A DNA stretch of 64,000 nucleotides, taken from assembly GCA_041661275.1 (NCBI GenBank), contig JBAZUU010000003.1, positions 92,833-156,832 of the forward strand, in the 5' to 3' direction. The notes under the pieces were generated by a model. The model saw nothing but the letters and a program-made list of their open reading frames with translations. It had not been told where the DNA came from and searched no databases. How positions within the stretch are numbered: position 1 is the first letter of the stretch; each line of letters begins with the position of its first letter. Source of the stretch: Parcubacteria group bacterium. Its GTDB lineage: Bacteria > Patescibacteriota > Minisyncoccia > Moranbacterales > UBA2206. This document shows, one piece after another, positions 1-64,000 of the stretch. Made by a program: the position numbers and the translations under genes.

Positions 1-319
1 CAAGTATTTTAGAAAAAACATTTCATCCAGTAGAAGACAAGGCAGAGTGAAAAAGACTGGTTGCGAAATTTCCAACCAGTCTTTATTTTTTTTATTCGGT
101 AAGTTGTCTATCGGTATCGGCATTCCTAAGGACGAAATCCCCTATTTATTCGAAAAATTCTCGAGAGGGAAGGATGTCGGACGACTCAACGCCGGCGGAA
201 CGGGACTTGGCCTTCACGTGGGGATAAAGATGATAGAAGAACTGCACGGCCGCATCTGGATAGAATCGGAAGGTGCGGGGAAAGGTTCCACTTTCTTTGT
301 TGAGCTGCCGGTGGGGTAG
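1..319 (+). CDS. sensor histidine kinase, C-terminal HATPase_c fragment (5' part outside window or truncated)
   Basis: The frame is open from window position 2. The translation reads ...GIGIPKDEIPYLFEKFSRG...GTGLGLHVGIKMIEELHGRIWIESEGAGKGSTFFVELPVG, which is the G1/G2-box end of an HATPase_c domain. Confidence 0.5.
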   Translation, partial: KYFRKNISSSRRQGRVKKTGCEISNQSLFFLFGKLSIGIGIPKDEIPYLFEKFSRGKDVGRLNAGGTGLGLHVGIKMIEELHGRIWIESEGAGKGSTFFVELPVG

Positions 320-386
320 GAGAGCTTGACAATCGTCTAAAAATCGTCTAATATATGTCTATAAGGAGCTAACTAAATAGACATTT

Positions 387-1415
387 ATGTTTAAGCCAAA
401 ATATACAATAACCAACAAGCTTTTAGGCAATATCAAGCGCATAGCGGAAATTGTTACCGACCTTAACAGCCGCAGTTTCCCGAAAGTCGTGCTTTATGAA
501 ATGGAACGCCGCGCTCGAGAAATATCAGCTCATTCTTCGACCAGCATTGAGGGCAACCCTTTGCCGCTTACGGAAGTTAAAAAAATTCTCAAAAACAAGC
601 CGGAATATGTTCGTGATTCCGAAAGAGAGATTTTGAATTATAACAAGGCCTTGGTTGAATTAAATGAATTGATTAAGGCGAAAGAAATTTCCCTGGACAT
701 CGAATGGCTGGAAAAAATTCAAAAAATGGTTACTGAAGACCTTATTGAAAAACATCGCCAGGGACATATTCGCACTGAACCGGTTTTTGTTAATAATCCA
801 AAAACTCGAAAAACAATTTATTGGCCGCCTGATCATCAGGAAGTGATGCCTTTACTAAAAGATCTATTTAATTTTCTAAAAGAAAACGTTCGGAAAATTG
901 ACCCGCTCATTCTGGCTGGAATTTTTCATAAAGAGTTTGTGATTATTCATCCGTTTATCGATGGCAATGGCCGTACGACACGACTGGCAACTAAAGTGCT
1001 TCTTGCAAAAATGGGGCTGAATACCTTCAATCTATTCAGTTTTGAAAACTATTACAACCAAAATGTCACTCGATATTTTCAAGAAGTAGGATTGGTCGGT
1101 AATTATTACGATCTTAAAGATAATGTCGATTTTACTTATTGGCTTGAATATTTTACGGATGGGATTATCGACGAACTTCTGCGAGTAGAAAAAGAACTGG
1201 AAAAAGAAGCGATTAGCCCTGACACAATTCTCAAAGATTATCACCAAAAAATAGTTGATTCTATTAAAAAGAGGGGTTTTATTACCGACAAGGATTATTC
1301 CGAGCTGACTGATCGTGCCAGGCCGACCAGGAATTTGGATTTTAGGAAACTCATTAATTTGGGAATTATCGTGAAGATTGGCAAAGGTAAGGCGACTTAT
1401 TATAAGTTGAAATGA
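387..1415 (+). CDS. Fic/Doc family protein with C-terminal wHTH-like tail
   Basis: It has the canonical Fic motif HPFIDGNGRTTR, as HPFx[D/E]GNGR. The length is 342 aa. Confidence 0.85.
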   Translation: MFKPKYTITNKLLGNIKRIAEIVTDLNSRSFPKVVLYEMERRAREISAHSSTSIEGNPLPLTEVKKILKNKPEYVRDSEREILNYNKALVELNELIKAKEISLDIEWLEKIQKMVTEDLIEKHRQGHIRTEPVFVNNPKTRKTIYWPPDHQEVMPLLKDLFNFLKENVRKIDPLILAGIFHKEFVIIHPFIDGNGRTTRLATKVLLAKMGLNTFNLFSFENYYNQNVTRYFQEVGLVGNYYDLKDNVDFTYWLEYFTDGIIDELLRVEKELEKEAISPDTILKDYHQKIVDSIKKRGFITDKDYSELTDRARPTRNLDFRKLINLGIIVKIGKGKATYYKLK

Positions 1416-1523
1416 AGAAGTATAAAGGGAATAAAAATGATAGAAGAACCCCGTAAAATTCCGCCAAGCGGAATAACGGGGCAGGCTCCACGGTCGCACC
1501 CCGTAAAGCTTACGCCACGGGGC

Positions 1524-1636
1524 AGGTCTTGATAGAATCCGCCCGCCTGCGGTTCGACTGAGCTCGCCGAAGTCCGGCGAGGCAGGAAGGCACGGGCAAA
1601 GGCTCGACGTTTTTTGTGGAACTGCCGGTGGAGTAG
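1524..1636 (+). pseudogene. second, degenerate copy of a histidine-kinase 3' end
   Basis: It translates to ...PARQEGTGKGSTFFVELPVE*, echoing the kinase end at 250-319. An in-frame TGA lies just upstream. Local GC is higher than in the flanks. Confidence 0.35.
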
Positions 1637-1798
1637 GGGAAATTTTAGCCTTGCTGCTTTTCCCCAAAGCTAAACTTTTTGATATTCCAGGGCTTTTCCC
1701 TAAAGCTTAAAGCTTAGCTTTTCCGAAGGGCTGAAAAAGGCTCTTTTTTTGTGTTATTTCCAGTTGATTTTTTCCCTAAAATAGGCTATAATTAGACT

Positions 1799-2002
1799 AT
1801 GCACAACTGGTCAGTTGATACAACTGAATTAAAAAAGGATAAAAAACAATATGCCATTTGGCGTCTGGAGCAGATGGTTAATTTTGGCTTGGAAGGGAAA
1901 AAAATAAACCGCGAAGAACTGAAAAAATACTGGAAGATCCTCAATCTTGATCATAATAAAAAACAATATCTGAAAATGATTTTATGGCCAAAACAATCCT
2001 AA
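1799..2002 (+). CDS. small hypothetical protein, possible partner of the downstream nucleotidyltransferase
   Basis: This 67-aa ORF overlaps the next gene by 19 nt. Confidence 0.3.
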   Translation: MHNWSVDTTELKKDKKQYAIWRLEQMVNFGLEGKKINREELKKYWKILNLDHNKKQYLKMILWPKQS

Positions 2003-2643
2003 GTACTAATCAGATTAAGATTCTGGAGGCAATTAGCAAGGACAACGCAATTTGCCAAAATTTTTATTTGACCGGCGGGACAGCTCTGGCAGAATATTAT
2101 CTGCAACACCGCCTGTCGGAAGACCTGGATTTTTTTTCAGAAGTAGAGTTTGATATCCAGGCGATAAGCATATTTTTCGCCAAAAATAAGAAAGCGTTTG
2201 GAATAAAAAAGATTGATTTTCAGCAAAGCTTTAACCGTAATCTGATTTTCTTGCATCTTCCAGGCGATGTTATAAAAATGGAATTTACTTATTTCCCATT
2301 TCCCAGAATCGAAAAGAAAATCAAAAGAAATAAATTGTTTGTGGATAGTTTAGAGGACATAGCGGTTAATAAGCTGTTTACCATTTATCAAAAACCGCGT
2401 TCCAGAGATTTTATTGACCTATATCTGATTATGAAAAAAACTGGCTATTCAATAGAAGAGTTAATCAAAAAAACTAAAGTAAAGTTCGATTGGCACATTG
2501 ATTACCTCCAGCTTGGTAGTCAGTTTATGCAGGCTAAAGTTGTCAAAGATTATCCGCGGATGCTAATGAAACTAAAAAATGAAGAGTGGCAGAAATTCTT
2601 TATTTTGCAGGCAAAAAGTTTTAGCGGAAAAATTGTAAGTTAA
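1984..2643 (+). CDS. AbiEii/AbiGii-type (DUF1814) nucleotidyltransferase, toxin-like
   Basis: The N-terminus carries YLTGGTALAEYYLQHRLSEDLDFF, which is typical of AbiEii-family nucleotidyltransferases. Confidence 0.65.
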   Translation: MAKTILSTNQIKILEAISKDNAICQNFYLTGGTALAEYYLQHRLSEDLDFFSEVEFDIQAISIFFAKNKKAFGIKKIDFQQSFNRNLIFLHLPGDVIKMEFTYFPFPRIEKKIKRNKLFVDSLEDIAVNKLFTIYQKPRSRDFIDLYLIMKKTGYSIEELIKKTKVKFDWHIDYLQLGSQFMQAKVVKDYPRMLMKLKNEEWQKFFILQAKSFSGKIVS

Positions 2644-2685
2644 TGCAGTCTTGATTGAACGCTTTTTTTACGCTAGGATGGAGGA

Positions 2686-3546
2686 ATGAAAATCACACTT
2701 TCTAAATTTGCCGGATTTTGTGATGGAGTGAAAAGAGCCTATGAAATGGTTCTGGGTATTGATATGGAACGGGTTGTGAAGCCTGTTTTTGCTTTGGGTT
2801 CCTTGGTGCATAATGATGAGGTGAACAGAAAAATAGAAGAAAAGGGGATAAAAAAGATAGAAAGGGACGATTTTTTCAATGCTGTCACGGGACAGATCGG
2901 GACGATCATCATTACCGCCCACGGAGTGGGACCGGATGTGTACAAAATTGCAATGGAAAAAGGAATTGAGGTCATTGATACTACTTGTCCAAAAGTGGTA
3001 AAAGTTCAACGATTGGCGAAATTATTCCACGAAAAAGAATATCGACTGGTGATCATTGGCGATCGTGATCACAAAGAAGTGCGCGGCATCAATGAATGGG
3101 GCGGAGGACATGCTTTTGTTATTTCCGAAAAGAAGGATCTGATAGATTTAGAATCTCCTTCAGACCAAAAGATAGGTGTTCTTTCGCAGACTACGCAAAA
3201 CGAAGATTTCTGCCGGGAAATTTACGCGGTCATAGTTGAAAAATACAAAAACGTGGAAACAAAAAAAACTACTTGCGATACTACCCACTCAAGACAGAGC
3301 GAGATAAAAAAAATGGCCAAAAATAATGATGTCATTCTGGTCATTGGCTCTAAAGATAGCGCCAATTCCCGTCGTCTTTGGGAAATTTCTGTTTCCATAA
3401 ATTCCAAGTCATATTTCATTGAGACGGCTAAAAATATCCGAAAAAATTGGTTGAAAAATATAGAAAAGATAGGAGTAACAGCCGGCGCGTCAACGCCGCC
3501 GTGGATCATCCAAGATGTTATGAAACATCTTGAAAATAATAAATAA
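2686..3546 (+). CDS. ispH: 4-hydroxy-3-methylbut-2-enyl diphosphate reductase
   Basis: N-terminal GFCDGVKRA motif. The protein is 286 aa with LytB-like architecture. Confidence 0.85.
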   Translation: MKITLSKFAGFCDGVKRAYEMVLGIDMERVVKPVFALGSLVHNDEVNRKIEEKGIKKIERDDFFNAVTGQIGTIIITAHGVGPDVYKIAMEKGIEVIDTTCPKVVKVQRLAKLFHEKEYRLVIIGDRDHKEVRGINEWGGGHAFVISEKKDLIDLESPSDQKIGVLSQTTQNEDFCREIYAVIVEKYKNVETKKTTCDTTHSRQSEIKKMAKNNDVILVIGSKDSANSRRLWEISVSINSKSYFIETAKNIRKNWLKNIEKIGVTAGASTPPWIIQDVMKHLENNK

Positions 3547-3615
3547 ACTGTTGCTTTTTAGAGGCTTTTTAGTTATACTAAAAATAGATAATAACTCTTA
3601 ATGGAGCTGCGTTTT

Positions 3616-4419
3616 ATGTCTAAAATTATCATTGCCGAAGATGATCCAATGATCGCGGAAATATACGAGAAGAAGTTTACTGAAGCCGGATATGAGGTGG
3701 CGGTGGCGGATTCCGGCGACCAGGTTTTGACGCTGCACAAAAAAAATAATCCGGATATCATTCTCCTGGATTTGATCCTGCCAAAAATGAATGGTTTTGA
3801 GGTAATTGAAAATATCAGAAAAACTGACAAGGATACCAAAATAATAGTTTTTAGCAATCTCAACCAGGCGGAAGATCGGGAAAAAGCGTCGCAGTTGGGA
3901 GCTAACGGATTTGTGTCCAAGGCTGATTACGCGCCGAGTGATCTAGTCAGGGAAGTAGGGCGACTTACCAATCAGTTGAGAGAAGAAAAGGTTAATGGGG
4001 AAAAAGAAATTAGGGCGGCGGAGAATGGGGGGTTGGCAAATAATTCTGAAACGAAGGGGAAAATTTTGATGATGGAAGACGAGGAAATTTTTCGCGAGAT
4101 GTTTGGAGGAAAGTTGAAAGATGATGGATTCGCTGTCGATTTTGCTGAAGATGGGGCAGCCGGAATGAAAAAGGCGCTGGCAGGAAACTATGCCTTGTTC
4201 ATTATCGACATGATAATGCCCAATATTACCGGAGAAGAAATAGTAGTGAAATTGAAACGCGAGGAAAAAACGAAAAATATTCCCATTATAATTTTGTCAG
4301 CTTCAGTGGATGAAGCGATGCAGAGATCGATGGAAGACACGGGGATACAAGGGTTTTTTATCAAAACCCAATTGGTTCCGAGCGAACTATCAAAAAAAGT
4401 GGGAGAATTGTTGAAATAA
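3616..4419 (+). CDS. response regulator with two tandem receiver (REC) domains
   Basis: Two D-D-K receiver units are present: IIIAEDD...LLDLILPKMNGFE and ILMMEDE...FIIDMIMPNITGEE. A GGAG sits 8 nt before the ATG at 3616. Confidence 0.8.
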   Translation: MSKIIIAEDDPMIAEIYEKKFTEAGYEVAVADSGDQVLTLHKKNNPDIILLDLILPKMNGFEVIENIRKTDKDTKIIVFSNLNQAEDREKASQLGANGFVSKADYAPSDLVREVGRLTNQLREEKVNGEKEIRAAENGGLANNSETKGKILMMEDEEIFREMFGGKLKDDGFAVDFAEDGAAGMKKALAGNYALFIIDMIMPNITGEEIVVKLKREEKTKNIPIIILSASVDEAMQRSMEDTGIQGFFIKTQLVPSELSKKVGELLK

Positions 4420-4420
4420 C

Positions 4421-4503
4421 ACTACGAATTACGAACTTGTACGAATGTAACGAAATTACGAATATTAATTATTCGTACATTCGTAAGTGTTCGTAATTCG
4501 TAG
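4421..4503. repeat. about 83-bp imperfect palindrome of TTACGAA / TTCGTAA words
   Basis: Five forward 'tacgaa' words are followed by five reverse-complement words. The terminal 15 bp are perfectly complementary. Confidence 0.8.
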
Positions 4504-4520
4504 AGATTAATACTAATCAC

Positions 4521-5840
4521 ATGAAACGAACATTGATCAGTGAAACACCAAGTTTAATAGGAGAAACAGTACGGCTTCAAGGCTGGGTCAATACGCGCCG
4601 CGATCACGGCAAGCTTATTTTTATCGATCTTCGCGACCGGACAGGAGTGGTGCAAATGGTGGTTATTCCAGACAAGATGGAAGCGCACCAAACCGCTAAA
4701 GAAGCACGTAATGAATATGTCATCGAAATAGAGGGCTTAGTCAAAAAGCGTCCAGGGAGTCAAAAAAAAGAGGATAGCGCCACAGGAGAAGTGGAAATTG
4801 AAGTGTCAGAAATGAAAATAATTTCAGCGGTTGCGGGCGAGTTACCTTTTGACACGGCCAAAGCCGAACTTGATCTCAATATCCCGACGCTTCTCGACAA
4901 TCGCCATCTCACTCTTCGCAACAAGAAAATAAATGATATTTTCAAAGTCTATAGCCAGATCCTGAAATCATACGCGGAGGTGATGCGGGAAAACGGATTT
5001 TTAGAAATAAAAACACCAAAAATTGTTTCGGCGGCGACAGAGGGCGGCGCCAACTTTTTTAAGATAAAATATTTCAAACGCGAAGCATTTTTGGCGCAAA
5101 GCCCCCAGTTCTACAAGCAAGCCGGAGTAGGCGCCTTTGAACGTGTTTTTGAAATCGGTCCAGTTTTTCGAGCCGAACCTCATTATACTACGCGACACGT
5201 CAACGAATATATTTCTTTTGACGCGGAAATGGGATTTATTGAAAATTTTTCCGACATCATGGACGCGCTGGAAATGGTTGTCAAAAGAATTGTAAATGAT
5301 ATTGAGAGAAAGTGCGAAGCAGAACTCAGGGATTATCCAAGCGAATTCTTGGTTCCTGACCGTTTCCCGCGGATAAAATTAACCGAAGCGATGGATGTTC
5401 TCAAAAAAGAGTATAACAAAGAAAAAATGGGCGTGGACATCGATCCGGAAGGAGAAAAATTGATTTCCGAATGGGCCAAAAAAACATACGGGAGTGACTT
5501 CATCTTCCTCACACACTATCCAACTTCCGCCAGACCTTTCTACACTATGCCGAGTTCTGATCCGCAGTACACGGAAAGTTTTGACCTCATTTATCGCGGA
5601 GTGGAAATTGTTACCGGAGGACAGAGGATTCATAATCCGGAACAGCTAGTGGCTAGCATAAAAAAACATCATCTTGATCCCAATGATTTCAAGGATTATA
5701 TCGAAATTTTCCGCCTCGGCATGCCGCCACACGGTGGTTGGGCGATAGGATCAGAAAGATTAGCCCAAAAAATTCTGGGTCTCCCCAGCATCAAACAAGC
5801 AATTCTTTTTCCGAGGGATGTGAGGAGGCTTACTCCGTAA
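4521..5840 (+). CDS. aspS: class II aspartate/asparagine--tRNA ligase (archaeal-type AspRS-like)
   Basis: An N-terminal OB fold is followed by the FRAEPHYTTRHVNEY... and QSPQFYKQ motifs and a GGQRIH ending. The protein is 439 aa. Confidence 0.75.
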   Translation: MKRTLISETPSLIGETVRLQGWVNTRRDHGKLIFIDLRDRTGVVQMVVIPDKMEAHQTAKEARNEYVIEIEGLVKKRPGSQKKEDSATGEVEIEVSEMKIISAVAGELPFDTAKAELDLNIPTLLDNRHLTLRNKKINDIFKVYSQILKSYAEVMRENGFLEIKTPKIVSAATEGGANFFKIKYFKREAFLAQSPQFYKQAGVGAFERVFEIGPVFRAEPHYTTRHVNEYISFDAEMGFIENFSDIMDALEMVVKRIVNDIERKCEAELRDYPSEFLVPDRFPRIKLTEAMDVLKKEYNKEKMGVDIDPEGEKLISEWAKKTYGSDFIFLTHYPTSARPFYTMPSSDPQYTESFDLIYRGVEIVTGGQRIHNPEQLVASIKKHHLDPNDFKDYIEIFRLGMPPHGGWAIGSERLAQKILGLPSIKQAILFPRDVRRLTP

Positions 5841-5856
5841 GAACCTCACTCATAAT

Positions 5857-5913
5857 CCCTCTCCTTATGAAGGAGAGGGAGGATACGTTACCTTCTCCTT
5901 TATAAGGAGAAGG
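5857..5913 (+). terminator. tandem hairpins downstream of aspS (nested-hairpin family)
   Basis: The hairpins are ccctctccttatgaaggagaggg and ccttctcctttataaggagaagg. Confidence 0.5.
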
Positions 5914-5966
5914 TGCGACGACGATAGTCGGAGCGGATGAGGTAAGATAAATACAAAAATAAAATC

Positions 5967-7172
5967 ATGAAACAGCACGACGAAGCTTATAATAAGGGGA
6001 AAATGAGACTTATTAGTTTTGTTGCTTTTCTTATGGGATTTGCGCAAGCGGTGCTTCTCTATGTGATGTCCACTTATTTTAAGCGAGCTTCCGGAATAGA
6101 GAATATAGGACTATTTTATCTCGTGGCTTACGCCATAACACTTATCATATATTTAAATCTTCATAAAATCATAAAAAAGATTGGCAAATCCAATGCTTTT
6201 TTCTTTTCCTTGTTTTTCAAGATTATTGCCATTGTGATACTTATGAATTGGTCGCCATCATATATCACAGTCATCGTGATGATGTTTTATATAATTATGG
6301 GCAATCTGGAGTGGCTGAGTCTGGACATCATCATCGAATCTTTTTCTACCGATACAATGTCTGGGCGCATCCGTGGTCGGTATCTAACCATTCTCAACGC
6401 CGGACTGCTTCTTGGTCCATTTGTTTCCACTTCTCTCCTTGCTAAATTTGATTTTTGGGGAGTATTCTTGGCGCTTTTCATATTTAACTCACTGATATTT
6501 GTCATTTCTCTTTTTGGACTTGCTAATGTCAATCATAAATTTGAAGCCAATCTGACATCGCGCGCTCTGCTCAAAAAGATTTTTAAGAGAAAAAACATTA
6601 TGCGAGCCTATTACGTTTCATTTGTTTTGGAATTTTTCTATGCACTGATGATTATTTACACGCCTATCTATCTGCGTGATTCCGGGCTTTCCTGGGAACA
6701 GATCGGTTACATTTTTACCGTAATGCTCATTCCTTTCGTTCTAGCGCAATACCCGATGGGAGTTTTGGCTGACAAAAAGTTCGGGGAAAAAGAATTTATG
6801 ATTTTTTCCTTGATAACAATGGCTCTTTCCACGGGCGTCATATTTTTTATCGGAACTTCAGATGTGGCTGTTTGGGCATTAGTTTTGTTTTTGACTCGAA
6901 TCGGGGCGGCGCTTGTTGAGGTTTTGCGCGACTCCTATTTTTTCAAACGCATCGACGCGCATGACGTCGATATCATCGATTTTTTCCGCACCGCTCAAAG
7001 CTCGGCCTACATTCTCGCTTCCATCATATCAGCCATCATTCTCATCTTTTTCTCTATCAAAGTTATCTTTCTTGTGGTAGCTTTTGTAGTCTTTTCCGCC
7101 CTCATTCCGGCCATAAAGCTTCGGGATAATAAGTGCGAGGAGGAAATTTTGGCTGAAAAAGCGGTATTTTGA
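5967..7172 (+). CDS. multi-pass membrane transporter (MFS-like)
   Basis: The 401-aa protein is highly hydrophobic with about 12 predicted helices. Confidence 0.55.
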   Translation: MKQHDEAYNKGKMRLISFVAFLMGFAQAVLLYVMSTYFKRASGIENIGLFYLVAYAITLIIYLNLHKIIKKIGKSNAFFFSLFFKIIAIVILMNWSPSYITVIVMMFYIIMGNLEWLSLDIIIESFSTDTMSGRIRGRYLTILNAGLLLGPFVSTSLLAKFDFWGVFLALFIFNSLIFVISLFGLANVNHKFEANLTSRALLKKIFKRKNIMRAYYVSFVLEFFYALMIIYTPIYLRDSGLSWEQIGYIFTVMLIPFVLAQYPMGVLADKKFGEKEFMIFSLITMALSTGVIFFIGTSDVAVWALVLFLTRIGAALVEVLRDSYFFKRIDAHDVDIIDFFRTAQSSAYILASIISAIILIFFSIKVIFLVVAFVVFSALIPAIKLRDNKCEEEILAEKAVF

Positions 7173-7228
7173 CCAAATCTTTAGAGTGATGTATAATTTT
7201 ACGGCGGAATAAAAATTATATTTTCATT

Positions 7229-7432
7229 ATGAGAATTACTAAGTGTGACATTTGCGACAAGACAATTAAGGATACGGCAAAAAGTGTGTGGGTTTCAATC
7301 GGTGGTTTTCTTTCTACGGATTCCTTCCAAGTCTGTCTTGATTGTGGTAAACCGGTGACAAAATTTCTAATAAGTAAAAAATTAGTTAAAAATAATAAAG
7401 ATGATAAAAAATATGCAAAAAAAAGCAAATAA
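7229..7432 (+). CDS. small zinc-ribbon protein
   Basis: CDIC...CLDC pairs with a Lys-rich tail. Confidence 0.4.
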   Translation: MRITKCDICDKTIKDTAKSVWVSIGGFLSTDSFQVCLDCGKPVTKFLISKKLVKNNKDDKKYAKKSK

Positions 7433-7646
7433 GAAAATGACGCTTGAAGGTTTGGCGGCGCTAACTGTAAATGAAATAAATAAACTTGAGAGTAAGCTTA
7501 CTACAGAAATAAGAAGCACCGTAGACAAAGCGAAAGAAGAATTGAAAACGGAGATTAATAAGAAAGTGGATATTTTTACGCATAATGATCTTAAATTTCG
7601 TGTGGAAAAGTTGGAAGAAAGGGTTGGAATAGCACGGAAGAAGTAG
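7401..7646 (+). CDS. small coiled-coil hypothetical protein
   Basis: 81-aa ORF. A hairpin-plus-T-run terminator follows at about 7680-7710. Confidence 0.3.
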   Translation: MIKNMQKKANKKMTLEGLAALTVNEINKLESKLTTEIRSTVDKAKEELKTEINKKVDIFTHNDLKFRVEKLEERVGIARKK

Positions 7647-7765
7647 GATAGCTAAAAAACCTTTATATAAGCCAAAAACACCCAAACGGCTGGACAAAAG
7701 CCGTTTTTAGATTTATTTGAATAAAGTGCCTTGTTATGGTATTATTTAATAGTAAAAATTAATTC

Positions 7766-7892
7766 ATCCCCCACCACTTTTCCGCTTTTTTCTTTTAAAT
7801 TAAATTGGCCTTATTTAAAGAATTAGCGATTTATTCAGATATTAAAACTTGTTTTTTGCGCCTTTGGCGCAAGCGAAAAAGTGGTGGGGGAT
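7766..7892. repeat. long inverted repeat ATCCCCCACCACTTTTcCGC ... GCGAAAAAGTGGTGGGGGAT with an inner hairpin
   Basis: The arms are direct reverse complements enclosing about 85 nt. The same 12-mer atcccccaccac recurs at 63985-63996. Confidence 0.7.
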
Positions 7893-7901
7893 AAAAAACC
7901 T

Positions 7902-8399
7902 ATGGCAATATCAGCAAAAATAACCAAATATTTGGACGATAATAAGTATAAATATCAGGTCGTCGAACATAAGACCGTTTTTACCGCCTGGGACAAAGCG
8001 CAGACGGAAAAAGTTAAGCCTGCCGAAGTTTCCAAGTCTCTTGTGGTAAAAATTGACAATGATTACGCGTTGGCGCTGGTACCGTCTAATAAAAAACTGG
8101 ATAAGGCTAAGCTTTTGAAAGTTATTAACGCGCAGAGAAAAAAAGAAAAGCTGAAAAATTATAAAAAGCTGGATTTGGCCAAGGAAGTTTGGATGAAAAA
8201 GAGTCTGCCGGGGAAAGTCGGCGCGACGCCACCATTTTCAGGGCTCTTAAAATTGCCGGTATACATTGACGGACTTTTAGCTAAAAACAAGAAAATATAT
8301 GTCGGATCTGGAGAGTACACGTTCTCATTTTTAGTTCCGGTTGGACAGTATTTGAAGATAGAAAAACCAGTAAAGGGGAGTTTCAGCGTCAAAAAATAA
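7902..8399 (+). CDS. YbaK/ProX-family aminoacyl-tRNA deacylase
   Basis: KSLVVKIDNDYALALVPSNKKLDKAKL pattern. The ORF-track start at 7881 is a GTG inside the inverted repeat. The first ATG is at 7902. Confidence 0.55.
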   Translation: MAISAKITKYLDDNKYKYQVVEHKTVFTAWDKAQTEKVKPAEVSKSLVVKIDNDYALALVPSNKKLDKAKLLKVINAQRKKEKLKNYKKLDLAKEVWMKKSLPGKVGATPPFSGLLKLPVYIDGLLAKNKKIYVGSGEYTFSFLVPVGQYLKIEKPVKGSFSVKK

Positions 8400-8403
8400 A
8401 CAG

Positions 8404-8541
8404 CCGTCATTCTGAGCGGAATGACCCCGCCTTGGCGGGGGAATGAAGTCGAAAAATCTGCTAATTATTAGCACTAGTGGTAACTTATAGTAGATCCTTC
8501 GACTACGTCCAATAAGAATTGGACTTCGCTCAGGATGACGG
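8404..8541. mobile_element. MITE-like hairpin element, copy A
   Basis: Termini are ccgtcattctgagcg ... cgctcaggatgacgg, which are reverse complements. There is an inner agtcgaa(a)aatctgc / (t)agatccttcgact pair. Confidence 0.8.
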
Positions 8542-8551
8542 ACTTTTGTGT

Positions 8552-9259
8552 ATGCCTTACGAAGTAAAACTTGAAAAATTTGAGGGTCCGATGGAGCTTT
8601 TGCTTGAGCTGATTGAGAAAGAGGAGATGAATATCACGGAACTTTCTCTAGCGCGGGTGACTGATCAGTATCTGGATCATATTAGAAACAGCGAGAACAT
8701 AACTTTATCCAATCTCGCTGATTTTTTGTCGGTGGCGGCGCGTCTCATTCTCATTAAATCGCGGGCGCTCATCCCGTCTTTTAATATTTCCCCCGAGGAG
8801 GAGGAAGAGATCAAAGATCTGACTTGGCAATTGGAGGAATATAGGAAATTTAAGGAAGCATCTTTGGCCATCGGGAAGCTGGCCAGTTTCAAAAAAATTA
8901 GCTATGCTAGAGAAGGTTATATCGGGGTAAGAGCGTTCTTTTGCCCGCCGGAAAAAGTGAATATATTTGATCTGAAAAAGGCTTTCGTCGCGGTTTTATC
9001 GCAAATTCCACTGGTGGAAAAACTGCAGGAAGAAATCGTGGCGGAAGTGATAACACTGGAAGAAAAAATAACAGCGCTGGAAAGCTCATTGCGGTTGCGG
9101 ATAGAATCATCATTTTCTGAATTTGTAGGCAGCGCGGAAAATAAAATTGATGTGATAATTTCCTTTTTGGCGGTGTTGGAGATGGTGAAGCAGAGGATAA
9201 TTGATGCAGAACAGGGGGATTTATTTGAAGAGATAAGGTTGAAAATAAAAACCAGTTAA
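8552..9259 (+). CDS. scpA: segregation and condensation protein A
   Basis: MELLLELIEKEEMNITELSLARVTDQYL. The ORF-track start 8519 (MDFAQDDG) lies inside the repeat. The likely start is MPYEV at 8552. Confidence 0.75.
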   Translation: MPYEVKLEKFEGPMELLLELIEKEEMNITELSLARVTDQYLDHIRNSENITLSNLADFLSVAARLILIKSRALIPSFNISPEEEEEIKDLTWQLEEYRKFKEASLAIGKLASFKKISYAREGYIGVRAFFCPPEKVNIFDLKKAFVAVLSQIPLVEKLQEEIVAEVITLEEKITALESSLRLRIESSFSEFVGSAENKIDVIISFLAVLEMVKQRIIDAEQGDLFEEIRLKIKTS

Positions 9260-9266
9260 CACGCTT

Positions 9267-9420
9267 CCGTCATTCTGAGCGAACACGAGCAAAGCGAGTG
9301 TGAGTCGAAGAATCTACTAAAAGTTACCAGGAGTTTTACTATCAAAATTAAAACTTATGGTAACCTCAGGCAGATCTCTCGACTCATTCTCCCTCTGGTC
9401 GAACTCGCTCGAGATGACGG
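9267..9420. mobile_element. MITE-like hairpin element, copy D (chimeric subtype)
   Basis: ccgtcattctgagcg ... cgctcgagatgacgg. The right half matches the GIY-YIG-bearing copy. Confidence 0.75.
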
Positions 9421-9442
9421 CGCTTGTTATTATCTATTTTTT

Positions 9443-10012
9443 ATGGACCAACAAAAACTAAAAAGTATCATAGAAAGCATCCTATTCGTCTCCGGTGAGC
9501 CGGTGAGGATCTCGAAGATCGCCAAAATTACCGGCGCGCCGAAACCGGAAGTAGAAAACGCCATAATGATGCTGCAAAATGAATATTCCGGCGGTCGTGG
9601 ACTGGCGATAATAAAAAAGGAAGACGAAGTGCAGATGGCGTCGAGTCCGGAAAACTCAACATTTATAACCGAACTGGTGAAAAGTGAAACGCAGGATAAT
9701 ATCAGTCGGTCGGCGCTGGAAGTTTTGTCGATTGTGGCTTATCGGGGCCCTATGAGTCGAATGGATATCGATGCCATTCGTGGAGTCAATTCTACTTATA
9801 CTCTCCGCTCGCTTCTTATGCGAGGTCTGGTTGAGCGTATTGAAAATCCCAAAAGCCAGAGAAGCTATATTTACAAAATTTCCTTCGATTTCTTGCGGCA
9901 TTTGGGACTGGACGATATTTCCAAGCTTCCCGATTGGGAAAAACTGTCGCATGATTCCAGGATAGAAAGTATCATAGAAAATACTAATGAAATCGCTAAG
10001 GAAATTACGTAG
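9443..10012 (+). CDS. scpB: segregation and condensation protein B
   Basis: IIESILFVSGEPVRISKIAKI, ScpB-like with two wHTH units. Confidence 0.8.
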   Translation: MDQQKLKSIIESILFVSGEPVRISKIAKITGAPKPEVENAIMMLQNEYSGGRGLAIIKKEDEVQMASSPENSTFITELVKSETQDNISRSALEVLSIVAYRGPMSRMDIDAIRGVNSTYTLRSLLMRGLVERIENPKSQRSYIYKISFDFLRHLGLDDISKLPDWEKLSHDSRIESIIENTNEIAKEIT

Positions 10013-10013
10013 T

Positions 10014-10168
10014 ACAACTTTTTCATTTGCCTCTGTCTCGACGCGCTCCGGCGCGAAAGTGTATAAAAGACAAATAACCCCGACACTCTAGTTGCAACTG
10101 AATAAATCAAAATATTTCCTGGCGCCTCCGAAAGCGTCTCGACATCGCCAAATGAAAAAGTTGTTGTA
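10014..10168. repeat. about 155-bp inverted-repeat element (family also at 21604-21744)
   Basis: Outer arms tacaactttttcatttg / caaatgaaaaagttgttgta. The inner tgtctcgacgcgctccggcgcgaaag ... agcgtctcgaca resembles the second copy. Confidence 0.6.
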
Positions 10169-10179
10169 AAGCTCATCTA

Positions 10180-11217
10180 ATGATCAATGTAATTTTAACC
10201 ATAATTCTAGTCAATTTTATTCCTGTCTTCCTCTGGGGGAATGTTTTGGGTGACTCGCAGATAAAAACGTCAGTTTCTGTGGCGAAAGGAAAAGAAGTCC
10301 TGGGGGACAAAAATATTGCCGGTGATCTTTCCAGCGGTTCAGGGGAGGATTTAGGAAGATGTAATCTTTTTCCGACTGTTGAGCCATCAGCTACCTATAC
10401 TCCGGCAAGAAAAAAGGGAATTCCCGATCTGAAATTGTGGGCGGGCTCGTCAGTAGCGATCGATGCTGATGCGGGGACGCTTTTGCATTATGACAATGGT
10501 CGCCATCGGACGCAGATCGCGTCACTGACCAAAATGATGACAGCTATTTTAACAGTCGAACGCATAAAGGATCTGGACGAAGAAGTAACGGTGACAGGGG
10601 AAGCTCTTAATGTTCCAGGGACAGTGGTTGGCTGTCCGACATCTGTTTTTTGCAACGGCAACCGGATGTATAAAGGAGAAAAAGTGAAAGCTATTGATCT
10701 TTTGCGGGTGATGCTTCTCAATTCTGCTAATGATGCTGCGACAGCGCTCGGCATCCATATGGCTGGTTCTTCTGATAAATTTGCGGATATGATGAACGAG
10801 AAAGCCAAGGAGATGGGACTGAAAGACACGCATTTTTGCACACCATCCGGCCTTGAGATTGATGGCCAGGAGGATCAATGTTATTCTTCCGCTTATGACA
10901 TCGCGCGTATCGCCGCCTACTCCTTAAATTATAATCTGATTTGGGATATAATGAGGATGCCGGACGGAAAGTTTTATTCCACCGATGGAAAGTATATGCA
11001 TGATATGAAAAACACCGATCTGCTTCTTGGCAGTATTCCCAATTGTCTTGGCGGAAAAACCGGATTCACTCCGATGGCCGGAAAATCTTTACTCCTGGGT
11101 TCAGTTGATCCGGGCGGAAAACATAGGATAATAGCAGTTGTACTCAACGATGAAAACCGCTGGGAAGATATGAGGACGCTTGTAAGCTGGGTATTTGGGA
11201 GTTATGACTGGAAGTAG
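10180..11217 (+). CDS. dacA: D-alanyl-D-alanine carboxypeptidase (PBP5/S11 family)
   Basis: The SxxK (ASLTKMM), SxN (LNSANDAA) and KTG (GGKTGFT) motifs are all present. Confidence 0.8.
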   Translation: MINVILTIILVNFIPVFLWGNVLGDSQIKTSVSVAKGKEVLGDKNIAGDLSSGSGEDLGRCNLFPTVEPSATYTPARKKGIPDLKLWAGSSVAIDADAGTLLHYDNGRHRTQIASLTKMMTAILTVERIKDLDEEVTVTGEALNVPGTVVGCPTSVFCNGNRMYKGEKVKAIDLLRVMLLNSANDAATALGIHMAGSSDKFADMMNEKAKEMGLKDTHFCTPSGLEIDGQEDQCYSSAYDIARIAAYSLNYNLIWDIMRMPDGKFYSTDGKYMHDMKNTDLLLGSIPNCLGGKTGFTPMAGKSLLLGSVDPGGKHRIIAVVLNDENRWEDMRTLVSWVFGSYDWK

Positions 11218-11220
11218 TCT

Positions 11221-11306
11221 CTACGAATTACGAATTTTTTACGAATATACTAATTACGAATAAAAAAAATTAGTATATTAGTATTTGATTAGTAATTAGT
11301 AAAGAA
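11221..11306. repeat. TTACGAA and ATTAGTA word repeats upstream of mraY
   Basis: tacgaattacgaa plus three more ttacgaa words, then attagta x4. It shares words with 4421-4503 and 40691-40729. Confidence 0.75.
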
Positions 11307-11309
11307 ATC

Positions 11310-12416
11310 ATGGAGATATCGCAAATACAAACAATTCCAATGGTGGTCAATGTTATGAAGGTGCTTGTTACCGGGTTTTTAGCTTTTGCTTTGGCGTTTA
11401 TTCTGACACCTCTTTGGACGCATATTCTTTATAAATACAAGATCGGGATAAGAATAAAAGATACATCAGTTGATGGAAAAAAATTAACATTCATAAACGA
11501 ACTTCATAAACACAAGAGCGGAACGCCAGTTATGGGCGGAGTGCTTATTTGGTTTACAGTTCTGGTGCTGGTTTATTCTTCTCATTATATTTTCCCGGCT
11601 ATAGCTTCATGGACGAACACTAATTTTATTGCCCGCCTCGATTTTTTTAGCCGTTCTCAAGTCTGGCTACCACTTGTTGCATTGATTGCGGCCGGAATTC
11701 TGGGACTTTGTGATGATTTTGCCAGTGTGAAAGGTTTTGGAAAAAATAAAGGTGGCGGAATTCGATTTATTTCGCGTTTTGGCTGGCTGATCCTTATTTC
11801 CGCCATAGGCGCATGGTGGTTTTTCTGGAAACTGGGTTGGGACGTCATTCATGTTCCGGCAGTTGGCGATTTTAATATTAATTTCTGGTACATTCCGTTA
11901 TTTATGTTTGTCATTTTGTTTTGCGCTATTTCTTCCAATCTGACTGACGGTCTCGATGGTCTCGACGGAGGAGTCCTGCTTATTGCCTTTGCTTCATTTT
12001 CCCTGATTGCTTTTTCCCAGAATAAGATTGATTTGGCGGCATTTTGCGCCGCCATTTCCGGCGCGCTTCTGGCTTTCCTTTGGTTTAACATCTATCCGGC
12101 CAGATTTTTTATGGGTGATACCGGAGCGGCATCACTTGGAACAGCACTTGGGGTTGTGGCGATGCTTACTAATTCAACATTGGTACTATTCCTTATTGTT
12201 TTCATTTATGTTATAGAATCCGGTTCGGTGGCTATCCAACTTTTTTCTAAAAGATTTTTTGGACGAAAAGTATTTCTGGCAGCGCCCATCCACCACCATT
12301 TTGAAGCCAAGGGCTGGCCGGAAACAAAGGTAACAATGAGAATCTGGATATTTACCGCAGTGACAGCGACGATGGGAGTTATCATTGGAATATTGGGAGC
12401 AGGGAAGTTCCACTAA
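11310..12416 (+). CDS. mraY: phospho-N-acetylmuramoyl-pentapeptide transferase
   Basis: NLTDGLDGLDGG, FMGDTGAASLG and HHHFEAKGWPETKV motifs. Confidence 0.8.
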   Translation: MEISQIQTIPMVVNVMKVLVTGFLAFALAFILTPLWTHILYKYKIGIRIKDTSVDGKKLTFINELHKHKSGTPVMGGVLIWFTVLVLVYSSHYIFPAIASWTNTNFIARLDFFSRSQVWLPLVALIAAGILGLCDDFASVKGFGKNKGGGIRFISRFGWLILISAIGAWWFFWKLGWDVIHVPAVGDFNINFWYIPLFMFVILFCAISSNLTDGLDGLDGGVLLIAFASFSLIAFSQNKIDLAAFCAAISGALLAFLWFNIYPARFFMGDTGAASLGTALGVVAMLTNSTLVLFLIVFIYVIESGSVAIQLFSKRFFGRKVFLAAPIHHHFEAKGWPETKVTMRIWIFTAVTATMGVIIGILGAGKFH

Positions 12417-12543
12417 AGTTAAAAGTTAAAAGTTAAAAATTAAAAGTTTTAGTGTCGCTTCGCGACAAACTATTCATATAAAATAAATAAACGCGAGCGA
12501 AGCGAGCACGTCAACTTTTAACTTTTCATTTTTAATTTTTAAT
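12417..12543. repeat. (GTTAAAA)x4 tandem plus inverted AACTTTT and gcgaagcga words
   Basis: Direct reading of the mraY-pgk spacer. Confidence 0.75.
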
Positions 12544-12558
12544 TTGAGCGAAGCGAAT

Positions 12559-13611
12559 ATGGATATAAAAAAAATACAAGCGGCGGATGTGGAAGGAAAA
12601 AAAGTTCTTTTGCGGGTGGATTTTAATTCGGCCGTTTCCGAAGACACGGTGAAGGAGAAATTCAAGATACAAGCGGCCGATGAAACCGTGCGATATCTTT
12701 TGGCATTGAATGCCAAGGTAGCGCTCATTACTCATCTCGGAAGACCCGAAGGAAAGCCTGATCAAAAATTTTCTCTCAATCCTATAAAAGACGATGTGGA
12801 GTATATCTTGAGCCACAAAGTAAAATTCGTACCCGATTGCGTTGGCGAAAAAGTGATGGAAACAATGAATGGTTTGCAGGAGGGAGAAATCGCGTTTCTG
12901 GAAAATGTCCGGTTTTATCCGGGCGATGAAAGTAACGACGAAGAATTTGCCAAAAAACTGGCAAGCGGATTTGATGTTTTCGTGAATGACGCTTTTTCAG
13001 TCTGCCATCGAAACCAGGCTTCGGTTACAGGAGTGGCTAAAATTTTGCCGAGTTACGCCGGCTTCTGGTTGCAAAAAGAAATCGAAGAAATGGAAAAAAT
13101 AAAAAGTAATCCGGAGAAACCGGCAGTAGCTGTCATTGGTGGCGCCAAAATTGAAACTAAGCTACCGATGATAAAATTTTTTGAAGGTATTTATGACAAT
13201 GTTCTTGTTGGCGGGAAAGTGGCCAATGAAGCTCTGGAGCAGAAAATACAGTTTAGCGAAAAAGTGCTGTTGCCGAATGATTTTATCGATGATCGGATGG
13301 ATATCGGAACGGAAACACTGGTGAAATTCAAAGAAATCATCGAAAAAGCCAAAACAATCGTCTGGAATGGACCGACTGGAAAATTTGAAGAAGAAAAATA
13401 CGCGACAAGTACGAACGAAATTTTGAAATCCGTCCTGGCCTCTTCCGCCTATGTTCTCATTGGTGGTGGAGAAACCCTGGAAGTTCTGGAAAAAAACAAC
13501 GCAATGGGCGAGATTCAAAAAAGAGGTTTTGTTTCTACTGGTGGCGGAGCAATGCTTGATTATCTTGGTGGGCAGCCGATGCCGGGAATAGATGCGCTTC
13601 GCTCAAATTAA
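12559..13611 (+). CDS. pgk: phosphoglycerate kinase
   Basis: LLRVDFN, ITHLGRPEG and WNGPTGKFE motifs. The ORF-track start is a TTG. The ATG is at 12559. Confidence 0.85.
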   Translation: MDIKKIQAADVEGKKVLLRVDFNSAVSEDTVKEKFKIQAADETVRYLLALNAKVALITHLGRPEGKPDQKFSLNPIKDDVEYILSHKVKFVPDCVGEKVMETMNGLQEGEIAFLENVRFYPGDESNDEEFAKKLASGFDVFVNDAFSVCHRNQASVTGVAKILPSYAGFWLQKEIEEMEKIKSNPEKPAVAVIGGAKIETKLPMIKFFEGIYDNVLVGGKVANEALEQKIQFSEKVLLPNDFIDDRMDIGTETLVKFKEIIEKAKTIVWNGPTGKFEEEKYATSTNEILKSVLASSAYVLIGGGETLEVLEKNNAMGEIQKRGFVSTGGGAMLDYLGGQPMPGIDALRSN

Positions 13612-13682
13612 AAAATCAAAAATCAAATCTCAAAATCGCAATTTAAAATTCAAAATTATTTAATAATTTTACATTTTATTTT

Positions 13683-14948
13683 ATGTCAAAGATTAAAAAA
13701 ATATTTGCGCGGGAAATTTTAGATTCAAGGGGGAACCCGACAGTGGAAGTGGAAGTTGAATTGGAATCAGGAATAAAGGCTATGGCGGCGGTGCCAAGTG
13801 GTGCGTCAACCGGAACATATGAAGCATTGGAACTACGTGATGAGGATGATAGTCGGTACGAAGGTTTGGGAGTTCTCAATGCGTGTGAAAATGTAAATAC
13901 GAAAATTTCCGAAGCTATTATCGGAATGGAGGCAGGAGATCAACAGGCGATAGATAAAAAAATGATCAAACTGGATGGTACGGAAAATAAGTCTGGTCTT
14001 GGTGCTAACGCCATTCTTGGCGTTTCGCTGGCGGTATGTCGCGCGGCGGCTACGGAAAAAAATATTCCACTATACCAATATATCGCCGAGACTTTTAAAT
14101 TTCCAAAGAAATATAAACTGCCTATACCAATGTTTAATGTCATAAACGGCGGACAGCATAGCGATTCAGGACTTTCTATTCAGGAGTATAAAATTGTGCC
14201 AAATGGCATAAAAACATTCAAAGAACAATATCGGGCAGGAAGCGAGATTTTTCACAAACTGAAAAGCCTTTTGGCGAAGGAGGGATATAGTGTTTCAGTC
14301 GGTGACGAAGGTGGTTTTGCGCCGAAACTGGAAAACAACAACCAGCCGTTGGAAATGATGAATAAGGCGATAGAAGAAGCGGGATATAAAAAAGGGGAAG
14401 AGGTAAATTGCGGAGTGGACGCGGCGGCTTCGTCTTTCTATAAGGAAGGAGAAAATCAATATCTATTCAAGCCGGAAAATCGGGCGCTATCGCGCGAAAT
14501 GCTGATCAATATTTATAACGAATGGATTGGAAAATTTAATGTTATTTCCATCGAGGACGGTCTCAACGAGAACGATTGGGATGGCTGGGCGATAATGAAT
14601 GCTAAATTAGGAGACAAAACTATTCAAATTGGTGATGATCTTTTGGTCACTAATGTGAAACGTCTAAAAACGGCCATCGAGAAAAAGGCGTGTAATGCCG
14701 TGCTTATCAAAGTCAATCAGATCGGCAGTCTCACGGAAACTATTGATTGCATAAAATTAGCCAAAAAGAACAAGATGAAAACAGTCATTTCTCACCGTTC
14801 GGGAGAAACGACTGATGATTTTATTTCTGACCTGGCAGTTGCTACCAGTGCTGATTATATGAAATCCGGATCATTGTCGCGAGGGGAGAGAATTTGTAAA
14901 TATAATAGGTTGCTAAGAATTGAAGAAAAAATCAGAACCACTGATTAA
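13683..14948 (+). CDS. eno: enolase
   Basis: IFAREILDSRGNPTVEVEV... and SHRSGETTD motifs. Confidence 0.95.
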   Translation: MSKIKKIFAREILDSRGNPTVEVEVELESGIKAMAAVPSGASTGTYEALELRDEDDSRYEGLGVLNACENVNTKISEAIIGMEAGDQQAIDKKMIKLDGTENKSGLGANAILGVSLAVCRAAATEKNIPLYQYIAETFKFPKKYKLPIPMFNVINGGQHSDSGLSIQEYKIVPNGIKTFKEQYRAGSEIFHKLKSLLAKEGYSVSVGDEGGFAPKLENNNQPLEMMNKAIEEAGYKKGEEVNCGVDAAASSFYKEGENQYLFKPENRALSREMLINIYNEWIGKFNVISIEDGLNENDWDGWAIMNAKLGDKTIQIGDDLLVTNVKRLKTAIEKKACNAVLIKVNQIGSLTETIDCIKLAKKNKMKTVISHRSGETTDDFISDLAVATSADYMKSGSLSRGERICKYNRLLRIEEKIRTTD

Positions 14949-15028
14949 CACTGATTATCTTGATCACACGTGAATTAATTTCTACTCGGTGAAATCATGT
15001 GTGCTCATGTGATAATCTGTGGTTCAGA
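14936..15028. repeat. GAACCACTGATT word (x2) plus the 20-mer GTGATAATCTGTGGTTCAGA before gpmI
   Basis: The same 12-mer is at 26126-26137 and 34974-34985. The same 20-mer is at 35046-35065. Confidence 0.8.
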
Positions 15029-15033
15029 CAATA

Positions 15034-16580
15034 TGAAATCACCAACTTTATTAATCATTCTCGACGGTTACGGCATTGCCGCGCCGTCAAAATATAATGC
15101 AATAACATTAGCCAAAAAACCGACGCTTGACCGGCTTTTTGAGCTTTATCCAAATACACTCTTAGGCGCGACAGGACAAGATGTCGGACTTTTGGACAAC
15201 AAAATGAGTGGATCGGAAGCCGGGCATATGAATATCGGCGCCGGGAGAATTGTTCCGCAGGATTCCTATTATGTTTCTAAAAGCATAAAAGATGGTAGCT
15301 TCTTTATGAACCCGGCGCTGGTCGGTGCGGTTCATCACGCCAAAAATAATCACGGAAAATTTCATGTTATGGGGCTGATGAGTGATACAGACAGTCCGCA
15401 TAGCGATCCGGAACATTTCAGAGCCATCTTAAAGTTGGCCAAGGAAAATGGGATAGAAGAAGTATATTGCCATCTTTTTTCTGATGGCCGAGATTCCTAT
15501 CCCAAATCAGCGCTCACCCATCTTCAAAATTTTCGTAAAATAATGTCTGAAGAAGGAATAGGAAAGATTGCCAGTATTTCCGGAAGATTTTACGCTATGG
15601 ACAGAGCCAAGAATTGGGATCGGTTAGCGATGGCGTATGAAGCGATAGTATTTGGAAGGGGAAGAATAGCCCAATCAGCCGAAGAAGCGATCAATAACGC
15701 ATATAAAAAGGGGCGGACCGATGAATATATAAAGCCGACAGTGATTATGGAAAACGGCAAACCAGTGGCTAAAATAGAAAAAAATGACAGTATCGTATTT
15801 TTCAATCTGCGTTCTGACCGGGCGCGTCAATTTTCCAAACTTTTCGTGGCTAACAACAAAAGTTCGATCATTACTGATGATATGCCGATCCTGGACAAGA
15901 TAAGAGATTTGTATTTTGTAGCCTTGACTAATTTTGGACCAGATCTGGATGTGCATACGGTTTGGTCTGACCAGACCCTCGCTGGAACATTGCCGATGGT
16001 TCTTGCGGATTTCCGCCAGTTCTATATTGCCGAGTCAGAAAAATACGCCCATATCACTTACTTTTTTAACGGTGGCTATGCCGATCCGGTGAATGGCGAA
16101 GAAAGACTTATGATACCAAGCCCTAAAATTGATTCTTATGCCAAGATTCCTCAAATGGCCGCGCATCATATAAAAGATCACGTACTCGATTCGTTGGAAA
16201 ATGATTTGTATGATTTTTATGCGATAAATTTTGCCAACGCTGACATGGTCGGACACACCGGTGATCTCGCGGCGACTGTGAAGGCTGTTGAATTTATTGA
16301 CGAGCAGATAAAAGAGATGGCTGAAGAAGTTATAAAAAGGAATGGCAATCTGATCATCACTGCCGACCACGGAAATGCCGAGTGTATGTTTGATGCGGCT
16401 GCTAACCAGCCGAACACATTTCACACTAAAAATCCGGTGCCGTTTCTTTTGGCTTCTGATAAATTTAAGGGCAAAAAATTATCTTCCGACGGAGTCCTGG
16501 GCAATATCGCGCCGACAATATTGGAAATTATGGAAACGGAGAAGCCAAAAGCGATGGATAAAAATTCTCTTCTGAAATAA
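15034..16580 (+). CDS. gpmI: 2,3-bisphosphoglycerate-independent phosphoglycerate mutase
   Basis: TLLIILDGYG at the start. The length is about 515 aa, and the C-terminus is ADHGNAE. Confidence 0.9.
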
Positions 16581-17573
16581 ATGAGCTCTGGAAAAAAAAT
16601 TACGATTCTCGCGCTGCTGATTGTCATAGTGATAATTAGCAGTGTTTTTTTATGGCTGGAATTATATAAAAATAATATTGAGAGTTTCGCCAGCGTGAAA
16701 CAGTCTGAAATTAGCAAAATAGAGAAAAAGCCGGAAATAAAATCAGAAAAAAAGACCATTTCTATCCTGTTTCTTGGCGATTTAATGGCCGACAGATATA
16801 TCCGCCAAACCATTGATAAGAAAGGAGTAGACTATATTTTCAGCGGAACGCGCGATTTGCTAAAAAGCGAAGATTTGGTGGTGGCTAATTTGGAAGGTCC
16901 GATCACGAATAATAATTCCATAAGCGTAAATACAATTCCAGGAGAAAGAAGCCACCTGATCTTTACTTTTGATCCGTCCCTAGCGCCAATTTTGGCGCAA
17001 GAAAATATAAAAGTAGTGAATATTGGCAATAATCACATCGCCAATTTTGGCGCTGACGGAAAAACTCAAACGAAGGAAAGTTTGGAAAAAAATAATATAG
17101 AATATTTTGGTGATACAGGGGAAAATGAATTTTTGATAAAGGAAATTGGGGGGATAAAAATTGGCTTTGTAAATTATAATCAGTTTTTTTCAGGCTCATT
17201 GGATCGGACACTGGAAAATATAAAAAATGTCAGGTTGCAGGCCGATATAGTTGTTGTTTATACTCATTGGGGGACGGAATATAAAACAGAACTGACAGAA
17301 AACATAAAAAATTTGGGGCGTAAGTTCATCGATGATGGAGCGGATTTGGTCATTGGCACGCATCCGCACGTAGTGGAGCCGATGGAAGAATATAAAGGCA
17401 AGCGAATATATTATTCTCTCGGTAATTATATTTTTGATCAGTATTTCAGCCAAGAAACAAAAAAGGGGCTGGCGGTGGAAGTGGGAATTGACGCGCAAAC
17501 TAAAAAAATGAAATTTAATGATATAAATTTAAAATTAGAAACCAATGGTCAAACAAGTATAAATACTCTATAA
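16581..17573 (+). CDS. CapA/PgsA-family metallophosphoesterase-like protein
   Basis: GDLMADR, NIGNNH and GTHPHV motifs with an N-terminal TM anchor. Confidence 0.7.
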   Translation: MSSGKKITILALLIVIVIISSVFLWLELYKNNIESFASVKQSEISKIEKKPEIKSEKKTISILFLGDLMADRYIRQTIDKKGVDYIFSGTRDLLKSEDLVVANLEGPITNNNSISVNTIPGERSHLIFTFDPSLAPILAQENIKVVNIGNNHIANFGADGKTQTKESLEKNNIEYFGDTGENEFLIKEIGGIKIGFVNYNQFFSGSLDRTLENIKNVRLQADIVVVYTHWGTEYKTELTENIKNLGRKFIDDGADLVIGTHPHVVEPMEEYKGKRIYYSLGNYIFDQYFSQETKKGLAVEVGIDAQTKKMKFNDINLKLETNGQTSINTL

Positions 17574-17604
17574 TTTAGATATAACAAGAATATAAGTTAA
17601 GTTT

Positions 17605-18609
17605 ATGGCAAAAATTATTTGTATCGGTTCGGCGTGTAAAGATACTTTTTTTCCAACTACAGAGGGAAAGATCATAGAAACGCCAGATGATCTGACGAGC
17701 AAAAAACAAATCTCTTTTGAACTCGGTGCGAAGTATAAAATTGAAGAGCGTTTCGAGGCTCTTGGCGGAGTGGCGGCCAATGTCGCGTCGGGTCTTGCCA
17801 AACTTGGAACAGAAGTAGCTTGTTATTCTAATATTGGTGACGATTATATTTCTGCCTGGGTCAAGGAGCAATTAGAGAAAAATGGAGTGGACACTTCACT
17901 TATAACAACGAGCGCTAATACTCCTGGTGATTTTTCAGCTATTATTGTGGACAAAAATAGCGGCGAGCGGGTTATTTTTACCAATCAGCCGGCCAACAAG
18001 CAATTGAAAATAGACGATTCCGAGTTAAAAAACGCCGAATGGTTTATTTTGGGCGATTTGCATGGTGACTGGGAAGGTGATTTGGATAAAATTATCACTA
18101 TCGCCAAAGAAAATAATATTAAAATTGCCAATAATCCGAGACAAGTGAACATTCACGACAACCCGAAAAAAGTTTTGGAAATTATTACTAAATGCGATGT
18201 CGTTTTTCTCAATAAAGATGAAACGATAGAAATTTTGAATGCCACAGGCGAAAAATATTCTGCGGAAGAATTGGAAAGTGAAACGTTTCTAGTTAAAAAA
18301 ATACTAGAGATGGGGCCAGACGTTGTGGCGGTGACTGATGGCGAGCGCGGCGCCTGGGCGGGGACACAAGAAAAAATATATCATACGGAAATTTTAAAAG
18401 TGAACGCCATAGAAACAACCGGCGCCGGCGACGCCTTTTCTTCCGGTTTTATGGCGGCGTATTTGAAAAATAAGCCCGTGGAGGAATGCCTCAAATGGGG
18501 AATCGCTAATAGCTGTAAGTCAGTGGAGCGTTACGGAGCGATTGAGGGATTGTTGAGTGAAGAAAAAATAGGGGAAATTTCAGGTGATATGAAAATCGAA
18601 GAAGTTTAG
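17605..18609 (+). CDS. PfkB-family carbohydrate kinase
   Basis: TGAGDAFSSGFMAAYL signature. Confidence 0.75.
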   Translation: MAKIICIGSACKDTFFPTTEGKIIETPDDLTSKKQISFELGAKYKIEERFEALGGVAANVASGLAKLGTEVACYSNIGDDYISAWVKEQLEKNGVDTSLITTSANTPGDFSAIIVDKNSGERVIFTNQPANKQLKIDDSELKNAEWFILGDLHGDWEGDLDKIITIAKENNIKIANNPRQVNIHDNPKKVLEIITKCDVVFLNKDETIEILNATGEKYSAEELESETFLVKKILEMGPDVVAVTDGERGAWAGTQEKIYHTEILKVNAIETTGAGDAFSSGFMAAYLKNKPVEECLKWGIANSCKSVERYGAIEGLLSEEKIGEISGDMKIEEV

Positions 18610-18922
18610 TTAAAAATAATGGAAAAAGATTTCCAAAAGTGGCACAATAAGAAGAAGGATATTCACGAAAATAAAAAGATTCCATTAAAAAACAAAACCC
18701 TCCTTGTGGAGGGAATCTCGGAGGCCGAAGCCCATTTGTAACTTAATACTACTACAGATGGCGTTTTATGTCAATAGTCTGAATTTATTACTTATTTGAG
18801 CCAAAAAAGCTCATGGTAAAATTCTTTCATGAAGAAATAGAAAAAGGTAATATGGAGTGGCCTAAAAAAATGCTGCAATTATTAGATTCTGATTAATAAC
18901 ATCAAAATAGAAACAAATTATT

Positions 18923-20986
18923 ATGGAACTAAATAAATTATTCAACCCAACTTCCATCGCCATCGTCGGTGCATCGGAAGAAGAGGGGAAGGTGGGAAAT
19001 GTTATTGCTAAAAATATTTTAACTCTTGGCTATTCCGGCAAGGTATTTTTGGTCAATCCAAAACACGAGACTCTTTTTGGTCAGAAGTGCTATAAGTCTC
19101 TTAGTGAAATACAAGAATCGGTGGATTTGGCGATGATCATTATTCCGGCGAAATTTGTGACGGCAGAAATTAGCAATAATGCCGACAGGATAAAAAATTA
19201 TGTGATAATTTCCGCCGGATTTTCAGAAATTGGCGAAGAAGGGAAAAAACGGGAAGAAGAGTTAGCAAAAATAGCCAAAGAAAAAGATTTAAATATACTT
19301 GGTCCCAATTGTTTAGGCTTTATCGCGCCGGAAATAAAATTGAACGCTACTTTTGCCGGCGGCATGCCAGAGATGGGAAACATCGCTCTCGTGTCCCAAT
19401 CCGGGGCGCTCGCGGTCGGAATGCTGGATATTGCCGAGAAAGATGATTATGGTTTTTCCTACGTCATTTCTATCGGTAATAAAATGAGCCTCGACGAATC
19501 AGACGTTTTGGAATATCTGGCCAGCGACGAAAAAACCAAAGTTATTGGAATGTATTTGGAAGGGATAAAAAATGGTTCAAAATTTTTGGAAGTGGCTGCC
19601 AAGGTTTCCAAAGTAAAGCCGGTCGTTCTTTTGAAAGCCGGAAAAACAGAAAAATCGCAAAAGGCTATTTCATCACACACAGGCGCCTTGGCTGGCAGTG
19701 ATGAAATTATTTCTACAATTTGCGAAAAAATAGGCATAATGCGCGCAGAAAATCTGGAAGAATTTTTTAATCTCATAAATCTCGTGTCTCTCACTGATCC
19801 ACCAAAAACTAATCTAGTGGCTGTGGTGACTAACGCCGGTGGTCCTGGAGTTTTAGCGACTGATGCTTTTAAGGATAAAAATATTAAATTAGCTGATATT
19901 TCTGATAAAATAAAATTAAATTTACGAAAATTCTTGCCGGAGGAATCTTCGGTGGAAAATCCGATTGATGTTTTGGGCGATGCGCATGAAGACCGGTATA
20001 AAAAAGTTTTGGCGACACTGGGAAAGGACGCAGGTATCGGTTCTTTTATATCTATTCTTACTCCACAAGATCAAACGCCAGTTAACAAAATAGCATCCAA
20101 GATAATCCAGTTCAAGAATAAAAATCAAGCCACCATCGTAACTTCTTTTATCGGTGGAAAAAGAATAGAAAGGGCGGTAAAAAAACTACGGGAAAGTGGC
20201 GTGCCCAACTTTCGATTTCCGCACTCGGCGGTGGAGGCGTTGGATAAATATTATGGCTGGAACAACAAAAGGAGCAATGCTGTAGCAGAAAATTATGTTC
20301 CTGATAACGAAAGAATATCAAAAATCCGGGCAATTATAGAAAAAGCCAAGGGCGAAGGAAGGGGCGCGCTGTATTTTTCAGAGGCGAAAACAGTAATGGA
20401 TTTGTATGGAATTAAAACAGTGGATATAAAAGAAATAATGTCGAACTTCCAAGGTTCAACCTTGGAAGTAAAATTTCCAGTTGTTTTGAAAGTGGACAGC
20501 GACAAGGTTCTTCATAAAACAGATAAGCAGGGAATACTTCTCAATATTAAGGATCAAGAAGAATTAGACAAGAGCATAAAAATAATGCAGACTAATTTTC
20601 CGGGTGAAAGGCTAATCATCCAATCAATGCTGGAACGGAAAACGGAACTGATAGTGGGAATAAAAAAAGATGAAGTTTTTGGGCCGGTTGTCGTCTATGG
20701 CCTGGGTGGAATATACACCGAAGTTTTCAGGATGGTTGATTTTCTTGTTCCGCCGGCAACTCAAGAAGAAACAGAAAAAGAGATCGCCAAAAGCAAAATT
20801 AAGTTTCTATTTTCCGAAACTCGCGGTCAAAAAGCGTATAATGTGAAAGAATTGTCCAATATTCTCCTGGGAACCAGCCAGTTGGCTCAAGAAATAGCTG
20901 AAATAGTCGAGTTTGATATAAACCCGCTACTCATCTATAATAATGGAAAAGAAGCAGTGGCGGTGGATGTGAAGATAATAATATAA
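18923..20986 (+). CDS. acetate--CoA ligase (ADP-forming), fused alpha/beta
   Basis: CoA-binding, succinyl-CoA-synthetase-like and ATP-grasp layout. The protein is 687 aa. Confidence 0.8.
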   Translation: MELNKLFNPTSIAIVGASEEEGKVGNVIAKNILTLGYSGKVFLVNPKHETLFGQKCYKSLSEIQESVDLAMIIIPAKFVTAEISNNADRIKNYVIISAGFSEIGEEGKKREEELAKIAKEKDLNILGPNCLGFIAPEIKLNATFAGGMPEMGNIALVSQSGALAVGMLDIAEKDDYGFSYVISIGNKMSLDESDVLEYLASDEKTKVIGMYLEGIKNGSKFLEVAAKVSKVKPVVLLKAGKTEKSQKAISSHTGALAGSDEIISTICEKIGIMRAENLEEFFNLINLVSLTDPPKTNLVAVVTNAGGPGVLATDAFKDKNIKLADISDKIKLNLRKFLPEESSVENPIDVLGDAHEDRYKKVLATLGKDAGIGSFISILTPQDQTPVNKIASKIIQFKNKNQATIVTSFIGGKRIERAVKKLRESGVPNFRFPHSAVEALDKYYGWNNKRSNAVAENYVPDNERISKIRAIIEKAKGEGRGALYFSEAKTVMDLYGIKTVDIKEIMSNFQGSTLEVKFPVVLKVDSDKVLHKTDKQGILLNIKDQEELDKSIKIMQTNFPGERLIIQSMLERKTELIVGIKKDEVFGPVVVYGLGGIYTEVFRMVDFLVPPATQEETEKEIAKSKIKFLFSETRGQKAYNVKELSNILLGTSQLAQEIAEIVEFDINPLLIYNNGKEAVAVDVKIII

Positions 20987-21005
20987 ATTATTTAATTATA
21001 ATAAT

Positions 21006-21581
21006 ATGGCTGAAGAAAAAGCAAAGGGGACAAAAATCTTGATTGTCGATGACGATGATAGTATACGCTCTACTTACGTTGAAATTTTCAAAAAAGACGG
21101 CTTTGAAGTGGAAGAGGCAAAGGATGGCCTTGAAGGCTTGGACGCGGCCACAAAAAACATTCCCGATATTGTTTTCACGGGGATAGTAATGCCGCGGATG
21201 GACGGGTTTGGTTTTATCGAAGCGCTCAAGGAGAACGTGGCAACAGCCAATATTCCTATCGTAATTTCTTCCCACTTGGGAAGAAGTATCGACAATACGA
21301 GAGCCAAGGAGCTTGGAGTAAAAGATTTTATCGTCCGTCATATGGTAACTCCCAAAGAAGCGGTGGAAAGAGTGAGAAAAGTTCTGGGTTCGGGAGATTA
21401 TAAACTGAAAATAATTGCCAGCGAATTGGATGCGGCGCAGTTGGCAAAAAATCTTCATTTCAAAGAGGACTATAAATGCGGATATTGCGGAGCCGATCTA
21501 ATTTTGAATTTGCGTGTTTCGGACATAGAAAATCACGAATTTACAGGAAAAATAAATTGTCCTAACTGCGGTCGGGTATAA
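21006..21581 (+). CDS. single-domain response regulator with C-terminal zinc ribbon
   Basis: ILIVDDDD...MPRMDGF receiver, then CGYCGADL...CPNCG. Confidence 0.7.
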   Translation: MAEEKAKGTKILIVDDDDSIRSTYVEIFKKDGFEVEEAKDGLEGLDAATKNIPDIVFTGIVMPRMDGFGFIEALKENVATANIPIVISSHLGRSIDNTRAKELGVKDFIVRHMVTPKEAVERVRKVLGSGDYKLKIIASELDAAQLAKNLHFKEDYKCGYCGADLILNLRVSDIENHEFTGKINCPNCGRV

Positions 21582-21603
21582 GTGTGTTGGATAATTTTCT
21601 TAT

Positions 21604-21744
21604 CTTGCGCGTTTGTCTATGTCGATACGCACTTCGGCGCGATAGTTTGCTGCGGATAGTCAGTTCCGACAGCATAGTTAAAAAATTATATCAAAAAGCT
21701 AGTAAGCGCCTACGAGAGCGTCTCTCCATAGCCAAACGCGCAAG
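21604..21744. repeat. inverted-repeat element, second copy of the 10014-10168 family
   Basis: cttgcgcgtttg / caaacgcgcaag arms. The inner part tgtcgatacgcacttcggcgcgatag ... agcgtctctcca parallels copy 1. Confidence 0.6.
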
Positions 21745-21787
21745 CTTTTAGCACTGCGGGGTATTCTACCCCTTTTTAAATTAAGTT

Positions 21788-23497
21788 ATGAATTGGAACA
21801 TAGAAAACAAAAAAAGTGATTTTCCGGAAGAGCTGGAAAAAAAATACGGGAAAATTATTCTGGAATTATTATCCCGCCGAAATATCAAAACTTCTAAGGA
21901 AATAGAGGATTTTTTTAATTTTGATTATGAAAAAGATATCACTGATTCCTTAGGAATCCCAGAAATAGCGAAAGCGGTGGAACGGATTGAGGAGGCTGGA
22001 AAAAAGGGAGAAAAAATAGCTATTTTTGGCGATTATGACGCTGATGGTGTGACTGCTTCTGTTATTTTGTATGAGACTTTAACTGATCTTGGATTTAAGA
22101 ACGTCATTTCCTATATTCCCGATCGCCAGACAGAAGGTTATGGAATGAATGAAAAAGCGTTGGAGTTTATCAAAGAACAAGGAGTAAAATTGATCATTAC
22201 TGTTGATTGTGGAATCACTAATTTAGCGGAAGTGGAAAAGGCGAAGAAACTTGGAATGGATGTTATCATCACTGATCATCACCATGTACCCAATATTTTG
22301 CCAAAAGCGGTGGCGATTATTAATCCGCATATTCCAGAGTTGGATTTCAAATTCCGCGATTTTGCCGGAGTAGGCGTGGCATATAAACTGGCGCAGGCAT
22401 TATATAAAAAAATCAATCCTAAAAGAATTGATCAATTAAAATGGGCATTGGACTTGGTCGGGATTGGAACGATTGCTGATTGTGTTCCGCTCCTGGGAGA
22501 GAATCGGGTGCTGACGAAATATGGACTTTTGGTTTTGTCTAAAACACGTCGAGTAGGAATTAAGGAAATGTTTCAGGTGGGGCGCATCAATATTTCTGAA
22601 GATAATGTGCCCGACGCCTGGAATGTGGCTTTTCAAATCTCACCGAGAATTAACGCGGCAGGAAGAATGGATCATGCCAGCACGTCATATAAGCTGCTCA
22701 TTGAAAAAGATAGGGCTGTCGCTAGAACTTTGGCGCTGGAAGTGGAAAGCAAAAATCAGGAAAGGCAAAAAGTGACTGGCGAAATTGTCCGCGAGATAAA
22801 AATTCTGGCTGATAATGCATTCAAGGACAGAAAAATTATTTTTGCTGCGAACGAGCATTGGCCGGTAGGAATTTTGGGGCTAGTAGCTGGAAAAATCGCC
22901 GATGAATATAAAAAACCGACCATTATTTTGCAAAAACAAGGCGAGGAACTTACTGGCTCTCTGCGTTCAATTCCAGAGGTAGATATTATGGAAGTCTTGG
23001 AAAAATGTTCGGAGTTTCTCGTCAAATTTGGCGGACACGCGCAAGCAGCCGGAATAACCATAAAAGAAAAAAACGCGGAAAAGTTTTTTGAGCGTTTTGA
23101 AAAGATCGTGGAAGAAAAAATAAAAGATTTGGACATTTCAACGGCCTTGGAGATAGACACGGAGATAACACCTGCAGACATCAATTGGGATTTTATGAAC
23201 TGGCTCAAGAAAATGGAACCGTTCGGTGAAGGCAACCGCCAGCCGGTGTTTGTTATAAAAAATATGAAAATATTTGATCTAAAGATGTGTGGCAACGGCG
23301 ACAAGCACTGGAAAATATCTTTGGGTAGCGCTTCCGGAAGCCCTAAGATTTTTGATTCTATTGGCTTTGGATTTGGCGCTAAATTTCCTGATCTCAAGCA
23401 AAGTGACATTATTGACGTGGTATGCAACTTATGCGAAGATAATTGGAATGGTAGCAAGAAAATTCAACTAAAACTAATTGATTTAAAGAAAGTATGA
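21788..23497 (+). CDS. recJ: single-stranded-DNA-specific exonuclease RecJ
   Basis: DHH motifs (FGDYDADGVT, ITDHHH) and a DHHA1 region. Confidence 0.85.
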   Translation: MNWNIENKKSDFPEELEKKYGKIILELLSRRNIKTSKEIEDFFNFDYEKDITDSLGIPEIAKAVERIEEAGKKGEKIAIFGDYDADGVTASVILYETLTDLGFKNVISYIPDRQTEGYGMNEKALEFIKEQGVKLIITVDCGITNLAEVEKAKKLGMDVIITDHHHVPNILPKAVAIINPHIPELDFKFRDFAGVGVAYKLAQALYKKINPKRIDQLKWALDLVGIGTIADCVPLLGENRVLTKYGLLVLSKTRRVGIKEMFQVGRINISEDNVPDAWNVAFQISPRINAAGRMDHASTSYKLLIEKDRAVARTLALEVESKNQERQKVTGEIVREIKILADNAFKDRKIIFAANEHWPVGILGLVAGKIADEYKKPTIILQKQGEELTGSLRSIPEVDIMEVLEKCSEFLVKFGGHAQAAGITIKEKNAEKFFERFEKIVEEKIKDLDISTALEIDTEITPADINWDFMNWLKKMEPFGEGNRQPVFVIKNMKIFDLKMCGNGDKHWKISLGSASGSPKIFDSIGFGFGAKFPDLKQSDIIDVVCNLCEDNWNGSKKIQLKLIDLKKV

Positions 23498-24192
23498 AGC
23501 ATATAATTCTTCCGGGACTGACAACTACGCCGAAATCTGATTGGCGGGAAAAGATAAGAGAAATTGATCGATGTAGTATTGAAGAAATTGCACTATTTCC
23601 AACTTTTTTAGAACTGCCTGGCAGAAAAGAGCTTTATAGTCTCTTAGAAAATACCAAACTTAAGAGAATCCCGCATGTTCATCTACGAAGCGATATGGAA
23701 GCCTGGGAACTTGAATTGTTCAATAATAAATATAAAACCGAAGTTTTTAATATTCACCCGGAGCCAACAGAGCTAGGATTTCTTGAAAATTTAAAAAAGA
23801 CGGACAATGTCTATGTTGAAAATACTAACAAGATAACTGATTTTTATTTCGAAGTTGCGGATATGTGCGGTGGAGTCTGTCTGGATATTTCTCATTGGGA
23901 AGATTATGGTATTCCGGAGGGCTATGATGATTTCTCCCAAAAAATAGAAAAATATAAGATCGGTTGTTCTCATATATCGGCCATAAAAAAAGATTTTAAA
24001 ACTTGGGAACATTATACAACCAAGGAAAAATTAAATCTCTATAGCGATCATTATATGGACGATTTGAGTGAACTGGATTATGTGAAAAAATATGTCCAGT
24101 ATCTACCTGAATATGTTAGCATTGAGCTGGAAAATTCATTCGAAGAACAACTGAAAGTGAAGGAATATTTGGAGAAAATCATTAATGGATAA
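23494..24192 (+). CDS. hypothetical protein
   Basis: 232-aa ORF whose start overlaps the recJ stop. No family was recognised. Confidence 0.4.
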   Translation: MKHIILPGLTTTPKSDWREKIREIDRCSIEEIALFPTFLELPGRKELYSLLENTKLKRIPHVHLRSDMEAWELELFNNKYKTEVFNIHPEPTELGFLENLKKTDNVYVENTNKITDFYFEVADMCGGVCLDISHWEDYGIPEGYDDFSQKIEKYKIGCSHISAIKKDFKTWEHYTTKEKLNLYSDHYMDDLSELDYVKKYVQYLPEYVSIELENSFEEQLKVKEYLEKIING

Positions 24193-24691
24193 TAAAGTGA
24201 AAAAGGAAAAAATGATCATTTGTCGGGATATAAAGGGTAAAAAACTTGAATATCCCTTGAGTAAACTCAACTGGAGACCGTCTATTTACGGAGTTATCGT
24301 AGAAAATGATAAAGTTTTACTTTCCAAACAGTGGGACGGTTATGATTTTCCCGGAGGAGGAATAGATCTGGGTGAAACCTTAGAAGAGGCGCTGAAAAGA
24401 GAGGTTTGGGAGGAAACGGGCGTGAAAGTCAAGATTCTCGATCTAATAACCTGCGAATATGATTTTTTTAAGTTACCCCACGAAGATGGTTGTGTCCAAT
24501 CTATTCTTATCTACTATCTTTGTAAAAAGATTGGAGGGAAGATATCTATGGATAATTTTGATGAGCATGAAAAAAAATACGCCGACATGCCGGAGTGGGT
24601 AGATCTCAAGAAAGCCAGGAAAATTAAATTTTACAACCCGGTCAATAGTGTGGAAATAATTAAAAAAGCATTAAAACTATGTCAGAAGTAA
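24185..24691 (+). CDS. NUDIX hydrolase
   Basis: Nudix box GGGIDLGETLEEALKREVWEETG. Confidence 0.75.
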   Translation: MDNKVKKEKMIICRDIKGKKLEYPLSKLNWRPSIYGVIVENDKVLLSKQWDGYDFPGGGIDLGETLEEALKREVWEETGVKVKILDLITCEYDFFKLPHEDGCVQSILIYYLCKKIGGKISMDNFDEHEKKYADMPEWVDLKKARKIKFYNPVNSVEIIKKALKLCQK

Positions 24692-25110
24692 TAAAAATGT
24701 TTACCGACGGGGGAGCGAGGAATAATCCAGGTCCGGCAGCGATTGGGGTGTGGATTCCGACGCTCGATAAAAAATATGGCGAATATATAGGCGAGAAGAC
24801 CAACAACGTTGCAGAATATGAAGCGTTGATTTTTGGCCTCAAGAAAATAAAATCGCTGGTCGGAAAGGAAAAAACCAAGAAAACAAGCGTGGAATGCTTT
24901 TTAGATTCGGAACTGGTCGTGAAACAGCTCAATCATGAATATAAGCTGAAAGAAGAATATATCCAGAAAAATTTTATCCTCATCTGGAATTTGATGTTGG
25001 ACTTCCAAAAAGTCATTTTTTCGCATATAATGAGAGAGGAGAACAAGATCGCCGACGCTCTTGTAAATGAGGCGTTGGATGAGAAGGAAAAACAAACAAG
25101 CTTATTATAA
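24679..25110 (+). CDS. rnhA: ribonuclease HI
   Basis: FTDGGARNNPGPAAIG, NNVAEYEAL and LDSELVVKQL motifs. Confidence 0.85.
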   Translation: MSEVIKMFTDGGARNNPGPAAIGVWIPTLDKKYGEYIGEKTNNVAEYEALIFGLKKIKSLVGKEKTKKTSVECFLDSELVVKQLNHEYKLKEEYIQKNFILIWNLMLDFQKVIFSHIMREENKIADALVNEALDEKEKQTSLL

Positions 25111-25113
25111 TTT

Positions 25114-26127
25114 ATGTTTAAGAAAAAAAAGACCTACGTCATACTAATTATCATAATCGCGATTGTCGGCAGTGTTTTTTATTTCAAAAATAAAAAACCA
25201 AAAGTGGAATATACGACGCAAGATGTGAAAACCGGAACACTGGCGCAAACTGTTTCCGTGACAGGGGTGCTGGCTTCACCTAATCAGGCCGATTTGTCGT
25301 TCAAAATAAGCGGGCGATTGGAAAAAATGTATGTTGATATTGGTGATCCGGTAGTGAAAGGACAGAAAATCGCGACCATTGACGGAGGAACGCTTAATTC
25401 CCAATTGAATCAGGCCAAGGCAGAATTGCGGTCGCAAAAACAAACACTGGCCAGTATGAAACGGGGAGGATATAACGTAGAAAAAGAAAGGGCGCAAAGA
25501 GAACAGGTGAGGGCTGCGGAGGCGGCTGTTTCGCAAATTTTGGATCAGATTCGCGAAACAACAATATATGCGCCGATTGACGGTTTCATTATAAAAAAGA
25601 GTTCGGAAGTCGGCGAAATCATCGCGGCTAATTCCGCGGCTGGAAACACGCCGGTGGTGACTATCGCCCGAAACGATGATTTGGAAATTCGGACTAATGT
25701 TCCAGAATCGGATATTGTGAAAGTTACGCTTGGTCAAAATGCTGACGTAACGCTGGACGCGCTTTCATCAGCCGATGTTTTCAACGCCAAAGTGAGCGAG
25801 ATAGAGCCGGCATCAACGGTCATCCAGGATGTGGTTTATTACAAAGTGAAATTGAAATTTGATAGCCTTGATCCGCGTTTCAAAAATGGAATGAGCACAG
25901 ATGCGGATATAAAAACAGCCGAGCGTAGCAATGTCGTCTTCGCGCCAATGCGCGCGGTCAAAACCGAAAACGGACAAAAATATGTGGAAGTTCTGAAGGA
26001 TGAAAAAAACGGCGTGACGGAAAAAGTTAATGTTACCACAGGAATGGGAGGCGATGATGGGATGGTGGAGATAAAATCGGGGTTGAAAGGTGGGGAGAAG
26101 GTGGTGACGTTGACGAAGAACATCTGA
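25114..26127 (+). CDS. HlyD/MacA-family periplasmic adaptor (membrane fusion protein)
   Basis: TM anchor, lipoyl-like and beta-barrel segments with a coiled-coil insert. Confidence 0.75.
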   Translation: MFKKKKTYVILIIIIAIVGSVFYFKNKKPKVEYTTQDVKTGTLAQTVSVTGVLASPNQADLSFKISGRLEKMYVDIGDPVVKGQKIATIDGGTLNSQLNQAKAELRSQKQTLASMKRGGYNVEKERAQREQVRAAEAAVSQILDQIRETTIYAPIDGFIIKKSSEVGEIIAANSAAGNTPVVTIARNDDLEIRTNVPESDIVKVTLGQNADVTLDALSSADVFNAKVSEIEPASTVIQDVVYYKVKLKFDSLDPRFKNGMSTDADIKTAERSNVVFAPMRAVKTENGQKYVEVLKDEKNGVTEKVNVTTGMGGDDGMVEIKSGLKGGEKVVTLTKNI

Positions 26128-26165
26128 ACCACTGATTAGCACTGATTGCCACACGATTACACTGA
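26126..26165. repeat. GAACCACTGATT word array immediately at the HlyD stop
   Basis: tgaaccactgattagcactgattgccacacgatt. Confidence 0.75.
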
Positions 26166-26189
26166 ATAATATGTTCCCCCTCTCTTGTA

Positions 26190-26621
26190 CCGTCATCCCG
26201 AGCGGAGTGATGTCGCGTAGCGACAGAACGTAGTCGAGGGATCTGCCAAAGACTATTTCTAGTTATACGATAATGAAGCAACCTTGCGTATATATAATGA
26301 CTAATCATTCCCGGACATTATATATTGGTGTAACTGGTAGTGTTCAAAGACGAGTCTGGGAGCATAAAGAAAAATTAATAGAAGGATTTACAAAAAAATA
26401 CAATATAGACAGGTTGGTATATTATGAATTTTTTGAAGATTTTGCGGGTGCTATAGCCAGAGAAAAACAATTAAAACACTGGAGCAGAAAAAAGAAGATA
26501 TGGCTTATCGAAAAAGAGAATTCTTTATGGCTAGATTTATATGATGGATTATAGTCAGTGGTAACCCAAGGCAGATCTCTCGACTCGTTCGACTTATTGT
26601 CGAACTCGCTCGAGATGACGA
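26190..26621. mobile_element. large member of the CCGTCAT hairpin family carrying a GIY-YIG gene
   Basis: Left end ccgtcatcccgagcgg...agtcgagggatctgcc and right end ggcagatctctcgact...cgctcgagatgacg are reverse complements. They enclose the ORF 26273-26554. Confidence 0.75.
26273..26554 (+). CDS. GIY-YIG nuclease family protein (YhbQ/COG2827-like)
   Basis: The sequence begins MKQPCVYIMTNHSRTLYIGVTG..RRVWEHK and continues through YYEFFED..AIAREKQLKHWSRKKK. Confidence 0.8.
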   Translation: MKQPCVYIMTNHSRTLYIGVTGSVQRRVWEHKEKLIEGFTKKYNIDRLVYYEFFEDFAGAIAREKQLKHWSRKKKIWLIEKENSLWLDLYDGL

Positions 26622-26652
26622 TTTTTTATTAATGTAATTTTGAAAATAAAAA

Positions 26653-26692
26653 AGCCCCATCCTGCTTTGTGGGACGGGGCTGGCTGAGGGCG
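26653..26692 (-). terminator. rho-independent terminator for the minus-strand gene
   Basis: The reverse complement reads gccccgtcccacaaagcaggatggggc followed by tttttatttt. Confidence 0.5.
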
Positions 26693-26748
26693 TTGCCAGA
26701 AAACGTGGTGGCGACGGTCTGTTAATGCTTAGTTCAGCGAAAGAATTT

Positions 26749-27036
26749 CTATTCAGATTTCAAAACAACTTTTTGTATCTTGCCCACATGCTCATTGATT
26801 GCTGTCAGGGCGAGATAGGGGTCTGCTATTATGAAGGAAACTTCGTAGTTTCCAGAATAACTACTCCCGCACTGCTTGATTGAACCTGGAAGCGCTCCCC
26901 ATTCAGTAGTTTTTTTTTCGAGTATCTTTGTCAAATGATCCTTTCCTGCCGAGAAGTGAAGGCCATAAAAAATCACTACTTTCGCTCCATCGGGAATCTT
27001 TTCCAGTGGACTGGTTACTTCCTCATAAAGGTACAT
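26749..27036 (-). CDS. hypothetical protein
   Basis: 95-aa ORF with AGGAGG 8 nt before its ATG on the minus strand. It is the only confident minus-strand CDS in the window. Confidence 0.5.
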   Translation of the reverse strand: MYLYEEVTSPLEKIPDGAKVVIFYGLHFSAGKDHLTKILEKKTTEWGALPGSIKQCGSSYSGNYEVSFIIADPYLALTAINEHVGKIQKVVLKSE

Positions 27037-27122
27037 TTATTTATTGCCTCCTATATGTTAGCGGTTTCAAGTATGTGCCATAGCCTGCTACTAATCTACT
27101 ATTATACACCTAAACCCTCATT

Positions 27123-27854
27123 ATGTCAAATGCATTAATCCAAGTCCAAAATCTTTGCAAAACTTATAGCGATGACGGCGTGAAGACGACGGCGCTTTGT
27201 GGCGCTAATTTTCAAATTGAAAAAGGGGAATTTGTGGCGATTATGGGACCGTCGGGATCCGGGAAATCAACCCTCATGCAGCTTCTTGGGCTTCTTGACA
27301 AGCCGACAGACGGGAAATATATTTTTGAAGGGAAAGACACGACCACTTTTGATGATGACGCCTTGGCGGAATTCAGGAATAAAAGAATCGGTTTTGTTTT
27401 TCAGGCATTCAATCTTTTGCCGAGAACTTCTGTTTATGAAAACGTAGAATTACCATTGCTTTATGACGAAAAGCCGGACAATAATGGCAGTAACAAAGAA
27501 AAGGTGTCAGCGGCGTTAGAAGCGGTAGGAATGAGCCACCGGACTGATTATATGTCCAATCAATTGTCCGGTGGAGAAAAACAACGGGTAGCTATTGCTC
27601 GCGCTTTGGTCAATAATCCGGACGTAGTTTTTGCCGACGAGCCAACGGGAAATTTGGATTCCAAATCAGGAATACGCGTGATGGAAATTTTGCAAAAACT
27701 AAACAACGATGGCCACACTATAATTTTGGTCACGCACGAAACATACACAGCTGAACATTCAAAGCGAATAATATATCTTCGCGATGGCGAGATCGTGGCA
27801 GATGATCCGGTGAAGAATAGGAGAGTGGCGCAAGATGGGGAACTATTGAAATAA
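27123..27854 (+). CDS. ABC transporter ATP-binding protein (MacB/LolD-like)
   Basis: Walker A GPSGSGKST, the LSGGEKQRVAIARAL signature, and the Walker B/D-loop. Confidence 0.9.
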   Translation: MSNALIQVQNLCKTYSDDGVKTTALCGANFQIEKGEFVAIMGPSGSGKSTLMQLLGLLDKPTDGKYIFEGKDTTTFDDDALAEFRNKRIGFVFQAFNLLPRTSVYENVELPLLYDEKPDNNGSNKEKVSAALEAVGMSHRTDYMSNQLSGGEKQRVAIARALVNNPDVVFADEPTGNLDSKSGIRVMEILQKLNNDGHTIILVTHETYTAEHSKRIIYLRDGEIVADDPVKNRRVAQDGELLK

Positions 27855-27859
27855 TTTAC

Positions 27860-27992
27860 CCGTCATTCTGAGCGGAATGAGGCCTTTGGCCGAATGTAGT
27901 CGAAGAATCTACCAAATATTAGCACTAGTGATAATTTATAGCAGATCCTTCGACTACGTCCAATAAGAATTGGACTTCGCTCAGGATGACGG
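27860..27992. mobile_element. MITE-like hairpin element, copy B
   Basis: ccgtcattctgagcgg ... cgctcaggatgacgg, placed 6 bp after the ATPase stop. Confidence 0.8.
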
Positions 27993-27999
27993 CGTTATT

Positions 28000-29247
28000 A
28001 TGCGGCTTATTGATCCTATCCGAATATCCTATAAGAATTTAATGGCGGCGAAGTTCCGCTCGTTTTTAACTATTCTTGGAATCATCATTGGTGTGGCGTC
28101 GGTCGTTATCATTATGGCCATCGGACAATCAGCGCAAGCTTTGATTTTGGATCAAGTTTCAGGCATTGGTTCTAATTTAGTTGGAATTTTGCCTGGAGCA
28201 AGTGACGAAAAAGGACCACCGGCGGCAGCGATGGGGATAAAAGTGACCACTTTGAAGTACGGCGATTTGGAAGCGCTGCGCGACGGGAAAAATGCACCAG
28301 AAGTGCAAGACGCGGCCGGATATGTCATGGGATCGGAAACTGCTAAATATAACGGAACGTCGCTCACGGTTTCATTCACCGGAACGACGGCTAGTTATGT
28401 TGATGTGGAAAATGCAGAAGTAATTGATGGACGATTTATGACAAAAACAGAAGAAGTGGATATGTCGCGGGTAGCAATTGTGGGAAAAAATATTGTCCGC
28501 GATTTATTCCTCGGTGACGACCCGATCGGAAAAACTTTTACGCTAAAAGATCAAAATTTCACCGTTATCGGGGTTTTCAAGGAAAAAGGCGGCGGAGGAT
28601 TTGGAACGTCGAGTGTGGACGACTCGGTTTTTATTCCGCTAACGACCGCACAAAAATTGATGCTGGGAATTGACTACATTGCTTTTGTTCGCACTAAAGT
28701 TAAGAGTGCCGATCTTATCCCCTATGCTATCGAGGACATCAAAACCACTCTTCGCGAGCGGCATCATATTGATAATCCGGCCAATGACGATTTTTCAGTG
28801 CGCGACCAGGCGCAAGCCATTGAAATGATAAAAAATATCACTAATGTTTTGCGATATTTTCTCCTGGCTATTGGAACGATTTCTCTTATTGTTGGTGGGG
28901 TAGGGATTATGAATACAATGCTCATCGTAGTAAATCAGCGGATACGTGAAGTGGGACTGCGAAAAGCGGTCGGAGCGAAAACAAAAGATATTCTTTTGCA
29001 ATTTTTGATAGAATCGTCAGCCATTTCTTTTTTTGGTGGAATTTTGGGAATAATTTTTGGGATAATCGTTTCATTCTTAGCCGCGCTCGTTATGCAAGCG
29101 CTGAAATATAAATGGCCATTTATGATTTCCTGGCAGTCGATCGTGGTCGCTATGTTTGTTTCCATCGCCATTGGAGTGGTTTTTGGGATGTATCCCGCCA
29201 GGAGAGCGTCGAAGATAAGTCCGATGGAAGCGTTGAGATATGAGTAG
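28000..29247 (+). CDS. ABC transporter permease (FtsX/MacB-type, periplasmic core domain)
   Basis: N-terminal TM, large periplasmic domain and three C-terminal TMs. The ORF-track start 27970 (MDFAQDDG) is inside the repeat. The likely start is MRLIDP at 28000. Confidence 0.8.
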   Translation: MRLIDPIRISYKNLMAAKFRSFLTILGIIIGVASVVIIMAIGQSAQALILDQVSGIGSNLVGILPGASDEKGPPAAAMGIKVTTLKYGDLEALRDGKNAPEVQDAAGYVMGSETAKYNGTSLTVSFTGTTASYVDVENAEVIDGRFMTKTEEVDMSRVAIVGKNIVRDLFLGDDPIGKTFTLKDQNFTVIGVFKEKGGGGFGTSSVDDSVFIPLTTAQKLMLGIDYIAFVRTKVKSADLIPYAIEDIKTTLRERHHIDNPANDDFSVRDQAQAIEMIKNITNVLRYFLLAIGTISLIVGGVGIMNTMLIVVNQRIREVGLRKAVGAKTKDILLQFLIESSAISFFGGILGIIFGIIVSFLAALVMQALKYKWPFMISWQSIVVAMFVSIAIGVVFGMYPARRASKISPMEALRYE

Positions 29248-29254
29248 CCGCCGT

Positions 29255-29390
29255 CATTCTGAGCGGAATGATGCCGCTTTAGCGGCAGAATGAAGTCGAA
29301 GAATCTGCCAAATAATATTACTGGTGATATTTTATAGTAGATCCTTCGACTACGTCCCAATAAGAATTGGGACTTCGCTCAGGATGACGG
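29255..29390. mobile_element. MITE-like hairpin element, copy C
   Basis: ccgtcattctgagcgg ... cgctcaggatgacgg. Confidence 0.8.
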
Positions 29391-29415
29391 TATGGTATGG
29401 TTTTAATTTTGAATT

Positions 29416-30669
29416 ATGCATCACTTGATAGTCTCAATCAAACTCGCTTTTAAAAACCTCCGCTCGAACATTGCCCGGACGCTTTTGTCATTGCTTGGCA
29501 TAGTCATCGGCGTGGCGTCTGTCATTCTAGTTTTGTCTTTTGGATCAGGAGTGAAACAATATCTAGTGGATCAGGTTTCTTCCTTTGGAACAGACATAAT
29601 GCAGATCGAAGTGAAAGTGCCGAAAGTCAACAAGATGTCTCAGGCTAATGCTGGTGGGCAAGTGGGTGGAGTGACTATTACTACGCTTAAATTAGAGGAT
29701 GCTCAAAAAATAGCGAAACTTCCCAACATTGATTCTTGGTATGCGATGGTAATCACCCAACAGATAACTAGTTTTGAAAATAAGAAAAAGCAAGCCATGA
29801 TAATTGGAGTGAGTCCAGATGTGACAAAAGCTGACCCAAAAACGGAAATTGATGAGGGACAGATGTTCACCAACGAAGACGATGGCGGCCTGCGACAGGT
29901 GGCGGTTTTGGGCAGCAAGATGAAAGAATATTATTTTGGCAGTGGTGACGCCATCGGTCAGAGCATCAAAGTGAAAGGCCAAACATACAAGGTTATTGGA
30001 ACACTCAAAAGCCGCGGCACAACCGGAGTTTTTTCTTTTGACGATACTCTTTATGTTCCCCTCCAGACAGCGCAGAAAAAACTAGCTGGAATTAATTATA
30101 TCCAAACGATGATTTTTAAACTGAAAGACATGACCAAGCTAGACCTAACTATTGCGCAAGCAACAGACATTATGCGGATACAACACCATATAACTAATCC
30201 GGACGACGATGATTTTGCGGTCAATTCTATTGTGGAAATACTAAATATTTTGAATACGGTTTTCTTTGCGGTAAACGCGCTTCTTCTCGCGCTCACCTCC
30301 ATTTCGCTAGTCGTGGGAGGAGTGGGGATAATGAATGTGATGTACGTGGCGGTAACGGAACGGACGTTTGAAATCGGTCTCAAAAAATCGGTCGGCGCCA
30401 AAAATTTTTCCATTCTCGCGCAATTTCTTTTTGAGGCAGTGTTTCTGACGATCCTTGGCGGCATCATCGGACTTATCGTCGGATTCTTGATTACTAGTGG
30501 AGCGGAAATTATTATCGCCAGTTTTGGCTATAAAATCGGTCTGACAATTACTTGGTGGTCGGTGCTCATCGGCGCCGGATTCTCTGCCGTTGTCGGAATC
30601 CTTTTTGGCTACTGGCCGGCGAGAAATGCGTCAAGAATGACACCGATGGATGCGTTGAGGAGGGAATAA
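29416..30669 (+). CDS. ABC transporter permease (FtsX/MacB-type), second paralogue
   Basis: Same architecture as 28000-29247. Confidence 0.8.
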   Translation: MHHLIVSIKLAFKNLRSNIARTLLSLLGIVIGVASVILVLSFGSGVKQYLVDQVSSFGTDIMQIEVKVPKVNKMSQANAGGQVGGVTITTLKLEDAQKIAKLPNIDSWYAMVITQQITSFENKKKQAMIIGVSPDVTKADPKTEIDEGQMFTNEDDGGLRQVAVLGSKMKEYYFGSGDAIGQSIKVKGQTYKVIGTLKSRGTTGVFSFDDTLYVPLQTAQKKLAGINYIQTMIFKLKDMTKLDLTIAQATDIMRIQHHITNPDDDDFAVNSIVEILNILNTVFFAVNALLLALTSISLVVGGVGIMNVMYVAVTERTFEIGLKKSVGAKNFSILAQFLFEAVFLTILGGIIGLIVGFLITSGAEIIIASFGYKIGLTITWWSVLIGAGFSAVVGILFGYWPARNASRMTPMDALRRE

Positions 30670-30832
30670 ATTCACTTAGACATCACTTAGACATTTGATG
30701 TCTAAGTAGTAATATTTGATTTATTAAGACTTTTTCTATATCATAAGAGCACGTTTTTGTGTCGGTTGGGAGGAGCTGTTTTCGAGGGGGTCGCTCTTTT
30801 TGATTTGAATATTTTTGAGAAGGGAGAGTAAT

Positions 30833-31240
30833 ATGCAAATTAAAATCGATAAACCGCTTGGCGAAAGTAAGCTCGGCAGTACCTTTGGAACAAAATGGAA
30901 CAATCTTCATATGGGTACCACCAGTGCTATAACGTGCATATGCGGGACAAAGCACCCGGAACTTCCTGAAAATGCTGACAGCCTGATGGTTAGCCAGTTT
31001 TTGGGAGCGGAGGTGGTCGAGGAGTGCTGCGGAGCGGTTCTGGACATAGTTTACCAGGAATCCGGCGAGATTTTTGCCACAAGGTTTTTGGAGGAGTTCG
31101 CTGAAAACCCGAGCGATCCCAGATTTGCTGTGTTTAGACTGGAACTAAAGGGAAGTATCGCAGATGCAGTTCGGAAACTTTCCGAAGTCGGTGCTGAACT
31201 GCAAGGGATTGATCAGGACATTCAAAAAATAGGCGAGTAA
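30833..31240 (+). CDS. hypothetical Cys-containing protein (about 135 aa)
   Basis: AGGGAG RBS before the ATG at 30833. It contains the CICG and EECCG motifs. Local GC is elevated. Confidence 0.4.
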   Translation: MQIKIDKPLGESKLGSTFGTKWNNLHMGTTSAITCICGTKHPELPENADSLMVSQFLGAEVVEECCGAVLDIVYQESGEIFATRFLEEFAENPSDPRFAVFRLELKGSIADAVRKLSEVGAELQGIDQDIQKIGE

Positions 31241-31456
31241 CAAATGCCTGCTGTCTTGGCTCGCGTTGCACATCCGTTCATTTGAATAGATGCGCAGCGC
31301 GGGCTGTTTTTATATCGATTTCAAATCATTGACAAATATTGTTTTTTAGTTAATAATAACCTGACATCTATGTATGTCGAGGTTCGTTAAAAATTTGTCA
31401 AAAACCAGGAATTTCCTGTTTACAGTTAATAACCCAACAATCAGAAGGGGATAGAT

Positions 31457-32662
31457 ATGGACGAAAAAGAAGCTATTGAGAATCATCGCTGGCGAGTGAA
31501 TATTTGCCTTTCGGGCAAATGTGATCGGGGATGCCACCATTGCCTTGCCAATGGCAGTATGAATGGCGGATCGTTTTTTACCCTTGAACAGGCGTATATT
31601 CTGGCCAAGAACGTAAAAAAATTTGTCGACACTTTGAACGACAGAAAAATTGATCTGAGGCTTGGATTTGCTTGTACTGGGAACGGCGAAATTATGCTTA
31701 ATTCGCAATATCCGCAAATTTTCGACGTTTTTTTCAACATTGCTTCGGATGTGGAAGCAAGAATTGTTACTTCTGGCGTCGACTCAAATGAGGAAGAGCA
31801 AAGATTGCTTGAAATACTGTCCAGGCCATATGCGAAGAAATTGGAATGGTATTTGAGCTTCAACCTTTTTCAGTCTGGTTTTCCCAAGCGGCTTGTGAGA
31901 ACGTTGAAATTGTTTTTTGAGAATGGTGTGGACAAGGTGATGATTAAGATAACACAAGCACCTCAGGATGTTTATGGAGCGATAAGGAAGCTCAATAGAA
32001 TCATTGAGGGATATTTTGCGAAATGGATCCGGGAAGTTAGGCCGCTCATTATCAGTCTCGATACAGATTTTGTTCCGGTTGATTTTTCAAAATCGACCGA
32101 ACAAATGATGCTGGATTTATTTGACGGCAACCTTTCACCGAATCCGGATATCAGCTCAAGAAATCTACAGGCCACCCTGAAGAATGTCCGATCGCCGACT
32201 AGAGAAACGCTGGGAGGGTTGTTTGTTCATTTGAACACCAACTTCGATCGTGCTTTCCGTTTCGAGACCCGTTACGGAGAGAAGAAAATTGTCTATGCTC
32301 CGCAGCATCTTATCAAGCGCGGTCGAGCAGCCACCCTGAAGAATGTCAGATGGCGATTCCCGGACATCAAAACTCCGTGCAGATATCTCCGCTCAACGGA
32401 AGAAAAAACTTCTCCCATTCACATCGGATCGGATGGGTTCTATTATCCAAGTTGTGATTGTCCGAGTGTTGAAGAAATGCGCATTGGGCATATTAAAGAC
32501 GATATTTCTTCTATGCTTAGTAGTTTCTATGTGTTGCATCGATTGCTGCTGTTTTGCATGATAAAAGATAACCAGTGGTATGACGACATATGCGACCATT
32601 GCATTCATGTCATGCAAAGACTGAGAAATCAGAAATTCCTCAGCGAGATAGGAATCGCATAA
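31457..32662 (+). CDS. radical SAM domain protein with C-terminal Cys-rich (SPASM/twitch-like) region
   Basis: N-terminal CDRGCHHC, as CxxxCxxC, followed by a GNGE (GGE-like) motif. C-terminal cysteines occur at CRYL..SCDC..FCMI..CDHC. Confidence 0.55.
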   Translation: MDEKEAIENHRWRVNICLSGKCDRGCHHCLANGSMNGGSFFTLEQAYILAKNVKKFVDTLNDRKIDLRLGFACTGNGEIMLNSQYPQIFDVFFNIASDVEARIVTSGVDSNEEEQRLLEILSRPYAKKLEWYLSFNLFQSGFPKRLVRTLKLFFENGVDKVMIKITQAPQDVYGAIRKLNRIIEGYFAKWIREVRPLIISLDTDFVPVDFSKSTEQMMLDLFDGNLSPNPDISSRNLQATLKNVRSPTRETLGGLFVHLNTNFDRAFRFETRYGEKKIVYAPQHLIKRGRAATLKNVRWRFPDIKTPCRYLRSTEEKTSPIHIGSDGFYYPSCDCPSVEEMRIGHIKDDISSMLSSFYVLHRLLLFCMIKDNQWYDDICDHCIHVMQRLRNQKFLSEIGIA

Positions 32663-32813
32663 AATAGTCCCTCCGACCCCTTGCGGCCGGCGGGATTTTT
32701 CTTTATTCTAAAAATCAACAATATTACGCAATATTTTCCAAATTTTGCAACTTGTACATTTTTCTTATTGTGATAATCTATAAATACCGAGGTAAATGGC
32801 CTAAAAATATTTT

Positions 32814-33224
32814 ATGGACGAAATCAAAAATGTTGACGACTATGTCAATGACGCAAAAACGAAAGAAATTCACGACGGAGATGATAATGGAAATACAAAA
32901 AGAGGGAAAAGAGATTATTATATTGAATTAGCGCTGTTTTTGATTTTAGGAATTCTTCTGGGTGTGGCTATAAAAACAGAAGCGGTCAAAAAAGTGACGA
33001 TCGGATTCAATGATTATAAAATGAAAATCATGAATCAGGATTTTGATATAAACAAATTGGAAAAAGACGCGCTGGCCAAGCAAATGGAAGCAGCCAAACA
33101 AGATCAGGCAAATGGCGCGGCGCAAAATCCTGGAGATAATACTTCCGGTACGGATTCTAATGTTCCAGCGCAGGATAACGCGCAAAATAATACGCCAAGC
33201 GACAATAATTCACAAAATCAATAA
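32814..33224 (+). CDS. membrane-anchored protein with Asn/Gln-rich tail
   Basis: One TM helix and a low-complexity C-terminus. Confidence 0.35.
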   Translation: MDEIKNVDDYVNDAKTKEIHDGDDNGNTKRGKRDYYIELALFLILGILLGVAIKTEAVKKVTIGFNDYKMKIMNQDFDINKLEKDALAKQMEAAKQDQANGAAQNPGDNTSGTDSNVPAQDNAQNNTPSDNNSQNQ

Positions 33225-33243
33225 ATAATTATTTTTTAAATCT

Positions 33244-34317
33244 ATGGAAGACACTAAAAAAGGGGAGGAAAAGTGTAATTGCGGGAGCGCTGACTGCAAA
33301 GATTGCCAGTGTGCGAAAAGAACAAAAAATTTAATTTCCATTGCTATTCTTCTGGCTGGACTTCTTATTGGAAGTATTTTTGTTGATGTGGCGCAACTGA
33401 TGAAAGGCAGTGGATATTCTACAAAGAATCTAAATAAATCGGACATTTTTGAATCTTCCGGAAAAACCTGGGTGGCTTATGGCGATCCGGCTGTACCTGT
33501 GACTATCATCAATGACGATTCTTGCGAGAAATGCGACGTGACGGAGCCGGTAGTCTGGCTAAAACGTGTCTTGCCGACCATCAGTACCAAAAAAGTCAGT
33601 TATGACAGCGCCGAAGGAAAAAGCTTGATCGATAAATTTAGCATCAAAACTCTGCCGGCATTTATTTTTGATCCGGCTATAGCAAAAACTGAATTCTTTA
33701 CGCAAGCGGCGGTTATTTTTGATCAGAAAAACGGACAGTATGTTCTGAAAAATCAAGAATTAGGATTGCCAGCCGGGAAATATCTGGCGCTTCCGGACAT
33801 TTCTGAAGGTGACGCAACATTTGGGAAAACCGATTCCAACGTGAAGGTTGTGGTTTTCTCTGATTTCCAATGTCCATATTGCAAAATTCTTTATTCTACA
33901 TTACGGACTACGATGAAGCAATATAGCGACAAAGTCTATTTTGCCTATAAACATTTGCCGCTCGACATTCATTCTCAAGCTAACAATGCTGCTTTGGCAT
34001 CGGAATGCGCGCAGGATCAGGGAAAATTCTGGGAATATGCGGACAAGCTATATCAAAATCAGACATCCTGGTCAAACACAAAAGACGTGGCTAGTTTTAA
34101 AACTTATGCCAGACAGACTGCTGGTATAGATACTGCAAAATTTAACACTTGTCTAGACGACAAAAAGTTCCAGGACAAAATCGATGCTGACAAGAAAGAA
34201 GCGGGAGATTTCGGAATTTCCGGAACACCGGCAATTTTCATCAATGACCAGTTCGAAAATGGAGCAATGACTGCTGATCAGATGAAGCAGGCGATTGATT
34301 CAAAGTTGGCACAGTAA
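33244..34317 (+). CDS. DsbA-like thiol-disulfide oxidoreductase, double thioredoxin fold, Cys-rich N-terminus
   Basis: CEKC and CPYC CxxC motifs. The N-terminus is CNCGSADCKDCQC followed by a TM helix. Confidence 0.7.
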   Translation: MEDTKKGEEKCNCGSADCKDCQCAKRTKNLISIAILLAGLLIGSIFVDVAQLMKGSGYSTKNLNKSDIFESSGKTWVAYGDPAVPVTIINDDSCEKCDVTEPVVWLKRVLPTISTKKVSYDSAEGKSLIDKFSIKTLPAFIFDPAIAKTEFFTQAAVIFDQKNGQYVLKNQELGLPAGKYLALPDISEGDATFGKTDSNVKVVVFSDFQCPYCKILYSTLRTTMKQYSDKVYFAYKHLPLDIHSQANNAALASECAQDQGKFWEYADKLYQNQTSWSNTKDVASFKTYARQTAGIDTAKFNTCLDDKKFQDKIDADKKEAGDFGISGTPAIFINDQFENGAMTADQMKQAIDSKLAQ

Positions 34318-34400
34318 GGCCACTGAGTTTCTTAGGATTATTAAGTAGCTTAAGGCCAAGGCGGGTTTGAAACCCGCCTTTGCTGTGTTATAATAAGAAA

Positions 34401-34970
34401 ATGAAAAATGGCAAAGATATTTTTGAAATAATCTTTCATGCCCGCGGTGGGCAAGGAGCGAAATCGGCTGCGGAGATTTTGGCGCAGGCGGCGCTCCATG
34501 AAGGAAAATTTGTCCAGGCTTTTCCCAGTTTCGGGCCGGAAAGATCGGGTGCGCCGACAAAAACTTATGTTAGAATATCTAACCATGAAATTCGCACGCG
34601 CGAACCTATTGTTGATCCTGATATTGTCATAGTTTTGGATGAAACACTTCTTGAAGCAACAAAAGTAACGGAAGGACTGGATAAAAATGAAGCGCTGATA
34701 ATAAACAGCCAAAAACCAGCGCATGAGATCGGTGAAATGATAAAATTCAACGGAAAAATTTATCCTGTCGATGCCAACGGAATTTCCATGGAAATCGTCG
34801 GTCAGCCTCGACCAAACACGGTCATTCTCGGGAAGATTGTCAAAATCGCGGAAATAGTAAAATTGGAGAGTGTTGTCTCAGAATTCAGGAAAATTTTTGA
34901 GGGAAAAATTGGGAAAGAAAATTGTGATAAGAATATTTTAGCGATAGAGCGGGCTTATGACACAATATAA
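34401..34970 (+). CDS. porG: pyruvate/2-oxoacid:ferredoxin oxidoreductase gamma subunit
   Basis: IIFHARGGQGAKSAAEILAQAA. A terminator and an extended -10 (tgtgttataat) lie upstream. Confidence 0.8.
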   Translation: MKNGKDIFEIIFHARGGQGAKSAAEILAQAALHEGKFVQAFPSFGPERSGAPTKTYVRISNHEIRTREPIVDPDIVIVLDETLLEATKVTEGLDKNEALIINSQKPAHEIGEMIKFNGKIYPVDANGISMEIVGQPRPNTVILGKIVKIAEIVKLESVVSEFRKIFEGKIGKENCDKNILAIERAYDTI

Positions 34971-35065
34971 TCAGAACCACTGATTTTCACGTGATTAAAA
35001 TGATTCCACTGAATTTAAAAAAATCATGTGTAATCAGGATAATCAGTGATAATCTGTGGTTCAGA
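34971..35065. repeat. GAACCACTGATT / CACGTGA / AATCAGTG words plus the 20-mer GTGATAATCTGTGGTTCAGA before porD
   Basis: Direct reading. The 20-mer is identical to 15009-15028. Confidence 0.8.
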
Positions 35066-35070
35066 TATTT

Positions 35071-35316
35071 ATGGAGTTAGGCGCAATAATAAAACACGAT
35101 CAGGCTAAAGCCCCAAAGACCGGCTCTTGGCGGTATATGAAGCCGGAAGTCGATAAATCAAAATGTATCGGTTGTTCAACGTGCGTGCCGTATTGTCCGG
35201 AAGCGACGATTGAGATAGTTGATAAAAAAGCGGAAATTGATTTTGAATATTGCAAAGGTTGTGGCGTCTGCGCGCAGGTGTGCCCAGCGAAGGCAATATT
35301 AATGAAGAAATCATGA
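35071..35316 (+). CDS. porD: PFOR delta subunit (2x[4Fe-4S] ferredoxin)
   Basis: CIGCSTCVPYCP and CKGCGVCAQVCP. The ORF-track start is a GTG inside the 20-mer. Confidence 0.8.
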   Translation: MELGAIIKHDQAKAPKTGSWRYMKPEVDKSKCIGCSTCVPYCPEATIEIVDKKAEIDFEYCKGCGVCAQVCPAKAILMKKS

Positions 35317-36452
35317 CAAAAAATACTAAAAAATTAGCTCTAACGGGTGCCTATGCGGGTGCGGAGGCTTTGAAGCAAATAAATCCCGACGTTATGGCTG
35401 TGTATCCTATCACGCCTCAAACGCCGATCATTGAATCTTATGCTAAATTTTGCGCTGATGGAGAAGTGGAAACGGAAATGATCGAGGTAGAATCAGAGCA
35501 TAGCGCCATGAGCGCCTGTGTTGGATCTTCCGCGGCTGGTGCGAGAACGGTGACAGCATCGAGTTCACAAGGCCTGGCCTTGATGAACGAGGTTTTATAT
35601 ATCGCCAGTGGACTGCGACTACCAATTTTGATGCTGGTTTCCGCGCGAGCGTTGGCCGCGCCACTTAATATCCATGGTGATCATTCTGACGTCATGGGCT
35701 GCCGCGACAGTGGTTGGATCCAAATTTTTTGTGCTAATTCGCAGGAAGTTTATGATAAAACTATTTGCGCAATGTTATTGGCGGAAAAGGTAAAACTTCC
35801 AGTTATGGTTATTATGGACGGATTCAACACATCACACTGTGTGGAAAATATGGAGATTTTGGATGCGGATGCGGTCAAAAATTTTGTGGGGGAATATAAT
35901 CCGGAACAGTATCTTTTAGATATAGACAACCCAATCACAGTCGGGCCGGTGGCGTTGCAAAATTCCTATTTTGAATTTAGGCGTGATCTAGAGGATGCGT
36001 TCGAAAATGTGCAAGGGGAGCTGGAAAAAATATACGATGATTATGAAAAAATTTCCGGAAGGAAATATGGAGTGGTAGAAGAATATAAACTAGAAAATGC
36101 CGACAAGGTTCTGGTGGTGATGGGGTCAGTGGCGGGAACGATAAAAGATGCTATAGATGAACTAGAAAAAAGTGGTGAAAAAGTAGGACTTTTGGAAGTT
36201 AGCATGTTCCGTCCGTTTCCGTATGAAACAATTAAAAATGCCATTCATCATGTTTCCGATAAGGCAAAAGAAGTGATAGTTCTCGACCGAAATCTGACAT
36301 TTGGCACGAAACAGGTTTTGGCGTCAGAAATAACCCATGCTATCAAAAAAGAAGTGCGAAGCGTGGTTTATGGGTTGGGCGGAAGAGATACGTTTAAGAA
36401 GCAGATAATTGAATTAGTAGAGGGGAAAAATGAAACCGGTTTTATAATGTAA
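35313..36452 (+). CDS. porA: PFOR alpha subunit
   Basis: LTGAYAGAEALKQINPDVMAVYPITPQT. The start ATGA overlaps the porD stop. Confidence 0.85.
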   Translation: MTKNTKKLALTGAYAGAEALKQINPDVMAVYPITPQTPIIESYAKFCADGEVETEMIEVESEHSAMSACVGSSAAGARTVTASSSQGLALMNEVLYIASGLRLPILMLVSARALAAPLNIHGDHSDVMGCRDSGWIQIFCANSQEVYDKTICAMLLAEKVKLPVMVIMDGFNTSHCVENMEILDADAVKNFVGEYNPEQYLLDIDNPITVGPVALQNSYFEFRRDLEDAFENVQGELEKIYDDYEKISGRKYGVVEEYKLENADKVLVVMGSVAGTIKDAIDELEKSGEKVGLLEVSMFRPFPYETIKNAIHHVSDKAKEVIVLDRNLTFGTKQVLASEITHAIKKEVRSVVYGLGGRDTFKKQIIELVEGKNETGFIM

Positions 36453-36464
36453 AACCTCTCTGTC

Positions 36465-36504
36465 ATAATAAGAATTATGACATCTCTCCTTGGAAAGGAG
36501 AGAA
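36465..36504 (+). terminator. nested-hairpin element after porA
   Basis: cctctc-TGTCATAAtaagaaTTATGACA-tctctcc-ttggaaa-ggagaga. Confidence 0.5.
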
Positions 36505-36523
36505 TGATAATGAAAAAATTTCT

Positions 36524-37429
36524 ATGAATAAAGATCTGACAAAACATCATGCTCCTGGACACAGCGCTTGCGCGGGGTGCGCGTTTCCGACGATTGCTAG
36601 AACCGTGTTGAATGAAGCTGGTGGTCCGGTGGTTGTGGCTAATGCTACAGGGTGTTTGGAAGTAACATCAACTTTGTATCCATACACCGCTTGGAAAGTG
36701 CCATATATTCACAGTGCTTTTGAAAACGCGTCAGCCACCATTTCTGGAGTGGAAAGAGCACATAAAATCTTGAGCCAAAAAGGAAAAGTAAAAAAGGAAA
36801 CCAAGTTCGTTGTTTTCGGTGGAGATGGCGGGACATATGACATCGGATTACAAAGCCTGTCAGGCGCACTTGAACGTGGTCATGATTTTCTTTATGTCTG
36901 CTATGACAACGGAGGATATATGAATACCGGCAATCAGAGATCGTCCGCCACGCCATATGGTGCGGCGACAGAAACGACACCGACCGGAAAACAGTCTTTT
37001 GGAAAGATGGAAGTGCGCAAAAACTTGATGGAAATAGTGAAAGCGCACGGCGTGAAATATCTGGCGCAAGCTAATGTAGCTAATCTTCCTGATCTCAAGA
37101 AAAAGGCCAAGAAAGCCTTTGAAACCAAAGGGCCGACATTCCTTTTGGTTTTTTCACCTTGCACTAATAATTGGAAATTCCCCACATCTGAATACGTCAA
37201 AATTGCCAAATTGGCGACGGAAACCAATTTCTGGCCACTATATGAAATTGAGAATGGAAAGTATAAAATTAACACCGCTCCGACGGATCCAAAGCCAGTC
37301 TCAGAATTTTTGAAAACCCAAGGACGTTTCAAACATCTATTCTCCGAAAAAAATAAACCAGTCCTTGAAGAAATCCAAAAAATGATCAACACGGAATTTG
37401 CGCGGATAGCTGAATTGACGGGTAATTAA
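36524..37429 (+). CDS. porB: PFOR beta subunit (TPP-binding)
   Basis: GHSACAGCAFPTIAR and GGDGGTYDIG motifs. Confidence 0.85.
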   Translation: MNKDLTKHHAPGHSACAGCAFPTIARTVLNEAGGPVVVANATGCLEVTSTLYPYTAWKVPYIHSAFENASATISGVERAHKILSQKGKVKKETKFVVFGGDGGTYDIGLQSLSGALERGHDFLYVCYDNGGYMNTGNQRSSATPYGAATETTPTGKQSFGKMEVRKNLMEIVKAHGVKYLAQANVANLPDLKKKAKKAFETKGPTFLLVFSPCTNNWKFPTSEYVKIAKLATETNFWPLYEIENGKYKINTAPTDPKPVSEFLKTQGRFKHLFSEKNKPVLEEIQKMINTEFARIAELTGN

Positions 37430-37453
37430 GAGGTTGAAGAATTTATCCAAGAG

Positions 37454-37503
37454 CCCTCTCTGTCAGCCGAAGACGGCTGACATCTCTCCCAAAGGGAGAG
37501 AGG
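37454..37503 (+). terminator. nested-hairpin element after porB
   Basis: ccctctc-TGTCAGCCgaagACGGCTGACA-tctctccc-aaa-gggagagaggg. Confidence 0.5.
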
Positions 37504-37516
37504 GAAATACTTTTTG

Positions 37517-37588
37517 AGCCGTCCATCGGACTTGAACCGATAACCTATGGTTTACGATACCATTGCTCTACCATTGAGCTAGGACGGC
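37517..37588 (-). tRNA. tRNA-Thr (anticodon CGT)
   Basis: The reverse complement folds as GCCGTCC/GGACGGC acceptor, GCTC/GAGC D-stem, ATGGT-ATCGTAA-ACCAT anticodon arm and ATCGG-TTCAAGT-CCGAT T-arm. No CCA is encoded. Confidence 0.8.
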
Positions 37589-37630
37589 GACTTATGTATC
37601 ATATATAAATAATCAAAATAATTCAACATT

Positions 37631-38146
37631 ATGAAACTTTACATCTGTGAAATTTGCGGTGATGCTTATATTGGTACGGAAAAACCGTCGGACTGCCCAT
37701 ATTGTGGGGCGAAAAATAATTTTATCAAGCTGGCGGATGAGGCGCAGCCGATAATCAACGTAAAATCCGAGATAAGCGAGCAATCCAGGAAAAACTTGAT
37801 GGAAACACTGGCGCTGGAAACGCGAGCCAATGCTATTTATATTTGTATGGCCGAGAAAGCATCGGAATACAAGTTTAACAAAATGTATAAGCGTTTGGCC
37901 AAAGTAGAATTGGAACACGCAATAATTGTCACGAAACTTTTGGGAATTCCAATGCCGGAAATAAATCCGGAAACATGCGCTTCGGATCTCAAAGAGAATT
38001 TCCAAAAAACTATTGAATTGGAAGACCACGCGACAGAAATATATAAAAAATTTGCGGCTGTTTCCACAGAAGACCATATCCGGAAATTCTTCGGGGCTCT
38101 CACGCAGGTAGAACAGGGACATATTGATCTCATAAAATCTTTATAA
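37631..38146 (+). CDS. rubrerythrin with N-terminal rubredoxin-like Cys4 domain ('reverse' arrangement)
   Basis: CEICG...CPYCG followed by a ferritin-like E..E..H diiron region. Confidence 0.8.
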   Translation: MKLYICEICGDAYIGTEKPSDCPYCGAKNNFIKLADEAQPIINVKSEISEQSRKNLMETLALETRANAIYICMAEKASEYKFNKMYKRLAKVELEHAIIVTKLLGIPMPEINPETCASDLKENFQKTIELEDHATEIYKKFAAVSTEDHIRKFFGALTQVEQGHIDLIKSL

Positions 38147-38892
38147 TGCTTAACGTTTGGTTATATACAATCATATCCGTCTTTGTTGTCAGTCTGATCT
38201 CACTCATCGGCGTTTTCACATTGTCTATCGACCAAAAAAAGTTATATAAATATCTCATTTATTTTGTCAGCCTTTCTGCCGGAACACTCATGGGAGACGC
38301 TTTTATCCATCTTATTCCAGAGGCGTATAAATCAGAAAATAGCGCTTCCGTTTCTATTTATATTTTGTCCGGCATTTTGATGTTTTTTATTTTGGAAAAA
38401 ATTCTTCACTGGCGGCATTGCCATGAGGAACCCTGCGAAGATCATCCTCATCCTTTTTCATATGTCATTCTCGTCGGTGACGCGGTGCATAATTCCATTG
38501 ATGGGATGGTTATTGCGGCTAGTTTTTTGGTGAGCATTCCGATCGGCATCGCTACAGCTATTGCTGTCATCTTTCACGAAATTCCTCATGAAATAGGCAA
38601 TTTTGGCTCGTTAGTCTATGGCGGATTTACCAGGTCAAAAGCCTTGATGTATAATTTTCTAAGCGCTATCTTTGCCATTCTGGGAGCAGTGCTGGTTTTA
38701 GTTATTAACATTACCGATGGTAGTCTAACCCGCTTTCTCATTCCTTTCGCGGCCGGTGGATTTGTCTATATCGCCGGAACGGATTTGATTCCGGAGCTGC
38801 ACAAGCATACGGAAATAAGAAAGGGAATTGCGCAGCTTCTGGCGTTTGTGCTGGGGATAGGACTGATGTTGGGACTTTTAATGTTGGAATAA
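38146..38892 (+). CDS. ZIP-family metal transporter
   Basis: HEIPHEIGNFG motif and a His-rich loop. Confidence 0.8.
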   Translation: MLNVWLYTIISVFVVSLISLIGVFTLSIDQKKLYKYLIYFVSLSAGTLMGDAFIHLIPEAYKSENSASVSIYILSGILMFFILEKILHWRHCHEEPCEDHPHPFSYVILVGDAVHNSIDGMVIAASFLVSIPIGIATAIAVIFHEIPHEIGNFGSLVYGGFTRSKALMYNFLSAIFAILGAVLVLVINITDGSLTRFLIPFAAGGFVYIAGTDLIPELHKHTEIRKGIAQLLAFVLGIGLMLGLLMLE

Positions 38893-38893
38893 T

Positions 38894-39979
38894 ATGAAAG
38901 AACTGCAAGATAAAATTTCTGAATTAAAAGAGAAATCCCAAGAAATTGGGAAGATTTTGAATTTGGAGGAAAAAAATAAAAAAATTGGAGAATTAGAAAA
39001 AAGATCTAGCGTCCAGAATTTTTGGGATGATCATGAAAAAGCGTCGCGTATAATGCAGGAGCTGGAAGAATTGAAAAAGGAAATCGGGGAAATAGGGGAT
39101 ATCAAGAAAAAGCTAGAGAGTCTGGAAGAAATGATTGAAATGACCGAAACTGCAAGCGACCAAAAGGAAATAGAACGGGAGATTGGGGAAATTGGGGATA
39201 TGTTGGGAAAATTAGAATTTAAAACACTTTTGGATGGTGAATATGATAGAAACGACGTTATTCTTTCTATATATTCCGGAGCGGGTGGGGTGGACGCGCA
39301 GGATTGGTCGGAAATGCTACTCAAGATGTATCTCAAATGGGCGGAAAATAACGGATATAGAGCGAAAATTCTCGATGAAACGCGCGGACAAGAAGCGGGG
39401 ATAAAAAACGCCACTCTTGAAATTTCTGGCGCATATGCTTATGGAAAACTAAAATCAGAATCGGGTGTGCATCGGCTTGTGCGGCTTTCTCCATATAATT
39501 CCGACAATTTGCGCCAGACTTCATTTGCCCTCGTTGAAATTATGCCCGTCATTGAAGATGTGAAGGAAGTAAAAATAAACGAAAGCGACATAAAACTAGA
39601 TACCTTTCGTTCGTCAGGTGCTGGCGGTCAAAGTGTTAATAAAACCTCCTCTGCTGTGCGGCTGACTCACATCCCGACCGGAACAGTCGTATCTTGTCAA
39701 AACGAAAGAAGCCAGATGCAAAACAGAGAACAGGCAATGAAAATTCTGAAAGCGAAACTCCATCAAAAATATCTGGAAGAAAAAGAGGCGGAGAAAAGAA
39801 AGCTGCGCGGTGAACAGATAAGCGCTGAATGGGGGAGTCAGATCAGGTCGTATGTCATACACCCGTATAAAATGGTCAAAGACCACAGAACGAAATATGA
39901 AACAGCCGACACTGAAAGTGTTTTTAATGGTAACCTCGGCGGATTTCAGGAAAGTTATTTGAAGTGGATAAAAAAATAG
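38894..39979 (+). CDS. prfB: peptide chain release factor 2 (no programmed frameshift evident)
   Basis: GGQ (SGAGGQSVNKTSS) and the RF2-type SPY/SPF motif (RLSPYNSDNLRQTSFA). Confidence 0.85.
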   Translation: MKELQDKISELKEKSQEIGKILNLEEKNKKIGELEKRSSVQNFWDDHEKASRIMQELEELKKEIGEIGDIKKKLESLEEMIEMTETASDQKEIEREIGEIGDMLGKLEFKTLLDGEYDRNDVILSIYSGAGGVDAQDWSEMLLKMYLKWAENNGYRAKILDETRGQEAGIKNATLEISGAYAYGKLKSESGVHRLVRLSPYNSDNLRQTSFALVEIMPVIEDVKEVKINESDIKLDTFRSSGAGGQSVNKTSSAVRLTHIPTGTVVSCQNERSQMQNREQAMKILKAKLHQKYLEEKEAEKRKLRGEQISAEWGSQIRSYVIHPYKMVKDHRTKYETADTESVFNGNLGGFQESYLKWIKK

Positions 39980-39993
39980 TGTATAATACTCTT

Positions 39994-40677
39994 ATGATTA
40001 GATTTGACCAAGTGACAAAAAAATTCAAAGACGATTCGCCAGCTCTGGAAGATATTAATCTGGAAATAAAAGAAGGGGAATTCGTTTCTATTGTCGGAGC
40101 ATCCGGCGCGGGAAAATCGACGCTTTTGAAGCTGATCTATGCCGAGGAAAAACCGACAATCGGGACGGTTTTTTTCAAAGATAAACCACTTGATTCCATC
40201 AAGCGTCGAAAAATGCCGTTTCATCGCAGAAATATTGGAACCGTTTTTCAAGATTTTAAACTCTTGCCCAAGAAAACAGTTTTTGAAAATGTGGCTTATG
40301 CCCTGGAAGCTTGTGGCGCTCCGAAAGCCGAGATTATGGAAGATGTGCCGCAGATATTGGATATTGTCGGTTTGGGAGAAAAGATGCATAAATTTCCGCG
40401 TGAACTTTCCGGAGGCGAACAGCAAAGGGTGGCTCTGGCTCGGGCGCTTATCCACAAGCCACTAGTCATTGTGGCCGATGAGCCGACGGGAAATCTCGAT
40501 CCGGTTTCCAGCGTAGAACTCGTGGAACTGCTTTTAAAAATCAATAATTTGGGAACGACAGTGCTTTTGGCTAGTCATGACAAAGATATTGTCAATAAAG
40601 CAGCCAAAAGAATGGTAATTTTGGAAAAGGGAAAAATTATCGGCGATGAAGCCATAGGGGAATATAAAATAAGTTGA
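39994..40677 (+). CDS. ftsE: cell-division ABC ATPase FtsE
   Basis: MIRFDQVTKKF start. Walker A GASGAGKST. Extended -10 gtgtataat at 39977-39985. Confidence 0.85.
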   Translation: MIRFDQVTKKFKDDSPALEDINLEIKEGEFVSIVGASGAGKSTLLKLIYAEEKPTIGTVFFKDKPLDSIKRRKMPFHRRNIGTVFQDFKLLPKKTVFENVAYALEACGAPKAEIMEDVPQILDIVGLGEKMHKFPRELSGGEQQRVALARALIHKPLVIVADEPTGNLDPVSSVELVELLLKINNLGTTVLLASHDKDIVNKAAKRMVILEKGKIIGDEAIGEYKIS

Positions 40678-40690
40678 CCTTTACACTAGA

Positions 40691-40729
40691 ATTAGTATAT
40701 TAGTAATTGATTCGTAATTAGTAAAGAAA
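40691..40729. repeat. ATTAGTA / TTCGTAA words upstream of ftsX
   Basis: attagtatattagtaattgattcgtaattagtaaagaaa is nearly identical to 11267-11305. Confidence 0.75.
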
Positions 40730-40733
40730 CATC

Positions 40734-41642
40734 ATGTTTTTAGTCATAGGACGAACATTTAAGGAAGCGTTAAGTAATTTTTTTAGAAACGGTTGGCTGT
40801 CGCTGGCCGCGGTGACAGTTTTGATTTTGTCGCTGTATATTCTTAGTCTCATGTTTGTTGTCACTAAAACAGCCAATGGAATTTTGACGGATGTGGAGAA
40901 TAAGGTTAATGTCAGCGTCTATTTCAAATCCGACGCGACTCCCGAAAGGATGGAAGCGCTTCAAAATCAATTGGAAAAAAATGCTGATGTGGCGTCGGTG
41001 GATTTTGTTTCTCGTGAGAAGGCTCTAGAAAATTTCAAGAGAAATAACGCCAACGAACCTATCATTATAAAATCTCTGGAAGAGATAGGAGATAATCCGC
41101 TCCTGGCGTCACTGATAGTGAAAGCCAATAATCAGACGAAATACGACTCGATTGTCAGCGCTATTTCTGGTTCTGATTATAAAGATGATATCAGCCGGGT
41201 CAATTATGGTAAGAATAAAGAAATTATAGACCGACTAAACAAAATAATAACTGAAATAAAAAAATTCGGTCTGGGACTTGTCGTGCTCTTTTCGGTGATT
41301 TCTATTCTCATAGTTTTCAACACTATCCGTATTACCATCTACACACATAAAAACGAAATCGAAGTGATGCGCTTGGTCGGCGCTTCCAATACTTTCATTC
41401 GCCTGCCTTTCGTTTTTGAAGGAATTCTCTATGGTATCATCGCCACTCTTATTTCCACCGTTTTTGTTTTTGTGACCATATTTTTGGTCAATTCAAAAAT
41501 TTCCACCATTCTCACTTCTCAAAATCTTCTGTCTGTCTTTTATCATAATGTTTTATTTATCATAGGAGTCCAGCTGGCAGTCGGCATCATTTTGGGAGTT
41601 GTTAGTTCGATGATCGCAATCAGGAAATATTTGAAAATATAA
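40734..41642 (+). CDS. ftsX: cell-division permease-like protein FtsX
   Basis: N-terminal TM, periplasmic domain and three TMs, immediately after ftsE. Confidence 0.8.
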   Translation: MFLVIGRTFKEALSNFFRNGWLSLAAVTVLILSLYILSLMFVVTKTANGILTDVENKVNVSVYFKSDATPERMEALQNQLEKNADVASVDFVSREKALENFKRNNANEPIIIKSLEEIGDNPLLASLIVKANNQTKYDSIVSAISGSDYKDDISRVNYGKNKEIIDRLNKIITEIKKFGLGLVVLFSVISILIVFNTIRITIYTHKNEIEVMRLVGASNTFIRLPFVFEGILYGIIATLISTVFVFVTIFLVNSKISTILTSQNLLSVFYHNVLFIIGVQLAVGIILGVVSSMIAIRKYLKI

Positions 41643-41660
41643 AGCATACTATTTCTACCA

Positions 41661-41688
41661 AAAAAAGGCTCACATGAGCCTTTTTTTC
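41661..41688. terminator. bidirectional hairpin terminator between ftsX and tRNA-Gln
   Basis: aaaaaaaggctcacatgagccttttttt. Confidence 0.6.
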
Positions 41689-41693
41689 GTGTG

Positions 41694-41765
41694 TTGGGGA
41701 GGAGGGATTCGAACCCCCGCATGCTAGGACCAGAACCTAGTGCCTTACCGCTTGGCTACTCCCCA
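41694..41765 (-). tRNA. tRNA-Gln (anticodon CTG)
   Basis: The reverse complement reads TGGGGAGTAGCCAAGCGGTAAGGCACTAGGTTCTGGTCCTAG...GGTTCGAATCC...CTCCCCA, with a U1-A72 start as in E. coli tRNA-Gln. Confidence 0.8.
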
Positions 41766-41950
41766 AAATTTCTATTTTATTAACATAATATAATGTAGCT
41801 TAAATTAACAATTTAATCAACATTAAAATCCCAAAGCTAAGCTTTGGGATTTTGGAAATAACTACGCTCCGCTGTTGTATTAACAAAAGGTACCTTAACA
41901 AGGCTCTTTTTTGGGTGTAGGTTTTTATTAAACATGGAGGGGGAAAGGAA

Positions 41951-42910
41951 ATGCGAGAAAGATTTGATTTTAAGGTTTGGTTTTCGAAGCATTTGGTTGA
42001 GGCCGGTATGAGCTTCTATGGGCTTTATTTAGTTGTTGATTTCGCCATGAATTACTTTTACAGCGGCGAGATGAATCGAGGAGTACTTAACTTCTATCTT
42101 TTTTCAGTATCAGGTAGAAAAGATTTAATCATGTCGTTTATTCTATTGATTGGCTTCGTAATTTCCAGCCGGTTTGTAAGGGAAGTCATCAAGGGGTGCA
42201 AACAGACAGAAGAAGAACAAAAAAAATATGCCGATAAAATTGAAAAGTTTGCTTATTCAGTTTGCCACGATCTGAAAAGTCCGGTTGTAGGGTTGTATGG
42301 ACTCGTCAGGCGTCTGCATGATAAGCACTCCGAAACCCTTGATGAAAAAGGAAAAATATACTGCGATCAAATAATGAGGGCTGCCGAACACATAGAAGCC
42401 CTGGTAAGAAACATAAACGAGTTTATAACCACACGAGAAGTTCCGATGAATTTACAGAAGTTGAACATAAGAGAAGTCATAGAGCTTGTCCGGGAAGAAT
42501 TCATTGTTCATAGCAATGCGGCCAGAAAAGTAGAGTGGCATATTCCGGAAAAAATTCCGGAGATGCGAGCCGATCGCACATCAATTCACCGGGTTTTGAG
42601 AAATCTCATGGATAATGCTTTGAAATACGGAGGAGAAGGCCTGAGCCGGATAATAATCGAATGTGAGGAAAGACAGGACTCCTATTTTTTCTCTTTTCAT
42701 GACGATGGAAAAGGAATCCATGAAGACGATCAAATAAAGGTATTTGAGCTGTTTCAAAGGCTCAAATCTTCAAAAGAAGTTGATGGCTCTGGCATGGGGC
42801 TGGCCATTGTTAAGGAAATAGTCGAAAGACATGGGGGTCGGATCTGGGTTGAGTCGGTTCCTGAAAAAGGAACCACATTTTTCTTTTCCATTTCCAAAAA
42901 AATAACATAA
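41951..42910 (+). CDS. membrane sensor histidine kinase
   Basis: H-box FAYSVCHDLKSP. N/G boxes ...NALKYG..GSGMGLAIVKEIVERHGGRIWVES. Confidence 0.8.
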   Translation: MRERFDFKVWFSKHLVEAGMSFYGLYLVVDFAMNYFYSGEMNRGVLNFYLFSVSGRKDLIMSFILLIGFVISSRFVREVIKGCKQTEEEQKKYADKIEKFAYSVCHDLKSPVVGLYGLVRRLHDKHSETLDEKGKIYCDQIMRAAEHIEALVRNINEFITTREVPMNLQKLNIREVIELVREEFIVHSNAARKVEWHIPEKIPEMRADRTSIHRVLRNLMDNALKYGGEGLSRIIIECEERQDSYFFSFHDDGKGIHEDDQIKVFELFQRLKSSKEVDGSGMGLAIVKEIVERHGGRIWVESVPEKGTTFFFSISKKIT

Positions 42911-43058
42911 ATTGCCAACGCGCGCAAAGAACTCCCGGAGCTTAGCTCTGGGAGTTTTCTTTTAAATAAATTGACTTTTTGACTAAGCTACTGTAAATTG
43001 CGGAAATGCTTATATTAACTACTCAAGGATAATTTTTGTGGTATAATATTATCAAGCT

Positions 43059-45128
43059 ATGAAAAAAATACTAATTTTTCCAATCAGCCTATATTTCTTT
43101 TTGGCTTTTTTTATTTCTCCAGTTGGGGCGGAAAAGATTGTCCCTGATGATGTTGAGCATGTCGATTCCACTTCAGTTACGATGAATATCAAATCCGATT
43201 CGACGATTGCTGTTACGGAAAAATTTGAATACGATTATGCCGGTCATGCCCGGCCGGGCGTAACCCGATATATCCCGATAACATACCGGGATCTGGACGG
43301 AAAAAAGATCTCGATTGACATTTCCGACGTTAATGTCACAGATGAAAACGAAAATCCGCTTTTTTTCAGTCAGGATACGGTAAAAGATGATAACAAGAAT
43401 AAATCATATCTGGCTATCACAATTATCGACGATCAAGCGACGGCGCCAGGGGCAAAATCCTGGTATTCTATCCATTATACAGTTTCGGGCGCTATAAGAT
43501 TCAAATCAAATGAAGATCAGCTTTTTTGGGATGCGACCGGCGACAGATGGTCGGTCTATGTGGCATATCCGGAGATAAAAATATATTTGCCACAAAAAAT
43601 TGATCGCAACAAAGTAACGAAGTCGTGCTTTATCGGACTCAAAGAAGCAACTATCGATTGCATCGACCGGATTGAAAATCGGAAAGATCCTGATGCCTAT
43701 TTTTCCTACAAAGGCACGGTGTCTTACGAGAGTATGACTACTCTCGTCAAATTTCCCAAAGGCGTTGTTCAAAAAACAACTTCAGCACAGCAAAGTTATT
43801 GGAGCGCTCTCAAAGATGACTATTGGAAATTGGCGGAAATCATACTCCTAACATTATGTTTATTCTCCACTGCCACTTTTTTTGTTACGCATTTTAAGAA
43901 AATAATACGATACGAGTGGCGAAAACGGGCGCGGGAAATTATATCTCGGTGGAAAGAAATAAGGATCGCTCATGCTCATAGAATCAGAAATAAAAGCCGG
44001 AAATGGTGGATAGGCGCTTTTACTGTCTTGGCTGTAGTTGTACTTAGCGGACTGATGGCTTTTTGGAAAATAGATAACACTTTGAATAAAATTTCCACCA
44101 AAGGCGAGTCTGTCTCGAGCATTGCTCAAGCCAGTCTTGGCGGAGGCGGACAAATAAAGGGCGAGAGTGATGGACGGATAAATCTACTGCTTCTCGGAAT
44201 GCTTGGCGCGGGTCATCCCGGTGGAGGACTCAATACTGATACGATTATGGTGGTGAGCGTTGAGCCGAAAAATAATCGAATGTCTATGATTTCTATCCCG
44301 CGGGATCTCTGGGTAACTGACCCGGGACGCGACAGTAAAAGCAAAATAAATGCTGTTTATGCTTACGGCGAAGAGAAAGGGACTGGTCGAGGAATAATAG
44401 ATATGGAAAATTTGATTGGAGACATAACCGGTCTTCAGATCCACTATACCGCCGTGGTGAGTACGCAGGCTTTTTCACGTCTGGTTGATACTTTGGGCGG
44501 AGTGGAAGTGAAACTCAAAGAACCTTTTTCCGAAAATATCCAATTCAATGATGTCAAGGTTTGCGATTCGGATACATACACTGTTCCAACCGGAGAAACT
44601 GAACAAAAGAAAAACGAGAAAGGAAAAGTAGTGGCTGAATACCCGCTTTGTAAAAATAAAACTCCGGAATGTGGCGAAAATTTCAGCCTCCCGGCCGGAA
44701 AAAATAACCTAACTGGCGCGCAAGCGCTTTGTTTTGTCCGGTCGCGATATGAGACCTCTGATTTTGAAAGGGCCAAGCGTCAACAGTTGATCATCGGACA
44801 GATCAAAGAAAAAGCGACGCAACTTGGTATTATGGATTTTTCCAAAGTCAATTCTATTTTGGATAATATGGGCGACAATGTCCGGACTGATATGCAGCTT
44901 TGGGAAATGAGGCGGCTTTTTGACATTTATAAAGGAATGGATAACCCAAAAGTGTATCAAAGGGTGCTTGAAGATTCCAAGGAGGGTCTGCTTTATTCAC
45001 CCGACAAATCACCGGAAACCGGATTTATTCTGCTTCCAAGAGGCGACAACTATGACAAGATCCGCGATTTGTTCAAAAATATTTTCTTCATGGCTCAAAC
45101 CCAGTCGGACATCAAGCCGAAAATATAA
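43059..45128 (+). CDS. LCP (LytR-CpsA-Psr) family protein with large N-terminal extracellular domain
   Basis: Signal peptide, mid TM, and a C-terminal LCP core (LLLLGMLGAGHPGGGLNTDTIMVVSV...ISIPRDLWV). Confidence 0.75.
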   Translation: MKKILIFPISLYFFLAFFISPVGAEKIVPDDVEHVDSTSVTMNIKSDSTIAVTEKFEYDYAGHARPGVTRYIPITYRDLDGKKISIDISDVNVTDENENPLFFSQDTVKDDNKNKSYLAITIIDDQATAPGAKSWYSIHYTVSGAIRFKSNEDQLFWDATGDRWSVYVAYPEIKIYLPQKIDRNKVTKSCFIGLKEATIDCIDRIENRKDPDAYFSYKGTVSYESMTTLVKFPKGVVQKTTSAQQSYWSALKDDYWKLAEIILLTLCLFSTATFFVTHFKKIIRYEWRKRAREIISRWKEIRIAHAHRIRNKSRKWWIGAFTVLAVVVLSGLMAFWKIDNTLNKISTKGESVSSIAQASLGGGGQIKGESDGRINLLLLGMLGAGHPGGGLNTDTIMVVSVEPKNNRMSMISIPRDLWVTDPGRDSKSKINAVYAYGEEKGTGRGIIDMENLIGDITGLQIHYTAVVSTQAFSRLVDTLGGVEVKLKEPFSENIQFNDVKVCDSDTYTVPTGETEQKKNEKGKVVAEYPLCKNKTPECGENFSLPAGKNNLTGAQALCFVRSRYETSDFERAKRQQLIIGQIKEKATQLGIMDFSKVNSILDNMGDNVRTDMQLWEMRRLFDIYKGMDNPKVYQRVLEDSKEGLLYSPDKSPETGFILLPRGDNYDKIRDLFKNIFFMAQTQSDIKPKI

Positions 45129-45267
45129 TTCTTTATTTTTTATCAGTAATCCTAGAGCGAGGCTCTAGGATTTTTTTTAGTTGACTTTTCTAAGGCTTTT
45201 TGATAAATTGTTGATTAGTTACCTGGTGTTTCATTTCTGTTGACCTACAAATGGAGGGGATTAGGTA

Positions 45268-45461
45268 TGGCGGAAAAATTGTACATTGTTCGGGAAAATG
45301 GCTGCGTTGCCGATAAGCCTTGCTCTTGTGGGGGTATTTCGGATGTCGACAACGAAGAAGCTCTGGGTGTTTTGGGAATATCGCCGAATGAAGTATGTTT
45401 GAATTGCGGCGGCGACATTCAGTGCGCCTTGGCAACAAGGCTGATAGTTGAAAAAAAATAA
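45268..45461 (+). CDS. small Cys-rich protein (64 aa, 7 Cys)
   Basis: GGAGGGGA RBS. MAEKLYIVRENGCVADKPCSCGG...CLNCGGDIQC. A hairpin terminator follows at 45490-45520. Confidence 0.4.
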
Positions 45462-45559
45462 CAGAAGACAACATGGATTACTAGATCCAGGGGAGGCCGA
45501 TGGCTTCCCTTTTATTATTGGCAATATTGACAATATAAAAATGTAATATAGAATATAAA

Positions 45560-45586
45560 TTAGCACTCGGACTTGACGAGTGCTAA
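45560..45586. promoter_or_regulatory. CIRCE operator (HrcA binding site), perfect
   Basis: TTAGCACTC-ggacttgac-GAGTGCTAA, upstream of hrcA. Confidence 0.85.
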
Positions 45587-45728
45587 TAGCGATGCTAAGA
45601 TGAAGATAGTTGATTGGAAAATAGAAAATAGTTCAGGAAATTGGAAAAAAGAAAATAGAATCTTATTTCTAATTTCTGTTTTCTTAAACTAATTTCCAAT
45701 TTCTATTCAACTAATTTCTATTATTGTT

Positions 45729-46466
45729 ATGGAAGAGCGTCATAAAAAAATTCTATCAGCGATTATTGAAGAATATACTAATTTTGCTGTTCCGGTTGGT
45801 TCAAAAATTCTTGTTGAAAAATACGGTTTTGATTTGAGTCCGGCAACGATCAGAAATGATATGCAGGAGCTGGAAGAAAAAGGATTTCTTCATCAGCCGC
45901 ATATTTCCGCCGGAAGAATTCCGACTGACAAAGGCTATCGTTTTTTTGTGGAAGAGATAATGAAAGATCAAAAACTTTCCCCAAAAGATCAGAAAAAATT
46001 GCAAACAGAAGTGTTGAAACTAAAAGCGCAAAATAACCGACTTTCAAGGACTACCGCCAAGCTTCTCTCGTCCCTTTCGGGAAATCTGGCCATCACTGGT
46101 CAAGAAAATGATTTTTATGATTTTGGGATGAGCGAGCTTCTCTCAAAACCGGAATTTCAGGCTATCGATGAATTTTGCCGCGTGGCGGAAGTGCTGGATT
46201 ATATTGATGAAAATATTGATACGATTCTCGCCCAAGTCAAAGACGGTGAAACTAAGATTTTCATAGGCAAGGAAAATCCGATCAAAGAAATTTCCAACTG
46301 TTCGATGGTCGTCTCACCATATATGACAAAATCAGGTGAACGAGGAGTGTTGGCCATCATTGGTCCAAAGAGGATGAAATATGCCAAGAACAAATCACTT
46401 TTGGATTATGTCCGGAAACTGATCAGTCCAGCGGCTGTAATATTAATAATAGTAGTAAGTATTTAG
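45729..46466 (+). CDS. hrcA: heat-inducible transcription repressor HrcA (short form)
   Basis: ILSAIIEEYTNFAVPVGSKILVEKYGFDLSPATIRNDMQELEEKGFL. Confidence 0.8.
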   Translation: MEERHKKILSAIIEEYTNFAVPVGSKILVEKYGFDLSPATIRNDMQELEEKGFLHQPHISAGRIPTDKGYRFFVEEIMKDQKLSPKDQKKLQTEVLKLKAQNNRLSRTTAKLLSSLSGNLAITGQENDFYDFGMSELLSKPEFQAIDEFCRVAEVLDYIDENIDTILAQVKDGETKIFIGKENPIKEISNCSMVVSPYMTKSGERGVLAIIGPKRMKYAKNKSLLDYVRKLISPAAVILIIVVSI

Positions 46467-46490
46467 TAGAAAGTATAAAGCGTAAAAAAA

Positions 46491-46521
46491 GAAGTAAGAA
46501 GTAAGAAGTAAGAAGTAAGAA
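46491..46521. repeat. (GAAGTAA)x4.4 heptanucleotide tandem repeat
   Basis: gaagtaagaagtaagaagtaagaagtaagaa, just upstream of the grpE-fusion start. Confidence 0.9.
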
Positions 46522-46529
46522 AAATTGCT

Positions 46530-47399
46530 ATGGAAGATAAAGAAAACAGAAAATATCCGGAGCCGATTGTCGGCGCTTTGATAATGGACGATGAAGGAAA
46601 AATATTTTTGGCCAAAAGCCACAAGTGGAAGGGAAAATATACAATACCCGGAGGCCATGTTGAAATGTTAGAAAAAATAAAAGAAGCGGTTGAAAGAGAA
46701 GTTAAGGAAGAAACTAATTTGGATGTGGAAATGGTTGATTATATCGGAGCTGAGGAAAGTATAAATAACAAGGGTTTTCATGAGGAAAGACATTTTATTT
46801 TTATTGATATTCTATGCGTTCTCAAGGGAGGCAAAGATGACTTGAAGCTCAATGATGAGTTTGATGGGGAATTTGTTTGGATAGACCCCAAAAAAAGTGT
46901 GGAATTGGATTTAGCTGAAGGAGCTAAAAAAATAGTAGAAAATTATTTGAAATATAAAAAAAGAGAGGAATATCTTGATAGCTGGAAAAGATGCCAGGCG
47001 GATTTTGAAAATTACAAAAAGCGGCAAGCAGAGATGCTAAAGGATACGTATAAATATGCTAATCAGGGGTTGATACAGGAAGTCTTGCCGGTTTTGGATA
47101 ACTTTCACGCTTCCACCGAACACGTTCCATCTGACCAAAAAGATGAGCCTTGGGTGACGGGCATTATGCATATCCAAAAACAATTAGAAAAAGTGCTGGA
47201 AGATAATAATGTTAGTGAGATAAAAATAAAAAAGGGTGATAAATTTAATCCGGAAGTGATGGAAGCGATAAAACAAGAAACAAAGAACAATGAACAAGGA
47301 ACAGGAGAGGAATGTAAGAATATTGTGAAGCAAGTGGTGGCGCGAGGATATAAGATTGGCGAAAGAGTCATTAGGGCGGCGAGAGTAGTGGTGGAATAG
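46530..47399 (+). CDS. grpE: NUDIX hydrolase domain fused to GrpE nucleotide-exchange factor
   Basis: The N-terminus carries the Nudix box GGHVEMLEKIKEAVEREVKEETN. The C-terminus carries the GrpE motifs DFENYKKR, VLPVLDNF and RGYKIGERVIRAARVVV. It is a single 289-aa ORF. Confidence 0.7.
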   Translation: MEDKENRKYPEPIVGALIMDDEGKIFLAKSHKWKGKYTIPGGHVEMLEKIKEAVEREVKEETNLDVEMVDYIGAEESINNKGFHEERHFIFIDILCVLKGGKDDLKLNDEFDGEFVWIDPKKSVELDLAEGAKKIVENYLKYKKREEYLDSWKRCQADFENYKKRQAEMLKDTYKYANQGLIQEVLPVLDNFHASTEHVPSDQKDEPWVTGIMHIQKQLEKVLEDNNVSEIKIKKGDKFNPEVMEAIKQETKNNEQGTGEECKNIVKQVVARGYKIGERVIRAARVVVE

Positions 47400-47563
47400 A
47401 GTACATTGAAATTCACCCCGTGGAGTAAATTTTGCTCCGCAAAATTATTTTTCTGTAGGAAAAATTACTCCACGGGGTAAAAAAAACCGGCTGGGCGGAA
47501 ATCCGACCAACCGGAAGAGGGGGAATTGCAGGCGAGTTTGTTTACGCGTGCATCAGACAATGG

Positions 47564-47953
47564 TTAAGCTTCGGGGCAAAGGCCGCCCTGGCTAAGGTAG
47601 TTGGCGATTATGTCCGGATTATCGGTATCAAGCAATTTGGCTGTCTCGGCGACTGCTTCCGATCCGAACTGGCGCATAATGCGCAGCTATGCGAAGTCCC
47701 GACGCTTCGTCGGGGTTTGGGCACTGCCGCATAGCGGGAGTTCTGCGATGTGTCGCGAGCGATTGTGACGATAAATCCTGTTTATTTCATCGCCCAAATT
47801 CGCAGAGCTGCGCATTCTGCAAGATGGAGCGGAGCAAAGCGACGCGACATTTTGCAGAACTGATCTCATAGAGATCTTGTTGAAGAGGCGTCTCATTAAT
47901 TGTTCGTAAGTAAGGTCTTTTACTGCGATTTCTTCCATCATTACTCCTTTCAA
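47564..47953 (-). pseudogene. GC-rich hypothetical gene interrupted by a 114-bp in-frame palindromic insertion (ATGA-coupled to the upstream gene)
   Basis: The minus-strand frame continues through TAG at 47687 into ...LRIMRQFGSEAVAETAKLLDTDNPDIIANYLSQGGLCPEA*. The insertion 47694-47807 is flanked by gcgcataatgcgcagct / agctgcgcattctgc. Confidence 0.3.
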
Positions 47954-48192
47954 TGTTTTTCTGTGGAAGCAAGATTATAAGCTGCTAAGCTCATACAGAC
48001 ATTGTCGAATTCTTCTGACTGGAATACTATCCCTTTAGCTTCAGATACTTGATATTCGCGAAGAGAATGTTCCAGTTGTTGGATGATTTCATGAAAAATT
48101 TTCATATTTTCCTTATCCCAAGGTCCGCCAAAGTAGAGATTCTCTAATTTCCTTAGGAGGTTCATCTCTTCCTGATGTTTAACGATAATCAT
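47950..48192 (-). CDS. hypothetical protein (about 80 aa), upstream partner of the disrupted gene
   Basis: GGAGG before the ATG at 48192 (minus). Its stop overlaps the next ATG as ATGA. Confidence 0.35.
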   Translation of the reverse strand: MIIVKHQEEMNLLRKLENLYFGGPWDKENMKIFHEIIQQLEHSLREYQVSEAKGIVFQSEEFDNVCMSLAAYNLASTEKH

Positions 48193-48404
48193 GCCCGACC
48201 TCCAATATAAGTTGATGTGGAAAAGAACAGTCAAAGCCGCAGACTATAAAATACTGTTAAATTGCTGCTTTGTCAAATAGTTATCCTTTTAGCTGCTAAT
48301 TATATTGGCAGTTGAAATAAATAACTAATGTAAATAATTTTCAAACCCCTCCTTTTGTTCCTCCCCTTAGAAAGGGGAGGAGGACAAGGTAGGGACAAAA
48401 AATA

Positions 48405-50327
48405 ATGTCAAAGATTCTAGGAATCGATCTGGGAACAACCAACTCCGCGATGGCGGTAGTTGAAGGCGGACAGCCGAACATTGTCGAGAACAAAGAAGGA
48501 GCGAGAACTACTCCTTCGATGGTAGCTATGTCTAAAACCAACGAAAGACTGGTCGGGCTTTTGGCCAAACGCCAGGCTGTCACCAATCCGGAAAACACTT
48601 TGTTTTCCATCAAGCGTCTCATTGGTCGCGCCTTTGAGGATGAAGAAGTGCAAAGAGATTTAAAACTGATGCCATACAAAATTGTCAAAGCTAATGGCGG
48701 TGTGAAAGTGAAAATGTCGGATAAGGAATATACTCCTCAAGAAATTTCCGCTATGATTTTGGGAAAATTGAAAGCGGATGCGGAAGATAAATTGGGTGAA
48801 AAAATAACGGAAGCCGTCATCACCGTTCCGGCCTATTTCAACGACTCACAAAGAAAAGCGACCAAGGAAGCGGGAGAAATCGCGGGACTCAAAGTTCTTC
48901 GTATCATCAATGAACCGACGGCAGCCGCTTTGGCCTATGGTTTCAACAAGAAAAAAGAAGAAAAAATCGCCGTCTATGACTTGGGAGGCGGAACTTTTGA
49001 TATTTCCATTTTGGAAGTGGGTGACGACACCGTGGAAGTGAAATCAACCAATGGTGATACGCATCTTGGAGGAGACGATTTTGACCAGAGAATAATCCGT
49101 TGGATAATTGAAGAATTCAAAAAAAATGAAGCGATTGATCTGGGAAATGATCCGTTGGCACTGCAGCGAATAAAAGAAGCGGCGGAAAAAGCGAAGATCG
49201 AACTTTCAACAGCCATGGAAACGGAAATCAACCAACCTTTTATCACCACTGACGCTAATGGTCCAAAACACCTCGTTATGAAAATGACACGAGCCAAATT
49301 GGAAGAATTAGTGGGAGATCTAGTTGAAAAAACAATGGAGCCGATGAAAAAAGCTTTGTCTGATGCAAAATTATCTTCCAGCGATATCAATGAAGTGATT
49401 ATGGTTGGTGGAATGACCAGGATGCCGCTTGTAATTTCCACAGTAGAAAAATTTTTCGGCAAAAAACCAAATGCAAGTGTCAATCCGGACGAAGTAGTGG
49501 CGCTTGGTGCAGCGATCCAAGGAGGAGTTTTGCAAGGGGATGTGAAAGACGTTCTGCTGCTTGATGTGACGCCTCTGACTTTCGGAATTGAAACTTTGGG
49601 CGGGGTGCGAACGCCACTCATCGAGAGAAACACAACTATTCCGACTTCGAAATCACAAATATTTTCTACAGCCGCGGACAATCAACCATCTGTCGAAATT
49701 CACGTTTTGCAAGGGGAGCGGGAAATGGCCAGCGACAACAAGACTTTGGGGCGATTTATTCTTGACGGCATTCCGCCTTCACCTCGCGGCCTTCCGCAAG
49801 TGGAAGTGACTTTTGACATCGATGCTAACGGAATTTTGTCAGTCAAAGCCAAAGACAAGGCTACTGGCAAAGAACAGTCTATCCGCATTGAAGCTTCGAC
49901 TGGTCTTTCAAAAGATGAAATAGAAAAAATGAAAAAAGACGCCGAAGCGCACGCGGAGGAAGACAAGAAGAAAAAGGAACTCATCGAAACTCGCAATATG
50001 GCCGACACTCTGGTCTATACCACCGAAAAAGCCATTCGCGATGCCGGCGACAAAATAACCGCGGACGAAAAAAAGCCGGTGGAAGAAGCGATCGAGAACT
50101 TGAAAAAGGTGAAGGATGGCGATGACGTGGAAGCCATCAAAAAAGCGACGACTGATATGTCCACCGCGGCGCAAAAGATTGGGGAGAAACTTTACAAGGC
50201 TGCGGGTGAAGACAAGAGAGCTAATCCATTAGATGAATTTCAAAAAGCAGGCAAACCAACGGGCGATGGAGATGTGAAGGATGCGGAGACGAAAGAAGAG
50301 GACAAGAAGGACGAGGATAAAAAATAG
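48405..50327 (+). CDS. dnaK: molecular chaperone DnaK (Hsp70)
   Basis: [25 protein letters not shown] and the full Hsp70 architecture. The protein is 640 aa. Confidence 0.97.
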
Positions 50328-50339
50328 AAAAAACAAAAA

Positions 50340-50366
50340 GAGCGAGATTTAATTCTCGCTCTTTTG
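50340..50366 (+). terminator. rho-independent terminator after dnaK
   Basis: agagcgagatttaattctcgctctttt. Confidence 0.7.
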
Positions 50367-50563
50367 TGTTAGAATAAGTCCAATAAGTCCTAGTCAGGAT
50401 TTTCTTCAGCAAGGCGGATTTACAAAAAGGTTTTATTGGAAAAGAAAAAATTTACAAAAGTATAACTAATGGATCGTCTGCCAGGGCGGTTGGATTTTTT
50501 GACTTTCAGTTTAGTGCGTGATAGCTTGAAAGTAGTTCCGTCATATTCTAAAAAGGAGGGGAA

Positions 50564-50788
50564 ATGGATACGAAAGGAAACCCAGTTCGTTATAAAACAG
50601 TAGAAAAAAACTGTCAGGTTAGGCGAAATGTCTTTTGCATAAATTACGAAGATTGCCTGGATTATGCCATTATGAAAAGATGGCCGGGGTTTTCGTGCGA
50701 AAGATGCGATCAATACGAAGCCGAGGATCAAGTAAGGCAAGATATGATTGGCAATTTAGTCAATCCTTTTGACAGTATCTTTGATTAA
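50564..50788 (+). CDS. small Cys-containing hypothetical protein
   Basis: AAGGAGGGG RBS. 74 aa with CQVRRNVFC...CERCDQ. Confidence 0.4.
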   Translation: MDTKGNPVRYKTVEKNCQVRRNVFCINYEDCLDYAIMKRWPGFSCERCDQYEAEDQVRQDMIGNLVNPFDSIFD

Positions 50789-50840
50789 TGCGCGAAAAAA
50801 CAATACAAAAACCAGATAAATTGCAGGAAGGGAATAGGTC

Positions 50841-51050
50841 ATGACCGATGACAATATTTTTCAGAAAGTGTTGAAGGTAGGCGACAGTGGGGGAGATCTT
50901 GACAGTCTCGAAAGCGAGATTTTGGAAAAGAGAAGGGAGTTGAAGGCTGGATTTTCCGGAGCGAGCAGGGAAGAAATAAAACGGGTGAGAAAGTATCTAA
51001 TATCAGTCTTCGAACCCAAAAGACAAATTGCTTTTCTTCTGTCGGAATAA
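50841..51050 (+). CDS. small hypothetical protein
   Basis: 69 aa with GGAAGGGA upstream. Confidence 0.35.
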   Translation: MTDDNIFQKVLKVGDSGGDLDSLESEILEKRRELKAGFSGASREEIKRVRKYLISVFEPKRQIAFLLSE

Positions 51051-51339
51051 GAAGCCAACGCGCAAAGCAAAAATTTGTATGCTTCTCACTGGCGAAGGTT
51101 GATCTCAAAAAGACAAGTTCAAACGGGAATCTAAAGGGCTCCCGTTTTTCAATTGGCTATGGGTTTATAAAAAGACCGGACTTGTTGCGTATAGTTGTCA
51201 TTTTTTGATTATGCCTGTAGAATGCCAGCAAGGAGAGGAGGGACTCTTTTTTATTATTTCTAATGAGAATAATGAAAAGTGTTCATAATTTTGTATCAGC
51301 GGCAAGATCTTTTAAAACATTCGACTAGGAGAAGACAGG

Positions 51340-52695
51340 ATGGGAAAAACAAAGGAAGTCTCGACTGGTCAAACAAGGAACGGTAAAAATAGTTCCGCTT
51401 ATGTTCCTGACACCAATGTCTTTATAATCGATCCCAAAGGAGCTGTCAAGCGTCTGCAAGCGGATGGAAGAGATGTCGTCATTCCGTGGATATCCATTAT
51501 GGAGCTTCGCGGCTTGACAAATCGGCCTGACATTGCCTATGAAGCCAGGACGGCGCTCAAAACCATAAGAGCGGCATTAAAAAATTACTACCCCTCGGTG
51601 AGTTGTTGCCGCAAATTTTCAACCAGATTTTTGAAAGACTTGGACAGGAGCGAGAATGATGATAAGATAGTCGCCACAGCAGCCACGCTTCTGAGAAATC
51701 ATGAGTACGAAAAGGTCACAATCGTCACCAGAGATGAAACGATGTCGATGATAGCCGAGGAACTAGGAGTCGACGTTATGGATTATCCCTACGATAAGGT
51801 CGACACTCTCAATATCTCGGCAATAAAAGAAATCAACGTGCCATTTGATGTTATCGATTTTGAAAGTCTTACCTTTCCTCTCGATGATGATGAATACGCG
51901 GGAATCATGCAAAATGAAGGGGTTATCTGCCGCAGCGACTGGCGTCCCAACGGCCAGAGAGGAGACTGGGCGCCAGCTTTCGCTGCTATCAGGAAGGGTA
52001 ATGTTTTTCGGATAATTCCCGATGACATCGAGGCGGTTGGTATTAAGCCGTATAACATCAACGGTAATGGGTCGAACTGGAGCCAAAAAATAGCATTGTA
52101 TCAACTACTTGATCCTGAAATCAAATTCGTGATTCTTCACGGCTCAACTGGCAGTGGAAAAACTCTCTTGGCTATTGCTGCTGCCATTGCACAGCGGTCG
52201 AAGTATGATCAGATCATCATTATGCGTCCGATGGTTCCTGTCGGTGGCAAAGATGAGCTTGGCTTTCTTCCCGGTGACAAGGAAGAAAAAATGGCTCCGT
52301 GGCTGCGTCCGATCCAACAGGCCTTCAAGGTTATCAAGAAAAGGGGATCGTGCAAGGTTGACATTCCTGATATGATAGAGAAGGAAAAAATCATCTTCGA
52401 ACATATCGGACATGTCCGCGGAATGACCTATAACGACGTCTTTATTATTGTCGATGAGACGCAGAACTTCGATTCAAACTCGGCTAAGTCGGTAATTTCG
52501 AGGCTCGGCGAGGATGCCAAGATGATTTTTACTGGCGATCTTGGGCAGATAGACCATCGATTTATCAATGAGAAGACTAGTGGCCTGGCGCATGCCATTG
52601 TCCATATGTCTGATCATCCTGAACTTGCAACGACGTTTTTTGTTGATACGGTTCGCTCCAACGTAGCGAAGTTAGTTCAGGAAAGATGGAAATAG
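51340..52695 (+). CDS. PIN-domain plus PhoH-like ATPase (YlaK-type)
   Basis: N-terminal PIN (YVPDTNVFI). PhoH Walker A ILHGSTGSGKT and LGFLPGDKEEKMAPWLRPI. Confidence 0.85.
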   Translation: MGKTKEVSTGQTRNGKNSSAYVPDTNVFIIDPKGAVKRLQADGRDVVIPWISIMELRGLTNRPDIAYEARTALKTIRAALKNYYPSVSCCRKFSTRFLKDLDRSENDDKIVATAATLLRNHEYEKVTIVTRDETMSMIAEELGVDVMDYPYDKVDTLNISAIKEINVPFDVIDFESLTFPLDDDEYAGIMQNEGVICRSDWRPNGQRGDWAPAFAAIRKGNVFRIIPDDIEAVGIKPYNINGNGSNWSQKIALYQLLDPEIKFVILHGSTGSGKTLLAIAAAIAQRSKYDQIIIMRPMVPVGGKDELGFLPGDKEEKMAPWLRPIQQAFKVIKKRGSCKVDIPDMIEKEKIIFEHIGHVRGMTYNDVFIIVDETQNFDSNSAKSVISRLGEDAKMIFTGDLGQIDHRFINEKTSGLAHAIVHMSDHPELATTFFVDTVRSNVAKLVQERWK

Positions 52696-52858
52696 CAAGC
52701 ATCTTTAGTCAAAAACATTTGCGAGCGTGGGAACCTTTTTTGGTTCTACACGCTCTTTTTTGTGTTTGGTCGCATGAGTAATAAATAGTGTTTTCCTAAA
52801 GTATTTCCAATTCTATCTTTTTATGGTATTATATTATCAAATAAACAAAAACAAAAAT

Positions 52859-54181
52859 ATGTCACAAGAAACATCGAACCAAGGTGGTCCAAAATTAAAT
52901 AAAAAAGGCTGCGCTATTTTTGTGATTTGCGTAGTCCTTTTTGTTTCAGGAAGTTTTCTGGTCGATTTGGCGGGCGGATTTCCGATGATCGTCAATTGGT
53001 TTTTCACTCATGGCGACAAGGAACCGACTATTGAGGAAATTTTGAAGGGGACAGAGCCGACGGCGGCCAGGCAATATACCTTTCAAGAACCGACCAGGGA
53101 AGCGAAAAGCAGGACGATTGATTGCAAAAAACTAAATGCTTTTTCTGAACTGAAACCGCAAAATCCGCTTTGTCTTAATCTCTATAAAACAAACGCCAAG
53201 GAGATTGATGATAAGATTCAAACCGGCCAATACGATCGCATTATTCTGTATGGACAAAATTTAATCTTTGACGCTCCGTCGCAGTGGGAAATAGAGGATG
53301 TCCCTGGTGTGGATAAGCCAAAAGATACCAGTGTTAAAAGAGACGAATTGGCTCAACATGTTTATCAAAGCGCATACTTCAATGACCAAATTACTATGCC
53401 GGCCTTGCTTAAACTTTATGGTCTCAAGGATCTAAGCTTACAAAAAACTGTCTTTAGCGGGAGGCTGATATTTCCTTACCCGGCTATTTATTCCAGGGTG
53501 TCGACATATCAGGATCGAAAGGTTCTCTGTAAGGATTCATTGGAAAAAGACGGAACACCGCAGGGTTGCGCCCATCAATTCTGGAATAATGTCGTGAGCT
53601 ACAGTGCTATCAGAAATCCGATGTCTATGCCTGAGCAGAGGGTTCATCGAAACGGCCGCGAAGATTTCCTTTATTTTGATCAGAACCAGCCTCAAAACTG
53701 TTTTACCAGCGATATTTTCATGCATGAGACAGCCCATAATCTTCTCAGTCTTTCTATGTATGCCGGAAAACATATGGTGGGGGAAGGGGAGTTAAAATAT
53801 TTTAACGAGCATCAGGCGGGCTTTGCCGGAGATATGTACAGCGAAATAGCTTGCGGGGAAGGAAATGTTGTTAACCTAAAAACTAACAAAAAGGTGTCAT
53901 TCGACAGCATTATGTCCTATAATTCTATCTATCCGGCTGGTGAAATGTCCTCATCTCATCCTATTGACAATCAATGCCGGCTGGCCGCACTTACTCAGTG
54001 GAACCGAATACTTAATGCAAAAAATTGGCAGGAGAAATTTGCTGGTTTTTATACCTTGCTTCGTGATAATTCCAAAACAAAACCGTTTCAAACTGATAAA
54101 GATTTTATAAAGTTTGTCTCTGATGCATCTGGTGACCCAAACGCTGTGGCCTTTCTTAATTCCTACGGCTGCGGACTATAG
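52859..54181 (+). CDS. membrane-anchored hypothetical protein with HExxH (zincin-like) motif
   Basis: N-terminal TM. IFMHETAHNL motif. No family confidently recognised. Confidence 0.45.
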   Translation: MSQETSNQGGPKLNKKGCAIFVICVVLFVSGSFLVDLAGGFPMIVNWFFTHGDKEPTIEEILKGTEPTAARQYTFQEPTREAKSRTIDCKKLNAFSELKPQNPLCLNLYKTNAKEIDDKIQTGQYDRIILYGQNLIFDAPSQWEIEDVPGVDKPKDTSVKRDELAQHVYQSAYFNDQITMPALLKLYGLKDLSLQKTVFSGRLIFPYPAIYSRVSTYQDRKVLCKDSLEKDGTPQGCAHQFWNNVVSYSAIRNPMSMPEQRVHRNGREDFLYFDQNQPQNCFTSDIFMHETAHNLLSLSMYAGKHMVGEGELKYFNEHQAGFAGDMYSEIACGEGNVVNLKTNKKVSFDSIMSYNSIYPAGEMSSSHPIDNQCRLAALTQWNRILNAKNWQEKFAGFYTLLRDNSKTKPFQTDKDFIKFVSDASGDPNAVAFLNSYGCGL

Positions 54182-54201
54182 TAAGCACCGAAATAAAGAA
54201 A

Positions 54202-54228
54202 TTAGCACTCTCGACCAGGGATTGCTAA
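54202..54228. promoter_or_regulatory. CIRCE-like operator, one mismatch
   Basis: TTAGCACTC-tcgaccagg-GATTGCTAA, upstream of dnaJ. Confidence 0.55.
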
Positions 54229-54276
54229 TTTTTTTATTTCATGATAAATTATAAAGGTTAAATTGTATTCATAAAT

Positions 54277-55392
54277 ATGGCGGATTACTATAATATACTT
54301 GGAGTTTCCAAGGGTTCGTCGGATGACGAGATAAAAAAAGCCTATCGAAAATTGGCGCATAAATATCATCCGGATAAAGCCGGCGGAGACGAAAAAAAAT
54401 TCAAAGAAATAAACGAAGCCTATCAAGTGCTTTCGGATAAATCGAAACGCGAACAATATGACCGTTTCGGAAAAACTTTCGAAGGTGGAGGTTTTTCCGC
54501 CGGAGGCGGATCCGCCTATGGCGGAGATTTTTCCGGTTTCGATTTTAGCAATTTTTCTCGTCAACAAGGGGGCGGAATCAACTTCGAATTTGGTGGTGAA
54601 GACTTGGAAGATATTTTCTCCAATTTTTTTGGTGGCGGACGAGGTCGAGCGCAAGCAAGAAAGAAAAGAGGACAGGACATCCAGGTGGATGTGGAAATAG
54701 ATTTTTTGGAAATGATCCGTGGAACAGAACGGGAAATTAATATTCGAAAAAATACCACTTGTGATCGCTGTGCGGGAACGGGCGGGGATCCAGGCTCGGA
54801 ACAAAAAACTTGTCCGGTATGCAAAGGAGCAGGACGGGTGCAAAAAACCTCCCGCAGTTTTTTCGGCTCATTTTCGCAAGTGACGACTTGTCCGGAATGC
54901 CAGGGAGAAGGGAAAATATGGGAGAAAAAATGTTCCAAATGCAAAGGCGCGGGAAGAACTCAAGAAAACCAAACGATAAAGATTAAAATTCCAGCTGGCA
55001 TTGAAAATGGTGGTGTTATTTCCGTTTCTGGTGTGGGTGAAGCTGGTGAAAAAGGCGCGAGTGCCGGAGATCTCTATATAAATGTTCATGTCCGGTCGCA
55101 TCCTAAATTTGTCAGGCATGGCCTCGATATTCACAGCGAAGAAACTATTTCTTTTTCCTTAGCTGCACTTGGCGGGGAAATTTCAATCGAAACTGTTGAT
55201 GGACAATTAATTCTCAAGATTCCTGCCGGAACACAATCAGGAGAAATTTTCCGGATAAAAGAAAAAGGTGTGCCAGAGGTTCGCGGTCGCGGTCGGGGAA
55301 ATCAGATGGTAAAAATAATCGTCACGATCCCCCGGAAGCTAACACGCGAGCAAAAAGAATTGATCGAGAAACTGGGGAAAACAGGAGAGTAA
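54277..55392 (+). CDS. dnaJ: molecular chaperone DnaJ
   Basis: J-domain YYNILGV...HPDK, a G/F region and four CxxCxGxG repeats. Confidence 0.95.
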
Positions 55393-55408
55393 ATACTGTG
55401 GTATAATA

Positions 55409-55666
55409 ATGATGAGGTCAGACTTCATCAAAATGAAAAAAACAATTTTCATCATCGCGTTTCTTTATTGTGTCTTTATGTTCTCTTATCTTTCGTCTAA
55501 ATATCTGTTGGAAGACCAAGCTCAATGCGGAAGATGTGTCCGGGTATGCCAGGTAACGTGTCTGGATAAAAACCCATGCAGCTTTGCAGGCTATGTCAAA
55601 ACATATTTCATGTCCGCTTTTAGTGGCTGTAAAAAATATTTTAAAATAAATATCAAATCAATATGA
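55409..55666 (+). CDS. small membrane/Cys-containing hypothetical protein
   Basis: 85-aa ORF with TM and CGRCVRVCQVTC. Confidence 0.3.
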   Translation: MMRSDFIKMKKTIFIIAFLYCVFMFSYLSSKYLLEDQAQCGRCVRVCQVTCLDKNPCSFAGYVKTYFMSAFSGCKKYFKINIKSI

Positions 55667-56160
55667 ATCTCGCAACAATACTTTCCAAATTAGGAATCGC
55701 CACTAGTTTTACTCAAGACGTAACCTTGCTGATTGTCATTGCTCTCGCCAGTTTTCTTTTTGCAGTTTTTATCGGCAAATCAAAACTAGCGGCCGTTTTA
55801 GTCGGGTCATACATTTCCTTTGCTCTTATCAGCGTAGTGCCCGAAAGTTATCTGGCGGGAAATGGGTATAAATTCCTGGCTTTCTTGATAATTATGGTAG
55901 GGTTGACTTTATGGGGCGGAAAAATGATCGATATTTCCATCGGTGGCATCGGGAGCGGGTTTATGTGGAAGATATTTGTGATGAGTTTTTTGGAAGTAGT
56001 GATGATTTTGAGCATCGTTCTCTCTCTTGTTGCCAAAAAAGACGCGCTCCTTTATGTTTCCTCGTCTTCATATGGATATCTGATAAATGACCCAATGCGT
56101 CTCATCTGGATGGCGGCGCCACTTCTCTTTTTGCTTTTTGTGCAGAAGAAAAGATATTAA
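55663..56160 (+). CDS. small multi-pass membrane protein (CvpA-like, tentative)
   Basis: 165 aa with four hydrophobic helices. Confidence 0.4.
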   Translation: MNLATILSKLGIATSFTQDVTLLIVIALASFLFAVFIGKSKLAAVLVGSYISFALISVVPESYLAGNGYKFLAFLIIMVGLTLWGGKMIDISIGGIGSGFMWKIFVMSFLEVVMILSIVLSLVAKKDALLYVSSSSYGYLINDPMRLIWMAAPLLFLLFVQKKRY

Positions 56161-56172
56161 ACTCTGGCGTCA

Positions 56173-56201
56173 TTGACTTGGAAATTAAGTTTTGCTACAA
56201 T
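56173..56201 (+). promoter_or_regulatory. consensus sigma70-type promoter upstream of tRNA-Lys
   Basis: TTGACT, 17-nt spacer, TACAAT. Confidence 0.5.
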
Positions 56202-56300
56202 AGCGAAAGTTGTTTTTCCGCAACTTGTTTTTAATATTTTGGGTCGTTATCTGCCTAGGGCGGACTGATAGAACAGTGTTAAAAACTTAATAAACAATAC

Positions 56301-56374
56301 GGGTCGTTAGCTCAGCCTGGTAGAGCAGTTGCCTTTTAAGCAAACGGTCGGAGGTTCGAATCCTCCACGACCCA
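56301..56374 (+). tRNA. tRNA-Lys (anticodon TTT)
   Basis: GGGTCGTTAGCTCAGCCTGGTAGAGCAGTTGCCTTTTAAGCAAACGGTCGGAGGTTCGAATCCTCCACGACCCA, close to E. coli tRNA-Lys. Confidence 0.85.
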
Positions 56375-56589
56375 CTAAATTAATTCTCGAAAGGGAATTT
56401 TTTGTCTTTTTGCTGCTATCTGCTATAATGTTAAATAGTCCCAGCACCAATTCCGATAAAGATTAGTGTAGTGTAAAGACTTGTGCTCGGATTCGCCTAA
56501 CGGCTTAAAAGATAAAATAATTTATAAATATACTTGCGAATTGGTGCGGGATGCTCATTCTTGTAGCTCCTCGTACCTCGGAGACAAAA

Positions 56590-57657
56590 ATGGCAAAAAA
56601 ATATTTTATTACGCTTTCTGTATTAATAGTAACAGTTGTCTTGTCCGGATGTTCTTTGATGCCGACGACCAATACTGCAAGTACCGAACAAAAAATTACT
56701 GTTTCACCTTCTGTCTGGAAATCAACGGACGGCGGTAGGACGTGGACAGTGAAAAATATCGCCAGCGCGAAACCAACATCTATCGATTGGGACGTTTTGC
56801 GGATTGTAGTGAATCCTACTGATTCTAATAATATCTTTGTTGGTCTCAAAAGCGGCGGAATGATGGTGAGTGTGGATGGCGGAGAACGTTGGAAGCCGAC
56901 TATTTTTGTTTCGGAAAAAGTATATGGGCTGGAACTAGCTCCTGACGGAAGGACAATTTACGCTAGCGCGGTTTATAACGGTCGGGGAAAAATTTTTAAG
57001 AGTGTGGATAAAGGTGAAAACTGGGAGGAAGTTTATACCGCGGCCAACGACGGGCCTCTGGTCGTTGCGATGAAACTGGACAAAAATGATCCACAAACAG
57101 TCTATGCGGCGACTTCCGACAATTTGCTTCTCAAAAGCCGTGACGGAGGAGGATCATGGAAAAATATTTTTAAGGCCGAAGCGCCGATTATCCAGATAGA
57201 AATAGATAAAAACGATTCCAATCTTCTATATATACTTGATGATGGTGGAAACGTAGCTCGGAGTAAGAATGGCGGAGAAGCGTTTGAAAAGATAACGCCA
57301 GAGAATTCCAATACAATGTTTGGATCGTCATCAGGGATCAGTGCTATAAGGGTGGGCATAGGAGCTAAGGAAATTTACGCTGCAGGAAACAATGGCATTG
57401 CCAAAAGCGGCGATACGGGAAATTCCTGGGAAAAAATCAATACACTAAACGATCCAGAAAGCACGCCAGTGACTGCCTTGGCTATAAATCCGCAAGATTC
57501 CAAAAAAATTGTTTATGGTTCAGCACAAGCGGCCTACGAATCGGTGGATAGCGGATCAAGCTGGACAGCTTTCCAATTCGAAGTTTCCAAGGGTATCACT
57601 GCTCTGGAATATGACCCGCAAAACCCGGATGTTGTTTGGGCGGGGTTTAAAAAATAA
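56590..57657 (+). CDS. BNR/Asp-box repeat lipoprotein (Ycf48-like beta-propeller)
   Basis: Lipobox LSGC. Seven S-x-D-x-G-x-x-W Asp-box repeats. Confidence 0.7.
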   Translation: MAKKYFITLSVLIVTVVLSGCSLMPTTNTASTEQKITVSPSVWKSTDGGRTWTVKNIASAKPTSIDWDVLRIVVNPTDSNNIFVGLKSGGMMVSVDGGERWKPTIFVSEKVYGLELAPDGRTIYASAVYNGRGKIFKSVDKGENWEEVYTAANDGPLVVAMKLDKNDPQTVYAATSDNLLLKSRDGGGSWKNIFKAEAPIIQIEIDKNDSNLLYILDDGGNVARSKNGGEAFEKITPENSNTMFGSSSGISAIRVGIGAKEIYAAGNNGIAKSGDTGNSWEKINTLNDPESTPVTALAINPQDSKKIVYGSAQAAYESVDSGSSWTAFQFEVSKGITALEYDPQNPDVVWAGFKK

Positions 57658-57660
57658 TAA

Positions 57661-57740
57661 GCGATGCGAACGATGCGAACTAACATGCGAATGATGCGAA
57701 TAGTTTGCGGCATTCGTATGAATTCGCGGATTGGCATCGC
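57661..57740. repeat. (GATGCGAA)x4 direct words followed by inverted TTCGCa words
   Basis: gcgatgcgaacgatgcgaactaacatgcgaatgatgcgaa...attcgcggattggcatcgc. Confidence 0.8.
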
Positions 57741-57749
57741 TATATAATT

Positions 57750-58307
57750 ATGGTAAAGTCACTTATCGACGGAAAAAAAGGAGATCTGGAAAAAGCGCTG
57801 GAACGCTTCAAGGAGGATTTGAACCAATTGAGAACGGGACGCGCCAGCGCGTCGCTTGTTGATTCTCTCATGGTGGATTATTATGGTTCAAAGTCACCTA
57901 TAAAACAGGTAGCCTCAATTACTACGCCTGATCCGAAAACTATTATGATATCTCCCTGGGACAAAGACAATCTGGTGAATATCGAAAAAGCCGTGCGGGA
58001 ATCGCAGCTCAATCTCAACCCGATGAATGATGGCCAAGTGATCCGGATCAATATCCCGCCGCTCAACGAAGAGCGCAGAAAAGAGTTGGTGAAAGTTTTG
58101 AACCAGAAAACGGAAGAATCTCGGGTGGCCATCAGGAAAAACAGAGAAGATGTTTGGGATGAAATTCAAGAACTGGAAAAAAATGGTGACATTGGCGAGG
58201 ATGATAAATTTTCCGGAAAAGAAAGACTGCAAAAGATGATTGATGAGTATAATGATAAAATTGAGGAAATTAGAGAGAAGAAGGAGCAGGAAATAATGAC
58301 AATATAA
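57750..58307 (+). CDS. frr: ribosome recycling factor
   Basis: MVKSLIDG...RTGRASASLVDSLMVDYYGSKSPIKQVASITTPDPKTIMISPWDK. Confidence 0.85.
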   Translation: MVKSLIDGKKGDLEKALERFKEDLNQLRTGRASASLVDSLMVDYYGSKSPIKQVASITTPDPKTIMISPWDKDNLVNIEKAVRESQLNLNPMNDGQVIRINIPPLNEERRKELVKVLNQKTEESRVAIRKNREDVWDEIQELEKNGDIGEDDKFSGKERLQKMIDEYNDKIEEIREKKEQEIMTI

Positions 58308-58319
58308 CAAACAATTTAA

Positions 58320-58486
58320 CCGTCATCCCGAGCGAAGTGAGCCTGCGAAGCAGGAGAACGGAGTCGAGGGATCTGCTAAATACTACTTCAAGTTTAGTTA
58401 TTAGCAGGATTTATAACCAGAGGTAATTCAAGGCAGATCCTTCGACTCCGGTTCGACTTTCGTCGAACCTCCGCTCAGGATGACGG
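58320..58486. mobile_element. MITE-like hairpin element, copy F
   Basis: ccgtcatcccgagcgaagtgagcc...ccgctcaggatgacgg with the inner hairpin ggttcgac-tttc-gtcgaacc. Confidence 0.8.
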
Positions 58487-58500
58487 CGTTTTTTATTTTT

Positions 58501-59811
58501 ATGTTGGCAATACTAGTATTTATTATCATTTTAGGAGTTTTGATTTTTGTTCACGAACTGGGTCATTTTGTGGTGGCAAGACGCAATGGAATTCGATGCT
58601 ATGAATTCGGTTTTGGTTTTCCTCCAAGATTTTTTGGCATCCAGTTTATAAAAGGTGAGCGGATGGAAAAAGTGAGTGAAGTGGAGGAGATGAAAGTAGA
58701 GGTAACAGATATAAAATCCGGAGATGAAGAGATTCTAACCGAAACAGTGACAGAAAAGATCCATAAAGTGGACAAATTGATGCCGGTCGGACGATGGAGA
58801 ATTATCTGGGGGCATGACGACGATGATGAGAATGAAAAAAGAGATTGGGATGAAATTGAAAAAAATAATTACAAACGTAGCACGATATATTCTCTCAACT
58901 GGATCCCGATCGGCGGGTTCGTGAAGATAAAAGGCGAGGACGGCGAGCATCGAGATGATCCGGACAGTTTTTCATCGCGCCCTGCTTGGACACGGACAAA
59001 AGTGCTCGCGGCCGGAGTGGCGATGAATTTTGTTCTGGCTTGGTTTCTGATATCTCTTGGACTTATGATTGGCGCTCCGCAGGCAGTGGAAGGAAACAAT
59101 GCTCCAGCTGACTCAAAGATCCAAATTGCCGAAATTGCCAAAAGCAGTCCGGCTGAAACAATGGGGCTAAAGATTGGAGATGAAATTTCCAAAGCGCAGG
59201 TTGCGCCCGATGGAAAAAATATAAGCCTAAAAAACATAGAAGAGGTTCAAAATTATATCAATTCAAATAAGGGTCAGGAAGTTACATTAAAAATAATCCG
59301 GGGAAAAGAAATATTGGATATAAAGGGGACTCCGAGGGCTGCGGCTCCGGAAGGGCAGGGGCCGCTGGGGATTGCTATGGCCGAGACGCAGCTGGTAAGT
59401 TATCCGTGGTATGAAGCTATTTGGAAAGGTTTAATTTTTACCGGAAATCTTATCGTTACTATTCTTGTCGCTTTTTATGGACTGCTCAAAAGCCTTATTA
59501 TGGGTCAGAGCGTCGGTGCGGCAGTAACTGGGCCGGTGGGAATAGCCGTTCTTACCAAAGACGTGACAAACTTGGGTCTGGTTTATATCCTGCAATTTGC
59601 CGCGGTACTCTCGGTGAATCTTGGCATAATAAACATTTTGCCTATCCCAGCGCTTGATGGCGGACGAATATTTTTTATCCTCATTGAAAAAATAAAAGGC
59701 AAACCGGTATCTCATAAAGTAGAACAAGCTTTTCACACCGCATTTTTTATGCTTCTTATCATGCTTATGCTGGCCGTTACTTTTCATGACGTGATGAAGT
59801 TGGCGAAATAA
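58501..59811 (+). CDS. rseP: RIP metalloprotease RseP (site-2 protease)
   Basis: HELGHF zinc motif, PDZ domain and LDGGR motif. The ORF-track start 58480 lies in the repeat. Confidence 0.8.
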   Translation: MLAILVFIIILGVLIFVHELGHFVVARRNGIRCYEFGFGFPPRFFGIQFIKGERMEKVSEVEEMKVEVTDIKSGDEEILTETVTEKIHKVDKLMPVGRWRIIWGHDDDDENEKRDWDEIEKNNYKRSTIYSLNWIPIGGFVKIKGEDGEHRDDPDSFSSRPAWTRTKVLAAGVAMNFVLAWFLISLGLMIGAPQAVEGNNAPADSKIQIAEIAKSSPAETMGLKIGDEISKAQVAPDGKNISLKNIEEVQNYINSNKGQEVTLKIIRGKEILDIKGTPRAAAPEGQGPLGIAMAETQLVSYPWYEAIWKGLIFTGNLIVTILVAFYGLLKSLIMGQSVGAAVTGPVGIAVLTKDVTNLGLVYILQFAAVLSVNLGIINILPIPALDGGRIFFILIEKIKGKPVSHKVEQAFHTAFFMLLIMLMLAVTFHDVMKLAK

Positions 59812-59860
59812 ATCGAAATAAATCGTTGCAAAAAAGCCTAATTTATGTTAAAGTGGCACT

Positions 59861-60286
59861 ATGAAAATTGACGTTAAAAAATTAAATAAGGGAGTTTTGG
59901 AACGGGGCATAAGGCTTGTTGTTTTATTTGGTTCTCAAGCCGAAAAAAAAGCCCGCAGTGATAGCGACTATGACATTGCTGTTTTAACAACAAACAAAAA
60001 AAATATAAAAGAACTTGATAATTATAATAATGCTCTGTTTTTTTTATGTGAAGCTTTGAATATTCCGGATTATAAAATGGACTTGACTAATTTAAACGAT
60101 GCCAGTCCTTTTTTGATGAACGAAATAACCAGATCTAGCCGGCTTATATTTGGAGATGGGGATGATTTTGCTGCTTTCAAAGCTAACGCGATGCGGGAAT
60201 ATATTGCTACGCGCGGCCTCAGGGAGTTGGAAGAAAAACTTATAATCAAGCGTCAAAAAATATTGGCGGAAAAAATTTATGCTTAG
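59861..60286 (+). CDS. MntA-type nucleotidyltransferase (antitoxin-like)
   Basis: VLFGSQAEKKARSDSDYDIAV, a GSx10DxD nucleotidyltransferase motif. Confidence 0.65.
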   Translation: MKIDVKKLNKGVLERGIRLVVLFGSQAEKKARSDSDYDIAVLTTNKKNIKELDNYNNALFFLCEALNIPDYKMDLTNLNDASPFLMNEITRSSRLIFGDGDDFAAFKANAMREYIATRGLRELEEKLIIKRQKILAEKIYA

Positions 60287-60740
60287 AAAGGATTTTATTA
60301 AAAAGAAAATAAGCCTTATTCAGGAAGAGCTTGGCAGACTGGTGGTTTTTAAGGATTTTACTCTCGAAGAAATCGCTGGAGATTTTTTCAAATATAATAC
60401 TCTCGAACGGTTGCTGGAAAAAATTATTATACGAGCTATAGATATAAATCAGCATATTATCGGAGAATTAGCTGACGAGAAAACCAAAGCTCCGGACAGC
60501 TATCGGGATACTTTTACGGAAATTACAAAATTTGAAGTTTATCCGAAAGAGTTTGGGGAAAAGATATCGCAAAGTGTGGGGACTAGAAATGTATTGGTTC
60601 ATGACTATGATGACGATGAAACTGATTATAAAAAAATTTATTATTCAGTAGGCGACTGTCTGAAGGAATATCATAAATATTGCGAATACATTTTGGAATT
60701 TTTGGAGAAAGGAAAAGCATCCGAAACCCGCCTTGTTTAA
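60279..60740 (+). CDS. HepT-like (DUF86) toxin
   Basis: RNVLVHDY matches the Rx4HxY motif. The start overlaps the upstream gene by 8 nt. Confidence 0.7.
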   Translation: MLRKDFIKKKISLIQEELGRLVVFKDFTLEEIAGDFFKYNTLERLLEKIIIRAIDINQHIIGELADEKTKAPDSYRDTFTEITKFEVYPKEFGEKISQSVGTRNVLVHDYDDDETDYKKIYYSVGDCLKEYHKYCEYILEFLEKGKASETRLV

Positions 60741-60819
60741 AATAGAAAAATCAAGAATTCAGCTCGTTTTGCTGTTTCGACACTCAATTTTAGATAGTGC
60801 AGTGAAAATTAATGAATAA

Positions 60820-60845
60820 AATGGCTTGTTATAGCCATTTTTTGT
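60820..60845 (+). terminator. hairpin terminator after hepT
   Basis: aaaatggcttgttatagccatttttt. Confidence 0.6.
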
Positions 60846-60971
60846 AACCAACCTTTACAAAAGTCGTTTTTGGGTGTATAATCACATATTCTTTCCAGCG
60901 CGGAGAGAATCTCTGACCTCGGGACGAGGGGTAAAAAAATTGGGCGAACGAGCCTAAAAAAGGAGACGAGT

Positions 60972-61895
60972 ATGGGTGATGTAAGAGAGGTTCTTGAAAA
61001 ACTGCAGGACTTGGATGCGGGAAAGCTGCTTGCATTAGTCGATGCTTTCCCTGGACAAAGAGCAGGACTGGATGCAGTTCTGCGTGGAGAAGAGCGAATT
61101 ATTCTCGAAAAAATAATTCGCAAACTCCTTGATAAAAGCGGACGCTGTATTCCCGCGCACCTTGGTATCACAGCCAGTGTGTGTGACGAGAACCGCGGTT
61201 TCCATGTCGAGCTTCCCAAGCTCAGCTACGCGGAAATTCGCGAGCGGACTGCCGGTTTTTTCCCGGGTACGGAAGTTGCTTCGGCGAATAAATTTGTAGA
61301 TGTAGCCGAAGTGCTTAGAGCGAAGTATGATAGCCACGAATTGGTGGGCAATTTCTTTCAGCGCGCTCGGCCGATTGTTCTGCCGAAGTGTGATGCGCGG
61401 GAAAACTACGGCTCATTAATGCAGAATTTCATCCTGCCGGCGGTGGAGCGGGCTTATAAGGACCAGTTTCCCAAGCGAAAATTCACAAATTACCGCAAAG
61501 GCGAACTGGATGGAAAAATCGCCATCATTTCCGATACCGGCCATGAAGAGTTGGTGTCGCTGATGGCCGAGGAATCAGTTGTCGCCTGGTATTCGCCGAA
61601 CCCGCTTCAGGGATTTTCTATCTTTGCCCAGCGTGAAGCGATGAAAATCCTTATGCGGCATGGAGGATTTGCATTGGCCGGCGGCGTGGACACGGGAACA
61701 GCGGTCGTCGCCTATACTGAAACGATGGCGCGCGATTTCAAAACCCCGGCCTATATCTGCAGCGCTCTTTCGTGGCGGTCCGCCGACGATTCGCTCTGCT
61801 TCGGCGCGGGCGGCGGCGGGTTCGGCTTCGGCGGCGCCGCCGGTCTCGCCGATGCGTACTACGACGGCTCTGGCGGCCTCGTCCTCTTCAGGTAG
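60972..61895 (+). CDS. DGR target (variable) protein; VR encodes the C-terminal about 40 residues
   Basis: 307-aa ORF in a GC-rich block. Its 3' end (61768-61896) is the variable repeat. Upstream are an extended -10 tgtataat at about 60872 and a GGAG RBS. Confidence 0.7.
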   Translation: MGDVREVLEKLQDLDAGKLLALVDAFPGQRAGLDAVLRGEERIILEKIIRKLLDKSGRCIPAHLGITASVCDENRGFHVELPKLSYAEIRERTAGFFPGTEVASANKFVDVAEVLRAKYDSHELVGNFFQRARPIVLPKCDARENYGSLMQNFILPAVERAYKDQFPKRKFTNYRKGELDGKIAIISDTGHEELVSLMAEESVVAWYSPNPLQGFSIFAQREAMKILMRHGGFALAGGVDTGTAVVAYTETMARDFKTPAYICSALSWRSADDSLCFGAGGGGFGFGGAAGLADAYYDGSGGLVLFR

Positions 61896-61896
61896 C
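61768..61896 (+). repeat. DGR variable repeat (VR)
   Basis: It aligns base-for-base with 62259-62387. About 24 of about 25 mismatches are at positions where the other copy has A. Confidence 0.85.
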
Positions 61897-62258
61897 GCGG
61901 GGGATTGTTCTTTGGAATTTTTTCTCTTGGGCCAGGTATTTTGGCTTTTGGTCTTTGGGAAAATGGGAGGCGCGGTGATTTTTCACCCCGCCTCTTTTTA
62001 TTTTTTCAAAAATTTGGTAAACTTATTTTGAGAGTAGGCTAATGCATCTTGATTTACGGATCAAGGTCGCCGAAATTGTATGATTCTTCATAGAGCATCA
62101 GAATCTTGCCGTTGCGACATTCCTGACTTTTCAGATTGCAAGAGCGTATGCGAAGATTTATAGGCGCTACTTATTTCTTTCCAGCGCTCAAAAGGGGCGG
62201 AATAAAATTCAGTCTTGCATAATTTTGCGGGGCAGTGAAACGGGCGGAAAGAAATAAA

Positions 62259-62387
62259 TTTCGTGGCAGTCCGCCGACTATTCGCTCAACTTCAACGCGA
62301 ACGACGACGAGTTCAACTTCGACAACACCGACAATCTCGCCGATGCGAACAACAACAACTCTGGCGGCCTCGTCCTCTTCAGGTAGC
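62259..62387 (+). repeat. DGR template repeat (TR)
   Basis: A-rich copy with four consecutive AAC codons. It shares the 3' 29 bp ctctggcggcctcgtcctcttcaggtagc with the VR. Confidence 0.85.
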
Positions 62388-62397
62388 ACCCAAAAAC

Positions 62398-62425
62398 AAG
62401 AGTCCCGTTTTTCGGGACTCTCATC
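62398..62425. terminator. hairpin after TR / downstream of avd (bidirectional)
   Basis: agagtcccgtttttcgggactct followed by a T-run. Confidence 0.55.
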
Positions 62426-62431
62426 TTTTTG

Positions 62432-62782
62432 CTAATTAAGCGATTTTTGCCATCCGCCGATCATCCGACCTATTTCCTGAATTTGTTTTTGCAACGCCAG
62501 ATATTTTTTGCTGTCCAGCATCTTTATATCATTGCCGAGCCGGATAAAAATTTTCAGCGTATCAAATTTTATATTCGCTTTTCTGATGTACGCGATCTTT
62601 TCCGGTTTTGACGCGCTTCCGGCGGCCAGCAAAAGCTCAAGAGTTTCGATGATATACATTTCGCATTTGCTTCCAAGAGTGTATTTGTCCTTTTTGGGAA
62701 ATAATTTTGAGTAGCTATAAAAACTTTTATATAGCTCATAAACCTTCTTTATAACCGGCAAATTATTATTGTAATCACTCAT
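62432..62782 (-). CDS. avd: DGR accessory variability determinant (Avd-like four-helix-bundle protein)
   Basis: FPKKDKYTLGSK...LLLAAGSA...LDSKKYLALQKQIQEIGRMIGGWQKSL fits the four-helix-bundle/Avd family. The likely start is MSDYNNN at 62782. Confidence 0.65.
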   Translation of the reverse strand: MSDYNNNLPVIKKVYELYKSFYSYSKLFPKKDKYTLGSKCEMYIIETLELLLAAGSASKPEKIAYIRKANIKFDTLKIFIRLGNDIKMLDSKKYLALQKQIQEIGRMIGGWQKSLN

Positions 62783-62786
62783 AAAT

Positions 62787-63882
62787 ATGTACGATAAATT
62801 AGTTAGCTTGGAAAACCTTTTTGTTTCCTGGAAAGAATTCAGGAAAGGAAAACAGAATAAAACTGATGTCCAGTTTTTTGAAAGATTTTTAGAGGATAAC
62901 ATTTTTGCTATCCATGAAGAATTAAAGAATCAATCTTATCGCCATGACAAATACAAAACTTTTTATATTCAAGACCCAAAACCGAGGATTATCAGTAAAG
63001 CAACGGCGAAAGACAGATTTGTCCATCACGTCGTTTCTCGTGAGCTATATGACGTTTTTGATTCTTCTTTTATATTCCATTCCTATTCTTCGAGGGAAGA
63101 AAGAGGAACTCATCTGGCTGTCAAAAATCTTTCAAAGTGTTTGAGACGAACGAGCAGAAATTATACTCGTCCGGCCTATGTTCTAAAATGTGACATCAGA
63201 AAATTCTTTGCCAGCATGGATCATAAAAAACTTCTGGAATTGATCGAGCGCAAAATTTCCGATAAGAACTTTTTGTGGCTGATTGAAGAAATAATCAACA
63301 GTTTTTCTTCAGGAGAAGCCTTGCAATTAGCGGAAAATGCTTGGGGGGGGGGCGTTAAAAGGTGGGAAAATTGGAAAAAAGGGACTTCCGATTGGCAACA
63401 TCACTTCGCAAATTTTTGCTAACATATATCTCAACGAGTTGGATTGGTTCATAAAAAGAAAGTTAAAAGTGAAAAATTATTTTCGCTATGCCGACGATTT
63501 TGTTATAGCCCATTGCGAAATTGGTTATTTGAAAGAAGCTTTGTCGCAAATAGACCATTTTTTGAAGAATAAATTAAAATTAGAGCTTCATCCTAATAAA
63601 GTCGAAATACGAAAATTTAGCCAGGGAATAGATTTTTTAGGATATGTTATCCTTCCTCATTATATAGTGTTGCGAACAAAAACCAAAAGGCGGATGATGA
63701 AAAAACTATCATTGAAACATAAGATGCTCCGAGAAGAGTTGGTTTCCGAAGAATCACTCAATCAAAGCGTTCAGTCGTATTTTGGGATACTAAAGCATTG
63801 CGAAGGGTATGGAATTGAGGGGAAAATATTGAGGTTAAAGAGGCAGAATATGGAACGTAGTTCAGTTTTTTTATTGTTTTGA
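62787..63882 (+). CDS. DGR reverse transcriptase, interrupted by a +1 frame change at a G10 homopolymer
   Basis: The first frame (62787..63422) reads ...IISKATAKDRFVHHVVSREL...CDIRKFFASMDH. The second frame (63337..63882) reads ...GLPIGNITSQIFANIYLNELD...RYADDFVIA. Removing one G rejoins them. Confidence 0.8.
63343..63352 (+). repeat. G10 homopolymer at the RT frame break
   Basis: Direct reading: ttgggggggggggcg. Confidence 0.9.
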
Positions 63883-64000
63883 CACTCATCGCTAATTAGC
63901 GTATTATATATAAGAAATAAGAATAAAAATAAAAAATATTACTCTAATTAAACAGACGTCTAGTAGTGTTTCTTTTTGTGTTTTTATCCCCCACCACCTT

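Follow-up and report, generated by a model that had tools for sequence, protein, structure and literature searches.

What is the gene for a very small nuclease doing inside one member of a family of dispersed hairpin repeats? In a 64-kb stretch of DNA from a genome that looks Moranbacteria-like by its best protein matches (hereafter the window, meaning the whole stretch that was analysed), the 432-bp unit at 26190-26621 consists of a gene for a 93 amino acid GIY-YIG protein lying between two inverted half-modules. A sequence-only reading of the window had proposed that this unit is a candidate autonomous element of a kind not described before, with the nuclease as the mobilising activity. The claim to novelty does not stand, as both the nuclease family and its repeats have already been published (Chenal et al. 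2025, Nat Commun; PMC11893778).

Chenal et al. defined the Ssn family and the Ssn-related motifs (SRM; known as NTS in Neisseria). Their genome-wide screen showed NTS/SRM repeats to be associated across bacteria with ssnA, a gene encoding a 94 amino acid single-domain GIY-YIG protein (CDD cd10448). SsnA binds the CGTC-tagged hairpin only as single-stranded DNA and cuts a few nucleotides upstream of it; it does not cut double-stranded DNA, RNA or the reverse strand, does not bind RNA and lowers transformation by NTS-bearing DNA. Within the site, cutting depends most on the three bases before the stem, and binding most on the C after it. The Neisseria enzyme is inactive when the stem sequence is changed with the hairpin kept; removal or extension of the loop leaves it able to cut. 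The likeness of the NTS-ssnA-NTS arrangement to an insertion sequence and to RAYT/REP has also been remarked upon (Chenal et al. 2025; PMC11893778). As set out below, the locus in the window adds an example, with a variant repeat, to this known Ssn/SRM system and does not represent a novel type of transposon.

The locus and its inverted arms

The coordinates of the locus and of the related elements are collected in Table 1. The outer arms of the ssn unit (26191-26204 and 26607-26620, 14 nt) are 93% complementary and the inner arms (26232-26247 and 26570-26585, 16 nt) 94% complementary, so that the inverted outer and inner arms around an ORF that the sequence-only reading had described are indeed there. 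The ORF occupies the position taken by a central loop of 26-54 nt in the short copies. The gene had been placed in this one copy only, and tblastn agrees, finding a single ssn copy in the window.

Table 1 Positions of the ssn element, its parts and the ORF-less elements in the 64-kb window
Feature	Position	Strand	Basis or context
ssn gene, 93-aa single-domain GIY-YIG nuclease, Ssn family (by sequence)	26273-26554	+	ORF, Pfam PF01541, identity to gonococcal SsnA
Left SRM-like half-module	26190-26247	+	Inverted-repeat arms, alignment of 12 modules, cis-stem covariation
Left half-module, CCGTC tag	26190-26194		
Left half-module, stem ATCCC paired with GGGAT	26195-26199 / 26238-26242		
Left half-module, tandem G.A	26200-26201 / 26236-26237		
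Left half-module, inserted small hairpin	26211-26225		
Left half-module, tail CTGCC	26243-26247		
Right SRM-like half-module	26570-26621	-	Inverted-repeat arms, module alignment, covariation
Right half-module parts: TCGTC tag, ATCTC/GAGAT stem, inserted hairpin TTCGAC..GTCGAA, tail CTGCC		-	
ORF-less head-to-head dimer, type A, 26-nt central loop	8404-8541	+	5 nt after stop of + ORF 7881-8399
ORF-less dimer, type B, 50-nt central loop	9267-9420	+	8 nt after stop of + ORF ending 9259
ORF-less dimer, type A	27860-27992	+	Between macB-like ATPase (stop 27854) and permease (ATG ~28000)
ORF-less dimer, type A	29251-29390	+	4 nt after permease stop 29247
ORF-less dimer, type B, 54-nt central loop	58320-58486	+	13 nt after stop at 58307

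The start codon at 26273, which gives the 93 amino acid protein, is the correct one, since homologues align from residue 1-2. Public gene calls and many 85 amino acid database entries start instead at M9 and so lose Y7, the first catalytic tyrosine of the GIY motif. Between the ssn element and the ATPase gene lies a 95 amino acid ORF on the minus strand (26749-27036) with no Pfam match, and some relatives likewise have a minus-strand ORF there. Adjoining the right arm of ssn, again on the minus strand, is a GC-rich hairpin followed by a T-run (26646-26690).

The nuclease

Pfam places a GIY-YIG domain (PF01541) at residues 4-75 of the 93 amino acid protein, with an E-value of 4e-14, and finds no second domain; a search of NCBIfam with the protein gave no match. 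For comparison we used the 2.17-Mb chromosome of N. gonorrhoeae, NZ_CP119140.1 (L162), taken from PLSDB. It encodes a 94 amino acid protein that we treat as the SsnA orthologue, as it carries Y6, Y17 and E64 and lies among seven exact NTS repeats. The window protein is 49% identical to it by BLASTP (E 5e-30), with Y7, Y17 and E64 aligning with Y6, Y17 and E64 of the gonococcal protein. In an alignment of 12 diverse homologues, Y7, Y17, R27, H31 and N83 are invariant and E64 nearly so.

Two definitions of an SsnA homologue were used by Chenal et al. (2025; PMC11893778): a looser one, requiring a tblastn E-value below 1e-10 over more than 75% of the length, and a strict one of at least 60% identity to Nm SsnA. 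The window protein falls within the former, with an E-value of 5e-20 over 95% of the query by tblastn against the gonococcal chromosome, and outside the latter, its 49% identity being measured against the gonococcal orthologue and not Nm SsnA itself. On these sequence comparisons, the protein is assigned to the Ssn family, as a member of a subfamily distinct from that of YhbQ.

The label YhbQ/COG2827-type, given by the sequence-only reading, was thus imprecise: E. coli YhbQ is 25% identical to the window protein (E 8e-6), as against 49% (E 5e-30) for the SsnA orthologue, and a YhbQ/UPF0213-type assignment is ruled out. The best match in a sequence search of the PDB is the UPF0213 protein 1zg2 (B. 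halodurans BH0048), at an E-value of 0.0044, and the same search found no Ssn structure. UPF0213, YhbQ and BH0048 are similar to the window protein in size and share its fold superfamily but belong to a different subfamily.

A family of paired hairpin repeats

Allowing up to two mismatches, the outer-arm motif is found 12 times in the 64 kb, where 0.81 matches are expected and none of 100 shuffles reaches 12; the inner-arm motif is found ten times against 0.22 expected. Paired matches define six elements, the ssn unit and five others (Table 1), in keeping with the five ORF-less copies counted in the sequence-only reading. A search of the window with an HMM made from the 12 half-modules returns those 12 alone, with no solo half-modules. 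These counts, together with an invariant sequence core that goes beyond the GC-rich stems, refute the suggestion that the repeats are palindromes arisen by chance, or ordinary intrinsic terminators with no connection to the gene. We find that suggestion hardly credible at all: it has the intergenic position of the elements in its favour and nothing else, and no T-run terminators were called in the region (terminator scan of 25900-27300).

All six elements lie between co-directional genes on the plus strand and share one orientation and one left-right order of modules. The five ORF-less elements begin 4-13 nt past a plus-strand stop codon and finish a short way ahead of the gene that follows. 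Every 4-kb bin of the window has a positive GC skew and the long ORFs near the elements are nearly all on the plus strand, so that transcription and replication direction are inseparable as the cause of the common orientation. Some modules recur between elements. The right module of 9267-9420 has the stem (ATCTC) and inner hairpin type of the right arm of ssn, whilst the left module of 58320-58486 resembles the left arm and its loop bears a weak likeness to the ssn cassette at its 3' end.

When ORFs are called mechanically, the starts of downstream ORFs fall inside right arms at 58480 (the ATG of GGATGAC), 8519 and 27970, and the arms are a likely cause of start-codon miscalls. The AGGA in the arm could serve as the ribosome-binding site of the next gene. 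A second repeat family, CACTGATTANCACTGATT, has three copies in the window against 0.11 expected (26130-26147, 14939-14956 and, on the minus strand, 35041-35058), one of them between the macA stop codon and the left arm of ssn. In two related loci, L082 and L094, the gap between ATPase and permease is filled by palindromic versions of CACTGATTANCACTGATT about 90 nt long.

Anatomy and folding of the modules

The consensus of the half-module is CCGTC-AT-YCY-GA-GCG-[variable small hairpin]-AGTC-GA-RGR-AT-CTRCY, and each of the six elements is a head-to-head pair of such modules. The GTC tag before the stem and the C directly after it are invariant in all 12. The stem has five Watson-Crick pairs, beginning A-T, T-A, followed by a tandem G.A and one G-C. 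In place of a loop of 3-5 nt there is an interior of about 27-33 nt carrying a hairpin of its own, the sequence of which varies with its pairing kept (GTCGC/GCGAC, CCTGC/GCAGG, TCCAAT/ATTGGA and TTCGAC/GTCGAA).

Covariation is pronounced in the cis stem, ATYCY/RGRAT, where 98.6% of cells are paired and three pairs show double compensatory changes, a level reached by none of 500 shuffles. Every one of the six elements combines two modules with different bases at these covarying positions, such as left ATTCT with right ATCCT, from which it follows that selection acts on the cis hairpin and not on pairing between the arms. The arm-to-arm terminal inverted repeats of the sequence-only reading are therefore not supported: the covariation favours each arm folding on itself.

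Predicted stabilities tell a different story. For RNA, folding of the whole dimer gives a long branched hairpin of -62 to -73 kcal/mol (z about -10), whichever strand is taken, and for DNA, with pairing arm to arm, one of -34 kcal/mol (z about -7.6) in which the CGTC tag would lie buried in duplex. For a module on its own, the fold computed with DNA parameters is weak (-8 to -11 kcal/mol, z from -0.8 to -1.9).

The published SRM pattern, HGTCWYN(0-2)YYVSBRHN(0-5)WNVSBRGN(0-2)RNCYNB, has no match in the window, and relaxing the loop to 45 nt yields one irrelevant match there. The same implementation recovers all seven NTS repeats of the gonococcal locus; the window repeats are missed because their loop is enlarged by the extra hairpin.

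The repeats that Chenal et al. linked to ssnA had an earlier description, as CGTC-tagged REPs. The CGTC-tagged REPs consist of an unpaired CGTC followed by a stem that starts A-T/T-A, occur mostly as head-to-head dimers and include the dRS3 repeats of Neisseria and RPE-4/6 of Rickettsia; no dedicated transposase was found for them (Di Nocera et al. 2013; PMC3733652). The window modules share the unpaired tag, the start of the stem, a short 3' tail, the head-to-head arrangement, in which heterodimers are common, and a location downstream of coding regions. They differ in their expanded interior, the stems of the CGTC-tagged REPs being 8-9 bp long with loops of 4-5 nt. Seen in this way, and judging by sequence, the window repeat is a divergent CGTC-tagged REP or Ssn-related motif with an enlarged and structured loop. 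The sequence-only reading had set its proposal of mobility against the chance that the arms are a generic REP motif, and REP-class is indeed what they are (Di Nocera et al. 2013; PMC3733652).

Association of gene and repeat in homologues

Beyond the window we examined 80 homologue loci from about 20 phyla, whose proteins are 55-81% identical to that of the window; 77 of the loci have both flanks. At 61 of these 77, the gene has inverted repeats on its flanks that exceed the 99th percentile of shuffled controls. The repeats nearly always begin (C/T)GTCAT, and their middle bases covary between the two flanks of a locus, as in GTCATTGCGAGCG/CGCTCGCAATGAC and GTCATCCTGAACT/AGTTCAGGATGAC. In L058 and L021, with proteins 56-58% identical to that of the window, the flanking repeats are exact NTS of the Neisseria type. 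The only other contig that encodes an identical protein has the same arrangement as the window. Repeat and nuclease belong together, and the link that the sequence-only reading drew between the gene and the repeat family in which it is nested holds well beyond this genome; homologues without arms, which that reading had named as grounds for refutation if they occurred at many loci, are a minority. The published SRM pattern matches just 14 of the 80 loci, so surveys that rely on it undercount the system.

Nesting is not universal, however. In a Moraniibacteriota MAG (L005:1791-1945), a complete ORF-less dimer of the window type lies directly downstream of ssn with no arm upstream, which shows that ssn is not always found inside the repeat pair. 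Other loci display local repetition: the left terminus of the ssn copy at L002:1421-1445 is duplicated in tandem over 12 nt (TCGTCATTCAGA TCGTCATTCAGAGC), in L011 ssn is preceded by four SRM heads at a spacing of 37 nt, and L065 has several tandem GTCATCC heads.

Could the repeats instead act mainly at the level of RNA, as REP-like operon punctuation (mRNA stabilisers, attenuators or translation couplers), with the nuclease gene either a passenger or a homing-type insertion in one of the loops? The position of the five ORF-less elements between stop codon and next gene, the shared orientation of all six, the stable RNA folds and the location of the ORF in the apical loop of the central stem are all consistent with this. 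Yet the gene-repeat association extends over some 20 phyla and was found independently by a genome-wide screen, and SsnA shows no binding to RNA (Chenal et al. 2025; PMC11893778). Both strands fold equally, as a DNA palindrome would, and no Rfam family matches: at gathering thresholds the whole window yields three tRNAs only, and at permissive E-values the region 26100-26700 yields only weak chance matches outside the arms. Nor does a homing-type gene fit well, as homing endonucleases carry a separate DNA-binding domain that is missing from the 93 amino acid protein. We regard an explanation of the repeats mainly in terms of RNA as quite improbable, although a role in RNA could exist alongside one in DNA.

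Proposed mechanism

The locus is very probably an Ssn-family system, in which the GIY-YIG gene sits between two inverted putative recognition hairpins and five ORF-less pairs of hairpins occupy nearby gaps. By homology, the arms are most likely the recognition sites of the nuclease, and its most likely activity, to judge from its relatives, is site-specific nicking of single-stranded DNA next to modules that have folded on themselves. The steps that follow are extrapolated from the enzymes characterised in Neisseria and Wolbachia. Once the DNA becomes single-stranded, as in the lagging-strand template, incoming transforming DNA or repair intermediates, each module would fold on itself. The Ssn protein would bind to the stem and the C directly after it, and hydrolyse the strand at a point a few nucleotides to the 5' side of the GTC tag, with duplex DNA, RNA and the complementary strand being spared. 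The outcome could be the restriction or trimming of incoming single-stranded DNA as in Neisseria, a nick-stimulated copying that spreads the repeats, or both.

Several observations run counter to this Ssn reading: the published pattern has no match in the window, identity to the gonococcal protein is under the strict 60%, and the modules fold weakly alone whilst the arm-to-arm dimer, with its tag buried, is far more stable. In addition, the window has four stem variants (ATTCT, ATCCT, ATCCC and ATCTC) beside a single ssn gene, whereas the Neisseria enzyme lost activity on a change of stem (Chenal et al. 2025; PMC11893778).

In other respects the resemblance to Ssn/NTS is close. Both have a single-domain GIY-YIG protein of about 94 amino acids with the same catalytic Tyr/Tyr/Glu, encoded by a gene flanked by inverted CGTC-tagged hairpins that are also scattered elsewhere, and the GTC and post-stem C are conserved. 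The window differs from the described systems in its host, a member of the Patescibacteria (Moranbacteria-like), in its stem of five Watson-Crick pairs plus tandem G.A plus one G-C, in having a hairpin-bearing stretch of about 27-33 nt where they have a 3-5 nt loop, so that the published SRM pattern fails, and in that each copy is a head-to-head heterodimer, with the ORF-less copies just past a stop codon. The Ssn/SRM system is thereby extended to a Moranbacteria-like genome of the candidate phyla radiation, and a natural variant of the motif that the published pattern misses comes to light, in which the loop is enlarged and structured and the stem contains a tandem G.A. Each divergent pair of Ssn protein and hairpin is a candidate new specificity for site-specific cutting of single-stranded DNA.

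GIY-YIG homing endonucleases such as I-TevI and I-BmoI have the same type of catalytic domain and a similarly selfish-looking placement. In them, however, the domain is tethered to a DNA-binding domain, they cut duplex DNA and they reside in introns and phage genomes, whereas the window protein is a catalytic domain alone.

Is the cassette mobile?

The rnhA-macA-ATPase-permease operon that surrounds the ssn unit is syntenic in 80 related metagenomic loci, and in all 80 of these orthologous loci ssn is absent between macA and the ATPase gene (the gap is 12 nt in L082), a comparison made between genera and not strains, the closest ATPases being 61-88% identical. Identical element positions in relatives, a possibility raised in the sequence-only reading as a sign of immobility, are thus not what is seen: positions differ between related genomes. 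Modules of the window type number 12 per 64 kb here and 2 per 485 kb in the orthologous loci of relatives, making them about 45-fold denser in the window.

One interpretation of these differences is that of an autonomous transposon, in which CGTC...ssn...GACG moves as a whole with the GIY-YIG protein as transposase, and the ORF-less dimers are internal deletions mobilised in trans. Besides absence from the orthologous slot and the density of modules, three lines of evidence speak for it. First, ssn occurs on two contigs (L002 and L004) of a single MAG, albeit a binned one, and the two copies are 89.7% identical over 415 nt, with homology beginning exactly at TCGTCAT and ending exactly at GGATGACG between unrelated flanks. 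Second, the type-A loops correspond to the ssn copy minus 26264-26559, between CTAGT and TCAGT. The loop of the element at 58320-58486 (c58322) also resembles the 3' end of the cassette, but weakly, being equalled in 8 to 84 of 1000 shuffles depending on trimming and in 84 of 1000 for the whole loop; in a shuffle test of the c9269 loop, an ssn remnant was not significant. Third, the window protein has thousands of homologues, and in distant phyla their identity to it stands at 55-65%.

Other observations weigh against such a transposon. Pfam finds GIY-YIG only, with no DDE, HUH or serine/tyrosine recombinase domain. To our knowledge, a hydrolytic GIY-YIG nuclease forms no covalent intermediate and has no known strand-transfer or joining activity. 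Target-site duplications are absent from all six elements, which have only C...G bases next to their tags. As the two SRMs of an element are oppositely oriented, there is one cleavable site per strand. The window contains a single ssn gene, the L005 gene adjoins a complete dimer instead of being nested in it, and the NTS of Neisseria are not simply nested around the gene. Our search of the literature for a demonstration of mobility in Ssn systems found no paper. Carriage on classical mobile elements is likewise without evidence from searches of phages and plasmids: the phage matches are just three and weak (about 31% identity), and those to plasmids are mostly to chromids or mislabelled chromosomes, with one record only from a conjugative plasmid. 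PLSDB lists the N. gonorrhoeae chromosome NZ_CP119140.1 itself as a plasmid, which inflates 'plasmid' counts for chromosomal genes. All in all, an autonomous transposon seems to us unlikely, whilst mobility of the cassette in some form is plausible but unproven.

RAYT/REP-REPIN and IS200/IS605 systems suggest what such a form might be. They too combine a small nuclease gene between inverted hairpins with dispersed ORF-less doublets, and their enzymes, like the window enzyme by homology, recognise a hairpin in single-stranded DNA and cut beside it. Theirs, however, is a Y1 HUH transposase that forms a covalent intermediate and rejoins DNA, whereas the window gene encodes a hydrolytic GIY-YIG protein (GIY-YIG and not Y1_Tnp according to Pfam). 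We tentatively entertain, as a somewhat doubtful possibility, that Ssn and its hairpin dimers form a REPIN/RAYT-like intragenomic replicator driven by a hydrolytic GIY-YIG nickase of single-stranded DNA. The mobile unit would then be bounded by the two CGTC tags, and the ORF-less dimers would be internal deletions of the ssn cassette, copied to sites just past stop codons through nick-stimulated repair or template switching and recently expanded in a small Patescibacteria genome. With its sharp boundaries at the CGTC tags, the empty slot in relatives and a roughly 45-fold density, the locus offers material for the question of whether Ssn spreads its own repeats.

Other cassettes in the operon gaps of relatives

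The gaps of the orthologous operon hold further small genes. In L098 (3202-3558), a gene for a 118 amino acid DUF559 endonuclease (Pfam E 1.8e-38) lies in the macA-ATPase gap between palindromic arms of the CTCCCTCTCCC...GGGAGAGGG type, and ORF-less arms of this type fill the ATPase-permease gap in L086 (~4740-4880) and L100 (~4775-4990). The layout is that of a small nuclease inside its own hairpin repeat, as with ssn, and we know of no description of it for DUF559. Elsewhere in the intergenic slots of the operon are genes for 23S_rRNA_IVP four-helix-bundle proteins (E 1.9e-29) and an IS200-like Y1_Tnp gene (E 1.5e-5), at L088:4744-5142, L083:4884-5123 and L088:3403-3924. Small cassettes of many kinds seem to land in the gaps of this operon.

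Follow-up and report, generated by a model that had tools for sequence, protein, structure and literature searches.

Radical SAM enzymes of the twitch type carry a truncated SPASM domain, a C-terminal β-hairpin/helix domain with cysteine ligands for one auxiliary [4Fe-4S] cluster that can be aligned with BtrN, MoaA or SkfB (PMC9012708). EpeE/YydG of Bacillus subtilis (PDB 8AI1-8AI6; TIGR04078) has a radical SAM core, a single auxiliary [4Fe-4S] cluster and an extended twitch domain (PMC13012085). BtrN, the 2-deoxy-scyllo-inosamine dehydrogenase of butirosin (PDB 4M7T) and the prototype twitch radical SAM enzyme, is a protein of 250 amino acids which acts on an aminoglycoside precursor and is encoded in an antibiotic gene cluster. 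QhpD acts on QhpC and anSME on sulfatases; such radical SAM enzymes modify a small cysteine-rich protein subunit encoded next door. Both QhpD and anSME carry a full SPASM domain with two auxiliary clusters. Nothing relevant on radical SAM/SPASM systems of candidate-phyla-radiation (CPR) bacteria was found in the literature, and neither a curated model nor a publication was found for the two protein families described here.

In the 64-kb stretch of DNA analysed as a whole (the window), a gene encoding a 401-aa protein (31457..32662, + strand) follows the gene of a 135-aa cytoplasmic four-cysteine protein (30833..31240, + strand). EpeE/YydG is the best full-length structural match of the 401-aa protein (E 6e-5, TMq 0.49, TMt 0.59), its second-best PDB profile match (3e-10) and its only NCBIfam match, and the two have in common the radical SAM core and a single auxiliary cluster, which is predicted for the 401-aa protein. 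However, their sequence identity is 10–12%, the 401-aa protein exceeds EpeE/YydG by about 80 residues and has a clade-specific helical insert at about residues 195–265, and its locus, unlike that of EpeE/YydG, encodes neither a short precursor resembling EpeX nor a protease nor a dedicated transporter. The catalytic residues of EpeE/YydG are Cys223 and Asp210. BtrN is the best PDB match of the family profile (9.5e-11), which aligns with both its CxxxCxxC/GGE core and its C-terminal domain including the auxiliary-cluster CxxC, although its Foldseek match is weaker than that of EpeE. In BtrN and, by prediction, in the 401-aa protein, four cysteines fully ligate one auxiliary cluster. An antibiotic (aminoglycoside-type, BtrN-like) gene cluster is absent at the 401-aa locus, and no amine dehydrogenase or sulfatase genes lie near it. 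The likeness to QhpD and anSME consists in a SPASM-type radical SAM enzyme standing beside a folded target protein and not a short secreted peptide, the modification being putative here; in contrast to their two auxiliary clusters, the family of the 401-aa protein conserves four cysteines.

The radical SAM enzyme and its twitch domain

The 401-aa protein is a very divergent member of the SPASM/twitch branch of radical SAM enzymes. The initial annotation had noted the motifs CDRGCHHC and GNGE and a C-terminal cysteine cluster in this ORF and had compared it with peptide-modifying maturases. All the motifs were found (C22-x3-C26-x2-C29, G75-N-G77-E78 and cysteines 308, 333, 335, 367, 379 and 382). 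The query itself stays below the Pfam threshold for PF04055 (14.4 bits, E = 0.044; gathering cut-off 29.5), yet its membership is established through the family, of whose 59 aligned members 55 match PF04055 at E ≤ 0.01 (best 9e-14). Fer4_12 is matched by 15 of the 59. The NCBIfam match, rSAM_yydG (TIGR04078), reaches 13.8 bits with the query against a cut-off of 300 and E 1.2e-10 with the best family member. The motif of the SAM-binding [4Fe-4S] cluster (C22, C26 and C29; codons at 31520..31543, + strand) is kept in 57/59 members, the remaining two being truncated at the N-terminus, and the family profile aligns it with the cluster motif CNRTCWYC of BtrN. G75-x-G77-E78 and T105-S106-G107 (ribose motif T/S-x-G) are also invariant or nearly so, as are S134, R145 and a G-R motif.

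The AlphaFold2 model based on the 59-sequence alignment reached a pLDDT of 88.9 (41.7 with an alignment of two sequences) and contains alternating β/α elements at residues 8–208, a partial (β/α)6 TIM-barrel core. Foldseek assigned it to many radical SAM structures with a probability of 1.00; the best PDB matches were, besides EpeE/YydG, the proteins ChlB, SpeY, CteB and BtrN. Family profile, fold and conserved motifs thus identify the protein as a radical SAM enzyme whose C-terminal Fe-S domain is related to SPASM, and EpeE/YydG, ChlB and CteB, which are among the nearest characterised relatives, bear out the comparison with peptide-modifying maturases. The structural likeness to these maturases is remote (TM about 0.5, 10–12% identity), and the small-molecule twitch enzymes BtrN and SpeY score about as high. 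The codon positions 1, 2 and 3 of the ORF are 82, 91 and 63% identical to those in contig L028, which carries the gene of a relative, and this indicates purifying selection.

An exhaustive profile search found 71 cluster representatives of the family among 1.8 billion, and all members that bear an organism name come from CPR bacteria. A word-indexed protein search with the family profile yielded almost no further members, and a locus search with a 12-sequence alignment found one genome locus (L004), on a Moranbacteria contig whose end lies 139 bp past the gene. A scan of viral contigs gave no match to the radical SAM protein and hence no hint that phages carry it. A defence function was considered and dropped: PADLOC found no defence system among the proteins of the window and gave merely N-terminal matches resembling prokaryotic viperin (pVip) for the clade-B enzyme. 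These matches span only the N-terminal 100–190 residues of the radical SAM core and do not reach the C-terminal nucleotide-binding extension that characterises pVip, the query had no PADLOC match, and the assignment to pVip was rejected.

The C-terminal part is a twitch domain, in which C308, C335, C379 and C382 are predicted to hold a single auxiliary cluster (codons 308–382 at 32378..32602, + strand). These are the only C-terminal cysteines conserved in the family (54–57 of 59 members); C333 occurs in 36/59 (61%) and C367 is not conserved. The family profile aligns with BtrN residues 177–242, including C232-x2-C235, and β-hairpins at 265–284 and 321–330 followed by helices appear in the AlphaFold2 model, whose structural matches include SpeY, BtrN and EpeE. 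A full SPASM domain (PF13186/TIGR04085) has about seven or eight conserved cysteines and two auxiliary [4Fe-4S] clusters. It was rejected here, with merely four cysteines at least 90% conserved and SPASM PF13186 reached (E ≤ 0.01) by 8/59 members, the query not among them. The SPASM-like C-terminus proposed at the outset is therefore upheld as far as a SPASM-related twitch domain is concerned, and not as a two-cluster SPASM.

The accessory cassette beside the four-cysteine protein gene

The 135-aa ORF and its motifs C-I-C-G and E-E-C-C-G, like the 401-aa ORF, proved to be real. The ATG at 30833 has a Shine-Dalgarno sequence and agrees with the start in homologues, of which a protein search gave nine and a metagenome scan 15 further loci. 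In the alignments W-N, C-(x)x-C-G, V-V-E-x-C-C-G, D71 and E76 are invariant; the N-terminal 100 residues, which bear the cysteines, are the conserved part, and the cysteine-free tail is variable. The protein lacks a signal peptide and matches nothing in Pfam, NCBIfam or PADLOC; its PDB matches, to C2H2 zinc fingers (E about 0.02–0.04) and a Nif11 domain (E 0.49), are weak and non-significant. It retains all the conserved residues in lineages lacking the radical SAM gene, and its main function is hence independent of the enzyme. Judged from its sequence, it looks like a folded four-cysteine protein that is kept under selection without the radical SAM enzyme, and it is probably metal-binding.

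The radical SAM gene forms a self-contained accessory cassette which some close relatives have and others lack. A three-way alignment of the left side of the window, the syntenic contig L001 and the right side of the window delimits a segment of 1,409 bp (31312..32720) with promoter, leader, radical SAM ORF and terminator which is missing from L001. ATAT stands at both junctions, which leaves an uncertainty of 4 bp in each boundary. The cassette is found at the identical site in L028, which comes from a 78% identical relative. Possible terminal inverted repeats (31323-31343 / 32717-32737) are 76% complementary; a mobile element was rejected, as these repeats are too weak and AT-rich and neither a transposase nor an integrase was found at the cassette.

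A promoter scan located a σ70-like promoter of the radical SAM gene (TTGACA-17-AATAAT, 31329..31357, + strand, 11/12 matches), which L028 and L020 conserve. The −10 hexamer of this promoter falls within the first AGTTAATAATAACC word (31348-31361). The word AGTTAATAA, which the initial annotation had recorded twice in the spacer as a possible operator, does occur at 31348 and 31424, its only two copies in the 64 kb. The operator itself was rejected: the first copy overlaps the promoter −10, and neither copy is kept letter for letter in L028. The second copy (31424-31434) falls within a 5′ leader (31364..31456, + strand) which is conserved in the L028 alignment and contains the palindrome CAGGAA-T-TTCCTG (31406-31418) and the Shine-Dalgarno sequence GAAGGGGA. 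Promoter and leader are 87% identical to those of L028, in contrast to 63% at the third codon positions of the ORF. A riboswitch is unsupported, since the Rfam scan of 30600-32900 gave no match and the leader folds no better than shuffled sequences (z = −0.95). The terminator scan detected terminator-like hairpins with T-runs that close the cassette (32680..32704, + strand; present in L028) and the small-protein unit (31294..31311, + strand; conserved in L001). With a terminator and a promoter between them, the two genes do not form one operon.

The small protein is the sole recurring neighbour of the radical SAM enzyme. In L002/L003/L008, L011/L012 and L014, which belong to another Parcubacteria clade (clade B), a distant member of the radical SAM family lies 6–17 nt upstream of the small-protein gene; these members are 30% identical to the 401-aa protein in the N-terminal half. 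The two radical SAM groups adjacent to the small protein lie in distant clades of the family tree, and the conserved neighbourhood of the pair recurs in two syntenic contexts. Apart from the enzyme, unrelated housekeeping genes surround the small-protein gene. The association is facultative for both partners. In the available sequence, a radical SAM gene is absent from eight of the roughly 12 distinct loci of the small protein, several of the contigs being short. L013 shows the same synteny of a MiaB-like and the small-protein gene with the radical SAM gene missing. Conversely, in the contig sequence covered, the family members of L021, L024, L027, L029 and L031 have no small-protein gene nearby.

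Possible roles of the enzyme and the four-cysteine protein

The reading that we prefer, with a probability of about one half, is an optional twitch radical SAM enzyme which modifies the small four-cysteine protein by radical chemistry, or whose catalysis needs this protein as a partner. The small protein is the likely target or partner. In the proposed chemistry, the N-terminal [4Fe-4S] cluster (C22, C26, C29) would cleave SAM to give a 5′-deoxyadenosyl radical, the single auxiliary [4Fe-4S] cluster, fully ligated by C308/C335/C379/C382, would serve as an electron conduit, and abstraction of a hydrogen atom would lead to epimerisation, cross-linking or two-electron oxidation.

The initial annotation had suggested a RiPP-like or protein-modification module beside an exporter and a DsbA-like protein. 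In a RiPP module, the radical SAM enzyme would mature a peptide, the HlyD/ABC/MacB set would export it and the DsbA-like protein would oxidise it. The genes concerned are present: an HlyD-like protein, an ABC ATPase and two MacB/FtsX permeases are encoded 5′ of the 135-aa gene, and a membrane-anchored DsbA/Thioredoxin_4 protein with a cysteine-rich N-terminus is encoded 3′ of the radical SAM gene, separated from it by the gene of a 136-aa membrane protein (32814-33224). EpeE/YydG, the closest characterised relative, is a RiPP epimerase with an ABC transporter in its operon, and in two further lineages (L021 and L029) family members have a MacB-type permease gene a few genes away. Nevertheless, we consider a RiPP module very improbable. 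L001 has the order HlyD-ABC-MacB-MacB-small-131aa-DsbA-POR and thus keeps the ABC set, a counterpart of the 136-aa protein and DsbA without the radical SAM gene, which places exporter and DsbA outside the module, as ordinary conserved synteny. At the clade-B loci, genes for a transporter, a protease and DsbA are all absent. The absence of an evident precursor, already remarked on in the annotation, held in the short-ORF search: no short ORF is conserved beside any of ten family members, and a 26-aa leader ORF is frame-shifted in L028. The only candidate for a leader with a variable core next to the maturase is the 135-aa protein, which has no signal peptide and no such layout, its cysteine-bearing part being the conserved one, and which persists without the maturase, so that a precursor role does not fit. 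An EpeE-type operon, with an adjacent short precursor (EpeX/YydF), protease and ABC transporter, is likewise not found. The claim that the locus is a GC-rich islet failed as well: the GC content of 30670-32800 is an ordinary 0.422 (0.411 for the whole window; 66th percentile among windows of equal size), and that of the upstream ABC genes is 0.439. The cassette belongs to no peptide-antibiotic export cluster.

There are two further explanations. The small protein may stay unmodified and act as a redox or sulfur partner of the enzyme (a rubredoxin-like or Fe-S four-cysteine carrier), maybe of other radical SAM enzymes too. Four invariant cysteines in the knuckle-like CxxCG and CCG, in a strongly conserved N-terminal part of 100 residues typical of a folded metal site, are consistent with this, as are the persistence of the protein without the twitch enzyme, the position of the clade-B small gene directly after that of a MiaB-like methylthiotransferase (a multi-cluster radical SAM enzyme) even where the twitch enzyme is missing, and the pyruvate:ferredoxin oxidoreductase (~3 kb) and rubrerythrin (~6.4 kb) genes downstream of it in the window. 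We nonetheless regard such a carrier as unlikely, since the small protein resembles no ferredoxin, rubredoxin or sulfur-carrier family, an adjacent Cys-Cys pair would be an unusual metal ligand set, and many members of the enzyme family lack such a neighbour. Alternatively, the enzyme might act on a small molecule or RNA (e.g. in tRNA or cofactor chemistry), with the adjacency mechanistically meaningless. BtrN, SpeY, MoaA and viperin score as high as the peptide enzymes, the clade-B enzyme gene is flanked by a MiaB-like gene and miaA, which both serve tRNA modification, and most members of the family occur singly amid housekeeping genes. We find this distinctly unlikely: the adjacency arose or was kept in two gene orders, two syntenic contexts and two distant radical SAM clades, for which chance is a very unlikely cause given the rarity of both families, and the window contains no tRNA-modification genes.

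Modification or partnership of the small protein thus remains our preferred explanation. The tempting but wrong assignment of the locus to RiPP maturation, export and DsbA is removed, and the repeated gain or loss of the radical SAM gene exactly beside the small-protein gene provides a directly testable partner or substrate hypothesis for an orphan radical SAM enzyme. Should the pair be a protein-modification system, it would represent a new target class for twitch-type radical SAM enzymes; otherwise, the family is one more uncharacterised radical SAM subfamily. CPR genomes are very small, and a stand-alone accessory radical SAM gene under purifying selection is therefore likely to have a specific task. 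Tentatively, this family, so far seen only in CPR bacteria, may install an optional, lineage-variable post-translational modification on a conserved, unannotated four-cysteine protein or employ it as a dedicated carrier for redox or sulfur chemistry. If true, either form would amount to a two-component protein-modification system not described before, in bacteria whose genomes are minimal.

The radical SAM enzyme and its predicted auxiliary cluster

The region 30670-32800 contains two ORFs, both on the plus strand, which encode a small protein of 135 aa (30833-31240; ATG with AGGGAG upstream, and the same start point in the homologues) and a protein of 401 aa (31457-32662). The motifs listed for the latter in the initial annotation, CDRGCHHC (C22, C26, C29), GNGE (residues 75-78) and the C-terminal cysteines (308, 333, 335, 367, 379 and 382), were all found, as were CICG and EECCG in the small protein. 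An identical 401-aa protein in public data ("Parcubacteria group bacterium" metagenome-assembled genome) is named hypothetical protein. Used as a query, it gave 14.4 bits (E 0.044) with PF04055, for which the cut-off is 29.5, and its sole NCBIfam match was the YydG epimerase model (E 0.03). Among 5.8 billion proteins, a word-indexed search retrieved just the protein itself and one 78%-identical relative. When 1.84 billion cluster representatives were searched exhaustively with a HMMER profile, 71 relatives emerged, of which 51 had E values below 1e-10. PF04055 was matched by 55 of the 59 aligned members (best 9e-14), Fer4_12 by 15 and SPASM by 8. The members also matched many SPASM/twitch families of NCBIfam weakly (1e-7 to 1e-11; W-cofactor maturase, MoaA, spiro-SPASM, NirJ, YydG, mycofactocin, HxsB/C), and no curated NCBIfam family covering them was found. 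The earlier radical SAM call is upheld by the PF04055 matches of the family and the conserved CxxxCxxC.

Invariant or nearly invariant in the alignment are C22/C26/C29, G75-x-G77-E78, T105-S106-G107, S134, R145 and G289-R290 and, in the C-terminal third, C308, G327, C335, G344, C379 and C382; C333 occurs in 36 of the 59 members and C367 is not conserved. The four conserved C-terminal cysteines leave room for one auxiliary cluster, compared with two in a full SPASM domain, and a single cluster is what defines the twitch domain (PMC9012708). As judged from its sequence, the 401-aa protein is a twitch-type radical SAM enzyme; of the SPASM/twitch-like C-terminus suggested previously, the twitch part was found (C308, C335, C379, C382) and the two-cluster SPASM part was not. 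Compared with its 78%-identical counterpart in a third genome (locus L028), the gene is 82, 91 and 63% identical at codon positions 1, 2 and 3, which indicates purifying selection. The ORF contains a 25-nt direct repeat (32171-32195 and 32330-32354; 92% identical) encoding ATLKNVRS and ATLKNVRW, respectively. The first copy lies inside a clade-specific insert and the second comes after the G-R-A motif that is invariant in the family; in P0002, the 78%-identical relative, the repeat is less pronounced.

The AlphaFold2 model of the protein, based on the 59-sequence alignment, is confident (pLDDT 88.9, pTM 0.87). Its top Foldseek match in the PDB was EpeE/YydG (E 6e-5; TM 0.49 by query, 0.59 by target), followed by ChlB, viperin-like enzymes (overlap confined to the N-terminal core) and then SpeY (twitch dehydrogenase), CteB (sactisynthase) and BtrN. 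The nearest full-length folds of the model thus appear to be those of peptide-modifying enzymes, in keeping with the maturase likeness noted initially. The family profile matched YydG (3e-10) and BtrN (9.5e-11), the BtrN alignment covering the cluster motif as well as the twitch C-terminus with BtrN C232-x2-C235. In EpeE, an "extended twitch" domain holds just one auxiliary cluster (PMC13012085), and one such cluster is likewise predicted for the 401-aa protein. By its sequence features, the protein belongs to and probably works like the SPASM/twitch branch of the radical SAM superfamily. Its assignment as YydG/EpeE, BtrN, anSME, viperin or another curated family was rejected, each failing a score or context test.

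The small protein as the enzyme's only recurring neighbour

A protein search gave nine homologues of the small protein, and scanning metagenomes added 15 loci. The protein matched nothing in Pfam, NCBIfam or PADLOC, its PDB matches were not significant, and the family appears from these searches to be unannotated and novel. P-x-G, W-N, C-x-x-C-G (C-x-C-G in the window and in its closest homologue), V-V-E-x-C-C-G, D71 and E76 are invariant, the F-L-E-E-F-A-x-N-P block is strongly conserved, and the C-terminal ~40 residues are Cys-free and variable.

In another clade of Parcubacteria (clade B, Portnoybacteria and relatives; L002/L003/L008, L011/L012, L014), the gene order is MiaB-like radical SAM, twitch radical SAM, small protein, MiaA. 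The twitch enzyme of these loci (342-364 aa) is a distant member of the 401-aa family (30% identity over the N-terminal 160 residues, E 2e-19) and its gene ends 6-17 nt before the small-protein gene. At L013, which has the same synteny without the twitch gene, 55 nt separate the MiaB-like gene from the small-protein gene downstream. The twitch gene is thus present or absent in two syntenic frameworks and, where present there, always adjoins the small-protein gene, downstream in the window and upstream in clade B, and the two groups of adjacent enzymes are far apart in the family tree. Since both families are rare, such repeated adjacency would be very unlikely without a functional tie, and the pairing proposed earlier is borne out by this shared neighbourhood. 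The tie is facultative. About 8 of the 12 distinct small-protein loci have no radical SAM gene in the available sequence, several of those contigs being short, and no small-protein gene lies close to the family members of L021, L024, L027, L029 and L031. Otherwise the small-protein gene is flanked by unrelated genes (enolase, ThyX, LexA-like S24 peptidase, HepT, Ig-domain proteins). In L011 the twitch homologue (897-2020) falls into two ORFs in overlapping frames (897-1259, 1286-2020), either through a frameshift (pseudogene) or through an assembly error; an intact counterpart (P0033, 374 aa, 97% identical) was found elsewhere.

A presence/absence cassette

The closest homologue of the small protein (77% identity) is encoded on a 250-kb contig (L001) whose gene order matches that of the window: RecJ, RNase H, HlyD, ABC, MacB, MacB, small protein, 131-aa membrane protein, DsbA, four POR subunits, rubrerythrin, ZIP and RF-1. 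The radical SAM gene is absent there, 155 bp separating the small-protein gene from the next one. A three-way alignment delimited the extra DNA in the window to 1,409 bp (31312-32720) with ATAT at each junction, starting directly 3' of the terminator hairpin and T-run of the small gene and ending just 5' of the conserved promoter region of the 136-aa gene. It carries a sigma-70-like promoter (31329-31357; TTGACA-17-AATAAT, 11/12 matches), a 5' leader of ~93 nt, the ORF and a terminator (32680-32694). In L028 the cassette (78% aa identity) occupies the identical site with the same downstream gene behind it. As read from these alignments, the radical SAM gene is a self-contained indel cassette. 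It and the next gene both open with TATGGACGAAA (M-D-E), the 24-nt starts (31456-31479, 32813-32836) being 75% identical, a resemblance that may be accidental or left over from the recombination which created the indel.

The initial annotation was right about the flanking genes, an ABC export set upstream (HlyD-like adaptor, 25114-26127; ATPase, 27123-27854; two MacB_PCD/FtsX permeases, 27970-29247 and 29416-30669) and a DsbA-like protein downstream (membrane-anchored, Thioredoxin_4/DSBA; 33244-34317). Between the latter and the radical SAM gene lies the gene for a 136-aa protein with a single membrane pass (32814-33224). Because the cassette is missing from the otherwise syntenic L001, where these genes persist, they are independent of the enzyme and cannot be counted as a module with it. 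MacB_PCD/FtsX permeases lie within a few genes of a family member in three lineages, L021 (1635-2888, minus strand), L029 (5441-6682, minus strand) and the window; such permeases are numerous in CPR genomes and the proximity may be chance, and L001 has kept the exporter although it lacks the enzyme. The GC-rich islet described earlier was not recovered: GC content is 42.2% in 30670-32800 and 41.1% in the whole window (66th percentile among equal-sized windows), and the ABC genes reach 43.9%.

The syntenic block shows several other one-gene differences. A gene for a 93-aa GIY-YIG nuclease domain (26273-26554; Pfam E 4e-14) lies between the HlyD-like and ATPase genes in a stretch (26273-27036) which also contains an unannotated 95-aa minus-strand ORF; the two flanking genes abut in L001, which makes this a further indel of one gene. 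L006 has a GIY-YIG homologue (519-800, minus strand) immediately upstream of its small-protein gene. The NUDIX hydrolase gene between the 232-aa gene and RNase H (24185-24691) is missing at that place in L001, which has a Methyltransf_24 gene upstream of its 236-aa gene instead. Directly 3' of the second MacB stop codon (30673-30707), two tandem units of 11-nt TCACTTAGACA and an inverted copy form a perfect 10-bp terminator-like hairpin; L001 has a different, non-homologous GC-rich hairpin there.

The repeated word proposed as an operator, AGTTAATAA, has just two occurrences in the entire 64 kb, at 31348 and 31424, both within the leader of the radical SAM gene. The first copy, however, includes the -10 hexamer of the promoter, and the L028 counterparts read AATCAATAA and AGTTGATAA, so that the word itself is not conserved. 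Promoter and leader are conserved between the window and L028 above silent sites (87% vs 63%), and promoter and transcript start are recognisable in L020, L021 and L023. No Rfam family matched the leader and its predicted fold was no better than that of shuffled sequence. We read the region as a promoter and conserved 5' UTR with a candidate regulatory role. A 26-aa ORF in the leader (31374-31454; MSRFVKNLSKTRNF...) lacks a Shine-Dalgarno sequence, and its similarity to L028 extends over the first ~14 codons, beyond which a 1-nt indel changes the reading frame; the ORF is unlikely to encode a conserved peptide.

Proposed function

The cysteine pattern and the model predict two clusters in the 401-aa protein, one that binds SAM and an auxiliary one ligated entirely by Cys. 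Radical SAM enzymes generate a 5'-deoxyadenosyl radical, which takes a hydrogen atom from the substrate, and the 401-aa enzyme would do the same. The usual role of a fully ligated twitch cluster, and the one put forward for BtrN and EpeE, is electron transfer (PMC9012708, PMC13012085). We infer that the four-Cys small protein is the substrate or an obligatory partner, the enzyme acting as an optional modifier of a protein with a function of its own. Conservation of the small protein without the enzyme, the variable presence of the enzyme beside it and the full-length fold similarity of the model, highest to peptide-modifying enzymes, would all fit optional modification.

The main rival reading takes the small protein for a redox or sulfur carrier, and it is possible that the substrate is unrelated to the small protein, being a small molecule or a tRNA. 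A classical RiPP cluster, as suggested initially from the enzyme, exporter and DsbA-like protein, is unlikely because none of the family members has a conserved short ORF next to it (in agreement with the original remark that no precursor was evident), no protease is present and the exporter is independent of the enzyme; the 26-aa leader ORF, moreover, is frame-shifted in L028.

Of the earlier description, the enzyme call and its pairing with the small protein hold; the GC islet, operator and exporter/DsbA module have to be dropped. No paper describing either family was found in the literature. The 401-aa protein is an orphan twitch radical SAM enzyme, of a family that has so far turned up only in CPR bacteria, and is coupled to a novel four-Cys small protein.

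Follow-up and report, generated by a model that had tools for sequence, protein, structure and literature searches.

A gene in the heat-shock locus of a Parcubacteria group bacterium encodes a protein of 289 residues in which a complete Nudix hydrolase module is followed directly by the co-chaperone GrpE. The Nudix domain takes the place of the acidic disordered tail of GrpE, and the same architecture was found in 50 of 80 related genomes. On balance, we think that the protein works as a GrpE under the control of HrcA and CIRCE, and that its Nudix domain is an active accessory hydrolase of (di)nucleoside polyphosphates, co-regulated with GrpE and scaffolded by it. In the following, the window denotes the whole stretch of 64,000 nucleotides that was analysed.

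The fusion gene and its locus

The fusion gene and the heat-shock elements around it in the window are as follows.

45,527 to 45,554, + strand: sigma-70-like promoter, TTGACA-16-TAGAAT, 11/12 consensus matches (a consensus match only)
45,560 to 45,586, + strand: CIRCE operator (predicted HrcA site), perfect match TTAGCACTC-N9-GAGTGCTAA
45,729 to 46,466, + strand: hrcA, heat-shock repressor, 245 aa (PF01628 HrcA, E 8.8e-24)
46,489 to 46,521, + strand: purine-rich 7-bp tandem repeat AAGAAGT, 4.7 copies, in the hrcA-grpE spacer, ending 8 nt before the start codon
46,530 to 47,399, + strand: nudix-grpE fusion gene, 289 aa, ATG start, without internal stop
48,405 to 50,327, + strand: dnaK, the partner Hsp70, 640 aa (PF00012, E 2e-261)
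54,202 to 54,228, + strand: second CIRCE, upstream of dnaJ, 1 mismatch
54,277 to 55,392, + strand: dnaJ, 371 aa, with J domain, CXXCXGXG zinc-finger domain and DnaJ_C

The promoter lies directly upstream of the first CIRCE, followed by hrcA and then the fusion gene. This CIRCE spans 27 nt with no mismatch, and 0.01 matches were expected by chance, as estimated from shuffles. The spacer between hrcA and the fusion gene is 63 bp long and no terminator was predicted in it, so that grpE is probably co-transcribed with hrcA; control of the fusion gene by HrcA is likewise suggested by the standard arrangement. Between grpE and dnaK lies an insert of 1 kb that carries two small antisense ORFs, which had no credible family matches. 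A structured element 3' of grpE gave nothing significant in Rfam or in a repeat search. The initial annotation placed the gene in an hrcA-grpE-dnaK-dnaJ block. The order hrcA-grpE-dnaK is indeed present, but dnaJ is not adjacent: it lies 3.9 kb past dnaK, behind a PIN-PhoH gene and a 452-aa gene without assigned function, and has its own CIRCE. There was no second grpE within the 64-kb window.

Domain composition and predicted structure

Both halves of the protein scored above the curated Pfam cut-offs. NUDIX (PF00293) matched residues 12 to 138 with 68.3 bits (cut-off 21.1, E 9e-19), and GrpE (PF01025) matched residues 142 to 288 with 126.3 bits (cut-off 25.8, E 1.2e-36), covering positions 24 to 163 of the 165 in the GrpE profile. 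The initial reading of one uninterrupted 289-aa ORF with a Nudix box and GrpE motifs was borne out by the ATG start and the lack of any internal stop, and all the motifs quoted there were found. The protein is identical to the database entry P0001, which carries the NCBI name 'MAG: nucleotide exchange factor GrpE [Parcubacteria group bacterium]'. Its parts are listed below.

46,530 to 46,964, + strand: complete type-A Nudix hydrolase module, residues 1 to 145 (10-aa polar stub, alpha/beta/alpha fold and C-terminal helix)
46,653 to 46,721, + strand: Nudix box, residues 42 to 64, GHVEMLEKIKEAVEREVKEETNL, by motif match
46,917 to 47,060, + strand: single continuous helix, residues 130 to 177 (DSSP), from the Nudix C-terminal helix into the GrpE stalk, predicted with block pLDDT 93-96
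46,965 to 47,396, + strand: GrpE module, residues 146 to 289 (stalk, four-helix-bundle helices 179-197 and 207-225, beta-domain 228-288)

The structure of the fusion was predicted as a monomer with AlphaFold2 from a 112-sequence alignment (mean pLDDT 88.3, pTM 0.63). In the model, the first ~16 residues of the 48-residue helix 130-177 are the C-terminal helix of the Nudix domain and the rest is the GrpE stalk. Since the Nudix helix runs uninterrupted into the stalk, the stalk is retained and the disordered tail is the part that was lost. Thus, the Nudix domain substitutes for the acidic disordered tail of GrpE, not for the stalk. It had been proposed that the 'disordered or long-helix' N-terminal region was replaced; the tails of the plain relatives and the predicted helix 130-177 agree with this for the disordered tail but not for the long helix.

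The GrpE module and the missing tail

The GrpE half of the model consisted of helices 130-177, 179-197 and 207-225 and strands within 228-288, with pLDDT mostly 80-96. By sequence it matched the solved structures 4ani (Geobacillus, E 1e-12), 3a6m, 8gb3 and 1dkg, and the solved GrpEs matched come from Geobacillus, Thermus, Mycobacterium, E. coli and human mitochondria. Alignment with E. coli GrpE paired G122 with G211, R183 with R279, R186 with R282, P151 with P241, F86 with Y176 and V192 with V288 of the window protein. The residues for DnaK binding (E. coli G122, R183 and their neighbours) therefore have retained counterparts in the fusion, and G211 and R282 were invariant in 112 family members. 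The fusion scored below the high cut-offs of the species-specific GrpE equivalogs in NCBIfam, as expected for a divergent phylum. All the features of a functional exchange factor that could be checked are present in the GrpE half, which also lies in the orthologous operon slot, and it would be expected to act as one on DnaK.

A disordered N-terminal tail is typical of bacterial GrpE, although it does not define the family. Plain-GrpE relatives have an acidic, low-complexity tail of 20 to 60 aa where the window protein has the Nudix domain, and the conservation common to GrpE begins at 'EYLDxWKRCQADFENYKKRQ', near residue 146 of the window protein and residue 56 in E. coli. Before the Nudix fold, the fusion has only a 10-aa polar stub (MEDKENRKYP). 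The disordered tail with an IIM-like pseudo-substrate motif was absent from the fusions, whereas an EE-I-[IV]-V-like motif is kept in several plain Moranbacteria tails. In E. coli, the GrpE tails occupy the substrate-binding site of DnaK via 17-IIM-19 and promote client release (PMC12915176). The loss of such a substrate-release tail could itself alter the function of DnaK.

The Nudix module

The box G42-x5-E48-x7-R56-E57-V-x-E60-E61-T-N-L fits the consensus GX5EX7REUXEEXGU except at the penultimate glycine, which is N in the window protein and G in most family members. In alignments of 36 and 112 fusion proteins, G42, R56, E57, E60 and W117 were invariant and E61 was at least 90% conserved; E48 and E110 were invariant in the 36 fusions and at least 90% conserved in the 112. 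The six box residues G42, E48, R56, E57, E60 and E61 were also invariant when the window protein was aligned with 35 homologues, nearly all of them stand-alone, and all 13 residues invariant in this alignment are present in the window protein. Retained metal-binding and catalytic residues are the pattern predicted by purifying selection on catalysis. Judging from these conserved catalytic residues, the Nudix half looks catalytically active.

The stand-alone type-A relatives, from Anaerolineales, Sedimentisphaerales, Peregrinibacteria and Nanoarchaeia, were 42-54% identical over the whole domain. They are 135 to 170 aa long (typically ~140 aa) and end near residue 140-150 of the window protein, which indicates that a whole enzyme was joined end-to-end to GrpE. 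No chaperone linkage was seen in the gene contexts checked for stand-alone type-A Nudix genes; they lay in an archaeal exosome/ribosomal superoperon, beside mnmA, or among unrelated genes.

The N-terminal half matched many solved Nudix enzymes by sequence, and Foldseek assigned the fold to many Nudix structures with a probability of 1.00 and TM-scores of 0.8-0.84 normalised to the target. The closest solved folds were the Ap6A hydrolase Ndx1, the Ap4A hydrolase aq_158, NudI and a CTP pyrophosphohydrolase. The ApnA hydrolases came top (E ~1e-10), but by no more than two orders of magnitude over NudI, CTP pyrophosphatase, GDP-mannose hydrolase and MutT, so that these neighbours are nearly tied and do not settle the substrate class. 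Curated models did not settle it either, as no NCBIfam equivalog threshold was reached: NudI (NF012016) gave 42.4 against 95 bits, NudG (NF007834) 37.0 against 156, MutT (TIGR00586) 27.9 against 97.9, the RppH models ~22-28 against 116-139, and NudC 45.8 against 158, the last in the Nudix-box region only. By sequence, the window protein is a member of the Nudix superfamily that falls outside every curated Nudix subfamily tested. With no subfamily model reached and the fold neighbours nearly tied, the substrate class is a guess; the structures nearest to the predicted model point to nucleoside or dinucleoside polyphosphates.

Distribution of the fusion

The best 120 database relatives were 40-62% identical to the window protein and 275-320 aa long, and almost all had both Pfam domains. 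Their named sources were Moranbacteria, Parcubacteria, Pacebacteria or Patescibacteria, and the same single ORF occurred in more than 100 clusters at 40-62% identity. Moranbacteria are a group of ultra-small uncultured bacteria. We also scanned 1.84 billion representatives, clustered at 50% identity, exhaustively with HMMER and sorted the best 150 matches by architecture. They included 37 type-A Nudix-GrpE, 31 type-B Nudix-GrpE and 3 tandem Nudix-Nudix-GrpE proteins, 1 nucleotidyltransferase-GrpE, 54 plain GrpEs and 19 stand-alone Nudix proteins. The Nudix-GrpE architecture was thus present in at least 70 clusters at 50% identity.

In a survey of 80 related loci, drawn from 80 different assemblies that are GTDB species representatives, the Nudix-GrpE fusion was found in 50 genomes. 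The carriers are all Patescibacteria, mainly Moraniibacteriota. hrcA lies immediately 5' of grpE in 78/80 loci, the other two being cut by a contig end or too short, and dnaK was found in 73/80; the order is hrcA-(X)grpE-dnaK wherever the contig reaches far enough, with a grpE-dnaK gap of 20 bp to 2.7 kb. No stop and no Nudix gene of its own was seen between hrcA and grpE in any of the 80 loci, nor was any split or decayed intermediate, and none of the 80 assemblies had a second close grpE. Protein P0098 in locus L094 was considered as a split gene, but its Nudix domain is interrupted by a scaffold gap of 10 Ns, and the frame 3' of the gap is a type-A Nudix continuing into GrpE. A decaying Nudix domain was considered in L022 and L066; both carry a third, divergent type with an intact RE-x2-EE core.

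The initial annotation had named a frameshift joining two genes, or a stop codon between the domains in other assemblies, as outcomes that would speak against a fusion. Neither was found, the same ORF recurring in more than 100 clusters and across the 50 genomes. The architecture, which had been called non-standard, is indeed a real fusion, but it is clade-wide and variable, not restricted to one genome.

Diversity and evolution of the N-terminal module

The Nudix domains attached to GrpE formed two deep clades, type A, which includes the window protein, and type B, which is only 30-38% identical to the Nudix domain of the window. In the third type (L022 and L066), position 7 of the box is S or L. 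Tandem arrangements occur in the order B-A-GrpE (L004, P0042 and P0304) and B-B-GrpE (P0311 and P0335). In three genomes and in P0312, a domain of ~165 aa occupies the N-terminus of GrpE in place of Nudix. This domain was predicted to be a minimal Pol-beta-fold nucleotidyltransferase (AlphaFold2 pLDDT 92.7, Foldseek) with an invariant G-S...D-x-D motif; its nearest folds were TM1012, the MenT1 toxin, ANT(2'')-Ia and LnuA, and a profile search against PDB sequences gave no match. Outside these fusions the domain stands alone beside nucleotide-salvage genes; its stand-alone homologues adjoin dCMP deaminase, adenylosuccinate lyase or HIT hydrolase, not grpE. The N-terminus of GrpE has recruited at least four different modules that handle nucleotides, namely three types of Nudix domain and one nucleotidyltransferase.

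A DnaK+HrcA tree served as a proxy for the species tree, at neighbour-joining level with 100 bootstrap replicates and not as a full reconstruction. The N-terminal states were interleaved on it, and mixed clades had 100% bootstrap: L042 (nucleotidyltransferase) with L070 (plain), L052 (type B) with L074 (plain), and a clade of four type-A and five type-B genomes. The window and the type-A genome L001 were grouped in 0/100 replicates. The closest genomes to the window are type-B carriers (DnaK ~88%, HrcA ~77% and GrpE domain 65-70% identical). In addition, the plain GrpE P0306 is 72% identical to the GrpE half of the window protein, closer than most fused forms. The N-terminal module is evolutionarily labile, and this is a feature of the whole clade.

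Distances between type-A Nudix domains followed the species proxy with a rho of 0.87, as did those between GrpE domains (rho 0.87), over a clade in which DnaK identity spans 71-88%. The type-A Nudix domain thus tracks the species proxy as tightly as GrpE does, which indicates long vertical co-inheritance. The type-B distances followed it poorly (rho 0.38). We infer from these comparisons that the type A-GrpE fusion is old and vertically inherited, and that other modules were added N-terminally or swapped in, with repeated losses.

Possible role of the fusion

In the reading that we favour on balance, the ORF would be the orthologous grpE and its product a two-module co-chaperone. The C-terminal 145 residues would be a standard GrpE, dimerising through its stalk helix, that binds the nucleotide-binding domain of DnaK and expels ADP, and the N-terminal 145 residues a catalytically competent, minimal Nudix pyrophosphohydrolase of a family that otherwise stands alone. 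With the last Nudix helix unbroken into the stalk, the two Nudix domains of the GrpE dimer would sit rigidly at the stalk tip, the usual site of the pseudo-substrate tails. The gene would be transcribed together with hrcA from the sigma-70-type promoter, gated by the perfect CIRCE, which would tie Nudix activity to the heat-shock regulon in a 1:1 ratio with GrpE. The likeliest activity would be hydrolysis of nucleoside or dinucleoside polyphosphates, a 'house-cleaning' of stress nucleotides of the ApnA or NTP type. Being joined to GrpE would most likely provide co-regulation and a dimeric scaffold, not an obligatory step of nucleotide exchange. An accessory enzyme is favoured by the sister lineages with plain tails or other modules and by the stand-alone homologues without chaperone linkage, and its accessory nature is backed by the clades with 100% bootstrap in which type A, type B, the nucleotidyltransferase and plain tails occur side by side. 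However, insertion into the operon could suffice for simple co-regulation, so the fusion may imply a closer physical coupling than this reading assumes.

The main rival, which we consider unlikely, integrates the Nudix domain mechanistically into the DnaK cycle. The domain may act on adenine nucleotides or Ap4A occupying or leaving the nucleotide site of DnaK, its targets may be DnaK or clients modified with a nucleotide, or the domain may contact the substrate-binding domain of DnaK in the role of the tail, with nucleotide or alarmone levels tuning client release. Consistent with such a role, the Nudix domain sits where the tails that bind the substrate-binding domain and release substrate normally are, and the fusions are without the IIM-type motif whose EE-I-[IV]-V-like counterparts several plain relatives retain. 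The predicted join is a rigid, continuous helix without a flexible linker, ApnA hydrolases are among the top fold neighbours, and the recruited modules, at least four, are all nucleotide-handling and in the same position. DnaK, GroEL and ClpB are reported to bind Ap4A (Johnstone and Farr 1991, as cited in PMC7705103); this reported binding to DnaK is a lead, not evidence. Against integration, close lineages use a plain tail or a different module, which argues that exchange does not depend on any one module. In the GrpE-DnaK structures 1DKG and 4ANI, a long distance separates the stalk tip from the nucleotide cleft of DnaK, and a tether gives no concentrating effect on a freely diffusing small molecule. 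The stand-alone homologues without chaperone linkage speak against it as well.

A near-neutral accident seems quite unlikely. It supposes that the disordered tail tolerates added domains, that small genes landing between hrcA and grpE become fused and are repeatedly lost again, and that the coupling is due to chance. The highly interleaved states fit this, with plain GrpE as sister to fused GrpE at 100% bootstrap (L042+L070 and L052+L074), as do plain P0306, nearer to the window GrpE half (72%) than most fused forms, and the insertion-prone flanks of grpE, where the gap to dnaK varies from 20 bp to 2.7 kb. However, the type-A Nudix domain co-diverges with GrpE over the full depth of the clade (rho 0.87), its catalytic residues are invariant or at least 90% kept, every recruited module is a nucleotide-handling enzyme, and there were 0 split or decayed intermediates in the 80 loci.

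It is decidedly doubtful that Moranbacteria use the N-terminus of GrpE as a docking platform, setting interchangeable nucleotide-handling enzymes beside the substrate-binding domain of DnaK, so that the Hsp70 cycle or its clients would be regulated by the turnover of the alarmones ApnA or by DnaK or clients being reversibly nucleotidylated. If true, it would be a new layer of chaperone control in place of the pseudo-substrate tail mechanism. The modules that such a platform would have to accept are the three Nudix types, tandem Nudix and the MenT/ANT-like nucleotidyltransferase.

It is in our view very improbable that the Nudix domain does no catalysis and serves as a structural or regulatory cap, for instance by aiding dimerisation or by sensing temperature or a ligand. 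The change of the penultimate box glycine to N in the window, the S or L at box position 7 in the third Nudix type (L022 and L066) and the predicted rigid helical join, which suggests a structural role, would be compatible with a cap. E48, R56, E57, E60, E61 and E110, however, are invariant or at least 90% conserved in the fusions and invariant in the mostly stand-alone alignment. Finally, apart from the source being a metagenome-assembled genome, nothing favours an assembly or sequencing artefact (frameshift or chimera) merging two genes, and this reading is refuted by conservation across assemblies, as the ORF recurs in over 100 independent clusters and, across many studies, in 50 species-level genomes, and the sole apparent split is a scaffold N-gap.

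GrpE is among the best-studied co-chaperones, and the role of its tail in client release via the DnaK substrate site was shown only recently. A bacterial clade that traded this tail for a folded, apparently active enzyme is an evolutionary experiment on the purpose of the tail, for which sister lineages with plain tails, other Nudix types, tandem Nudix or a nucleotidyltransferase provide natural controls. An accessory Nudix hydrolase on GrpE would connect the Hsp70 machine with the metabolism of nucleotides or alarmones in a way that can be tested. It would also be an example of genome-reduced Patescibacteria bundling functions under one of their few stress regulators.

Comparison with known systems

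We found no description of a Nudix-GrpE fusion in the literature, including a 2025 review of GrpE-like factors, so the conserved architecture has apparently not been described before. Public sequences are annotated by one half only, as 'nucleotide exchange factor GrpE' or 'nucleoside triphosphatase', and existing annotation thereby conceals half of each fusion protein.

The fusion shares with canonical GrpE (E. coli, 1DKG; Geobacillus kaustophilus, 4ANI) the Pfam domain, the stalk, the four-helix-bundle segment, the beta-domain, the counterparts of E. coli G122, R183, R186 and P151, and the hrcA-grpE-dnaK slot with CIRCE. It differs in that the disordered tail of ~33 residues with an IIM-type motif is gone and a folded enzyme of 145 aa is there instead. 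In addition, the first third of its stalk helix is predicted to be supplied by the C-terminal helix of the Nudix domain.

The Nudix half resembles the stand-alone minimal Nudix proteins (P0185-P0303; 'nucleoside triphosphatase' at JGI) in identity (42-54%), the 13 invariant residues, length and fold. No solved structure or assigned substrate was found in this close stand-alone family; the nearest solved folds are Ndx1 of T. thermophilus (1VC8), the Aquifex enzyme (3I7U) and NudI (3OGA/6DT3), with TM-scores up to 0.84. These stand-alone relatives are free-standing in unrelated contexts, whereas the Nudix domain of the window is fused to GrpE.

The closest precedent is All4144 from Anabaena, which also has an extra N-terminal domain on GrpE. 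This domain is an HTH, and a deletion mutant was still a nucleotide exchange factor (bioRxiv 10.1101/2025.04.14.648684). In All4144, however, the extra domain is a DNA-binding HTH and not an enzyme, the phylum is different, and no clade-wide modular variation has been reported. A Nudix domain as a second activity on a partner is also known from NadM-Nudix (NMN adenylyltransferase / ADP-ribose pyrophosphatase). Fusions of that type join Nudix to a metabolic enzyme from its own pathway, whereas the partner here is a chaperone cofactor without known small-molecule chemistry.

Other modules at the GrpE N-terminus

In some relatives, the N-terminus of GrpE carries something other than a single Nudix domain. 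Tandem Nudix-Nudix-GrpE proteins of ~440 to 450 aa were found at locus L004 (about 5920-7260) and in the database proteins P0042, P0304, P0311 and P0335, with the domain order typeB-typeA-GrpE or typeB-typeB-GrpE, types A and B being the two deep clades of GrpE-attached Nudix domains. These tandem forms suggest stepwise accretion at the N-terminus. In the GrpE ORFs of three further loci (L042, L053 and L063) and in P0312, a minimal nucleotidyltransferase of the Pol-beta fold, ~165 aa long, occupies the position where Nudix otherwise sits. Its G-S...D-x-D motif is invariant, and the closest folds are TM1012, MenT1, ANT(2'')-Ia and LnuA. Homologues of this module are otherwise stand-alone, and their genes overlap those of a dCMP deaminase or a HIT hydrolase by 4 bp.

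The closest relative of the window protein is the type-A fusion at locus L094, and the GrpE halves of the two are 72% identical. A scaffold gap of 10 N (547..556) lies within its Nudix domain, and gene callers consequently output a 167-aa "GrpE" (P0098) and a 105-aa fragment. The true gene is a type-A fusion interrupted by the gap.

The hrcA-grpE-dnaK locus seen in the window also occurs in L003, L011, L015, L017, L020, L021 and others, from MAGs titled "uncultured Bdellovibrionales/Pseudobdellovibrionaceae" (TPA_asm binchicken). Their DnaK proteins are about 76 to 86% identical to that of the window. The MAGs fall within the Moranbacteria tree, and the titles look like mislabels.

Surroundings of the fusion gene

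The following features flank or interrupt the heat-shock genes in the window:

43059..45128 (+), 689-aa protein with an N-terminal DUF2207 and a C-terminal LytR_cpsA_psr (LCP) domain, directly upstream of the heat-shock operon
46489..46521, perfect purine-rich 7-bp tandem repeat (AAGAAGT, 4.7 copies) filling the hrcA-grpE spacer
47416..47477, strongly structured element just 3' of grpE, with a 13-bp outer stem around two hairpins
48234..47950 and 47953..47687 (-), two small ORFs between grpE and dnaK (span 47687..48234)
51340..52695, PIN-PhoH gene between dnaK and dnaJ
52823..54181, 452-aa gene between dnaK and dnaJ
54202..55392, dnaJ with its own CIRCE (1 mismatch)

The repeat stops 8 nt ahead of the grpE start codon and may be a ribosome-binding region or else slippage-prone. 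The element behind grpE showed an MFE of -33.7 to -35.4 kcal/mol (z of -5.5 to -6.8); an A-run on the + strand flanks it, the canonical terminator form is absent, an Rfam search gave no match, and the window holds no further copy. The two minus-strand ORFs overlap by 4 bp in a toxin-antitoxin-like layout, and family searches with both returned no credible match. Relatives have anything between 20 bp and 2.7 kb separating grpE from dnaK, so this junction is an insertion-prone spot. Further downstream, 3.9 kb part dnaJ from dnaK, which lacks a CIRCE of its own at up to 3 mismatches.

Relatives of the Nudix domain

The sole Nudix of the window besides the fusion is a stand-alone gene:

24185..24691 (+), 168-aa Nudix protein (PF00293)

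It showed a marginal Nudt16-like match (28.7 bits, where the cut-off is 27), and its top sub-threshold matches were MutT, YtkD and RppH. The Nudix half of the fusion (46530..46955) matched the PADLOC phage-defence-candidate model PDC-S07 over nearly the full length (E of 3.5e-12), which probably reflects generic Nudix similarity. A stand-alone type-A homologue was found in an archaeal genome (loci L091/L092, 4001..4444) within an exosome/ribosomal superoperon comprising SBDS, Rrp4, Rrp41/42, L31e, eIF6, Nudix, S24e, Spt4, Rpb7, a second Nudix and PIN, a context that hints at an RNA-linked role of the type-A Nudix family.

Follow-up and report, generated by a model that had tools for sequence, protein, structure and literature searches.

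A simple-sequence repeat tract, probably a contingency switch, in the reverse transcriptase gene of a Parcubacteria diversity-generating retroelement

Described systems and the layout of the locus

The prototype diversity-generating retroelement (DGR) is that of Bordetella phage BPP-1, arranged mtd-avd-TR-brt, with a functional spacer between TR and brt. The element found in the 64,000-nt stretch of Parcubacteria DNA analysed here (the window) shares with BPP-1 the adenine-specific transfer from TR to VR, the position of VR at the 3′ end of a gene for a C-type-lectin-fold protein, and a GC-rich 3′ end that is identical in VR and TR. Both also encode Avd and a reverse transcriptase (RT) with IGxxxSQ and YxDD motifs, the closest solved relative of the RT in the window being 8ub7 (E=1e-37). 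Unlike in BPP-1, avd lies on the opposite strand between TR and RT, 4 nt from the RT start, and the structured RNA is located 5′ of TR. The element is chromosomal and not phage-borne, its target is without signal or tail-fibre context, and its RT gene holds an out-of-frame repeat tract.

DGRs of CPR/Patescibacteria have been placed in DGR clade 2 (Roux et al. 2021, PMC8144416) and in the "CPR set" (Wu et al. 2018, PMC5758913). As far as the searchable text of the two papers goes, these DGRs are cellular and CPR-restricted, with targets mostly lacking recognisable domains and with non-canonical gene orders, and the element in the window resembles them in these respects. The same searchable text makes no mention of repeat-interrupted or frameshifted RT genes; "putatively functional" DGRs were gathered in PMC5758913, according to that text, and split RTs may be excluded from such a set. 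Our literature search, which did not cover Paul et al. 2017 on CPR DGRs, returned no report in which the RT of a DGR is connected with a repeat tract, with slippage or with phase variation.

The tract is like those of contingency loci in Campylobacter, Neisseria, Haemophilus and Helicobacter, which consist of an intragenic poly-G of 8–11 or a dinucleotide repeat, differ in length between otherwise identical sequences, and occur as natural in-frame and out-of-frame alleles (general features in PMC4965091 and PMC3315296). Known contingency loci mostly concern surface structures and restriction-modification genes, whereas here the repeat lies in the engine of another hypermutation system, in an uncultured CPR host. 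A likeness also exists to the throttling of IS transposases by transcriptional slippage or programmed frameshifting (PMC1088944), where the enzyme of a potentially harmful retro- or transposition process is encoded in the wrong frame downstream of a slippery sequence and its activity stays low. Most such sites in IS elements consist of A/T runs or of heptamers that are fixed, in contrast to the tract here, which varies in repeat type and length and has ON (in-frame) and OFF (out-of-frame) alleles at the DNA level.

VR (61768–61896) and TR (62259–62387) form a direct repeat of 129 nt on the plus strand, located by repeat search and VR/TR alignment, with 81% identity. The original prediction of an adenine-specific pattern is borne out by the alignment count, in which 24 of the 25 mismatches fall at TR adenines (hypergeometric p=3.3e-18), 20 being A>G, 3 A>T and 1 A>C. 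The sole non-adenine mismatch is a T>G (TR 62279, VR 61788), and 8 of the 32 TR adenines are unaltered in VR. Every one of the 25 mismatches is taken by codon position 1 or 2 of the ORF at 60972–61895, whose last ~42 codons and TAG stop are formed by VR; the four AAC codons of TR (NNNN) become YYDG, as had been predicted. The identical GC-rich 3′ end, a possible site of the IMH and IMH* boundary elements, extends over 27 nt and occurs in the window at those two sites only, and no further targets of TR were found within the 64-kb window. In 12 of 13 relatives TR carries TTG where VR has TAG; both copies in the window have TAG. The A>G bias was considered as a correlate of the tract and rejected, since it amounts to 70% in the clade with the repeat and to 67% in relatives that have none.

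The avd gene (accessory variability determinant, 116 aa) occupies 62432–62782 on the minus strand, and its profile match to PF22296 bAvd (5.8e-20) agrees with the original prediction, as does its divergent start, which 4 nt separate from the ATG of RT (62787). The RT gene extends over 62787–63882 on the plus strand, in two frames as assembled, and contains the IGNITSQ and YADD motifs that had been read in it. Its best PDB match is 8ub7, which we take to be the Bordetella enzyme, with E=9.5e-38 versus ~1e-16 for group II intron or retron-type RTs. The layout had been called unusual; it is real, but standard for this CPR clade, where the order is target (with VR), structured leader and TR, bidirectional terminator, avd on the minus strand, and RT. 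The minus-strand position of avd between TR and RT is kept in six relatives. The element is thus a genuine chromosomal DGR of a Parcubacteria (CPR) bacterium. It had been described as complete, and all parts are indeed present, but the RT is out of frame at the repeat tract.

The proposal that the whole block is GC-rich does not hold. The target gene alone is GC-rich (54.5%, against 41% for the window), while avd (37%) and RT (35%) are more AT-rich than the flanks. The combination of a GC-rich target with AT-richer avd and RT is seen in 6 of 7 loci compared, the exception being L012. Upstream of the DGR lie hrcA-grpE-dnaK-dnaJ, phoH, frr, rseP and an MNT/HepT pair, an ordinary chromosomal context. 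Nothing here supports the idea that the block came in horizontally or from a phage-like source.

The repeat tract in the reverse transcriptase gene

The RT of the window is read as two ORFs, 62787–63422 and 63337–63882, one frame apart, with the +1 break at a run of ten G residues (G10) at 63343–63352 on the plus strand. Dropping one G gives an intact ORF of 364 aa, and either G9 or G12 would be in frame. The G10 is the sole G/C run of at least 7 in the 64-kb window, within which no dinucleotide repeats were found. It sits immediately ahead of the GLPIGN motif, in a 40-aa insertion of the RT; the corresponding stretch of 8ub7 is 17 residues long. This insertion is the least confident internal segment of the RT model (pLDDT 57–71 versus a mean of 87.9), and on that model the site is predicted to be a dispensable surface insertion, permissive for the tract.

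All relatives that bear the insertion have G7–G11 or (AG)n at the same codon, the AG repeats being about (AG)7 at their shortest and (AG)15 at their longest, and the break can lead into either wrong frame. In the close relatives with the insertion that were compared, the RT is out of frame; ON alleles include L051, L053 and L054. Tract-free relatives have an intact RT in all cases. Among the repeat-bearing RT clusters 64 of 71 are OFF and 7 are ON (p=4e-6 against an expectation of 1/3 ON). With ~90% of clusters OFF, the ON state must be either infrequent or disfavoured by selection. On a weaker reading, the tracts would be mutational hotspots with a mildly deleterious effect which have repeatedly been caught OFF.

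Pairs of nearly identical contigs separate at the tract. For instance, G10 in L001 and G11 in L043 make the only indel across 8,073 nt. Similarly, L051 with (AG)10 encodes an intact RT of 358 aa and L052 with (AG)11 is out of frame, the two being 99.4% identical with this as the only gap. The tract length also differs between L030–35 and L036. Long tracts can be ON as well, as in L053 (G8) and L054 ((AG)15). Several features of contingency genes are thus seen in the clade: an intragenic repeat, length polymorphism between near-identical contigs, and natural ON and OFF alleles. The element of the window itself shows no difference in length, all three of its assemblies having G10.

We consider it probable that this is a DGR in which a simple-sequence repeat of the contingency type, located in the RT gene, gates hypermutation stochastically. 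A broader account, with a contingency switch in the RT across the clade and a permuted DGR RNA whose ~225-nt 5′ domain maybe pairs with the 3′ end of TR, is moderately likely. In the proposed mechanism, a promoter of its own would give rise to an RNA of ~400 nt comprising the leader, TR and a terminator hairpin. RT and Avd would copy TR into cDNA with adenines misread, about 70% of them becoming G here, and the cDNA would then replace VR. As many as 32 positions would thereby be open to change, within the ligand-binding, C-type-lectin-like terminus of a protein that has 307 aa and is apparently cytoplasmic. The control point would be the RT gene itself, through a hypermutable repeat that is out of frame in most genomes, and we infer that tract length sets the RT level and with it DGR activity. 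Slippage by one unit restores the frame, which certainly takes place in the DNA and possibly also in transcription, and most cells, or most transcripts, would therefore yield no RT. Hypermutation would be stochastic and confined to rare bursts, with VR stable in most cells.

The finding bears on the question of how a cell prevents its DGR from rewriting a functional protein all the time. If true, the proposed gating would give DGR activity its first concrete mechanism of regulation, with one mutator gated by another. It would offer a simple and testable answer for one large clade, in which few cells gamble and most keep their VR. Surveys that require an intact RT ORF will drop such elements or mis-score them as dead, and at least one out-of-frame lineage is visibly diversifying in spite of a dead-looking RT ORF.

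That lineage is a sister element represented by seven contigs (L030–36). They have identical TR and an identical 377-nt spacer, their RT is out of frame in 7 of 7, and 900 nt of avd and RT are identical save for single-base differences in two contigs. Nevertheless, the seven VRs are all different, and 32 of the 35 variable columns are TR adenines. VR diversification is ongoing in an OFF lineage, although the VRs could predate the present OFF consensus and stem from earlier ON episodes. Such episodes are what the contingency switch predicts, yet the diversity is no proof of expression from OFF alleles.

Alternatively, the genome could be fixed and the tract recoded, by RNA polymerase slippage or by a +1 ribosomal shift on GGG-G, to provide a constant low amount of full-length RT. 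DNA-level length changes would then be incidental, and the enzyme would be throttled as many IS transposases are. We regard this as unlikely. The G10 with the identical +1 offset is present in six lineages (the window, L001, L002, L006, L020 and L057), some nine-tenths of the repeat-bearing RT genes are out of frame, and the VRs of the sister element diversify with all seven assemblies out of frame; transcriptional slippage is used in this way by IS elements (PMC1088944). However, the site is not a fixed slippery site, for repeat type, length and offset all vary among loci, from poly-G to AG, G7–G11, about (AG)7–(AG)15, and in both wrong frames. Natural in-frame alleles lie one unit away from out-of-frame ones, and no conserved stimulatory element was identified. 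Recoding is compatible with a switch in the DNA because both kinds of slippage can act on one tract.

Decay of the RT into a pseudogene at a mutational hotspot, leaving a dead or dying DGR with VR/TR differences as relics, is very unlikely for the window and is already largely refuted for the clade. It would account for the broken RT frame in the window as assembled and in the majority of relatives, as well as for a VR that is the same in L055, the one independent run covering the VR of this element. Against it, the RT half 3′ of the break has a dN/dS of 0.03–0.18 with 0 stops in 10 OFF loci, and the repeat is always the sole lesion. The tract is retained, not lost, among lineages 55–85% identical; VRs are rewritten in an out-of-frame lineage; and natural ON/OFF pairs exist.

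Another very improbable possibility is a split enzyme, in which each half would be translated on its own and the two polypeptides would combine into an active RT. Both halves are conserved, and in the window an ATG at 63337 starts the second frame just before the tract, but in 8 of the 17 out-of-frame loci the downstream frame lacks any ATG, GTG or TTG ahead of GLPIGN. The second half is shifted against the first by +1 or by +2, depending on the locus, and in-frame single-chain alleles occur. An error of sequencing or assembly, with the true gene in frame, is extremely improbable even though some platforms are error-prone at homopolymers: the G10 is identical in the window and two independent sequencing runs (three assemblies of this element), over 15 independent assemblies, produced by different projects, share the break, AG dinucleotide repeats, where no homopolymer is involved, show it too, and L001 and L043 have the tract as their sole indel over 8 kb.

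The RNA containing TR

The contingency switch would act on a DGR whose TR RNA is itself unusual in comparison with BPP-1. An extended −10-like box, TGGTAAACT, at 62015–62023 on the plus strand is a candidate promoter for this RNA, judged by consensus. The pattern TGnTAnAnT is kept in 13 loci directly 3′ of the target terminator, relatives having TGGTATAAT, TGATATAAT and TGTTATAAT. The roles assigned to this promoter and to the leader that follows are putative.

A ~225-nt RNA located 5′ of TR (62030–62258, plus strand) is conserved, covarying and structured. The parts of this leader are BoxA (62161–62170), P1 (62171–62182 with 62246–62257), P2 (62186–62189 with 62195–62198) and P3 (62212–62219 with 62226–62233), and further conserved blocks and hairpins lie upstream of these. 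Compensatory changes across relatives are found in 18 of the 24 base pairs. Of the cells, 92.6% are paired, versus 47–58% in slid controls, and two-sided pair changes number 20 versus 6–11. None of 500 shuffles reached the observed pairing values. The leader was found in every repeat-clade locus with enough upstream DNA, and no Rfam match was obtained anywhere in 60700–64000 at E up to 1.

BoxA′, GTAGCACCCA, at 62383–62392 on the plus strand, is the proposed partner of BoxA (covariation helix 1). The helix is 84.7% paired, the copy in the window having 2 mismatches in 10; one pair covaries cleanly (7 G-C and 5 A-U, 0 broken) and another partly. With moderate confidence, BoxA′ is predicted to pair with BoxA and thereby to close TR into a loop beside the leader. 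In function, the leader may correspond to the spacer RNA of Bordetella, with its position shifted from the 3′ to the 5′ side of TR. It would represent a second, independent solution for template presentation, comparable with the Bordetella RT-Avd-RNA structures.

A terminator directly after TR had been predicted, and a terminator-like hairpin is present at 62399–62421. The hairpin AGAGTCCCG-TTTTT-CGGGACTCT, with T-runs on both strands (62399–62431), is read as a bidirectional terminator serving TR and the convergent avd. Relatives have hairpins at the same position with different sequences.

The target gene and its surroundings

The target gene (60972–61895, plus strand) encodes the 307-aa variable protein, with VR at its 3′ end. 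Its C-terminal ~100–130 aa have a C-type-lectin/FGE-like fold and match TvpA (2y3c), Mtd (1yu0) and TaqVP (5vf4), all of which likewise carry a C-terminal VR. Unlike these three, the target has no sequence similarity detectable by a Pfam search, which returned no domain in the 307 aa, its N-terminal ~180 residues are without match, and its family is tiny, with 38 clusters among 5.8 billion. No signal peptide is apparent in the N-terminal sequence by eye. The function of the target was also sought through RT-less homologues, whose neighbours are housekeeping genes and uninformative.

A promoter-like site, TTTACA-17-TATAAT, lies at 60854–60882 on the plus strand and has 11 of 12 matches to consensus, by which it is a candidate for the target promoter; target genes of relatives have an equivalent TTGACA...TGTATAAT upstream. 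It is followed by the 5′ UTR of the target mRNA (60883–60971, plus strand), which is conserved and structured and contains a hairpin at 60887–60909, GC hairpins and an AGGAGA Shine-Dalgarno sequence. The UTR has conserved blocks, and by eye the hairpin arms co-change in the window, L001, L002, L004 and L057. An exact 13-nt repeat shared by this UTR and the TR leader was set aside: its sequence is not kept in relatives, and it is probably due to chance or lineage-specific.

Between VR and the target terminator lies a conserved non-coding T/G-rich element with five TTGG motifs (61905–61965, plus strand). TTGG occurs at 3–5 per 80 nt at aligned positions in 13 loci, versus a background of 0.55. 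The open frame past the TAG, together with the TTG found there in most TRs, had suggested that ribosomes read through the VR stop and add a hydrophobic extension to the C-terminus. This was rejected: the frame past the target stop is not a conserved coding extension because its in-frame length varies from 0 to 62 codons across loci. At the short extreme, a second stop immediately follows the VR stop. T/G-rich DNA codes for hydrophobic residues in whichever frame it is read.

The element is followed by a terminator-like hairpin, GGAGGCGCGGTG...CACCCCGCCTC, with a T-run (61966–62007, plus strand), which was read from the sequence. Its stem is imperfect and was unflagged by a simple terminator scan. 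All relatives have a hairpin and a T-run at the position of the target terminator, with stems of different sequence.

Repeat pair, avd and reverse transcriptase

The direct repeats of the diversity-generating retroelement (DGR), namely the variable repeat (VR, 61768–61896) and the template repeat (TR, 62259–62387), were found where the original prediction had placed them. They are 129 nt long with 81% identity, and their 27-nt GC-rich 3′ end occurs at these two sites only within the window. The predicted adenine-specific pattern was borne out by base-by-base alignment, in which 24 of 25 VR–TR mismatches fall on an A in the downstream copy (chance probability 3e-18). The substitutions comprise 20 A>G, 3 A>T and 1 A>C, plus one T>G (62279/61788), and 8 of the 32 TR adenines are unchanged. 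All mismatches occupy codon positions 1 or 2 of the ORF 60972–61895, and four TR AAC codons become YYDG in the VR, as had been described.

The lone non-adenine change (62279/61788) lies in a TAT/TAC codon, where the T is immediately 5′ of an A. Since the same T>G recurs at the homologous TR position of an unrelated sister element (VR column 21 of contig L035), it suggests that adenine misreading has a reproducible neighbour effect. Across the TR/VR pairs of 28 loci, A>G accounts for about 70% of adenine substitutions, both in the clade with a simple-sequence repeat in the reverse transcriptase (RT) gene (228/325) and in repeat-free relatives (85/127). As a result the VRs are rich in glycine (GAGGGGFGFGGAAG in the window); the predominance reflects either a biased misincorporation spectrum of the RT or selection. 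In 12 of 13 loci, the TR reads TTG at its 3′ end (window 62385; column 253 of alignment A3), opposite the TAG stop of the VR. Transfer therefore never includes this position, which sets the 3′ boundary of homing. Only in the window do TR and VR both read TAG.

The Avd-like gene proposed for the minus strand (avd, 62432–62782) matches PF22296 at 5.8e-20, and the RT carries the expected IGNITSQ and YADD motifs. The best solved relative of the RT is 8ub7 (E=1e-37), compared with ~1e-16 for group II intron and retron-type RTs. Except for an intact RT frame, the element has the defining features of a DGR in its repeat pair, VR position, avd and RT motifs, and we consider its identity as a DGR virtually certain. 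The starts of avd and RT are back to back (62782–62787; 0–21 nt apart across loci), and therefore the promoter of each must lie inside the coding sequence of the other gene, or else transcription of the RT comes from the TR promoter and crosses antisense avd. On the minus strand, a promoter-like site is located inside the RT (63187–63160).

A simple-sequence repeat in the RT gene

The DGR had been called complete, which fails at the RT: it is not one ORF, with 62787–63422 in one frame and 63337–63882 in the next. The break point is a run of ten G (G10, 63343–63352), and deletion of a single G restores a full RT of 364 aa. This is the only G or C run of at least 7 in the 64-kb window, where no dinucleotide repeats were found, and two independent sequencing runs reproduced the window exactly, G10 included. 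The tract is inside a 40-residue RT insertion, at which 8ub7 has 17 residues. In a structure model of an in-frame RT allele (mean pLDDT 87.9), the tract is the weakest internal stretch (57–71), as expected for a permissive surface segment.

Related DNA loci (given L numbers here) were gathered via the target and via the RT, and those recovered have the layout of the window in common. Wherever the RT insertion before GLPIGN is present, every locus so recovered has its gene out of frame and carries a simple-sequence repeat in the corresponding position. The repeat is G10 in the window, L001, L002, L006, L020 and L057, G11 in L029 and L043, G9 in L037 and L041, an interrupted G7 in L039/40, and (AG)n in L004, L011, L012, L030–36, L042 and L049/50. 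Both wrong frames were found among the out-of-frame loci, and the RT is intact in every relative without a tract. Among the 120 nearest clusters of RT N-halves, 64 repeat-bearing ones are cut right after GGG or RERERE (OFF, out of frame) and 7 read through (ON, in frame), which departs from the one-third expected of a neutral tract (p=4e-6). The RT protein cluster P0070 (contig L053, in-frame G8), which lay outside the classifier, would make an eighth ON cluster.

Over their 8,073-nt overlap, contigs L001 and L043 differ by a single mismatch and a single gap, which is G10 versus G11. Similarly, L051 and L052, from sister samples, are 99.4% identical over 1,774 nt with no gap other than one AG unit: the (AG)10 allele encodes a complete RT of 358 aa, and the (AG)11 allele is out of frame. 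The tracts of L030–35 and L036 differ by 4 nt. In-frame long-tract alleles also include G8 in L053 and (AG)15 in L054.

In the standard DGR cycle, RT–Avd would copy the TR RNA with misreading of adenines and the cDNA would take the place of the VR; the repeat within the RT gene would gate this cycle. We consider it reasonably probable that the tract is a functional switch or throttle of the RT. Its length may set the RT level, presumably through slippage in DNA, in RNA or in both. At the sequence level the element has the characteristics of a contingency locus. It does not qualify as a fixed programmed-frameshift site, given that the type of repeat, its length and the offset are all variable. 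A split enzyme, with the RT made in two parts, is rejected, since in 8 of 17 out-of-frame loci no start codon is possible in the downstream frame before GLPIGN. Decay of the RT is rejected by the half downstream of the break, where dN/dS between out-of-frame lineages is 0.03–0.18 (where dS is measurable) and 450 nt contain no stop in any of ten loci.

A sister lineage is active in diversification with the RT gene out of frame. Contigs L030–L036, which represent one element in seven different samples, have an identical TR (7/7), and their 377-nt spacer and 900 nt of avd/RT are identical too, except that two contigs show single-base differences. None of the seven has its RT in frame, and the seven VRs are all different, with 32 of 35 variable columns at TR adenines. 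Either the RT is made from the out-of-frame genes by slippage, or there are frequent short in-frame episodes. The VR of the window's own element is unchanged in the one independent run that covers it.

The searchable text of two large DGR surveys (Roux et al. 2021, PMC8144416; Wu et al. 2018, PMC5758913) makes no mention of repeat-interrupted RTs, and in the literature searched we found no link of DGR RTs to repeats, phase variation or slippage. According to a 2024 preprint, the mechanisms controlling retrohoming are still to be discovered.

Two further observations concern the neighbourhood of the tract. In L004, L006, L011, L012, L042 and L051–L054, the DnaA-box consensus TGTGGATAA is found ~8 nt 5′ of the tract, preserved at the DNA level and coding for (P)VDN/K; the window's RT lacks it. 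In L003, a more distant relative with an intact RT of 46% identity and with avd/RT upstream of the target, the avd–RT intergenic region (1170–1190) has G9 followed by TCTTAAAAG. This resembles the G10-CGTTAAAAG inside the window's RT and could represent that tract in a promoter position.

The TR leader RNA

Conservation extends over the ~225 nt that separate the target terminator from the TR. First comes an extended −10-like box, TGGTAAACT (62015–62023), a candidate promoter of the TR RNA, past which invariant single-stranded blocks alternate with hairpins whose two arms vary in concert. In the TR-proximal 140 nt, RNAalifold gives 24 pairs, 18 of them with compensatory changes. When a proposed extra helix is included, 92.6% of cells are paired versus 47–58% in slid controls, and two-sided changes occur in 20 pairs versus 6–11; no shuffle reached the observed values. 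P1 (62171–62182 with 62246–62257) ends one base short of the TR. Just upstream of P1, BoxA (62161–62170) can pair with the TR 3′ end and its flank (BoxA′, 62383–62392), a predicted pairing moderately supported by one clean covarying pair. The leader may act as a platform for RT–Avd. It has no Rfam match. Every repeat-clade locus with sufficient upstream sequence has it, and among the repeat-free relatives it is seen in one, weakly. Beyond the TR, a terminator hairpin (62399–62431) with T-runs on both strands separates it from the convergent avd.

Target gene and surroundings

The 307-aa target protein matched no Pfam family. Its own family comprises only 38 clusters out of 5.8 billion; those clusters with a source name are all from CPR bacteria. 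Over the last ~40 residues the family keeps the scaffold SW-SA-SL-F-A...SGGLV with the intervening positions scrambled. The whole block had been described as GC-rich, which was taken to suggest a phage-like origin. Only the target gene is GC-rich (54.5%), whereas avd (37%) and RT (35%) are under the window mean of 41%, and a GC-rich target with AT-richer avd/RT is seen in 6 of the 7 loci compared. As to a phage-like origin, no phage genes were seen, and the upstream context consists of the chromosomal housekeeping genes hrcA, grpE, dnaK, dnaJ, phoH, frr and rseP, then an MNT/HepT pair. This toxin–antitoxin pair adjoins the DGR (59861–60740) and consists of an MNT nucleotidyltransferase (PF18765) and a HepT-like RNase (PF01934) in overlapping ORFs.

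The 5′ UTR of the target mRNA (60883–60971) is also conserved upstream of the target genes in L001, L002, L004 and L057 and has no Rfam match; it contains a hairpin whose two arms vary in concert (60887–60909), then two GC hairpins and a Shine-Dalgarno. A conserved T/G-rich stretch (61905–61965) follows the VR stop and precedes the target terminator, at the same position in 12 related loci, with 3–5 TTGG per 80 nt versus a background of 0.55. It was rejected as a coding extension and may be a target-site or 3′-UTR element.

Nine homologues of the target family (L005, L007–L010, L013–L016; 34–41% identity) have housekeeping neighbours, and no RT, Avd or A-biased repeat was found within ~6 kb of them. 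Some of them come from MAGs assigned to Gammaproteobacteria or Saccharibacteria, possibly as a result of mis-binning. In an ungapped comparison of the sister-lineage contigs L033 and L034 with L030, only 40–49% of positions agree over the 1 kb upstream of the VR and everything downstream is identical, which could mark an indel or a recombination breakpoint within the target gene.
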